Shown: positions 1-64,000 of the stretch, one piece after another
How positions within the stretch are numbered: the stretch's first letter is position 1
Layout: the number at the start of each line of letters is the position of its first letter
NCBI GenBank assembly: GCA_051294375.1
Contig: CM119265.1
Span: 5,002,352-5,066,351, forward strand
Source of the DNA: Paraspadella gotoi
Lineage: Eukaryota; Animalia; Chaetognatha
Reading direction: 5' to 3'
Length of the DNA: 64,000 nucleotides
Translations under genes and position numbers: made by a program
The notes under the pieces: model-generated
What the model was told of the DNA's origin: nothing
Database searches by the model: none
Seen by the model: the letters and a program-made list of their open reading frames with translations, nothing else

Positions 1-302
1 GCAAATTCACATGCAAGACGGACGTGTGGGCTTTCGGCGTGGCGTTGTGGGAGATCCTGACGCTGGCCAAGGAGCAGCCTTTCGCCAGCGTGACGGACGA
101 GGGGATCGTGGAGAATCTCCGCCAGGCCTACGCAGGCAGCGGCCTGCAGATCTTCCTCCCGCAGCCGCTCAACTGTCCCCGCGAGGTCTACGACCTGATG
201 CTGCAATGCTGGGCGCGGGACGACCTCCAACGGCCCGCCTTCAAGGAGATCCATCTGTTCCTTACAATGAAAAACAAGGGATACATTCCGCCGACGGAAT
301 GA
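1..302 (+). CDS. Terminal coding exon of a discoidin domain receptor (DDR)-family tyrosine kinase; gene begins upstream of the window
   Basis: Translation KFTCKTDVWAFGVALWEILTLAKEQPF...PQPLNCPREVYDLMLQCW...RPAFKEIHLFL, stop at 300-302. This is a typical DDR/Trk-class kinase C-lobe. Confidence 0.85.
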   Translation, partial: KFTCKTDVWAFGVALWEILTLAKEQPFASVTDEGIVENLRQAYAGSGLQIFLPQPLNCPREVYDLMLQCWARDDLQRPAFKEIHLFLTMKNKGYIPPTE

Positions 303-3147
303 AAACGAGGGGAAAGGGAAATTTGCCATCCAACTGAAAAAAAAAAAAAAATTAAAAAACCCTTGAAGGCTTCCGCTGCGAGGACGGAAATGACATAGTA
401 GTTTAAATTTAAGTCTATACATATATATATATATTAATCCTCATCGTGAAACAGCAAAAAAAAAAAAAAAGACTTTTTTCTAAATAGTTCCGACGGAAAA
501 TCTTTAGCATCTGTGATAAACTATTCCTCATTTGTCGTCGTCCCTCCTTGTTTCCCTCCCCCGATCCCTCTACCCCGCGCACCGGACGAAAGCAGCATCG
601 GGTCTTTACCTCTCCCCGTTCCACGACCTCGGCCCGTTTCCGATCCCCGATTCGAAAAAAAAACAAAAACAAACTGTGCATCAGAAAAAAAAACATTCTC
701 GTCGCCATCTTTCTTTGATTTCAAATTTCAAAATAACGGTACCTCTTATCTCTCTTCCCGCCTTTCGTCTAGATTTTTTTTTTCTTCCCCCAAATAATAA
801 TCCAATCTCCAAACAAAAATCTGAATCATTGTCACAAAAAATAAAAGTCATATTGATACGGGATTAACCCACAGCGTATCCTCTTCGCCTTTCCTTCAAC
901 GGCCACTTCACCCCGACCCAAAACAGCTAGTCCACGCGAAAATCGTGGGCAACCACATCATTGCAAAGTGCAACAAAACCCCAAGTTTTCTTTTCTTACA
1001 GTGAAAGTTTTGGGTTTTTTTTTTTCCTACAAGAACGACGTTACGAAAATTAAACTGCGGGAACTTAATTTAATAAGAAATTCGCTCGCGATTTATTTAA
1101 GATTACATTGACACGATAAGAGCATAGCTCTCTTAAAGATGCTGCCCAGAAAACTAAAGAATTCTTTCATTATTACCAATATTAGACAAACGCACGGACG
1201 AATTTCACTCACGTTCTCGCGCTCATTTGAAATATTATTATTATTATAATTATTAACATATCCTCTTCGCTCGCCGACTTGAATGTTTTTTATAAAGAAT
1301 TTTTTTTCGTTTTTATAGACAAGCAAACAACCAAATGCTGGCTTTTGGTTCATGCTGAACTTAATAGTTTGTAATAAATTCTGGAAATCCTTTGAATTAG
1401 ATTTTACTTTTGGTTATTGTAAAGGAACTGTGATTGGTTAATCATCGGTGGATACTTCGAAGGGGCAAGCAATAGAACCAACTTTCAAGCCCTAAAATGA
1501 ACACGGTTGAAATTTCTTTCTGAATATCTATGACATATCAGCCATTATATGAGACCCTTGCTTTGTGACTCAAGCTATAATGCTTTTCATTGCTACTATT
1601 TGAAAAGCTAACTTTATAATATATAAATAAAATCGTAATTCACATAGTGTAGATTATCATGATGGTCGAACACATTGTTTGATATCGTTAGGAACTCCAT
1701 TCTCATACTCTTTTATTTTTCCCTATTTTATCAATCAGCTTGGTTTAAATTCGTCGTCAGAGTAGCTTGATACGTAGCAGATGATATAATTTCATTTCAT
1801 AATATCATGTAATAGCAATGTTTGACGTCACACTAACCCAAATTCCCAAGTTTTGCACAGAAGTGAAATTTTTTTTCCCCCTTCCATAAGTTGGTTTCGT
1901 GAAACGTGAAAAAAATTCTCAAGTTGTGTTTACGTCATTTCGTCATTTTCAGTCCAGATTTTTTCCCAAATGTGATCACTTGACTAGAAGTCTTTGTACA
2001 TAACACAACAGATGCCATTTGCTTTTTATTTTGTAAATATACTATGTCTTTTTGAATAACAAAACTGTTTTGGTTTTCATGACGTCAAAAAAAGTTTTTA
2101 AACCTTTTTTAAATTAAGACATGAAAATTTAAATTTTGTTTAGCAGTCCTAAGTTTGATAATATCTTTCTTATTTGATAATTCCAGTCATCCTACGATAT
2201 TTTTTTTTGCCGAAGCACCGTGTCTCGGATAGATTTCCCCGTTTTTTTCATTGTTTTGGTTTTTTGTATCAGTAACCAATAGTTTTACACCTCGATATTT
2301 ATTAAAATGATTTGTGTGTTGCATATTTCAACGACCACTTGCTCTATTTTTTTGAAAAAAAAAGTTTCTGCATTATATCATCGTTAAAATAAAAAGATTT
2401 CTTCAAATTGTAGAAACTTTTTTATCGAAAATGTGGGCTTTTTCATCGGGATTTTTATTGTTTATTCCAAAAAGTACATTTCTGACTTATCCAACGATCA
2501 AATGTTTCAAAAGCGTTAAAAATTGTTTTTTAAAAATTGTAAACTTCTCGTTGAAAATACCTAAATTCTAAATGCAAAAAAGGTAAGATCTTGTACAAAA
2601 ATCAAACTCGCTGTTCCAGGTTACCAGAATCTCAAATGACAAAAAATCGTACGTACTTACGTAAATTTAAGTGAGTTTTGTATTTAAACGGCGACCCCAA
2701 ATAGTATGAAGGTTTACAATTTTCAACTGAGTTTTTCTTACTCATCTGTCATAGGTTTGAATATCGAAACTGAAATACGGTGGTTTCATGTACCCTGCAG
2801 TTTTAAGAAAATCTATCACTGTAATATAATTCTGTTTTTGTTTAAACATGAAAATAATATGTCTGTAAAAACAAGTCTTTTTTTCTTATGGAATTGGTAC
2901 AACAAATATTAAAGATTAAAAGTCAGCTGAAAACTACTAGCTAAATTACCAGCTTATATAGATAATGAATCGTGTATCATATATCATGAAATAAACATCT
3001 CCGACATGCTATTTAACAATGACTGGTAACTGAAAATGACCATTTCACTCATATAATCCTGAGTCAGATAAGCAAAATAGCGGTTAATAATATATGATTT
3101 TTGAAATAACACGCCTGAAAGGACAGTCATAACAAGAAAACATCCCG

Positions 3148-5746
3148 TCAGCATTGAACTTTGTGCGGAAAATCGCATAGCATTCGTTTCTTGTCAAATC
3201 TGGTGCCTGCGGGACAACGCATAAGAACGCCACCGCCCCGACGAGTGCATCTGAGCAAAGATGGATCAACGGAAGGATGAATGGATGAAAAAATATTTAA
3301 AGATTTTTAAAAATAAATAAATGCGTAGAAAAACGTTTTTTTAAACTCACAGATAAAATTTTTCGCAGTCAGTTTCGTGCGGTACGCTGGTACCGTGACC
3401 TTGACAGGCTTTTCTTCCACGATCTCCGTCCCCACCGCCGTTGTCGCCGCCGCCGTTGTCGCCGCCGCCGTTATCGCCGCCGCCGTTGTCGCCGCCATTA
3501 TCTTCGCCGCCGTCGCCTCCATCCACGCTGTTGTCTGAAAAATAACAATTTATAATACAAGTAAACAAAATCAATTAATAAATCAAAGCGGATCATTTAC
3601 CTAATTACAAATGAGCGACATTTGATTACCGATTTTGTTTTTGATCCAATCCAAATACCCTTCAACTTCCGTAAACATGCCCGGGAGGCCCGATCCAGCG
3701 GTTCCGCAAGCCGGTGGTCCGTAAGACACGATGCCGACGACGGCGTAAGATCCGGACTTGTTTTTGCAAACGAGCGGACCGCCAGAATCACCCTGTATCC
3801 ATGTTTATATTTACGAATTTTTTTATTTCTTGTTTTTATATCTTATAATTTATTTATATTAGATGAACAATTGACAATCTTGAATGAATGAACGAACGAG
3901 CATCGACAGAACGACCCAAGATTAGCATCAAAAACGTGCGGACGCTGACCTGACACGCCGACCACGATCCCGGTACGCCAAAGCCCAGCAATTTCTCTCC
4001 CGGAGTCCTGTACGCGGGAGGAAACTTTTTCGTATTGGCCCAAAGATCTTTGAGTTTGTCTCCGTCCCAAATGTCTCCAACGGCCTGGACAGAAAATAAA
4101 AAAAGAAAAATTGGGTTGCACAAAAGAACGAAATTGGCTTGAACAAAAGAACCCCAACGGCCAAATGGGAAGACTCGCCTTTTGCAATTGATCCGCCCTC
4201 GTGCCTTTCCTCGGATCCTTAGGATCTTTTTGGATGAAGCCCCAACCGGACAAAACGCAATCCTTGGCGCCGCGGTAGTCTTCGTCGGCAGAGGGCAGAC
4301 ATGCGGTGCCCGCGTACGGACCTGTAGATAGTCGGGTTCATAAATCAGTTTGTGAAAAGGTAGGTAAAAATTCAGTCATATTTGGACATTTCTCAAGTGC
4401 CGAAATGACGCAACATAGCATGATATGAGAGGAAGAACCGGCAGCGACAAGAAAAGTAAACCAACCGCTCAGATCAACAGGTCTGTCGAGCTTGGCGAGC
4501 GCAATGTCGTAACCCTGGTACAGAACTCTGATGTTCCATTTTTCGTGAATGTAAAGCTCAGTAATTTTAAAGTCTTGGATTTTCTCTCCGCCCGACCTTA
4601 GTTTCCATTCGCCAATGCGAACCTAAGCGCGCGAGAAAAAAAAAGAAGAAAAAAACAATAAAATTACGTACCGTGGGCGTTTTCATCTAATTGATGAATC
4701 TCATAAGTTATTCACCCTTACCCTGTAACTCGACTTCGGTCTCGTTGTTCCTGTGTTGAAGCAGTGGGCGGCGCTCAGCACCCAACGGTCGCTTATTAGC
4801 GTCGCTCCGCAGGTGTGAAAAGGTTCACGACCCGGGTACGAAGATTTGATTTGAAGAGAAATCTGTTTCCGGTCGCGGACAGGGGAACATGTACATATTT
4901 TGTTTGTTTGTTTGTTTTTTTTGCTTCGCCAAGAAAACATTATTTAAACAGTTTAGAGATGAAACGAAAATTTAATAGTAATTTTATTTTATTTTATTTT
5001 ATTTATTTATTAAACGAAAAATTAATAGCAATTTTATTTTATTTTATTTTATTTATTTATTTATTTATTACAACGAATTTTTCGTTTCATCTCTAAACTA
5101 TTTTAAATAGCAAAAAAGAAAGTCAAAATACAATATTTAAACAGTAAAATATGAAAAGTAAATGAAAAAAAATTTGAATCTGTTGTAATAGCTTCTGAAC
5201 TTAAGCAATCTCTTTTTATCCACACAAAACAGAAATCACATAAGTTCCCACAACTCGAGAATTTGTAGTATTAAAAGCAAGCAAAAAAGGAAAGTGAATG
5301 ATCAAAAACAAATGTACCTAATCATATTTAGTTAAAGTGGGTAATTTGCAGGTCACCACCTGATAACCATGTAAAGGATTTATAAATCATTAAGTAAATA
5401 AATAAATCATTATATGCCGTTATTGCAAGTTGCGCATGAATGAAGAAATATTTTTTATGTACCATATCAAATGATAAATCATTCCTTTCTGACAAACCTG
5501 CCAAGGAAATTCACCGGGAGAGGCGTCTTGACCATTGACAATTCTGGTGGAACCTCTTTTTCCACATTCTAAATCAAGCAAATCAGGCTGGGAGTGAGCG
5601 ATTTCGTTTGTTCATTGCATTAAATTTAGAGATATTTTTCTTAAAATTCAAACTTGAATATAAGAAGTCTTATTTCAACTGAATTCCTTACCTTCAAAAC
5701 CCGATACCGCCGCCAGGCAAACGAAAAGTATAATTAAGGACTTCAT
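3148..5746 (-). CDS. Secreted S1 serine protease (chymotrypsin-like) with Gly/Asp/Asn linker and C-terminal chitin-binding type-2 (peritrophin-A/CBM14) domain; about 9 exons
   Basis: Signal peptide [16 protein letters not shown]; activation site TR/IVNG; [13 protein letters not shown] and ACQGDSGGP motifs; (GGDN)n linker; six-Cys tail [52 protein letters not shown]. Exons were joined in frame by hand and include one GC-AG intron (4085-4178). Confidence 0.9.
4951..5109. mobile_element. Small inverted-repeat (MITE-like) insertion in a protease intron
   Basis: Left end TATTTAAACAGTTTAGAGATGAAACGAAAA matches the reverse complement of the right end TTTTCGTTTCATCTCTAAACTATTTTAAATA; AT-rich core. 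Confidence 0.5.
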
Positions 5747-6592
5747 TTTAGGGCTTCAAGAGAAATCGTTTAGTTTTAGTATTATATATATAGAAACGAA
5801 CAAGGGTTTCATTGTTTTATCAGAATACTGTTACCACTGCCAGCTGCGCGAATTTGATAAAAAAATTTATCTAATTTTAAGTTTTATATAACTTTGTGGG
5901 GGACATAGAAGAGGAAACCGGTTAACCGGCCCTTAGCTGAGGTTTGTTTTGATTTTAAGTAGTAGAATATTTATATTTAATATATATATATTAAATATTT
6001 AAGTAGTAAAATATATACGATTAAAAATAGGATTCAAGTTCAAAAAAACTCTTCCAATAAACCACTATTATATCTAATCTTTTATTCCCCCAGTCCCAAC
6101 ATCTGTAATCGAATTAAAATATATACGAACATAAACTTACTATACATATATTGACATAGTTTGCATGAAGTTAGTTACCATTTCGTCTTTCACAGACATG
6201 AATAGGGATTAGGGAATTCGAAATTTAATTCAAATGGATATGAAGCATAATTGTATCAATTGTTCATTTGGCCTACTTTATTGAAACAACTCGAGATGTC
6301 GTCTTCTTCTTGGTAGCAATTTCAAAAATTCTAGTCGGTACCTAAAATACCTGTATTGACTATATTATTTGTGACATATTGTACAAATAGTACAAATACT
6401 GCATTTCTTAATTAATGATATTAAATTTATCCATTTATGCTTATATACCAGGAATAAACTTGTACTCAAAAATGTAATTACCAAGCATCTAAACGCTATA
6501 ACCCGTAGTATTACTGTCAGAATTATCTCACGTTCCCTGTATTTTGACGCCAGTGCGGATTACAATAGTATTGAAAGCCCAATCGGGTTACA

Positions 6593-6735
6593 TTTACTTT
6601 CGCCGACCGGGGTAAGGGAGGGGTTAGAGTTATGGGTGGTTTAGATTTAAAGTAATTAATTTTTTTGTTAAAAATAAATATTTTTAAGTAGTTTTTCAAA
6701 AGCTGGCTAAACCGCGGTCGGCGAAAGTAAAATTT
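6593..6735. mobile_element. Short inverted-repeat element containing TTAGGG-like repeats; related copies at ~25366-25591 and ~26490-26532
   Basis: TTTACTTTCGCCGACC ... GGTCGGCGAAAGTAAAA termini recur at three places. Confidence 0.55.
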
Positions 6736-6812
6736 AGCCGGGCAATCAATCAACTTGACAGTTTTGATTGAAAGCATGCTCGTTACGCGTCTTCTTGAAC
6801 CTATTAACCTAT

Positions 6813-7001
6813 TGAAGAGACAGTAATTATTGATAAGTGGTTAATGACAGAACCGTTCAATATAATGTTACAGGCGGGTTAAGCGCCCCGTCCTAGGCGG
6901 CCACCGGGCTAGAACCCCGGACCTTTGGGTTGGGAGGCGAATGACTTGCCTCTGGCACCAATGGCCACTGATGAATGGTTGGTGGATTTCAGTCCACCAT
7001 A
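6813..7001 (-). mobile_element. Family-A solo LTR, internally deleted (twister core broken)
   Basis: Minus-strand termini TATGGTGG...CTCTTCA; perfect 4-bp TSD CTAT at 6809-6812 and 7002-7005. Confidence 0.85.
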
Positions 7002-7125
7002 CTATTATATTTAACCTATTATATACTAATATATATAATATATAGCCTGAACAGTGTACAAATGGAGCTTGTTTAATAAACTATGTTTATAGAATAAATC
7101 CATAAGTTTTATAGGTTGCACTCGT

Positions 7126-7255
7126 TATGGCAACAATCCGGTTGTCTGGGTGAGCTGAGAGGGGAATCTCACCAGTTGGCGTCAAGGAGATTCAGTTCCT
7201 CAGTGGCGCCGCCTGCCACTGGCGTGTTAATAGAATCGCTTTGCCAACGCAGCGG
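7126..7255 (-). mobile_element. Degenerate LTR-like fragment (family D) with a twister-like remnant at 7179-7250
   Basis: Shares CGTTGGCAAAGCGA with the element at 36540 and GCCAGTGRC...GYCACTGAGG with families B and C; ends in GCCATA. Confidence 0.5.
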
Positions 7256-7363
7256 AAAGTCGTTAGGACTGAATACACTGTATCGAATAATGTGTATAGA
7301 AAGCGCAAATGAGATGCGTATTATATGTCACTTTAATAGTGCTGTGGGTAATAATACAAACTA

Positions 7364-7513
7364 GACAGTCTTGATTGAAAGGTTGCTGGGTCTTATGTTA
7401 TTATCTTGTAAGAGGGAAGGAGGCATTAACCCACCATAGCCCGTTTCAAGTCAGGGGCACGAGAGCTTGTTTATTGAATGAATCCTTTTTACATTGGTTG
7501 TACCAATTTCATA
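7364..7513 (+). repeat. Family-E repeat, diverged copy, with a twister-like fold at 7402-7464
   Basis: Aligns with 9736-9913 and 38479-38667; same 3' end TTGGTTGTACCAATTTCATA. Confidence 0.75.
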
Positions 7514-8273
7514 ATATCGATTCATAATAGAATTTGAACAAAGTTATCTATTTTCTGACTCAATATAAAATATAATAATAAAATTGTTCAGCAACAAACT
7601 TTTTCATGGTGGAATCAAACTGGACCATAGAAATATTAGAATATGACCGGAGAAGCATCACAGAAATTTGGAGATTCATAATTAGGAATTCAGGACAAAC
7701 TTAGAGCTGCAAAATATGTCTTTTAATGTCAAAAATAAAAAAGGGGGTCAAAGGTAATCAAAAATACCACAAACTTTCGGAAAATATTAAAAAATTTTAA
7801 ATGAGAAGCACACGGTGAACCAATGTTTTAATAAAAACGGGCCTGTATACACTTTACAGGTACATTACATTTTATTTGGTTCCCAACCAAAATTTCAAAA
7901 TCTCAACACCCAAAATATCTAACGTACATAAATAAACTGCCTGATTATGATAGAGTAGATCCTAAATAATTAAATGAAGTCGCATTTAACCATGTCTTAC
8001 AATAAGTATAACCATTAATTCAACCTTTCTCTTACAACGAATAAATCAGAATCAGTCTCAGCGGAAAGCCATGTCTGTTGACATTAAAAATTAAAACTAA
8101 ATTTTTATAAACATTTTATGCAATCTTGAAGATCAATAAATAATAATTTCATACGAACAAAATTAGGGCTCGTCAATGGGTTCAAATGGTTAGTCCGTCA
8201 TACAAATGGCATCAAACTATACTATAATCATTATGTAGGACATAGCGGAAGGAAATTTGATTGGCGAGAGAAT

Positions 8274-11200
8274 TTATAACAGAATGTTTTTAATGGCAGC
8301 ATCGACTTCGTCGTCGTAAGAATGAACTTCCTGTGTCTCTGACGTCCAGACGTTGTCGGGCGAATCAGTCTCTCGATTATTAGCATCCACCCACGCTGAG
8401 GCCTCGGCGGTTTCGTCCAACAAAGACGTAATTTCGTCAGTCTTGAAAGAAAATTATGCAAATCATTCAGAAAACAAGAGTTCAGAATTAAATTATTTGC
8501 CTCATATAGGTAATATATTAATTCTGGTCAAAACTATTACCAGTAATTTAAGGAATAGTTTTTGTTATTAAAAAATCTTGTATAAAATAGTTTGGTATTA
8601 GGAGGATTTAGCCTGCCGTCCAATTTTCCTCTTCTTTCCTCCTCCTCCTGCCCCTATTTTGTCTAGCGATGCATTCTCTCGTTTCTACTCTTCGCGAAAT
8701 ATACCATTATTTTCCCTCTATTTCTTCACGCCTTCAATACCCCTTCAAGGTTAATTTATTTTGAAAAGATTAAAAATATAAAAATTAAAAATAACGTGTA
8801 TTTATAGACATAACAAACCTGTTCCGAAAGAAATCTATCTTCTAACGCCGGTTCCATTTGCTGCAAAATGGCATCGGCCGCAGAGCTACTTTCCATGTGA
8901 GAATCGCGGGTGGAATTTAATGTTTCGCAGAAATTTTCATCGGAACTGGGATTCGATCCGACCCATGGAGTCGATGTAGAGCTCACCACTTCATCGTTCG
9001 GCAAAGTTGGATTCTCTTCAAAGCTGAGGATAAGTTTCCGAAAAATATAAACAGGTATGGTGGATTAAAAACCACCAACCGTTCATCAGCGGCCATTGGT
9101 GCAGGAGGCAAGTCATTCGCCTCCTAACCCAAAGGACCGGGGTTCAAGCCCGGTGGTCGCCTAGCAGTGAAGAGGGACGGGGCGCTTAACCCGCCTGTAA
9201 CAAGGTGTTACAGCCTGATCCGAAGCTCAGGGACTGCTTATAACAATTATAACAATTATTACTTCACGGGGTTAAATTTCTTACGGCAATTTTTTTAAAT
9301 TTAAACTTTTAAAATTCTTTACAGTTAATATTAACTAAACTTACTTCACATGTGTAACTGTCGCGAGCTTGGTAGATTCCGCATTGTCAATTGTAACCCC
9401 TTCGTTATGCGACGAACTTTCAACATCACTATCCCACGTTCCAGAATCGGCATTGTTTTCTATACTTTTCGGAAGTTGAGAGATGTTCTCGGAGACAGGC
9501 GTACTTGCATTAAGAGAAGTGGATATGTCAAGCCCACTCGGGATTTGCGCTGAAATTAAGAATATTTAGAATCAGGATTCAGGAATTGTTAAAAAATAAA
9601 AAAACGCAATGATAATAACGACGTACCGAATGAATCGGAGACGATTATAGAGGAGGAAGCGGTTTCATTTCTAGGTATGCTCTTGTACGATTCGTCTGAA
9701 ATGTTAATGCATCAGTATTAAATAGGGTTAGGGTTAGTGAATAAACGGGACTGTGAGAGAGTCTTGATTGAAAGCTTGCAGGGACCTGCTATGTAATTAT
9801 CTTGTAAGAGTGATGGAGGCCTTAAACCACCAAAGCCTGTCCAAAGTCTGGGGCAAGATAGCTTATTTATTAAATGAATGGATAATTTTTATATTGGTTG
9901 TACCAATTTCATAGATAAGATTATTTGAGTTAAATAAATAGTATAAATAGTATACGATTCCAATAAAAAAAATTCAGACGTTATTACCTGAAATAATTTT
10001 AATTCTTTTATCGCCCGCTCCACTAGTCGCACCGAATCCACGCTTACATTTTTCTTTCTTGTAATTTTCAGGTAACGACGGTTTGTTCTGAGGAAGATGG
10101 AAGGGTAAAAACATATGTACATACGTATACGCAAAGGACAACAAACAACGAAGTTCTACTCGGGCTTTTAAACTGCAAACAATACTTTACATCGCTACAA
10201 TTCATATTATTACATATATTATTAGCATAGAATTAACAAGTTATGGTGGACTAAAATCCACCAACCGTTCATCAGCGGCCATTGGTGCCGGAGGCAAGTC
10301 ATTCGCCTCCCAACCCAAAGGTCCGGGGTTCTAGCCCGGTGGTCGTCTGGCAGTTAAGAGGGACGGGGCGCTTAACCCGCCTGTAACATGGTGTTACAGC
10401 CTGATCCGAAGCTCAGGGACTGCTTATATTGAACGGTTCTGTCATTAACACTTATCAATAATTACTGTCTCTTCAAAGCATTAATATATGATAGATATCA
10501 TCTATCTCATGTTATGTTATCACATGTTAAAGATATTGAACTTGATTTTCATTTTAAACTAACGATAATTTATGCCTGCTACGATTAATAAAACTATGTT
10601 ACATGTTAATTTTCACCTTCAGTTTTTCATCATTTTCTTCCTTTTGCAAGACAATAACATCGTCTTCCTCCAACGCCGGTTTTATTTCATCTTGTTTATC
10701 GGATTCCCTTTCTTTAACTTTTTTTCGAAGTTCTTCCCAGGCAGAACTTGATATGCTATCGTAGTAACCCACTGGTAAATGAATGGACAATTCAGGTAAA
10801 GTTATATGTATTGTACGATTATGAAAAGCGTCAGTAATTCAGTAATAATTCTTACCAGGATCCTCCTCGGCAGATTTTCTGTCTTCCATCATTTCTCTTT
10901 TTTCTTTTTCTAACCACATCCTCTGAATCATCACACTTTCAGATGCAGAGTATTCTCTCATACTACCTCGCATGGCGACATATCTGAGAAATTAAAAGTA
11001 AGGAATAAACTTTCACATAACAAGCGGCTCGATGATCAAGCGAACAAACCTAAATCGCTCCATCATGTTTTCCGCCTTCGTCAAAAGATTCTTCGAAACG
11101 GTCTCGAAAACGCGGTCAACTGAAAGAATTGTTTTAACATGAGAAAGACTACATATAATCATTTAAATGATGACAAGCTTGTCCAGTTGCTGGGAAGGGT

Positions 11201-14200
11201 TCTCACACTCAACTCTTATAAGAACAAATTAAAAGAAATAATTAAAAACATTTCTGTAATACCTGATTCTCGATGATCTGCGTTGGGTTCATAGCTTTGG
11301 TAGACGTGGTACTTAGCTAATCTCTCAGCAATATCTCGAAACGATCGGAAGGGCGTTTTGATGTCGGGATTGTTGATGAGGTCAGACTGATCTGTTGACA
11401 AAAATAAAAAACGAGATTTTAATAAAAAAGACAAAATAATATGAGGGTGTAATAAAGGAGACAAGCAAGTACATAATTAATCGAACCTTTTTTCAGTTGC
11501 GCAGAGAATACTGGCGGTTTTATTATAGATGGTTTCTTATCAATCTGTGCTATAGATGAAATCTGGCTTTGCTTTTTGCAATGCGCCGCAACTAGTTGCT
11601 GAAGTACTTGTTGTTGTTGTTCAGGAGGCAATTTTTGAAGCTTTTTTTGCGTCTCATGTGGGAGAGGAACCGTTATTGTCGCAGGACGCACCGAAGTTGT
11701 GGGGACAGAGACTGAAAAAAAAGTACAGTAAGGCGGATTTAACGACGTTAGGTACTGTACTTCGTATTTAGAAAACTTTGACCACTTTTGAAATTTAAAA
11801 TGAGATTGTAACGGATTATTTAGCATATAATTAATTATTGCCACAAAACCGTTTTTTAGCCGGATCGGCTTATAGCATATTCCGGCTCCACGATTCACTT
11901 TGTCGGTCCGTCGGTAAGTTAATTATGATACATTATGCAAAAAAATTGATGTCGGTCCATCTGTCTGTCCGTCCTTAGCTTTGTACGTCAATTACTCAGA
12001 GGATCGGGCGATTTATTTGAAAATTTGTGTGTAGGTAAAATTAATTAAATTACGATGGAATCGTCAAAGTAGAAATGTATAATTTTCCTTTCGTTTCGTT
12101 GCTATTTAAATATTATTACAAAGTAGTAGAGTTTTTAATTTGTGTATTTTTACAACGAATTTCCTCGAATAAAAATTAAAAACTACTACTTTGTAATCAG
12201 ATTTTTATATTAAATATAAATTCAAGCTGCATAAATTAAATAATTATACGATTAATTAATTTTTTAATTAATTAATTAAGAGACAGAGAATAAGAATAAG
12301 AGCTATCAAACAAAGAAAATGAATAAGCAAAAAACATAGGATGATGGGAACAAAAAATTAAATCAATTAAAATAATTAATTAGCTTCTTAACGCTAATGT
12401 TTGTTGGCAGATTCCCTCAAATTTGTTATAATGTAGCTATCTCCAACTTTGTAAAGGATACCACATTACAAATATTCTTATCATCATCAACATTACAAAT
12501 TTAATCTTCACCTGGAACTTTTGGAATCATTGAAATTGCTGCAGAAACTGGACGGACGACTAAAAAACAAAAAGTAGCATTAATGCAGCAAAGAATATAA
12601 TCAATTTCACTAGGTCACAGGAGGAATTGCCTACTTCTCTCTTTCGTCACTATTCATCACTATTCTCACAATTTCACATACGTAAATTCGGTTACAAATT
12701 TCAAGAGACATAACCATACCAACCTGGAGCCGAGGAAGATATTGTAGTAGTTACAATAGACTGAGAGACAGAGGTAGATGCAGGTGAAACGGTAGTGATT
12801 TTCGTGTTCGAGTTAGCAACAGTCTGAGGTTGAATCACGACAGCTTGGGATTGACTTTGGTGAACATATTGTGCGTTTTGATTCGACGAAACAACTTGCG
12901 GGCCGGTACTTCCAGAATTTGTCGGAGTCGCATTGGAAATTCGAGAGAATTTATTCCTCCCATTGCTCTCAGGAGTTACAATTTCTATTTGCTTTCCCTC
13001 CGATAAGATTCTTTGCTGTTCAAGTTGAAGTTGCTGCAATTGTTTTGCTTGTTTTTCTCCACTTTTATGGCTTTGAAGCTTTTTAATTTCTTCTTGTATT
13101 TTTGTCAGGCGTTGATGATTTTCAAACGACAATTGAATAGTTTGAAATTGAGTTTTTGATTGGGTTATAGAAGGATTGACAGTCATTTTTTGTGTGCTAT
13201 TACATGGTGGCACAGTATTGATTGTTTGACCCATTTGTGGAACAACAGTTGGTAGCAATGGAGAGTTAGAAGAAGTCAATGTGACAGATGAAGGTGTTGC
13301 TAAATATGTTGCATTAACGGTACTAGCTGGCAACAAACTCGGTGGCACTAGTTTTTGAGATTTTGCTTCTACAGAAGTCAAGCAAGACGTATTTTTTGAA
13401 GAGCTACTGGCATTTGAGACCTGAGAAGATGATACAGTACTTTGGGTAGTGCTGCCAGAGGAAGCAGCCATGGGAGGTGCAACTCCAATCGGGATTAGTT
13501 GACCATTTGGTTGTCTAAGGTACTGTACTGTTTGTTGACCTTGAACAAGGGCCTGAAGATGAAACAAGCAATGAAAAACCTAAGTTCCTCACCCATTGAT
13601 ACATTAGAACAAACGATCCCAAGAATATTTTTTGTTAAAGCGTAGAAAATTATAAAATTTATTAACATTAAATCTTTAAGACGTCAACTACTGAACTTAA
13701 TTTTCTAAGTGTTGGCTTTACCATCACAAATATATAAAGATGAATAATAAAAAAAGGTTGAGCTAAATTTGGTTTGAGTACAGAAAATATTTCAGGCGTA
13801 AAATACCAAATTACCTGTTGGCCGGCAACCATAGATTGATTTTGTTGCGGTAAAACAATCTGCTGGCCATTAGGCAGCAAGAATGATTGCACAGCATTCC
13901 CCTGAACATTATTCGATTGGGGTAACAGAAATTGTTGTCCATTGGGCATTTGAATAACATTCTGAGATTGCACTGCCATTGCTTGTCCCTAAAATCAGTA
14001 TAAAAGTCAATTACAATTTTCAAGAAAATAAAAAAAATCAAACTTACTCCGGGACCAAGAACAATTCTCGTGCCAGGTTGACCGCCGGTTGGAATTTGAA
14101 TATGAATTTTCGGATCCTGGGAAATAGTTGTGACACCCGAAGTTGTGCTTGCAGTAGTTGTTACACCGGTTAACGAAGATGTTGCACCTGGAGAGTGAAT

Positions 14201-16475
14201 TAACAGGCCCCAGGGTGAACTGAGAAATTGAGAAAGTCTTGCAAAAAAATGTGAAAGTTACCTGAACCTTGAATGCTTGGACGTACACCAGAGAGACTAA
14301 TAAGTTGGCATCCGATGTTAATATAAGTATTATTAGGTCCAGGAACATACTGAGAAGCCGTTTGTACAAAAGGTCCCGTACTTCTAATTAACTGCTGGCC
14401 AGTTGACGCACTATTGCTCGGATTAACCTTTTAAAAACAAGGATTATATATGCCTAAAGTTTATCGAAGTGCCTCACTCTTAAACACGTATACACAATAA
14501 GAGATAAAAAAAGGGAGGAAGAAACCATATAACGCGATAGGTATACTTGAACAGAATGACCAACCGGAGAATTGTTAGACAAATGTATAATTAGGAGCAG
14601 GGAAAGGATAATAATATTATTAAAAATAGTTGAAAGTAATTGATAGAACAAATGATCAATTATCATAGTTTTCATATTAAAGTGACATATGCAACGCCTA
14701 ATTTACCTGAGGAGCCTGAATTAGAACTTGTTGCCCATTAATAGTTTGAATTATTTGCTGCTGGGGAATGACTCCTTGCTGAATTTGATTAGGGATCGAC
14801 GTTCCTTGTGAGGCTTGAAGAACTTGCTGTGGTAGTTGTGTTCCTATAGCTGAATGGCCGGTTAACGACATAGGCTGCTGCAGTTGAACAGTTGGCACAT
14901 GTTGCATCGATAGTGTAGAGAGAGTTTGTTGAGGATTTTCGGTTCCAATGTTGTTGCTAGCGGATGAAGATTGTGAAACAGGCTGAGCGCCAACGGATAT
15001 AGGTGCCGAATTTTGTTGACCACTATGAGCCAACGACGTTTGAAGAAGTGTGGGTTGTTGAACGAGAGCCTGTTGCATCTTAACAGCAGCAAGCTGTTCC
15101 TGGGTCAAGGGCTGCAGCTGTCCTTGAGAATTCACAATCATGAGTTGCTGTCCAGGAGGAAGGGCTTGACCTAAAAATTAAACAACTGCATTTTACACAA
15201 CATCTCTAATTAAAAATTATATAAATTCATACAGGAGTTTTTAGTCTTACCTAATTGGTATGGTTGCGGTTGTATAGATAATGAAGATGAAGCCGTTAAT
15301 GCCTGAAAAAAAAATATCAATTTTACCTAGAGTGATATACGTCATGAATATTAGTAAAAAAAAAACAAATATAAAAATATGAACATTTGACTAATTTAAC
15401 TGCATCTAAGGCCGTAAAAAATGATACCTGTTGCGGATGTCCAACGCCAACTGGTTGAGATTCTGTCATAGTATGAGCATGAAGTGGCGCGGGAGGAGTT
15501 GGTGGTTGTGCTATGGTTTTTAAACTGCTGGCACGTGATAAATTTAAGGAGGGTGAAAATTTGGAAGACTCCAAATTTTTCGCGCTTTTTGATTTTTTGG
15601 TTTTTTTCTTTTTTACACTGGTCTCTAAATGCTGAGCCATCGCATAACTCTGAGAAACAATATTTTGTGTCGAAGATATTTCATTTGAGACAAGAGAACC
15701 GTGATGCAATTGCTGGGGATCATTCACAATTTTGCCAACAGTTTGTTGAACGGCTGGTTGTTGCAAGTGAATGCCAAGTTGGGTTAAATAGTTGGGTGGT
15801 AAATTAGCAGAGCTCTGTATCATAGTTTGTTGGCCATTGTCTGGATTTAAACAGACAGATGGAACGTCGCTTCCCTGGTATGCAACGGAGTCAGTATGGC
15901 CTACTTGATATTGAGGGGCAACTACAACATGAGTAGTACCCCCGTTTGGAGCAGTATGTTGTACCGTTATGGCGCCAGTTTGTGAAATTTGTTGAACAAT
16001 AGTCTGAACAAAAATTTAACAGAAACAAAGTAAAAGAACCAATTTAAAAAACTAAAAATCCGGGAAAAACTAAAAGGGAATAAAAAAAATATTGAACTGA
16101 TTAAAATTAGCACCTGCGATGGCGGTTGCGCGGGCTGAACCGCCGCCCATGATTCCGAGGTCGTTATCGATGGAGAAAGAAGTCCAGCAGAATCAGCCTT
16201 AACAAAAATAATTATAATTGCCAAAGTGCAAAAAAAATCGACTATTTAACAACAGGTTAATATGAAACGTTTTACTAACCCCAGTTCCAGTATTAGGAGA
16301 AAGCAGCAGGGCATCGTTTTCAAAAAACGTGGGAGAAAGTTCACCGTTACCGAAAAATTCGTCCAACCCATCATCGCTAAAATATAGATTTAAACATTAC
16401 TCGATCAACCCTTTCTTTAAAAATTAGTAGTCTATCCTACCCCAAAATAGCCGCCGCTTCCTCGTCGTCCATCAT
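8274..16475 (-). CDS. BICRA: BICRA/GLTSCR1-like non-canonical BAF (ncBAF/GBAF) subunit; multi-exon
   Basis: Acidic N-terminus MMDDEEAAAILG..DDGLDEFF; long Q/P/S/T-rich middle; GLTSCR1 domain PDIKTPFRSFRDIAERLAKYHVYQ...VFETVSKNLLTKAENMMERFR...ESVMIQRMWLEKEK; C-terminal EVDAAIKNILL*. Some internal exon boundaries were not verified. Confidence 0.8.
9056..9266 (+). mobile_element. Family-A solo LTR in a BICRA intron (antisense to host)
   Basis: TATGGTGG...CTTCA termini; TSD CAGG/CGGG (3 of 4 match); B-box GGTTCAAGCCC; complete twister fold at 9163-9238. Confidence 0.85.
9736..9913 (+). repeat. Family-E repeat in a BICRA intron with a twister fold at 9798-9860
   Basis: Near-identical to 38490-38667; one P4 mismatch (CTGG instead of CAGG). 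Confidence 0.8.
10275..10346 (+). ncRNA. tRNA-like (tRNA-Gly-related) Pol III cassette inside the family-A LTR; not a real tRNA gene
   Basis: 72 nt; acceptor-like stem GCGGCCA/TGGTCGY; A-box-like TGGTGCCGGAGG; TCGCCTCCCA resembles the Gly-CCC anticodon arm; T-arm CCGGGGTTCTAGCCCGG. The anticodon stem is broken. Confidence 0.65.
10349..10424 (+). ncRNA. Candidate type-P5 twister ribozyme (family-A reference copy)
   Basis: P5 GGCAGTT/GACTGCT; P2 GG/CC; GA; T1 CGGG/TCCG; cleavage motif T^AA at 10373/10374; T2 GC/GC; P3 CTGTAACA/TGTTACAG; P4 CCTGA/TCAGG with loop TCCGAAGC. Confidence 0.8.
11852..12085 (+). mobile_element. DINE-1/HINE-like non-autonomous element fragment; related sequence at 25719-26470 and, on the minus strand, ~33930-34120
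   Basis: T-run, short inverted repeat, (GTCC/GTCG)n microsatellite and shared ...AAATTTGTGTGTAGGT...CGATGGAATCGTC core. Confidence 0.5.
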
Positions 16476-17214
16476 AATGCGGCAGGAAGAATACCGCCGT
16501 TAAAAACCTTTTAATCACCCTCCGGGCTTATTCGTATGGGTTATTGAACGTTCCATCCACATGTCGAAGGATAACCTTTTTCTTTTATTTTAATCAGCGA
16601 ATGAAGGTAATTTACACCGCCGTCTTAAGTGGCGCTCTGGAGGCAGTATTTGTATACAAAAAGATCCAGGACGATGACTTCATAGTTTTAAGAGCGAAAG
16701 TGGAGCGAGAGTGTGAGAAGAATCCTGGATGCTTATTGGCGGAGGAGCGCGGACAGCATTGGCTTTTCAGCGATGGCACTGTCGCTCGCGGCGTGCATGT
16801 GCGTAGCACTTGCACGAAACGAGAGGGAAATCCAGAGATCGCTCGATCCTCGGTTTTTTGACGAGACGCCCGGTCTGAAATGAAAGTTTTTGAAACAGTG
16901 ATAAAAAGTCGAACGAACACACAAAGAAATATTCACCCCTGGTTTTTAAACATCCGAAAGGTCATTAGACCTCAAATTATTTAATTTTATCGCTCATACA
17001 TTCTTACTATTATACATTAACAGCACGATATTCTAGGGTTTAACATTTTATTATTAGTACTAAATGTACTCCTAAAACGAGGCACTTCCCTTGAATTTAG
17101 GTTACTTACGTTCAACGGCTGTAATGAGCACCCAACACTGTCGTTTTAGACTAGTTCAGATATAAAATTAAGTGTGGGTCTGGAATTATGCGATCAGACC
17201 TTTTCGTGGCGTCG

Positions 17215-17355
17215 AACTGTGACGTCACCAACATGGTTCAGCTTTTGTGTATTCAATGTTTGACGTCAACGGAGAATAACCAATCCGAAAGGCGGAAAGA
17301 AGAGCAACTGTTAAAAGTCAACTCGTTGACTTCATTTGAGTCAACGAACCAATAG
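17215..17355. promoter_or_regulatory. Candidate promoter between the divergent BICRA and NAT8-like genes
   Basis: Two perfect CRE palindromes TGACGTCA (17220, 17261) and two CCAAT boxes (17280, 17349) in a CpG-containing stretch. Confidence 0.45.
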
Positions 17356-19426
17356 GGTTCCCGAGGATGCGATCATTGATTAAGGTTTTCTGCTATTCTG
17401 ATTCTCCTATTATTAATATCCTAGTATTAATATACGAGTTAACATTTTCTCTATTAATCGATAATAAAAATTATAAATTAAACATCTTCAGCAATATCGA
17501 GATAATTTTAAATTTAATTTCATAAAAAAAATTAAAAAAACTGAATTCAATATCCATATAGTTTCAACTTTTTTAACTTTCACGATTGCATATTCTTGAA
17601 ACATTTTTAAAAAATTATATCAAATTATAATTCATTATAAATTAAAATCAAGTTAATTTGATATAAACAAAAAACTAATAAAATTAAAAAGTAAACGATT
17701 GAATTCTAATTATATACATTATATAATTGTATCCTTCTTAAATAATTCAGTTGAAAAACTTTAAAAATAGTAATATAAATAGTTTATAATGATGCTGTCA
17801 ATAATAACTGTCAATATAATTGACAATAATAGTATTTCGATAATTATTTAAAGTACCGCCACCTTTTAAAACATAAGACCAATTTTTTCTCAAACTTCAG
17901 GCTGGATTGTAAACGATGATAATCAATTTTTATCTTTTGACAAGTGCCTACTTTGAGTTAAGACCAGTTAGATCTTGTTAATACTAGTTATTTCGTTAGA
18001 TTACTAACTTATTATTTCCGCTTGGTCCGAGGATATCCTATATAAGTTCATAATAGGATAATATATTTAACCACAAACTGGTTATTAATTTCGAGCCAAT
18101 TGTAAAGTACGGACGATCATTTTACACAATGTAGTACCCTAGCTTTCGTAATTATATCAATTTATTAATATTACGAACCGTCTCCAATGCGCTACTGGGT
18201 GGACCGGGTGCCGCGGGAGTCCAAGTTCCTACCGATTTCCTTCCACGCTTTGTTCACGTGGTCTTGTTGTTGCATCGGCCTTTTCTCCTCTTCCTCCTCC
18301 CTATAGCTCCCATGCTGGAGAAATTTGAGAGTCGAGTGCCTGATGCGAGGAGCTAAATCTAGTCTTTCTACATACAACATTAAATTAAATCTGCAGCTGA
18401 TATCTTACGTAAACCTTTTTAACTAAATTGTTGAAATTATTTATTTTGATGTCGTTTTTGTGCCGTTTTTTGTGTGTGAATAACGTATCATAATGATGTA
18501 CTCACTGCCGGTTCCGATTTTAAAAACTTTTTAAAAAAAAAATTTATACGCTCAAAATTAATCTCAATAATTTGAGGTTTCCTTAAATAAATTAACTGAT
18601 TAAAATCTTTAATAGTAAATCTTTGAAAGTATAGGTTTAATTAAATCTAACCTAAATCAAATGTAAGTGATTTAGTTTTATGTTAAACTATATAACGTTT
18701 TTAATGTTTTATAAAATCATAATCTTAAATATTTTTTACTAAACGTACAGATTTTCAAAAAAACAGCTATTGATCATTAAAAAGCTGCTTATAGATACTG
18801 TATACCAACACTCAAAATAATAAATCTTTGATATAAAAATTAAGACACCTAATAAATCTATCTCATTTTAACGACGTTTATCATTCCTGTCATTTTAAAA
18901 AGTGTCTCGAGGTCAAGTAGCTTGTATTGAATCAAAGTTCTTCTGGCTTTGCATTTGTCTAGTCTAGGGCCTTAAAATTTCTAAAATATGGAATATTTAA
19001 AAATGATGGAAGTGGCTGACTTACAAGGACAAGGAAGCCCTGACCTTTCTAAAAGCCCTTGCCCACCTTAAAAACAATTCCCAAGAATGTAAATACTTTT
19101 TCCAGCGCCTGTCCGTTGCCCTTCAACGAGGCAACGCAAACCTGCTGATAAACCGCGATTATTTACTTTCATTTACTGTTTTCGTCTAATTACTTTTTTA
19201 ATAATTTGATTGTTTACCCGATTTACTATGTATTTATTCATTTTAGGCAGTTTGTTATTTTGAAAAGAAAACTTTAATTATATGGAAATTGTAGTAAAAT
19301 AAAAAAACAACTGCATGCTCTCGCTTACGCCATCAACTGCGTCATCGCCAGGCAGAGAAAAAATAACTTTTTACAGTCTTACCTCGAGCTTTGCAGAAAA
19401 AAAAGGAAAAAACTTGCATAAAGATC

Positions 19427-22400
19427 ATGTTCTTGGGAAAGATGGGCGAAAATTCTCGGCCAAATTTCGCTTCTCATACCGACATCGTTGTTCGACCTCT
19501 GAAAGAAAAGGACGTTCCGCAGATAGTACCTCTTCTCGCCAAAAATTACGAAACTCAGGATTTTCGCATTGAATTTTTTAAGCATATAATGCGCCAGCCC
19601 GCGCCCATGCTTGCTCTCCTCTTATTCGGATGCATATCGTTTTTTGTTTGGAAGAATGCTTGGTTGGCGATCATTTCGCCGGTCATTCTCTACATCTACC
19701 TAGCAGCATTGTATCATTTCCAGGTATGACTCAAAAGGAAACGATTAAAAAATTTCTTATTAATCTCTTATTATTAATTAGGTGCACAGTGTTTTGAAAA
19801 ATGTTCCTGACTTGAAAGATATAATGCAGTATTACATCCGAAAATCCGGAAATCATTTTTGGGTCGCCGTTTGTGGAGATGAAGTTGCAGGAAGCGTTGG
19901 TATAAGGACTATTAGTGAAGGTTGCGTTGAAATAAAAAGAATGCAAGTATGTATGTTTTGGGAATTAATGATAATAAATTGAAATCCCTTAAGCCAGCAC
20001 AAATTTAAATATGAATTCTAAGGCGAAGGGCAATAAAGTGTGTCTAAAGTGAAGTTGTTAGCGACTTTTTTCAATCTTTTATTTTTTTTTTTATTTTCTT
20101 TGAATAGGAAATAGAATTAATAGGAAATAAAAAAAAATTTCATCCGTCATCTTTTTTTAAATCCTTATTATGATAAACATTTGCCTTTCGATAATGTGTA
20201 ACTAGTTTTTTATCAAAAAAAATTTATTTTGCCAGACGGGCGAATGCCCGACTTGGGCGAGATGTTAATTCGTTTCGGCTTCTTTTTACTGTAGTCGTCG
20301 TCGTCACGCTGTTTTAATATTGAAAAGTGTGTAACCATAAAAAGCTAAAAATTTAGATATAGCTTTTAATCAGCAAGATTTTTTTTATTCATATGTTTCA
20401 TATTCTTTCACTCATTTCTTTGTTTTATTTATAAAACATTTTTTTTTCTTCACAACTTTTTTTCTTTTTTTCTAAAAACGAGTTCGCTTTGCAGCGGCTG
20501 TCCAGCTTATCTGTATCTTTTACTATATTTATTTTACTATATATTTATTTGTTTTTATTTATAATGTATGATTATCATCGCATCAATGAATGATTATCAT
20601 TGCATCAATGAATGATTATCATCGCATCAATGAATGATTATTATTTTATCCATATTTGTTTTATCATCGCATCAATATTTGGTTATCGTCGCATCAATAT
20701 TTGGTTATCGTCACATCAATATTTGGTTATCGTCACATCAATATTTGGTTATTGTTAGGGGTAACCCCACTCAATGGAGGGAATCAAAAATTTAGAATGA
20801 TTATATGCTCAAACAAAATTTATACATTTTTAAGTATACTTTCAATGGACAAAACATTTCTTATGTGGCTCTATACCCAAATAATTAATTTTTTAATATT
20901 TATTTATAAATAGGAAAGGCCAAATTTTTTTTTGATAATTTTTAAATTTTAAAACCAGATTCAGATAGCTCATAAAAAGTTGTCTACACAAAGTATAATT
21001 CTTTTTTAAATATTTTAATGATAAGTAAGTCAAAAATAAGAAAAACCGTAAAAAATCATCATCATCATCATCTTTCGATGATTTTATCAGTTTTTTTATT
21101 TTTTCACATAGAAAACGTAAGAATTTTTAAAAGCTGTAATTATATTTCTTATTTAACTTTTAATGCTCTATCAGAATCCATCAAAAAATTTTAAGATTTC
21201 TAAAAAAAATTTTTATAATATTAAAAAAGACAAGTAATATTTAATGTATTAATCAAGACGTATAATATAAGTTGTTTTTGAAAATGATTGTTTAAATATT
21301 TAGTCAAGACAACTAAAAGTACTTTGCTAATAGTCGAAATTTTATATTATCTCTGGAGTTGGTCCCTATTATTGTCGCATCAATATTTGGTTCTCATCGC
21401 ATCAATATTTGGTTATCATCGCATCAATATTTGGTTATCATCGCATCAATAATTGGTTATCATCGAAGGTAGGCTCGATCCTATTCTTTTAAGATTTTTT
21501 ATAGTTTTGGCTGGGACTTACTTAAATAAAAATTATTATGAATAACAATGAAGTTTTATAAAAGTGTGCGATCATAGTAAGTTAAAAATTTAGATATGGC
21601 TTTTTATCTTGAAATAGCTTTGAAATTTTCATATTACATTTGGATTCAAGTATTTTTTGTTTGCATTAATATTTGATTATTATCACATCAATAATCAATT
21701 ATTATTACATCAATCAATCAATTATTATTACATCAATTAATTATTACAGAAGGCTTCATATTATAAAATATAGTACCTTTTTTTTTGTGACCAGAACACG
21801 TTCCGAGAAAACTATTGAATAAATTTTAATGAAATTTGGTATGAACGATTCTTATGTGAATACAAATAAAAATATCAAAGCGAATTTCAATATTTAACCC
21901 CTGAGCCGATATATGGGGCCCGGTAGGGGTCACTCATAAGGGAAAAAAATGGTCAAAATTTGTTTTAAATTTTTTTTTGGTTTTTTTTTTTTGAACAGTT
22001 GCCCAGACGTTTACTCTTCCACAAAAATATAATTATTTCCTTAAAAATATTAGTTTACCATGAGTTTCAGCTTCATGAATATCAGCTGTTCAAGTCAGAT
22101 TTAAAATAATTTTGAAAAATTTAAAGAAAAATGATGAACCATGCATCTTCAAACTCCGATTAATTAGCAAAAAATTTATTAATTTGTTTTAAAAAATATT
22201 TTATATGTTTAAACTATCGATGAACCTGATTTTATTAAAAAATTATAAAAATATAAAACAAATTTTTAGCCTTTTTTGGCCCCCTAGGGGTCCAGCACCA
22301 GGGCCCTGTATTTCTTGTCAGGGGTTGAATATTAAAATTTGCCTCGATAGTTCTATTTATATTGTCATTAGAACTCTAAATGTAAAATTTAATAAAATTC

Positions 22401-22846
22401 GATCCGGTTGTTTGGTGGGAACAGATTCTGATCACAAAAAAGGGGTACCTCATTTTATAATATAAAGCCTTTTGTATTATATCAATAATTCATTATCGCA
22501 TCAATAATTTGTTTGTTTTTTTTCAGATTTTTTTATTAATTTTCTTTGATAGTAACGTCTGGCGAGATTACTATACTTTTAAGATTTTTTTTATATATCT
22601 TTTGCATAGGTCTCTTCGAAATACCGTCAACGTGGCATTGCCAGCCGACTTATGGACGTGGTTATGAAATACGCAAAAAATGATTTGTCATCAAAAAAAA
22701 TAGTTCTTTCAACGACCGCAATTCAAGTTCCAGCCCAAGGAATGTACCTTAAATACGGATTCCAATACTCGCATACGGAAAAGCGATATGTAGGACCATT
22801 AAAAATTGCGACCATGGATTTACTACATTTTTCTAAAGATATTTAA
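19427..22846 (+). CDS. NAT8/camello-like membrane GNAT N-acetyltransferase; exons 19427-19723, 19782-19946, 22610-22846
   Basis: IVVRP start, hydrophobic segment, DLKDIMQYY..HFWVAV..VAGSVG..EIKRMQVSSKYRQRGIASRLM (acetyl-CoA motif), LSTTAIQVPAQGMYLKYGF; GT-AG junctions in frame. Confidence 0.88.
20570..21465. repeat. 22-bp minisatellite (CATCGCATCAATATTTGGTTAT)n interrupted by a ~610-bp MITE-like insertion (~20757-21368)
   Basis: Repeat units on both sides of a block with imperfect TIRs TAGGGGTAACCCC / GAGTTGGTCCCTA; the block interior resembles 43545-43750. Confidence 0.6.
21747..22474. mobile_element. MITE with ~50-bp TIRs and TA target duplication (Tc1/mariner-type); partial second copy at 27009-27235
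   Basis: TA|CAGAAGGCTTCATATTATAAAAT...ATTTTATAATATAAAGCCTTTTG|TA. Confidence 0.75.
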
Positions 22847-23064
22847 TACTCATGATATTGTCAAAGTGACTTTGTACACTTTTTTTTTATTACGACGTGT
22901 TTTATTTGTTTACAATTTTTAAATTATTACATTGTTTTATATTGATTTATATTAATTTCAAAAGCAGAAATTCTTTGTACAAAACTTTCTCCAAAGTGGT
23001 TAATTTTGAGTAAGTATGAAAACGAAGGGGTTTTCCCCTACAACAAATAGACATTACAGCCGAC

Positions 23065-26000
23065 ATGGCACAGCAAAACAGGTATATTTAATATAACTAC
23101 TCCTTGTCCGTTCGCGAGTGCCACCAAAAAAATTGTTACTATACATTAAATATTTAATAAATATAATTAATAACTATATCATTAGTTGGAGAATAACTGG
23201 ACGTTTTTTGTATATAAGTTTCATTTACTATTATATGTTTAATTTTTGATCTAACACAGTAAAATTGGCGAAAAAAGACCATTTTAAGCGTCTTCTTGAT
23301 TGCATTAAAAAAAATTTTACATCATCAGAAATCCCTATCAATGCTCTAATCATTCGTAATGTTTATAAATTGTTGTGTAATAATTTTTTATTTATTTTCC
23401 ATTAAGAAAAAAATGCTGTATTAAGCATGTTCTTGACTGTCTTGAATAATTATTTTATATCGTAAGATTTCTAAGTTAATGCTTTATTTAATTGTGTAAA
23501 TGAATTTTAATAATTTTAAGTAATTAATGAGTATTTAATTTATAATGATTTTTTTTTAAAAGATTCAATTGTTTTACTGAAGATGAAAATGGATGACCAT
23601 TAAAGAAAGGTTGTTTTACATAAGTAAATATTGAAGAGACATTAATTATTGCTGTTAGTGAAAGAACCGTTCTATGTAAGCAGTCCCGGAGCTTTGGATC
23701 AGACTGTAACACCGTGCTACAGGCGGGTTAAGCGCCCCATCCCTCTTAACTGCTAGGCGACCACCGGGCCCGAACCCCGGACCCCTGGGCTGGGAGGCGA
23801 ACGACTTGCCTCTGGCACCAATGGCCGCTGATGAACAGTTGGTGGATTTTAGTCCACCATACATCCCCCCTCCCGTAGGGAGAAGTCTGTTGGGTCTCTT
23901 CAGTGAATTGTTGTTGGTGGAAAGTTCATCATCAAGTTGCGGCTTGTCGCCTGATGTGTTGTTTGCGGAAAGTGCATTGCCAGGTTGAGGCATGTCGCCT
24001 GAAAGTGTTGTTGTTGTGTTCAGAAGTCGGGCTCACCAATGAGAGTAATTATTGTTGTGTTAGTGACAGAACTGTTCTATGTAAGCAGTCCCTGAGCTTC
24101 GGATCAGGCTGTAACACTGTGCTACAGGCGGGTTAAGCGCCCCATCCCTCTTAACTGCTAGGCGACCACCGGGCCGGACCCCTGGGCAGTGGGCTGGGAG
24201 GCGAACCACTTGCCTCCGGCAGCAATGGCCGCTGATGAACGGTTGGTGGATTTTAGTCCACCATAATATAAAATTAATTTTATGAAATTAAAATATAATA
24301 AACGTCCAGTACTTTTCTATAAAATTTTAAAAAATATTCATCCAAATACGCATTTTTTTGGTGTCGCTTGTGAACGGACATGTAGTATAAATTGCGCCAA
24401 TGGTCCTAAAAAATTAAAAATCATACCTTTTTAAAGTGCTATTCATCTTTTTGCGGGTGGCATGGGTGGAACAGTTGGGGCCATAGCAACATGCCCCTTG
24501 GAGGTGGTCAAAACTCGTCTGCAATCATCCTCAGCCAATTTCAGAGTAGTAACGTTGAATCAACAGCCCAGGTAAATTTGATAAACTAATACAAAATGTA
24601 GTGAGATTTTAAAATTAACACTCATTTTCAGCGCCTTCACTGGAGTCGGAGCTTTACAATCTCAGAAGCAAATGGGACTGATCTCGTGTATAAAGAACAT
24701 AGTCGAAGTAGAAGGTGTTCAAACGAAAGAAATATAATTTTTGTTTATATATTTCAATAGATTTGGCCAAATCCTGCATTTTTTTATATCTTAACTTGTT
24801 TCAGGTGTTCGTGCACTTTGGAAAGGCCTCGTTCCAAATCTCGTTGGTGTAGCACCGTCACGTGCAATCTACTTCTATGCTTACCACAACAGCAAATCCT
24901 TCCTAACTGGACAAATGTCGATTCCAGAGTCCTCATACGTCCACATGGCGTCTGCCTTCTGCGCAGGATTTACGGCCTGCTCTTTAACGAACCCTATATG
25001 GCTGATCAAAACGCGCGTACAGCTGGACCGCAGTCGTTCGGCTACCGGCTCAAAGTTCACCGTCCTACAGTGCATAAAACTAGTATACAAAGAATCCGGA
25101 CTGAAAGGGTTTTACAAAGGGATAACCGCTAGCTACTACGGAATATCAGAAACTGTCGTGCATTTCGTTATTTACGAAGCATTGAAAAAAATCATCTTAA
25201 ATAGAAACCAAGAACGGGAAGGGAGAAATCCAGATGAAAAAAGACTAAAGGATTATTTCATGTTCATGGTCGCCGCCGCTTGTTCCAAAACGAGCGCCTC
25301 TACTATTTGTTATCCACACGAGGTAAATTCGTTTTCCATCGCTCCTCACAACAGAACCATTGGCTAAATTTTACTTTTGCCGACCACGGTTATGGCGGCT
25401 TTTGAAAAATCATTTAAAAATCTTTATTTTAAAAAAAAATTATTTAATTACCCTAACCTTAAACCCTCTTAACCCTAAACCCTCTTAACCCTAAACTACC
25501 CCTAAATTACTCTTAACCCCCTACATTATTCTTAACCCTAACCCTTACTTAACCCTAACCCTTACTTAACCCTAGTCGGCGAAAGTAAAAGTAACCCAAA
25601 CACAATCATATTATAGTGTACATATTGTAGGTACATTCATAGTGTACCTATGATAATAAAATTGTGAATGCTTTCTTTTGTTGTATTTAGGAATTTGTTT
25701 GAGGGGAAAAAATTTATATTTTTAGTCGGATCTGCTTTCTGCAGATCCCGACTCTATAATTCATTTCCGTCGGTCGGTCCGCCCCCTCAATCTTGTCGGG
25801 CATTTATTTATATCATGTCAGAACATCGAATTATGATAAATGATGCAAAAAAAAAGATGTCCGTCCATCCGTCCGTCCCACCTTAGCAAAAAACACCAAT
25901 TACTCGTGATTGGATGGATGGATTGGAATGAAATTTTGTGTGTGGGTAGGGAAGTGTGTGATTGAGCTGAATATGAAGTTTCGATGGAATCGTCCGAGTG

Positions 26001-27723
26001 GAAATGAGTTTAAGTGGAAAAAACAAAAAAATATATTTTACTATTTGAACACCAATTACTCACGAGTGGATGGGCCGATTGACTTAAAATTTTGTATTTG
26101 GGTAAAAATATGTGTGATTAAACTGGAAATCAAGTTTCGATGGAATCGTTTGAGTGGAAATGAATTTAAATGGAAAAAACAAACCTGTTTCACGAATTGA
26201 TTATACTTCTTTTTTTTATTTTAAATGTAAATACAAGATGTATTAATTAATCAAATAATTAATCAGTTAATTAATTAGTCAATTAATCAATAATTAATTA
26301 ATAAGTTAATCAATCAAAACCAACATTTTGGATCAAATTAATTAATTGCATAATTTATTAAATAATTACCTTGAATAAATTAATTATTAATTAATTAACA
26401 TGAATTAATTATTAATTAATTACCGATAATGATCGTGGGCAGATCCGACATTGTTTGCTCAAACTTGTTTTACTACTTTTAAATTATTTTTAACCCTAAC
26501 CCTTACCTAATCCCGGTCGGCGAAAGTAAAAGTAACCCGAATACAACGCCTTGTAGTGTACCTATGATAATAAAATTGTGTGAATGCTTTCTTTCGTTGT
26601 GTTTAGGAATTTGTTTCAGGGAAGAAAATTTTTATTTTTGTTTACAAACAACGTGTTTTAATAGAAACAATTATTTACTTACAAGCAAGTCGAAATATAT
26701 CCGTTAATAATTGTTTCTATTGAAACCGTTATTTTTGAACAAAAATACAAATTTTCTTCCCTCAAACAGATAATAAAACTGAAATGTTGAAACTTAAAGG
26801 TGGCGAGAACAAGACTAAGAGAACCAGGAAGAAAATATCGTCATTTCTGGCAAACGTTGCATACTGTTTTTACGGAAGAAGGAATTAGGGGCATCTATCG
26901 AGGGCTTGGGACCCAACTCTTGCGGCAGATTCCCAACACCGCTTTTATGATGGCTACCTATGAAGGTAAATATATAGGCGCTACACAATTCAATTGTACC
27001 GATGATTACAGAAGGCTACATATTATAAAATGAGGTACCCCTTTTTTGTGACCAGAATCAGTTCCCACCAAACTACCTGATCGAGTTTCATGAAATTTAA
27101 TGACAATATAAATGGAACTATCGAGGCGAATTTTGATATTCAACCCCTGACAAGAGATAAAGGGCCCTGGGGGTGGACCTCTGGGGGGCCAAAAAAGGGA
27201 AAAAATTTTTTTTAAATGTTTTAACATTTTTAGTAGCATCAGCTGATATCATTAACTGTTCTCCTTTTTATTCTCCATTTGGTTAAATTTAATAATATTT
27301 AATGTTTTGTAAATTTGAAATTGTTGTTTATAAAGGGCTGAAGATAGCAATACCAAGAGTTTAATTTGCTTATGGCAGATTTAAAATTTTTAAACTATAC
27401 CCCATTTAAAGAATAATTTTTAATGGTTATTAATTTTTTTTTTTATCTTTTTACTCATTTTATTTATGATTTATTTCATGCTTTTTACTTCATGTTTATT
27501 CAATGAGGTTTCATTATTAGTAAAAATAATTCTTGTTGTGATTATAGATCAATTAACTTCTTCCAGGTATTGTTTACCTGCTTGGAGGAAAGACCGAAGC
27601 TTCTGAAATGCGAAAAAAGTATCATAAGTTGCAACCAGCAGAAAATGATACTAGGAAGGTTCAATATTCACAAGATACTTCACACAGAGAACCTTATTCG
27701 GTGTCTTCAAATATTAATTCAAG
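23065..27723 (+). CDS. SLC25A36: SLC25A33/SLC25A36 (Rim2-like) mitochondrial pyrimidine nucleotide carrier; C-terminal exon(s) uncertain, possibly extending to ~29690
   Basis: [37 protein letters not shown]; [20 protein letters not shown]; [12 protein letters not shown]; [12 protein letters not shown]; three carrier signature motifs. Confidence 0.9.
23095..24388. mobile_element. Old TIR DNA element in SLC25 intron 1, into which the TRIM inserted
   Basis: Imperfect inverted ends ACTAC..TGTCCGTTCGCGAGTGCCACCAAAAAAA and TTTTTTTGGTGTCGCTTGTGAACGGACATGTAGT, plus inner ACTGGACGTTT/AAACGTCCAGT. Confidence 0.55.
23632..24265 (-). mobile_element. Full-length family-A TRIM: 5' LTR 24265-24040, PBS 24038-24026, 178-bp internal region, PPT, 3' LTR 23861-23632; twister fold in both LTRs (24159-24084, 23754-23679)
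   Basis: TSD ATAT on both sides; PBS TGGTGAGCCCGAC; PPT GGGAGGGGGGA followed by TG and then TATGG. Confidence 0.9.
25719..26470 (+). mobile_element. DINE-1/HINE-like element flanked by a ~150-170-bp direct duplication
   Basis: Inverted repeat GTCGGATCTGC...GCAGATCCGAC; (TCCG)n; two internal tandem units; 25545-25720 is repeated at 26490-26640. Confidence 0.55.
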
Positions 27724-27954
27724 GTTAATACTAATATTTTAATTATTTTGTTTGTAAATCAGTTTTATGTATTAAAATATTTATTACAGTAATTAAGCTG
27801 TTCCAAATTACATTTTAGATGTGCCGTTACCGTTTCAGTACCTGGGGCGAAACCTCTGCACCAAACCTATTCCACGCTGGCTTTAAGCGCAACTGCAGGT
27901 AGATTGACCCATGGGATTTATTGACTTTATAAGAAGTTAACAATAACCAACAAG

Positions 27955-28697
27955 ATTGGCAACTGAAGGATTCCCTGGGATACCCGGGTCGCGCTGGGTA
28001 TCTCACCAACTGGCGTCGAGGATGCGGACCCTCAGTGACCACCTCCTGTCACTGGCATGTTTGGACCGGCTCCATCACATTTAAGCCAGAACCGGGATAC
28101 CCAGGGATTGAACCCGGGACACATGGTTGTAATGAGATTATTTAGCCTGCTCACCCTGCTCAGCCATTGAGATGAGGCTGAGGAATGAGGATGGACAGCA
28201 GCGAGGCAGCTTTAAGTCGTGCTGCCACAGGATGCCCTCACCAGACTTCTTCCCAGGGGCCTCAATTCTGAGGAGATGTCTGAGAGAAGGTGTTGAACTC
28301 ATTGTCATAGCGAGAGCGAGGGAATCTGGAGTGTTACCAGAGAAGTAGGGCATAGGCATGATATGCATTGCATACCCTGAGCAATGTAAGCGTGGGCACA
28401 CAGTGCCCAAGTGGTTGTGCGTTTTATAGCAGGGCTCACCACTTATAGCAATGGAAGGATTGCCTGTGATACCTGGGACGCAGGGTATCTCACCAACTGG
28501 AGTAGGGGCTGCAGACCCTCAGTGACCGTCTCCTGTCAGTGGCATGTTTAGACCGGCTCCGTTATATTTAAGCCAGAACCTGAATACCCAGGGATTGAAC
28601 CCGTGACACGGTTGAAACGAGATTATTTAGCCTGCTCAGCCATTGAGACAAGGCTGAGGACCGCAGGAGTGAGGCAACTTTAAGTCGTGCTGCCACA
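27955..28697 (-). mobile_element. Older family-B TRIM: LTRs 28697-28444 and 28229-27955 with tRNA-like A/B boxes and twister folds (28576-28497, 28089-28010)
   Basis: Direct repeats start TGTGGCAGC; the 5' LTR ends GCTATA, then AG and PBS TGGTGAGCCCTGC; A-box TGGCTGAGCAGG; B-box GGTTCAATCCC. TSD is degenerate (CAAG/CAAT) and the PPT is weak. Confidence 0.75.
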
Positions 28698-30520
28698 CAA
28701 TTCAATTTTCTCATGGGGACGTATTTCTTGATGATCACGTGACTACACAAAACAGTACACACGTATGAAACATATTTTCATAAGCATCTTCTTTTTATCG
28801 CTTCTTTTTATTCACTAAAATAATGAAATATGACATGAAATAAACAGCATTGACTTTCTGATCACTTGACCTGATTTTTTCGTGGTCACGTGACTATATA
28901 CCAATAAAGCTTAATGATACCTCGCCCCGCTGAGAATTATTAACTAAAATAATTCGGTATTTGGTCAATCTTATTGTATTTAATTTTTGGAATTTCACGG
29001 AAAGAGCTTTGCCAAGAGCAGGACGTACCCTGCCGACACTCGTCTCGGCGATACGTTCGGACTTGAGAAATTTAGAAAGCGACTTTTTTTAATTTTAGCC
29101 GGTTAGACGAGATAGAAGTCTCGTATCTGAAGCGTCTTTGCCTATCTTCGCTACGGAGCGTTAGTATTTGGTCCAATAAGTGGTTTAAACCGGGCGTCAG
29201 TTCGGATTTACCCAAGGTTGGCCTTGTCTGCCAAGAAGTCTGGCAAGAAGTCTTATAGCACGATTGAGACTACCGCGGATTACTCATTACTCATGTTGGT
29301 ATCAAATTTTTCTGACAGGAAAACTTTGGTCTATGACAAACGAACCCTAAAAAAAAACGGATCATACCGGACCTCGTAGGGGCTGACCAAAACAATGAAA
29401 TCTCGAAAGAAAAAAGCTAAAAATAGGAACAACAAATGTTCTGACCTTAAGTAGTTTCTTAAGTTGTTTTAATTACATTATTGTCCGACATTCGCGTAAA
29501 TTATTATTGTTAAGTTCTAATATTCTTACTTATTAAAGTTGATTATTTCCTTTAGGAACAACTAATGGAATAATAACAGTATCGACTGATACCGTTCATA
29601 CAAATAAACAAAAGGCAATCAACAAAGTTGATGATGAATCCGATCTTGAAAATGCAACTTGTGAGCACGAAGAGGAAGATTTTTGACTTTTGTCGATAAA
29701 TTGCTTTTACAATTTAATAATTAAAATGTTTTTATTTTTTTAAATTTTCTGTTTGTGTTTATGTATATAGACATAAGATCATTTCATAAGTTGCCAAAGA
29801 ATTACACGAAGTTGATAACAACTTTGAACTTACATTATTTTCTGCGCCTGAGATTTACTTTTAAATTGTTCCAGTTTCTATGACTTTTTCGCTCAAAAAA
29901 TGTTTATTTAATATTCATTGACATTTTGATTTATAAATTGAGTAAATTGATGTTTACTTTAACGTCGAAGATTGATGATTTTAATTGATTAATCAAGTCA
30001 ATAACATTAGGTAATTTTCATGTGTTTCTCATACTAGCTACACTCCCAGTAGAAATAAAATTCATCACAACGATATAAATATTGAATTTATGAACGTTGT
30101 CAAACGGCTCAGTAAGTAGCATAAATCGCATGTGATACTCCGAGAGCGGGGCATCTTACCGGTTTAGGCACTCCCCGAAAGATTTTAAAATAATGTATTT
30201 TAGCCCGTTGCGTCGCCTTAACTAAGAGCCTTTATTATTCTACGCATTAAAACAATTTAAGTGTAAAAAGTAAAACTTATTCCTTCCTGATATAACGGTG
30301 GACCAAGTATTTTTTTTTTTTAATTTTGGGTTATATTAACCTAGATTAGGCAGTAGGCGATGGAACAATAAATGAAAGTATTAAATTATTCGTAGACCAG
30401 AAAAAAAAAAAACTGCGGAAACGAACATTGATTACAACTTTTTGTCGCATTTTAATCGTATATATTTTTGGCATTAATTTGTTTCCGTGTTGATGATTCC
30501 TAAAGGAACCTTTAGTTTGA

Positions 30521-35797
<5,277 letters not shown>

Positions 35798-36539
35798 CGG
35801 AAGTTGCGGGGGGTGAATGAGGCGTACCGCAGCTGAGGAGATTCCACGCGAAAAAAGTCTAACTTTAAACGGTAATGTTAATGTAATGTAATGTTAATGT
35901 TCTCTTTTTTCTCTCTTTCCGTAAGTTATACTTGATTACAGAAAATTTTTACTTTGTATGTAAATGGTTAATGCAGAAAATTACGAATTATTTAGTTTAG
36001 GAATCAATTAATTGATTGTGAATTAATTGACCAAAAGAAGGAGTTTATTAATTATTTTTTTCTCAAAATATTTCATTTTTTTTCTACCAACCTATAATTC
36101 TTTAATAATGTTTATCTCGTTTATTTTAATCATTTAGTTGTTATTTAGTCAATTGATTTCTTTTTAGTAACAATTCCTTTATTTAAAAAAAAAAAATCCA
36201 ACCAGGCGTCACCTAAGAGAGATGCCAAAATAGTTAGGTTCTGAATCTTTGACGCTAACGACGACGAGAAGCGCGAGCGCGCACCAGAGAGAGATAGACT
36301 GAGAGAGCGCGCGAGAGAGAGTCTGTTTTTTTCTTATCGAGTTGTGGCGGCTATGATAGCGACGATGAAGACGAGCCGTGGGGTGGGGGCGTTTGAAGTC
36401 GGATGAAGTCGAAAACGAAAAGCGTCAAAGAAATCCTTGAATAATAAGAACAACAAAATGGGGAGGGTGAGGTTGATTTTACATCTTCATCTTGAAGTCA
36501 GTCAATCTTGTTGAGAGGTCGTCTGCAAAAATAGCAAAT

Positions 36540-36679
36540 TGTGGCGGCATATTCACACCGCCTCACATCCACCATCGTTCAGCCAATCCCGTTGGCAAAG
36601 CGAGTCCGTCCTAGGGTAACCGAGCCAGTGACAGGAGGCGTCACTGAGGGTCGGAAGCCCCCAACCCGGCTGTTCCATA
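36540..36679 (+). mobile_element. Family-C 140-bp solo LTR with a variant twister-like fold (36591-36665)
   Basis: TGTGGCGG...TTCCATA termini with perfect TSD AAAT; TAA CCG A GC, P3 CAGTGAC/GTCACTG, P4 GGG/CCC with loop TCGGAAGC. Confidence 0.7.
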
Positions 36680-36822
36680 AAATAACTGATACATTTGAAA
36701 TTAGGTTTCCGTTGTTTTTTTTTTAAGCCGTTACTGTGTATCGTTATTTTATTAAAGTCGCAGGACTCTAAAACTATAAATTATGCAAAAAACAATTTGA
36801 TGCCTTCCTCCCGCCAAATGTA

Positions 36823-37367
36823 CAGTCATGTGAAAAAAAATCGCGCCACTTTATTTCAAACATTAAAAATTACCCTATTTCCTTAAATTAAAAAAAAAAA
36901 ATTAAAAATTAATAAAAGTTTATTAAAAGATGATAAGTTTGGTATAAAATTTATTAAAATAGGAACATCCGTTTATGAGCAGTGATTTTACTCTACCGCA
37001 AAGCTGAACGTAAAAAAATTTTGTATTTTTTATGGTAGATTAAAAATAAAAAAAATTATACTGAATATCTGAAAAGATAACTGAATAACTGGATTGCCCT
37101 AAATCCTTAAATAATAATCATAAAGTTATTGAAACATATAATGAATGATAGATCCATAATACTAAAGCTTTTAAATAAAAGTTAATTTTCTTTTTTGGTT
37201 TAAGAATACTCAAGTTTAAAAAAATTATATCTCTTAAACCACTTAACCAATTGTAATTTATACATATTCATTTTTTTTCATTTTTTTTATATGATTTTTA
37301 AAAATATTTTTATAAAGTATCTGGAATTTAAAGTTATAAAATGGCGCGTTTTTTTAGCACAAGTGTG
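36823..37367. mobile_element. Tc1-like MITE remnant
   Basis: TA|CAGTCATGTGAAAAAAAATCGCGCCA ... TGGCGCGTTTTTTTAGCACAAGTGTG|TA imperfect TIRs. Confidence 0.55.
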
Positions 37368-38062
37368 TAACCAAATATAGAATGTGAAAAAATTTTTTTA
37401 AAAATAAAGCGAGGAAAGCGCCAGTCAAGCCGTTGAAATTGAAGAACGCGCACTGCACCCGACCTTAAATTTTTATCGATTTAACTCAGCTATTCCCGGT
37501 CGACCAGCTCACAGCTGACTAAAAATATTGATTGCTAATAAAGTAAAAATTTTATTTATTTATATAGTTTTTAATTCTTATGGTTTAGGTTCAAAAAGCA
37601 ACAAAGTAAGCACTTTACTATGAGACTGATTTTTTTAGGATTCCAAAATTTTGATATTGCAAAAAAAATTTGAAATTCAAATTAGCAGTTTTAAAGGTTC
37701 CATGATAGCGTTTACGGATCCGTAGGAATAAAAAGGGCAGGTATTATCGGCAACAGAAAGAAAATAGAACAAGAACCTACAAGCTTAAGGTGTTGCGCCG
37801 CAGTAAATTTATTTTATTCAGACATTTTTTAAAAATTTAACAATAATTTAATAACAAAAATAATAAATATTTTATCGTTTTTTATTTTTATAAAATATTA
37901 ATTTAATTATGTAAATAATGTAATTATGTAATGTTATGTATTTAACCATATAGACTTTATTTATATAATTTAATATTTATATGATTATATAATTATGAAT
38001 ATAAGTAAGTATAAGTATAAGTATTTGTAACAAATATTTGAAAATATATATATTATTGTATT

Positions 38063-38296
38063 TATGGTGGACTAAAATCCACCAACCGTTCATCAGCGGC
38101 CATTGGTGCCGGAGGCAAGTCATTCGCCTCCCAACCCAAAGGTCCGGGGTTCTAGCCCGGTGGTCGTCTGGCAGTTAAGAGGGACGGGGCGCTTAACCCG
38201 CCTGTAACATGGTGTTACAGCCTGATCCGAAGCTCAGGGACTGCTTATATTGAACGGTTCTGTCATTAACATTTATCAATAATTATTGTTTCTTCA
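38063..38296 (+). mobile_element. Family-A solo LTR (234 bp) with intact twister fold at 38170-38245
   Basis: Perfect TSD TATT; TA...CA termini. Confidence 0.9.
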
Positions 38297-38478
38297 TATT
38301 CTTATTTTTATTATTTAATCATTTAATTATATTTACAGGTGATTATATAAATTACATAACTAGTGATGCTAGTGCGGAGTACAATAAGTATTCCCCGATC
38401 TAATACTTAAGGGAGTGGTCTTTTCATACAATTGAAACATTCTTTGAAATATTTTCCACTTCATTGATAGGGAAGCCT

Positions 38479-38667
38479 GGTACTCTGGGAGTGAATAAAC
38501 GAGACTGTGAGAGAGTCTTGATTGAAAGCTTGCAGGGACCTGCTATGTCATTATCTTGTAAGAGTGATGGAGGCCTTAAACCACCAAAGCCTGTCCAAAG
38601 TCAGGGGCAAGATAGCTTATTTATTGAATGAATGGATAATTTTTATATTGGTTGTACCAATTTCATA
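38479..38667 (+). repeat. Family-E repeat, best copy; internally deleted copy at 41322-41424, minus-strand end fragment at ~35100-35145
   Basis: Copies share a common 3' end and have variable 5' ends. Confidence 0.8.
38552..38614 (+). ncRNA. Candidate 63-nt type-P5 mini-twister ribozyme (family E)
   Basis: P5 TATCTTG/CAAGATA; P2 GT/AC; GA; T1 TGGA/TCCA; T^AA at 38577/38578; T2 AC/GT; C-AAA-G in place of P3; P4 CCTG/CAGG with loop TCCAAAGT. Confidence 0.8.
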
Positions 38668-38827
38668 ACTTTATAAATATAAAAAGTATAAATTTAGGCT
38701 ATTAAATAATGATTAAATTTATATAATATTACCTTAATTATATAAATTTAAATTAAAAATAGAATTAACAAGCAGATAGAGGGACCGACCGAAAAGTGAC
38801 TTTTAGTAATACTATAAAGGGAAAAAA

Positions 38828-38889
<62 letters not shown>

Positions 38890-40635
38890 CAATTTCAGGT
38901 GAACAGTCGTTGCGATTCCAACTTGAAAACGTCCGATCATTTTTATCGGTACTTTAAGATTTACGCCCCCTTTTTCCAAAAAAAAGGGACAGGTTTTAGA
39001 TATGGCTGGGGCAAAGAAACTTCCTGTCTCTACAAAGGTGAAGAAATATAAAGCGATCTAGAATGACGTTTAAAAAATGTAATTTCGTAATAAAACTCTT
39101 GACGTAATACTCTTGAATAAGTAAACTAAATTTGCTAGTCTCTCGACGCAAAAATTGCGCGACCATTCGTGCGCCTCGTTCGTGTCATCATGCTCACGCC
39201 AGAGAATATTCCCATCAAACTCTTTGCCAATTTTATTTACGAGATGAAATCAAATTCTTCACAATCTGCGGTAGATTGGCGCTTCTTTTATGGAGTGATA
39301 ACAGGGGTTTTCAAATTCCGAATCACCCGCGAGAATGGGGAGCCGAGACTCTCTTTCGACCAAGAAATGGTCTCATTTGATCGGAAAAAGGAAAAAAAAA
39401 AAAAACTCCCAGTGAAAGACGGAGATGGATAGAAGAAGGAAAGTGAGTTGTTGGATTCAACTAAATACCTCAGAACAGACCAGATTGCACATTGCAGAAC
39501 CTTCGAATCACAATCGAATTCAATCTCTAAATCTGTCATGCCATTTACTCTGTTAAAAAATTATCTTCCTTGCTTGGTGGTCTTACAACTAGATCAGGCA
39601 CGGCCTATGGGAAAAAAAGGGAAAGGCTGAGAAGTTGACAGTGTTAGGAAGTAAAGCTGTACCAGTGGTAAATGACGCAGAACAAAGGAAGGACACCACA
39701 AAAGAGAGGGCGCCAGTGAGTTGAGGGAAATAAAAGAATAGGAGTCGCTTGTATAATGGAGGAAAGAAATTGAGCTAACGACACAAAAGGTAAGACCTTG
39801 GAAAACCTTTAGTGAAAAGTAAGTATATCTGATCAAAGAACTAGTAATAGAAAATAATTAAAACGTTGACTTTAAAAAGAACAATTTTTGAGATTTAGCA
39901 TTTTCATCTTATGTAATTTTTTGGTCTCAGGATGACAGATTAGTACAATGAGACCATGTGTTAAGTTTGGAATATACAGTTTCATACTTCTTAAACACGC
40001 GAGAATTTAGGTGAACATCATTTTGCCATAACTCAATATAAAAAAAGTAATACTTCAAAATTTCGTCGCTCTTTACATTTTTCGTAAAAATAGTACCAAA
40101 CGAAAAACGCTGGTACGGCGAAAGGCGAAAGAGCTTCTTAGGATTAACTCAACCGTTCGAGACGCGATGATGATGCTAAACGAAGAAGACGATCAGTCGA
40201 GAAGGAAAAGGAAAAAAAAAGTAGAGGAAGGTGAGGAAACGGAGGCTGCCGAGGTAAGTCAAGCAACAGGCGAAGAGGTGAGGAGGAAGAACCGAGGAGA
40301 AAAGCGGGCGAAAAGAATCGAGTGCAAAAATATAAATGGAAAAATCAAGCGCGAGAGCGACAGCGACGCCACGTGGAGAGACGGGAAAAAATGAAGATAG
40401 TTTTTATGAAGTGCTTCACGAGCCGAGGGAAAGAGCGAGAGCGGGAAAAAGAGAGATAGAAAGAGAGAGAATGAGAGGTCTGGGTTTGTCGTGTGTGGTG
40501 ATTATGGTCGCGACGTATGATGAAGATGATAATGATTAACGTGGTAGGGGGGAGGGAGAAGTGAGTTCATTGTCGAACGGTCGATGAATTCCTGACTTCG
40601 TTAACTCTGCTAGAGTCATTTTTACTCCATAATAG

Positions 40636-40667
<32 letters not shown>

Positions 40668-41453
40668 GGTAGATAATTCTTAGTTTTTCCGGTTGCAAAT
40701 TTTTTTTTTTTGGTCTTTAAATAGTATAAGGCTTGTTGTATGTGAATGGAAGAAAAACGCAATAGCAGCATATTTGAAAAGTGTTTTAACCAGATTATTA
40801 TTTTTTGTCCCGAGTAGCCGAGTATCATTTAAAATAAAATACTTTAATCAGTAAAGGAACAAATCAGAAAACCTCTTCCGGATTTTCAAAGCACTTGATG
40901 ATTTTTTTCTCCAGTTTTCGGCATCGACTCTTTCGTCTTTGGCAATTCCGTCTGAAGAGATTAAGGAGGAAATGGCTTCGTTGCCATAATCGTCTTCATC
41001 AAACGACAAGAACCGAGTTCGCCTCGTAGTCGTAATTTTCCTTCCATTTTTGAAAAAAAATATTCAAAATTTAATTGCTCATTTTATTCAATCATGGAAT
41101 CGAGAATGATTTTGAATTAATTTCATTATCAATGAAACTTTGGCACTTGAAAACTTTTTTCATATTGAAATTTAATGATAATTATTTAACGCTTTGGATA
41201 TTTTAAGAGCGTTTCTCGGGAATCCTAGAGAAAAAATACGGTATGGACGTGATCCTGGGACCTCGATAACGGCGAACCAGTGACAAACTTCTGGAGACTT
41301 CACGATCCCATAAGTTAGCCAGGTACTCTGGGAGTGAATAAACAAGACTGTCCAAAGTCAGGGGCAAGATAGCTTGTTTAGTAAATGAATGGATAATTTT
41401 TATATTGGTGGTACCAATTTCATAAATCCGTTGTTGCCTAGCGTAAAAGAAAG

Positions 41454-41552
<99 letters not shown>

Positions 41553-42252
41553 CATAACAATCAGACGTGCGGGAGCGATGAGTTAGGATTGTGACGCGCT
41601 GTAACTTTCTACTCGCTACGATTGCTTTTCCGAAAAGGTATCTTTAACGGGAAGCTATTTCCGTTCGAATGTCCTCGTCGTTACAATTCGAGAAAACCAT
41701 TTGAGTATTGACAACTCACGGCCTTTTTTTCTAGAGATGGCATAGAGAAACTTTCACAATTCACCAATTCTTTTCATATCAATATTATACGCCCCTGAAG
41801 ACTATTAATGTCCTTTGTAGAGCCCTCTACAGATGTTTTGTCTATTATTGATGTTAACGAAAAATTGATATAACAGTATCATCTAAGTATCAGTATAAGC
41901 TAAGTTTTTTTTTCACGAAAATAAATTATAAAAAGCCTATTGAATTTTTTTTATTTTTTATTTTTTCATCCCGTATCAAAGTGCAGCCGTTCGGGGACAT
42001 GGACAGCTTTCAACGAAATTCGATTGGGAGGGCGCGACCTTGCTGATAGCTTCACTCTTAGTTCCTTCGGTGCCATCATCACTGCCATAGGACAGAAAAA
42101 AAGTCGATGGGTGAATAAGGTTCTCCAAATCCACTGGATGATATCGAGTCACCATCGAGAAAGAAAAAGAAAGACAAAGAGGGAGAGAGAGAAAGTTAGT
42201 GAATAAAAAAGAAAGAAAGATAAAATCAGGAGTCCGCAGACCAGAGAGAGTC

Positions 42253-42341
<89 letters not shown>

Positions 42342-44999
42342 GAGAGAGAGATCCAGAATTTCTAGAATGAAAAGGGGAAAAACAACACGTTTTAGTGATG
42401 ACGATGAAATTCAAATGCAGTTTGAATTTGATATTTTGAAAATTTTTATGGAAATTTTAGTTTGTTTTTCAAAATTGATGAAAAGTACTGGGCATGGATT
42501 GACGAAGAGAGAAAAAAACGAACACGAACCATTTCACGTATTATTCTAGTACATTTTAATTACGATCACAATATATTTCCCTCGTGAAACGAACGATCAA
42601 TCAGGTCCAAAGGTGTCTTGAGAGACTTCAAGAAGTCTTGCCAAAAAGAGAAAAGAGAGANNNNNNNNNNGAGAGAGAGAGAGTATTTCACCTCCGACCT
42701 CGAAGGGTTTTTTTAGTCGCGACTTGTCGCGACACAATAAGACGTATTCTGGTCGGTCTATCTTTGTATCTAATAATCTGTCACACTGTATAACTATAAA
42801 AAAATTAAGCTCTATTATATAATATGATATATATCTGTTAAATTTTATATAAATAATTGCTTTTTAAAGATATCGCGAAAGTAGATAAAGAATAATTAAT
42901 TACGAACGACTCATGTCTCTACTTACCTTTGTGAAAACAGTTCCATTCTTCCAATCTCTTCGTCCCCCTTCGATTGACGAGAAACGGAGTTTGAAAAAAG
43001 TTACCGAGGCCGAATTGAGGTGGTTCGCGTTTTATTGCGCCAACGCGTCGACTTCTGGTCGTCTCGAAGAAGGCGGTGCGAACGGCCTCTGGCGGCTGAG
43101 GGCGTGGCGTTCGTGGCTAACTCGATACGCGGCTGGGTACGGCGACGATTGGCCAAAGATTCCAGGCATTTTCGAGATTAATCGAGTTTCCAGGAAGCCG
43201 GCCTTCCCCTTTGCTCCTTGCCAGCGCTTCATTAGTCGGCCTTTCATCGATTTTATTCTCTCCTTTCTTCGTCTTTCGACCTTCCCGTTTTTTTATTGTT
43301 CCCTTTTTCCTCGTCACCCTCAGAGCCTTTCAACTTTGATTGGAGAAGGGGATTAATTTACGCTATTGTGTTGCTGAAGTAGCTTGGGTTCTCACTGTAC
43401 AAAAAAAAAAAAGAAAAGAAAAACTTAAATAATGAACTGATAAATAAAACTATAAAACCATTATTAAAATGAATATATACACTTGTAATCATTTTATAAT
43501 ATTTATTAATGAAAAGAAAATATCAAAATATTTCATTTTTAAAAACTGATTCAGATAGCCCATAAAAAGTTACCTGTAGAAAACATAACTTTTTTTTCAG
43601 TATTTTATGTTAAAGGGTCAATATTGGAAAAAACCATAGTCATAATCAATTAATCATGTCATGTTTTTATTTAGCAAGTTTTAAAGATTTGTATATTTTT
43701 TTAAATTACATTTTTTATTTTTTTTAAGTTTTAATGGAGTCCATCAAAAGTCAATTATAATTTATAAGAACATTTTTGAGAAAAAACAGTTTTGTTTAAT
43801 GCTGTTTCCAATAACATTTAAATATTAACCTGGCGCATATATATAAAGGTATGAAAAAATTTGCCATCAAATCTGTGAAGGTCATCATAAATTGTACAGT
43901 TCACTTTGAAAACTTTTCTTTTCAATAGAATTTGATGGTAACGCCAAGAAATTCATAATGAGGGAAAACATAGACGACCTCTTACTCGATTTGGGACCCC
44001 CGTTTCCATAATGAACTTCAGACTTCAGTGGATCTTTTATGTCGCGATGTTTTCGTTGGTCTTCTACATCCATTGAATTTTCAAGAAATTGCTTTTCCTT
44101 GGGATAGGTGGTTATCAGTAAGTAAAAATGACTTATATTATATCCTAAGTTTTTAATTTAATTTTAAGTTTTCATGTACAATTCGGTTTTGTAATTAAGT
44201 TAGCCTTGGTTCTTGGTGATAATGAACCATTAGCTCTAAATTTGACATTATAAAAGCCATTCTGGGAAAAAAATAAAATTTGTTTCCAAAATAACAAGAT
44301 TTATTAGCCCCATAATTGAGACAAATTTTGATGACGGATACGTAGAGAGAAAAATCTTTTAGAATATTTCAAAATTGAAAAAAGGGGAAGAATTTATTAT
44401 GGCGAGCAACTTAAATACTAAAAATCACGAAGGGTAATACAAAACAGACGTTGATTTCTTACGATGGTTTTTTCTCTTTTTACCGGGTGAAGCCTTTAAC
44501 AGCGAGTTCGTGCCAAAAGATGGAAAGAAGGAAAGAGAATATTGTGGCGCGGGAGGAAAGAGGAACGGCGGAAGAGGAGGCGTAGGACAATTCAAACACA
44601 CCATCGGCAACGTTCCGAAAGAGTTGGTGGGAAACACATGATGTATGAGAGAAGAATTTTTTTCCCCTGACTGGGACGAGTAAACCTGGAAAGACCAGGC
44701 GTGCAACTTACAAACTCTGAGAAATCAAGCCAACAAGGATTTAGATTACTTTTTCTCTAATATTGCAATTTTAGGAGTTAATTTATAGTCACCTCATTTC
44801 AGTTTAAGGAGGGCACGGAAGCTATGTAACGAAGCCAATTATCTTTTAATCGCTCTTGCCTCTCCTAAAAATTCTATCGTCGTAAAATTATCATATTTTT
44901 TTTTATTATATATTTTTCTAGTTCTTCAACTATTCCTCCGGTTCTCCTCCCCCTCCCTTCCCCCCTTTTCCTACTTCGTTCTCGTTTTTCACTCGCACC

Positions 45000-45145
45000 G
45001 AAAGTGCCGTAGCGCGAGTTAAGTGTTTTATAGTTGACGTGACGCGCGTTCGAACTCTCTCTTCTGATTGGAGGATTCTTCGATTTTCTTCGAAATCTCG
45101 TCGCTCGTCGAATCTGCTTCCCCGCGACGCATGCGCCCAGCTCTC
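45000..45145. promoter_or_regulatory. CpG-rich candidate dynamin promoter
   Basis: TGACGTGACG, reverse CCAAT (ATTGG at 45067) and NRF1-like GCATGCGC (45130), located 150-250 bp upstream of the ATG. Confidence 0.4.
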
Positions 45146-45288
45146 GCCCTTGGATGTCGCCATATTACTGCTGTACATTAGAAGTTCCAAAGAAAATCTA
45201 ATCGAATATTTATTTATCCGCTATTATTCGTGTCATATATCACCGTTTTGTAAATGAAAGCTAGATAATATTAAAGAAGCCCATCAAG

Positions 45289-55182
<9,894 letters not shown>

Positions 55183-58031
55183 ACGTAAAAAAAAAAAAAC
55201 AGAATCCTCGGCGCTTTCCAACCCTCTAGACCTACCAACCCAAATAAGTCATTGAACCCAACCCAACCCAACCCTACCAATTCCAGAGCATTATCACGAT
55301 TCGCGAATTGAAATTTAAAAAAAAGATTGGAGTATATCGATGCGACATTGTCTCAATGTTCGCAGATGATTTTTCAAATTCGCCCATGACCTTCTATTAT
55401 CTAGTCATTTAATAAATTAGTAGTGAATCCTAGTCAATTAACCTTCGATTCTATTTTAGAATCAACACTTTCACCCAAAAGTAATTTTCAAATCCCTAAA
55501 AAAAATCTTGTTTAGTTTTATCACCGTCAGTTTCAAATTTCTTTCGTGGCCCAAAGCTCAGATTTTATACCTTTTGAAATTGTGATTTTTTTTCCCCATT
55601 TATCATTCTGTCGTGATTTTCACTCGTTTCCCCTTTGGGAATCAATTAACCTCACTAAGTTTTTAGCTTGTATGGCTAATCTCACGTTAGTTATTTATTT
55701 TTTTATATTCAAGTAAGGACTAAATCAGCACAATCTCATAAGTGATAAGAATGAACGCATTGTTATTAAGTTTTGATTAATTCACAGAATAAACGAGAGG
55801 GTGCTTAGACATTCGGTCTTGTGAGTTTGGTTGAGCCATTTCAATTTATTCCAATCTCGCCGATGAACAACTCCATTCCAGATTGCCCCGATCTCTTTAA
55901 GTCCCTTTTGCTTTTGCTATTGCTTAAATCATCAGGTTAAACGGCCCATCTTTTTCTTCGAGTTGTTAAGTTTGACATCGTATGTCTCTTTGTCAAGATT
56001 GTGGAGTTCAGAAGTTCTTTTTCCAGGGAAAAATACCTTAATCATTGTTACAACTGAGTTTTTAGTCACCTCCATTAGCTTTCTACTGAGACCTAGCAGT
56101 CGTATTGTCTCAATATCGCTTTAATAGGACAGAATTATCATTCATCTCGAGGCATTTATTCTGCCCTAACACTCGCCTTCTCATGAATTCCGATTTAATT
56201 GTGATCTCGAAGAGGACTTCACAGTAAATCTTTATATCCTTTGTATCAGAATTTTTACGTTATCTAAAAATATATTTTATTGTGGAAAATTGAGAAACAT
56301 CTTGTGAATTCTATTTTACATACTATTTTACATACTATTTTACATACTATTTAAAAGCGAGCATTTTAAGTTTTTTTTTTCTTTTCAAGGAAACGGCTTT
56401 TGCTACATATCTTTTTATTTTAGCTAAGAGCATAAGGACGAAGAGTTTCTCCTACAAGCGCCTCTGAGAAAACTTATAATCCTTATGGGTGTTCTTTGGC
56501 TTGATTCGTTTCGGCAAAATTAAATTATGCCCATTCTTGTCAATCCAAAAAAAAAAATGTTTTTTATTGGTTTTCTTTGCCAGTCGGTGTCTGGGTAATT
56601 TTTTCCTTTTATTCTTTTTCATTTGCCACAATACTACAACTACAAGATTATTCGAGCTCCACAAATGGCAATTATACTCAGTATCGTGACGGTGATGTAG
56701 AATTTGTTTGTTTTAATAATATAAACGGCTATTTTTTTTTAACGATGTGAAAAACGATTAATTGTTGCGTGCTAATGACCCTGAATTTGTCTAGATTATA
56801 ACTAATGAATGTTTAAATTTAATTATTTTCCCTTAAACTATCATTTTTCGTATGTGAAAAACTTTAAACGGAGAATTATCGAGACTTCCTAGTTAGTCAT
56901 TGATAATTTCTTTTTCCTGTGAAAACTATGAACTAGGAATACTTTTTTTTTATTTTCAATACATAAATTATTTGCCTACTCGTGTTATACTCACTCACAT
57001 ATTACCACATTTTTTAATTCTCCAAAGATAATAATTTTTTATATACTATGTTTGATATATACAGTAAGCAGTGGTGATGTTATCCATTTGAGTGTTTATC
57101 CAGAATTGTATCCATATCTTTTATGACCTCAAGCCTGACTTGAGGTGTTACGGTAGATCCATAATGGTTGTGGAGAATTCGTTTACTTCTCAAAATATAA
57201 TTTAAAATGACTACCATCAAAATTTCTTTTCATTTGACAGTTGTGTAGTGTATTTTTATTAGTTCACCGAAATGACTAATAAGTTCTTAAGCCTTTAAAG
57301 TATATATCAATTAATTACTTTATATTAAAGAGCACCAATTTCTTTTTCGAGTTTTGGAGTCCTTTATTGGACGACTAGGGTAGAGCTAAGCTGGATGAGT
57401 ACGATGAGCTCGATGTAATTATTTTTTACACTAACTAGATCAGTATTTATCTGTATTTATATCACAATGTGAGTGACTGAAAATTATCTGAAAGTTGGCC
57501 CTGGTATTGGTAATCAATAAATGATTGAATAAAACGAGGAGAGCAGTAAATGTCTCTTTTTTTTCACAGGGAAAATTATATTTATACAATAACAATGATC
57601 GTCACCTCAAATATGTCCAAAAATGGTTTGATTCAGCACGAAATTTTATCCATGAGGTTTTACATTTACAATTAGTTTACAGCGATACCGGAAGAAGATA
57701 CCATGATTAGTTCTATTGTTTTCGTAATAATTCGTCAACGTACAAAATACGAATTATGTACATAACTATTGACGATTCTATTCGAGTCCAGTAGTAAAAA
57801 AATCAAGCTAAGATCGACGAAGGAGAGAGATGGCTCAGTTAAAACATTCATTGAACAATGAACATGCAGAATACAAGGGAAAGAGGGTTACAAGATATAA
57901 ATTTAATACCAACTGGATGTTTACAAAACGGAATGACTCGGCATTCTTATTGTTACTTTAATTCTTTACCCATGAAGTTCCCCTCAATGGTAAGAAAAGA
58001 TTTCATTTTTTTTTCTGTTCAAATATTGGGT

Positions 58032-61000
58032 TCAACTGGTTTTATCGATGAAAGAATAAATTTCGGCGAAGGTGGGCCTCTGTATGTCTTCCCTCGACCA
58101 GCAGCGTAACATGGCGTCGTAAAGAGTGGGAGGGCAGTTGAGGGGTTGGGGAAGATATGCTTGCCGTCCGGTCCCGAAGCACAGGTGGCGAAGATTCTCC
58201 ACCACCTCGTCGTCGCTCAGGTGCACGAAAGGCTGCTCCTTGGCCAGCGTCAGAATTTCCCACAGAGTGATGCCGAAGGCCCAGACGTCAGTTTTGCACG
58301 TAAACTTACCCTGAAGAAAAATTATTTCGTTTGCAAAAAAATCTTTCAATATTTCTCCCGGTCTCTTTTCCACTCACCATGAGCACCGACTCCCAGGCCA
58401 TCCACTCCAGGCCATCCACCGAATGGGCAGGACAGCCGAGCCTTCGAAGTCTGTAGTAGTCGGAGGAGTAGAGACTCCGACTCATTCCGAAGTCGGAGAC
58501 TTTGATGGTGAATCGGCGCCGACGAGGCAATTCGCGTGGCAAGTCTCGGTGCACCAGGTTCAAGCTCTCTAGATACTTCATGCCGGATGCGATCTGGCCC
58601 GCCATGTACATCAGGGTGTTGAAACTGTTTAAATTTTATCAAATAAGAATGATGATTTAAATTTCAATTGTTTTTGACGTTTGCTTGCCATTAGCTAAGG
58701 AAAATAAAAGTTAAAATAATAATGCCAGAATGAGTTCTCTGAAAAACTACATCTTATTAGTTAATTTAATTGAAAAAGTTTTTTCAAGATAAATAAAGGG
58801 TCTTTTGTTTTTTTTTTCAGAGATTTTTTCATTGGAATTTTGCGACCTCTAGTAAAAAAGTTAATAATTTAATCATAGCCTTTATATAAACATAAGAACA
58901 ATCTTCTAATACCATTGTGAAATTTGTGATTAAAGAGATAAAAAAAACAATGGTGTCGATATTTACGCCTTACCTCAAGCAATCAGCGTTGGTCATCTTG
59001 GCGATGTTGCTCTCCGGGACGTGTTGCAAGAACTGATTAAGGTCCCCGTACTTCATGTACTCGACGATCATGAAGCTCGCGCTCCGTGCAGACGCCGAGG
59101 ACACGGATGATGTTTGGGTCGCTGAGTCTTCCGATGATCTTCATCTCTTTGTAAAAATCGTCCCTGCGTAATAAATGAAAAAAAAAAAAAAAATCAAATA
59201 TTTTAAAAACTAAAACTAATTTACATACCAAACATCGATAATTATGATCAATTGACAAATATTAACTGTTATCACACCTTGCGTTTTGAGTAGCGCCCTC
59301 CCTGAGGGTCTTAACGGCTACGGATTCGGGTCGATCGAGTTCCTCGAACATCTCCGTCCCGATGATCTCGACCAGGTCCTTCACTTCGCAGAGGTGAACC
59401 TATTCACGATTTATTGCGGAATTAATCCCAGGCAATTAATCATTTAATCAACTATATATTATACTACAGAGTCCATATAATATGTACAATATTCTACATT
59501 GTACAGTCTTTCGAATTGTACAAAATTAATAGGTAGAGTGTGTAACTAAAATCCTTCATTCCGACGGAATTTCCGTGCCTCATTTTGAATTACGCTAGAC
59601 ATCACGTGACAAGCATATTGGCCCCCACCTCTCCGAACTGTCCTTCGCCCAGCTTCTCCTCGAACTTGAGCGCATTTCTGGGAAATTCCTTCAGCGTCGT
59701 GTCTTCTTCGTCGGCGTCGGATTTGAGGAGATCGATGTTGGGCGGAGCCGCGTATACGGTGTTGCTATGGTCAANNNNNNNNNNTAAAAACATTACGTGC
59801 GTGTAAAGGTAAATAATACGTGTGTAGTATGGTAATATTTTTTTAAAATATTTTGTTTTAAAGTAATTTTTTTAGCGAATAAAAAAAATAAATAAAAAGA
59901 CTTCGATTTCTTACATTTGAATTCGTTTGAGAATCGCTTGGATCCTTCAGAATCGGAAGCGATTGTGCGTCGAATCATCTGCAGACGAGACTGTTGATCC
60001 CAAGGGTCGCAGTAGATGCCGTTGCATCCGGCTAAATGATGGCCAGCGAATTGACCTGATAATTTTAAGNNNNNNNNNNNNNNNNNNNNNNNNNACGTAT
60101 TTGTTCTCTTGGCCTTGAGGTATTTGTGTTTATTTTTTACAAATAAAAATACAAGAATGTGAAAGAACAATTAGAAAAACATAATAAAAAAATCTTTAAA
60201 TAAAAAAATGATCCTAAAGAATCTATTTATTTTTTCAACTCCACGGTAAGGGAACAATATGTTCCAAGATCGACTATATCCGAGCCTCCGCGCCGGACCT
60301 CAACAAAAGATCAACGCATACCGCCAAAAACCTCTACGGCAACCTCGTCGGCTCCACTGACTCCGACTCCAGCTCCGACTACTCCCATCTACAAGGCCGC
60401 CTCGACTGCTGAGCGGCGGGTATCACCCGCCGCCATCCCGCCCCCGATTTTGGAGGCGTGAGTAAGAGGTAGGGCCGAAGGAAGTGGGGGTATGAACGCG
60501 CGAATATACGAATCATTTAGTGTTAATTTTGATTGATTTAAGTTTAAGATTTAAGTCTTTAACCGCCTCATAGTCGTCAAATAGCTAAAATATTCTCAGT
60601 CTCATCAATTGCCAAAATTAAAACGAATAACCGGGTTAAAGATAAACAATCCATAAATGCCTTTAAAAAAGCCACCTACCTTAAAATTATCAGGAGTCTA
60701 ATCTCGCTAGGCCATCATTTAGCCGGATGCAACGGCATCTACTGCGACCCTGGGATCAACAGTCTCGTCTGCAGATGATTCGACGCACAATCGCTTCCGA
60801 TTCTGAAGGATCCAAGCGAATTCTCAAACGAATTCAAATTAAGAAATCGAAGTCTTTTTATTATTTTTTTTATTCGCTAAAAAAATTACTTTAAAAACAA
60901 ATATTTTAAAAAATATATTAACCGTACCGGCATCCAGTTTACCACACTACACACGCGCATTATTTACCTTTACACGCACGTAATGTTTTTATCCAGCCCC

Positions 61001-63060
61001 CGAGGGGTCGCTGCTGGGCACGCTACGCGCAGCAATCCGTTCAACCAATATCCCGAAACGTGTTCCAACCGAGACTACGCGCGTGCCCGATGTGGTCAAA
61101 GCCCTATTATCAGACACACCTGTATGGTGCCGCCCTGTGGGCTTCCCGTCTCCGTCCCCGTGCCCGCTGGAGGCACCTTGCCGATGGCCATGAGAGGTGG
61201 AATGCAGCTGCCGACAGTTCGGGGCGCCGCAGCAGCAGCACCTGCCGGCTCCGGTAGAGACGCCGTACAAACGTGACAGAAATTATCAAAGCGACGCACA
61301 TTCAAGGGGGTTAGCGGTAAGTTACCATCGAGAGCATAACGATAAGCCTTAATCGACTGTAAATGAAAATTATTTCCGAGCCACAATTCATACGGTATGT
61401 GATCTCAAAATAATATTTATTATTATTATTTATATTATGACACATAGCCAACACGTATACGCCGGGCTCCGCCCTAACATCCTGATCTCTCTCATTACTG
61501 TCCGCCGCTGCGGAGAAGACACGATCGAACTCTCGAGAGATAATATTATCTACCCAAGAAATTATTGCCGCTCATTCCAAGTTGCTCGAGAGAAGACATA
61601 TGACCCTGGGCCGGCTATAACCTGAAGATTCCATAGTAAATAGCGGTGCCGCGGGCCGAATATGCCTGAACTGTCACAGTTTTTGTCATGTATCCGTAAT
61701 TTCAAATGAAGCACCGTCGAAATTCCGCTCGGTAATGAAGACCGACTTTTGTTACACACTCCTACCCTCATTACATTCTGTCAACAAAGATTCCCGGAAA
61801 GACTTGTTTACAAATGCCCGGTAGACTATTCGACCTGCTAAACATAATTCTTAAATTGGACTCTCCTGCTAAGCCCACTTATTATTATATAGTTGGCATT
61901 AAAATGATTTAATTTGCCTGGCAATTAAAAATTTCCGCCTCCAATAACAATACGTGAATAAGGGGTTCGACCCTCTGGCGAAAGTGCAGGAACCCTCGGG
62001 TCGGTCAGATCATTCGGCGATCCGGAGATGGTTCGGGAAGCGAAACTTCCCGGAAACTCACCCGAAATCCAGGGTTGCCCGTTTCAGAGACCCTCAGGCA
62101 GGGCCCCGACTACTCCCCCAAAAACGGCAATCGAAGGTGTTACCGATATACAGTTCTATATTTTGTCAACCTTCCATCATAGTCTCTCTCCTATTTATCT
62201 GGCAGTAACGGAAATTGCCGAACTGGGACGGGAATCATAGAAAATAAAACAGGACGACCCAACCAGTTAAGATTTTTTTAGTTTTCGTATTATCCGTTAT
62301 CCTTCAAAGTTTTACGGCCTTAATAGTTAAGTAACTGTTACTAACGGTATGTAACATTATACAACAAAATATTAATCTGTGGCTGCCGTCTACAAATTAA
62401 GTAATCATCTCTTCTCCCCGATGCCACTGTGCCTCACCGTCTGGATTCTGCCTTTTGATTTTCCAGACGACGGCGGCGATGCAGAGAGCGAGAAGCAACA
62501 TAAGGCCAGCGAGAAGCCCGACCACGAGACCGAGGTAGTCGCTCGCCAGCCGACCGAGTTTCAAGGGCTCGTCGTTAGAGGGAGGCGGGGCTTCGGAACT
62601 AAAGAGGCAGAGAAACAAAAGGCAAATTGATTAGATTAAGTGGTCGCTGGTGAGGAAATACTTTCCAAATTAATGTAAATAGAATTAGTATTTAGTTTCA
62701 GTAACCAGGTTTAAGAATTTTGATGATTTAGGATTTTTTCATGTCGAAACTTAATTTTAATTTCAATGCTAAAAAAACAAAAAAAAAAAACGAGAGCAAC
62801 AAAAACACATAAAAAGGAACATTTAATAACGATGAAGCTCAGTAAGTTATCGGTCCATTTCCGTAGCACTCATTTCTGGACACCCACCCCTGTTTGATCT
62901 GAAAGGGCTTGGACGGAACCGTGGGCGCCACCTCCTTGAGCGTAGCCTCGTTCTCGTCTGTCTTCGCTTTTCCGATCTTCACGTCCGTCGGTTTCATCGT
63001 CTTCAACAACTTCTTCTTCTCCTCCATCTTCTTCTTGTCTCTCTCCACCGTCGGGTCTAT
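58032..63060 (-). CDS. Second DDR-family receptor tyrosine kinase (stalk, TM, juxtamembrane and kinase exons); partial, with frameshifts and a probable local misassembly
   Basis: TM segment [117 protein letters not shown]. Small indels lie near N gaps. Confidence 0.8.
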
Positions 63061-63124
63061 CTTGACGGGGACTGGCGGGATGGGAGGGGGAAAAGAGAAG
63101 AGGAAGAGAGAGAGAGAAGAGCGA

Positions 63125-63158
<34 letters not shown>

Positions 63159-63939
63159 TGAGAAGAGAGATGCAGGAGAGGAGAAGAGAGATAGAGCATA
63201 TAAACCCTTAATCCTTCTTATCGGGCTTTCCTCAAGGACTTTTCTTGCTCTCTCAATGAATCCGTTGCCTCCGGTACGAGGTGGAAATTTTTTTTTGGCT
63301 CTTCCTTGAGACTCGGATGCAAAACATTTTAGCAGGGTTTCACAAGTTAAGAGGGCTCAGATAGGCAAATCATGGTTAGATTGATTCCGTTTAAATCTCA
63401 GTCGGATCGCCTTTTTACTTTTCTGTGTAGTTGAAAAGTTCGTTGATATCGAAGTCCTATAGTGATTCTCGTTCATATCATGTCATGTGCATCGTTCCAT
63501 NNNNNNNNNNNNNNNNNNNNNNNNNAGAGATAGGCATTAAACTTAATCCTCTTTCGCTTTCCTCAAAGACTTTCTTCTCTCTCATAATCCTTCTCCGGAG
63601 GTGGAATTTTTTTTCTCTCCTTGAGCTCGGATGCAAACATTTTACAGGGTTTAAAGTTAAAGGAGCTCAGAAGGNNNNNNNNNNNNNNNNNNNNNNNNNN
63701 NNNNNNNNNNNNNNNNNNNNNNNNNNNNNNNNNNNNNNNNNNNNNNNNNNNNNNNNNNNNNNNNNNNNNNNNNNNNNNNNNNNNNNNNNNNNNNNNNNNN
63801 NNNNNNNNNNNNNNNNNNNNNNNNNNNNNNNNNNNNNNNNNNNNNNNNNNNNNNNNNNNNNNNNNNNNNNNNNNNNNNNNNNNNNNNNGAGATTTCGTTT
63901 AAATCTAGTCGGTCGCTTTTACTTCTGTGTAGTAAGTTC

Positions 63940-64000
63940 GTTGATTCATTCCTTGATTCGTTCATTCATTCGTTCATTCATTCATTCATTCATTCATTCA
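63940..64000. repeat. (TTCA)n microsatellite
   Basis: Seen directly in the sequence. Confidence 0.9.

Follow-up and report, generated by a model that had tools for sequence, protein, structure and literature searches.

Animal families of Helenus carry 4-bp TSDs and Gypsy-like PBSs (Kojima 2024, PMC10886601). In published descriptions, LTR retrozymes occur mainly in plants and use hammerheads, and metazoan retrozymes are stated to be without LTR, PBS, PPT and promoters; the monomers of animal retrozymes are circularised by RtcB. Palindromic minimal hammerheads act as dimers. Tested twisters can dispense with P1 and tolerate flaws in P2 and P4; a review describes an ‘essentially invariant’ G-C pair as closing twister P4, and reports the suggestion that an altered P2 length may disrupt the twister site. 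In the synthetic Tornado system, the circle lies between the ribozymes and contains neither of them.

The window analysed here, 64,000 nt of Paraspadella gotoi DNA, contains an element that we assign with high confidence to the Helenus-type TRIMs, among which it is new. Its parts are as follows.

24265-23632, minus strand: the focal element, 634 bp, a non-coding element of LTR type
24266..24269, minus strand: 5' TSD copy, ATAT, identical to the 3' copy
24040..24265, minus strand: 5' LTR, 226 bp, with ends TA...CA
24244..24263, minus strand: 7-bp hairpin at the 5' terminus of the LTR, with a second copy at 23840-23859
24236..24243, minus strand: strand of a long-range stem, predicted from folds to pair with 24071-24077
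24026..24038, minus strand: PBS, complementary at 12/13 bases to the 3' end of tRNA-Trp-CCA, the reference being the tRNA-Trp of Kojima Fig. S2
23862..24039, minus strand: internal region, 178 bp, C/A-rich
23904-23999, minus strand: tandem duplication, 2 x 48 nt, inside the internal region
23864..23874, minus strand: PPT, separated from the 3' LTR by 2 bases
23632..23861, minus strand: 3' LTR, 230 bp
23628..23631, minus strand: 3' TSD copy, ATAT

DNA contigs joining across the focal element skip 638 bases, that is, 634 plus 4, in three of four runs. The two LTRs are identical at 204 of 223 aligned positions and terminate in TA..CA rather than TG..CA. An earlier, sequence-only reading had described two LTRs of about 230 bp, each with a 5' hairpin, together with a PBS (24038-24026), a PPT (23874-23864), a 4-bp TSD (ATAT on both sides) and no credible coding capacity, and all of this is borne out. 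The single ORF of 112 codons was rejected as coding, since it has no Pfam match and a 1-base PPT indel in other copies shifts its frame. Short, non-coding and furnished with two LTRs, a PBS and a PPT within 634 bp, the element has the composition of Helenus (TRIMp3). It also has the LTRs, PBS, PPT, 4-bp TSD and non-coding centre of an LTR retrozyme, with a PBS that is Trp-like, not Met; in place of a type III hammerhead in each LTR there is a twister fold, and Rfam scans gave no hammerhead match.

Eight LTRs of this family (family A) occur across six loci in the window, the other five being these.

45606..46184, plus strand: second two-LTR copy, TSD AAAC, with a 5' LTR deletion that runs through the twister
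10242..10475, plus strand: solo LTR of a younger subfamily, with a complete twister core at 10349-10424
38063..38296, plus strand: solo LTR of the younger subfamily, TSD TATT
9055..9240, plus strand: 3'-truncated LTR, with a complete twister core
6813..7002, minus strand: solo LTR with two internal deletions, TSD ATAG

All five loci having both ends carry a 4-bp TSD, exact at four and with one mismatch at the fifth. Read depth on the element is thousands-fold over the flank; in a run guessed to be RNA the ratio of element to flank depth is of the same order as in DNA runs, and contigs carry no expression level. In contigs, moreover, the junction of a circle would look like an LTR. The listed holders of the element include no RNA record. 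The ORF list for the window, read by eye, yielded no Gypsy-type partner. The host is an animal; for the host gene, the best named homologues, at 48-58% identity, come from several phyla.

Downstream of its 5' hairpin, each LTR carries a tRNA-like module.

24162..24232, minus strand: tRNA-like module of the 5' LTR, 71 nt, with a 7-bp acceptor stem and an altered B box
23757..23828, minus strand: tRNA-like module of the 3' LTR, 72 nt, with box B GGTTC, called as tRNA-Gly(CCC) by ARAGORN at -ps85

Searching with ARAGORN defaults found no tRNA in the element, and the Rfam tRNA model gave no match even at E<=10 in the window and two sub-regions. Relaxing the ARAGORN threshold to -ps85 identified a tRNA in 5 of the 8 LTRs (18 of 1000 shuffles), and -ps80 in 7 of 8 (78 of 1000 shuffles), the focal 5' LTR being the sole miss; a descriptor combining acceptor stem and boxes matched four of eight copies and one of 5000 shuffles. 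At the relaxed ARAGORN threshold, the LTR thus holds tRNA-derived sequence, as the LTRs of Helenus do. Box B reads GGTTC in 6/8 LTRs but not in the focal 5' LTR, and this common form has T at the purine position; box A carries TGG and (C/A)GG without CY, the Helenus motif being TRGCY, YGG. A functional tRNA was rejected, since folding to minimum energy gives no cloverleaf and ARAGORN makes no call at its default. The sense strand has no T4 run, as had been noted, but this absence is not evidence of Pol III use, because 378 of 2000 dinucleotide shuffles likewise have none. We infer that the element is transcribed by Pol III.

Two nucleotides beyond the module, a second structured unit begins in each LTR.

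24084..24159, minus strand: twister fold of type P5, 5' LTR, 76 nt, a descriptor match, with general-base G 24146, U-1 24135, A+1 24134 and L4 24103-24096
23679..23754, minus strand: second twister fold, 3' LTR, 76 nt, with U-1 23730 and A+1 23729

The order given in the sequence-only reading, a tRNA-like module of about 72 nt, then 2 nt, then a 76-nt twister fold, is found in both LTRs, and the predicted U^A positions (24135/24134 and 23730/23729) are indeed 405 nt apart. The focal copy itself is decayed, with an altered B box in the 5' LTR and a mismatched P4 in the 3' LTR. In the latter twister, P4 has one mismatch and one wobble, a T1 pair is changed on both sides to U-A, and the fold fails our strict descriptor. 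That descriptor, which was tuned with the target already known, matched 5 of 8 LTRs, none of 40000 LTR shuffles and nothing in 60 window shuffles, and it recovers 6/6 Rfam P5 phage controls. The Rfam twister models (RF02684/RF03154/RF03160), proposed earlier as a check, failed to support the fold, with no twister match even at E<=10 in the window and two sub-regions and weak unrelated matches only; a model built from six phage twisters scores family A at E 1-2 only. This silence of Rfam, and the 7 matches of a relaxed descriptor in 40 window shuffles, are what a chance likeness in a GC-rich LTR would give. The clean shuffles of the strict descriptor, and the finding of a covarying second family by an independent model (see below), largely refute that explanation, which we regard as highly improbable.

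Among phage twisters above the Rfam cut-off, two loci have in common the core GA-CGG / UCCGAAGC, and a 3-bp P2 occurs in three Rfam-passing phage loci; the start of P3 agrees with the Rfam P1 consensus and with S. mansoni twisters. Here P2 falls short of 4 bp, with a 3-nt strand in which two plain pairs are accompanied by a mismatch or bulge, and the 5-bp P4 is closed in family A by A-U rather than the near-invariant G-C. The catalytic columns (general-base G, A+1, A+2, L4 U and two A residues) show no variation (0/8), and pseudoknots T1 (3 bp) and T2 (2 bp) are paired in 100% of cells. Variable columns number 11 of 76 in the twister and 54 of 158 in the rest of the LTR (p=0.002, the copies, 8 window LTRs, not being independent). 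Covariation within the family does not exceed shuffles, with one double change and 235 of 500 shuffles scoring as high. For relatives elsewhere, the exact core pattern matched 0 stretches in metagenomes and the pattern common to families A and B (see below) matched 0 viral contigs; relaxed patterns retrieved 38 metagenome and 48 viral loci, and none of these 86 passed a structural filter.

The core recurs in a second repeat family of the window, family B.

38552..38614, plus strand: family B twister core; also at 9798-9860, with a decayed copy near 7409

The model from only six phage twisters finds family B, at E 0.009 and 0.037, and the core pattern common to both families has 9 window matches as against 0 in 100 shuffles. 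In an alignment taken from the descriptor parse, MAFFT having misaligned P3 and P4, all nine differences between the families in the aligned core keep pairing, palindrome included. Pairs are kept through four double changes (P2, T1, T2 and the palindrome centre) and one G.U-to-A-U change; P5 differs in sequence and is still paired in both families, and the P4 closing pair is G-C in family B. These pair-keeping differences speak for a genuine twister, with cleavage as a dimer a possibility. The claim of a twister fold therefore stands on the shuffle controls, on the presence of this core in Rfam-positive P5 twisters from phages and on the compensatory changes of family B, and is qualified by the absence of P1 and the decay of the focal copy. 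We consider a true twister fold in the element quite probable, and predict that the twister is likely to be active in intact copies.

The two families have in common the core and also some downstream sequence. Family B yielded no LTR, PBS or TSD features, and translation upstream of its copies gave no long frame. This sharing suits an account in which a SINE-like unit, with a tRNA head and a family-B-type, possibly Penelope-like, twister tail, was taken up by the LTR; the twister would now be inactive or irrelevant, and the element would replicate by ordinary TRIM strand transfer over a terminal redundancy of about 197 nt. Kojima (PMC10886601) proposes that Helenus originated by insertion of a SINE into an LTR, and most Helenus consensus LTRs that we examined by reading show no ribozyme, yet have spread. 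P4, in being closed by A-U, and P2, in being short, depart from the consensus, and copies with a deleted twister exist. A passenger would not be expected to keep pairing at every A/B core difference, to vary less than the rest of its LTR, or to have catalytic and palindrome columns invariant in all window copies having them. We rate capture of such a passenger as a possibility to be taken seriously, though an unlikely one.

Where a type P5 twister has its P1 helix, both families have a palindrome, of different sequence in each, a replacement that the sequence-only reading had overlooked.

24136..24141, minus strand: self-complementary hexamer at the place of P1; also at 23731-23736

In family A the 6-nt palindrome is invariant in 8/8 LTRs, and its self-duplex (-8.3 kcal/mol) is equalled or beaten by 21 of the 4096 hexamers. 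From this pairing we predict that two hexamers form one 6-bp P1 shared between two ribozymes, and that the twister may act as a dimer in cutting. When two molecules are folded together, the swapped dimer has the lower energy (-50.7 vs -39.0 kcal/mol), part of the difference being loop-penalty bookkeeping. For the focal transcript in cis, the swapped dimer comes out level with two separate folds (-182.1 vs -182.2 kcal/mol); each is some 20 kcal/mol less stable than the unconstrained minimum, with pseudoknots not counted. We therefore give the two-molecule result little weight.

An invariant, self-complementary hexamer might instead serve mainly in RNA dimerisation or packaging into a helper particle, with cleavage minor; the retroviral kissing-loop offers an analogy. 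The palindrome lies exactly at P1 in two families, one of them without LTR, PBS or TSD features, and the catalytic residues are as strictly conserved as the palindrome itself, which makes a signal of this kind rather improbable.

We return to the twister as a working ribozyme, and tentatively propose, at a little under even confidence, a twister retrozyme: a Pol III transcript, cleaved twice to a 405-nt monomer, circularised by a ligase and mobilised by a Gypsy-type partner.

23730..24134, minus strand: predicted doubly cleaved monomer or circle, 405 nt, its ends held, according to the folds, by P5 and the long-range stem

Pol III would start at 24232, meet no T4 inside the element and end at a T run in the flank, the first being at 23589. 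The 5' half of each ribozyme would pair with the 3' half of the other, the hexamers forming their one shared P1 in the manner of minimal hammerheads in Penelope-like elements, and both U^A bonds would be cut. A host ligase would circularise the 405-nt monomer and, because that monomer has no terminal redundancy, reverse transcription primed by tRNA-Trp would go round the circle, rebuilding both LTRs. Gypsy integrase would then remove 2 bases per end and insert the product with a 4-bp TSD. Dependence on a dimer would keep the circle, with its one ribozyme, from reopening. Double cleavage, circularisation and Gypsy mobilisation are steps that we infer; given an active twister, the route through a circle seems somewhat better than an even prospect.

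The long-range stem bears on whether both sites are cut. It encloses the tRNA-like and twister modules and is paired in 88% of cells, with covariation that is not significant; because its 5' strand precedes the predicted Pol III start, such a transcript would have the stem only with the 3' LTR ribozyme. Removing the stem lowers the predicted P5 probability in all four folded LTRs (0.92->0.76, 0.74->0.39, 0.85->0.59 and 0.84->0.10). A single twister, most likely the 3' one, might cut, defining the 3' end of the Pol III transcript in lieu of a T-run terminator and leaving about 100 nt of redundancy for linear strand transfer, with no circle needed. Many Helenus LTRs do have a T run right after the tRNA part, where this element has its twister fold. 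Predicted P3 and P4 probabilities are undiminished in the 5' context, a symmetric palindromic P1 predicts that both sites form together, and plant LTR retrozymes cut at both ribozymes, with circles accumulating. On this balance, we think one-sided processing unlikely, at perhaps one chance in five.

The sequence-only reading had known of no description of the combination. Schistosoma SINE-like repeats already provide a non-LTR example of a ribozyme downstream of a Pol III promoter; what is new here is therefore the placement in LTRs, the use of a twister and the palindrome for P1. Should the twister retrozyme prove true, LTR retrozymes would reach animals, with twisters as their second class of ribozyme and with a Pol III promoter that is internal, and twisters would gain a role in LTR retrotransposition. 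A twister with a palindrome for P1 would be the counterpart of the double hammerhead; such twisters may be undercounted in genomes, since Rfam does not detect that of the focal element. A broader reading, which we offer as speculative and doubtful, is of an animal LTR retrozyme as a natural Tornado: a self-promoted Pol III transcript, a twister pair cutting only when domain-swapped through the palindromic P1, and a stable circle, in one of several Trp-primed Helenus lineages whose ribozymes are interchangeable in class, a twister in this element and a hammerhead in those of Synergus wasps.

Helenus / TRIMp3 (PMC10886601) shares with the focal element the short non-coding LTR form, a tRNA-like sequence per LTR, PBS, PPT, a 4-bp TSD in animals and solo LTRs. 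The paper contains ‘twister’ 0 times and ‘ribozyme’ only inside a reference, describes no ribozyme, and its supplement did not yield the motifs of the focal element. Helenus-2_SyJa and Helenus-2_SyUm from Synergus wasps (Data S1 of PMC10886601) have a ribozyme-like fold directly after the tRNA-like part, an LTR without T4 run, a 4-bp TSD and a PBS one base from that of the focal element, of Trp type in Helenus-2_SyJa as here. Their fold, by eye rather than by computation, is a complete type III hammerhead core, on which the paper is silent; they differ from the focal element in having a hammerhead, not a twister, and show no evident sequence likeness to it. Plant LTR retrozymes (Cervera et al. 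2016, PMC4918200) likewise have a ribozyme in both LTRs, PBS, PPT, 4-bp TSD and no coding capacity; their unit-length RNA without an R region needs a circle, and a Gypsy helper is proposed, as in our reading. They differ in their type III hammerhead, tRNA-Met PBS, restriction to plants, circles of about 700 nt and lack of a described tRNA-derived promoter.

With the type-P5 twister (RF02684), the fold shares strand order, UAA, GA plus T1, T2, L4 size and P4, with the exact T1/L4 core in two phage members; it differs in its 6-nt palindrome for the P1 hairpin, long P3, 3-nt P2 strand, A-U closing P4 and a score below Rfam reporting. Minimal dimeric hammerheads of Penelope-like elements and amphibian retrozymes also have the helix beside the cleavage site cut down to a short palindrome, two copies being proposed or shown necessary, but belong to another ribozyme class in non-LTR hosts. 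Schistosoma SINE-like repeats with hammerheads likewise place a ribozyme after a Pol III promoter, which comes to lie at the 3' end once the unit is cleaved, and the Perere-3 T-variants are weak-P1 twisters on a retrotransposon; both are non-LTR, without PBS or PPT, and in Perere-3, a LINE, the twisters are of type P1 and lie at the 5' end. Tornado shares a Pol III transcript and twister-based processing to a circle, but is engineered and uses an external U6 promoter; unlike it, the circle predicted here would keep one whole twister together with the promoter.

The focal element is a real, high-copy Helenus-type TRIM of 634 bp on the minus strand, with the following parts.

24265-24040, minus strand: 5' LTR
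24039, minus strand: single T between 5' LTR and PBS
24038-24026, minus strand: PBS
Between the LTRs, minus strand: C/A-rich interior of 178 bp
23874-23864, minus strand: PPT, then two bases before the 3' LTR
23861-23632, minus strand: 3' LTR
Both flanks: TSD ATAT

Its LTRs are identical at 204/223 positions, and contigs in three of four sequencing runs bridge it with a 638-base skip (634 + 4). The two LTRs, PBS, PPT and 4-bp TSD proposed in the sequence-only reading are all present. BLAST within the window located eight LTRs of this family (family A) at six loci, their termini being TA...CA, and all five loci having both ends carry a 4-bp TSD (four exact, one with one mismatch). In run X1, contig depth summed over the LTR exceeded the depth of the unique flank about 2 x 10^4-fold, a ratio that is not a copy number. 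Three other LTR copies share 97-98.7% identity among themselves and 89-90% with the focal LTRs; we therefore regard the focal copy as an older, decayed insertion. The expectation of no credible coding capacity also held: the sole ORF (112 codons) had no Pfam match and is frameshifted in other copies. The internal region contains a 2 x 48-nt tandem duplication (23904-23999) and CAA-rich tracts whose length differs among copies. LTR copy 45606-45760 (+) lost part of the twister in a deletion bounded by two short direct repeats, and copy 6813-7002 (-) lost both P5 strands through two separate deletions.

The element lies antisense to its host, an SLC25A33/36-like mitochondrial carrier gene (23066-25367, plus strand), within the apparent first intron (about 23083-24437). 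It is enclosed by a MITE-like repeat (23098-24387) whose terminal inverted repeats (23098-23133 / 24352-24387) are imperfect; the left part of this repeat is also multi-copy in reads.

Like its counterpart in Helenus, the tRNA-like module derives from a tRNA and resembles a promoter. It spans 71-72 nt, has a 7-bp acceptor stem and contains GGTTC in 6/8 LTRs. Relaxed ARAGORN settings recognised it in five of eight LTRs at -ps85 (18/1000 shuffles) and seven of eight at -ps80 (78/1000 shuffles), and a descriptor of acceptor stem plus boxes matched 4/8 copies versus 1/5000 shuffles. To that extent the module stands as first described, but ARAGORN at default found no tRNA in the element and folding the module yielded no cloverleaf. 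The B box is lost from the focal 5' LTR. The sense strand indeed lacks a T4 run, but this is not distinctive, being equally true of 378/2000 shuffles.

That each LTR carries a twister variant invisible to Rfam is well supported. The parse runs P5(3'), J, P2(3'), GA, T1, hexamer, U^AA, P2(5'), GC, P3 (8 bp), P4 (5 bp), L4, P4, G, P5(5'), the hexamer being a 6-nt self-complementary palindrome where P1 would be. Rfam scans, the check proposed at the outset, reported no twister in the element, likely because the Rfam P5 model includes an 8-bp P1 but lacks P3. Phage P5 twisters from viral contigs served as controls, six of nine scanned loci (L172, L231, L104, L015, L061 and L065) lying above the RF02684 cut-off; two control twisters have a T1/L4 core identical to the focal element's, and three have a 3-bp P2. 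Viral contig L107 holds two tandem P1-type twisters. A descriptor derived from the phage consensus lines, but tuned with the target known, matched five of eight window LTRs, missing two deleted copies and, through a P4 mismatch, the focal 3' LTR. Of 240 viral loci it matched 9, including all six controls; it matched 0/40000 LTR shuffles and gave no hit in 60 window shuffles. Across the eight LTRs, 0/18 catalytic, T2 and hexamer columns vary, and variable columns number 11/76 in the twister versus 54/158 in the rest of the LTR (p=0.002, overstated because the copies are related). Within-family covariation of the twister showed no excess over shuffles.

The fold deviates in that P1 is absent, the P2 strand is only 3 nt and the P4 closing pair in family A is A-U, a position described as "essentially invariant" G-C in a review. 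Twisters tested in published work tolerated P1 loss and flaws in P2 or P4 but not flaws in pseudoknots or catalytic residues, both of which are intact in family A. The element is a twister variant: the core is present, and the claimed fold survives in the descriptor's separation from shuffles and in pairing kept between families, but it fails the tests of P1, P2 length, P4 closure and Rfam recognition.

A second repeat family in the window, family B, has a twister of the same architecture, its P5 twister core having a perfect 6-nt palindrome as P1.

38472-38668, plus strand: family B copy
9736-9913, plus strand: family B copy
7363-7514, plus strand: family B copy
41317-41427, plus strand: family B copy
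35100-35149, minus strand: family B copy

Copies of this short repeat vary at the 5' end but stop at a fixed 3' end; no ORF, PBS or TSD was seen for the copies in the window, and the family could represent a Penelope-like tail. One copy follows telomere-like TTAGGG units. A covariance model trained solely on the six phage twisters scored family A weakly (E 1-2) and found family B at 38563 (E 0.009) and 9809 (E 0.037). Families A and B differ at nine positions of the aligned core and L4 with pairing kept at all, through double changes in P2, T1, T2 and the hexamer centre and a single change of one G.U to A-U; P5 differs in sequence and retains its pairing. Selection on both fold and palindrome finds its strongest support in these pair-keeping changes. 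The shared core pattern matched nine times in the window, against zero matches in 100 shuffles. We consider a twister likeness by chance very improbable.

The hexamer self-duplex is calculated at -8.3 kcal/mol, equalled or bettered by 21/4096 hexamers. In our models a domain-swapped double twister would be nested and feasible. The swapped dimer is preferred when two free molecules are folded, but within the focal transcript the dimer and a pair of separate folds come out level, both ~20 kcal/mol above the pseudoknot-free minimum. That the palindrome is instead a dimerisation signal seems improbable. Cleavage on one side, with the ribozyme as 3'-end former, is distinctly more probable than that, if still unlikely.

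Our preferred reading as a whole, a Pol III transcript cleaved twice, circularised and integrated by Gypsy-type machinery, we hold tentatively, at slightly below an even chance. Pol III transcription would begin at 24232, and both sites (24135/24134 and 23730/23729) would be cleaved, probably by ribozymes acting as a pair, to give a 405-nt monomer with ends held together by the predicted P5. RtcB would ligate the monomer into a circle, tRNA-Trp-primed reverse transcription would run round it, and a Gypsy-type integrase would insert the product. The short spacers from PPT to LTR (two bases) and from LTR to PBS fit 2-nt end processing, an established retroviral mechanism. A circle would be needed because RNA cut at both sites lacks terminal redundancy, an argument also made for plant retrozymes. 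RtcB ligation has been demonstrated for animal hammerhead retrozymes. A passenger ribozyme in an element spreading by ordinary strand transfer is unlikely, though a little less so than one-sided cleavage.

The focal element has the defining features of Helenus, with box A and the primer in partial agreement: box A has TGG and (C/A)GG but not CY, and the PBS is complementary to tRNA-Trp at 12 of 13 bases. The proposed working is like that of plant LTR retrozymes, but the element lacks their hammerhead. Literature for these comparisons comprised PMC10886601, PMC8501958, PMC11662667, PMC5408937, PMC7761336, PMC4918200, PMC7229834, PMC13725137, PMC8557442, PMC9695139, PMC6765202, bioRxiv 10.64898/2026.07.22.740005 and 10.1101/2023.07.11.548538. 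Our literature search, run largely over open papers, found no published twister in an LTR element, ribozyme in Helenus or dimeric twister. Twisters are described in Perere-3, and Schistosoma SINE-like repeats combine a Pol III promoter with a hammerhead. Read by eye in PMC10886601 Data S1, two Synergus Helenus families show a complete type III hammerhead directly after the tRNA-like part, with three stems, a conserved core and complementary loops I and II (Helenus-2_SyJa-LTR, Helenus-2_SyUm-LTR), and a Trp PBS one base different from the focal element's. That paper makes no mention of the hammerhead. If the hammerheads are true, the Synergus families would qualify strictly as animal LTR retrozymes. 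Motifs of the focal element itself did not turn up in searches across the full supplement, though a motif split by a line break could escape them. Possible, if on the unlikely side, is that the focal element is an animal LTR retrozyme working as a natural Tornado, with two twisters that would cut only as a swapped pair to give a stable circle, and one among several Trp-primed Helenus lineages with interchangeable ribozyme classes.
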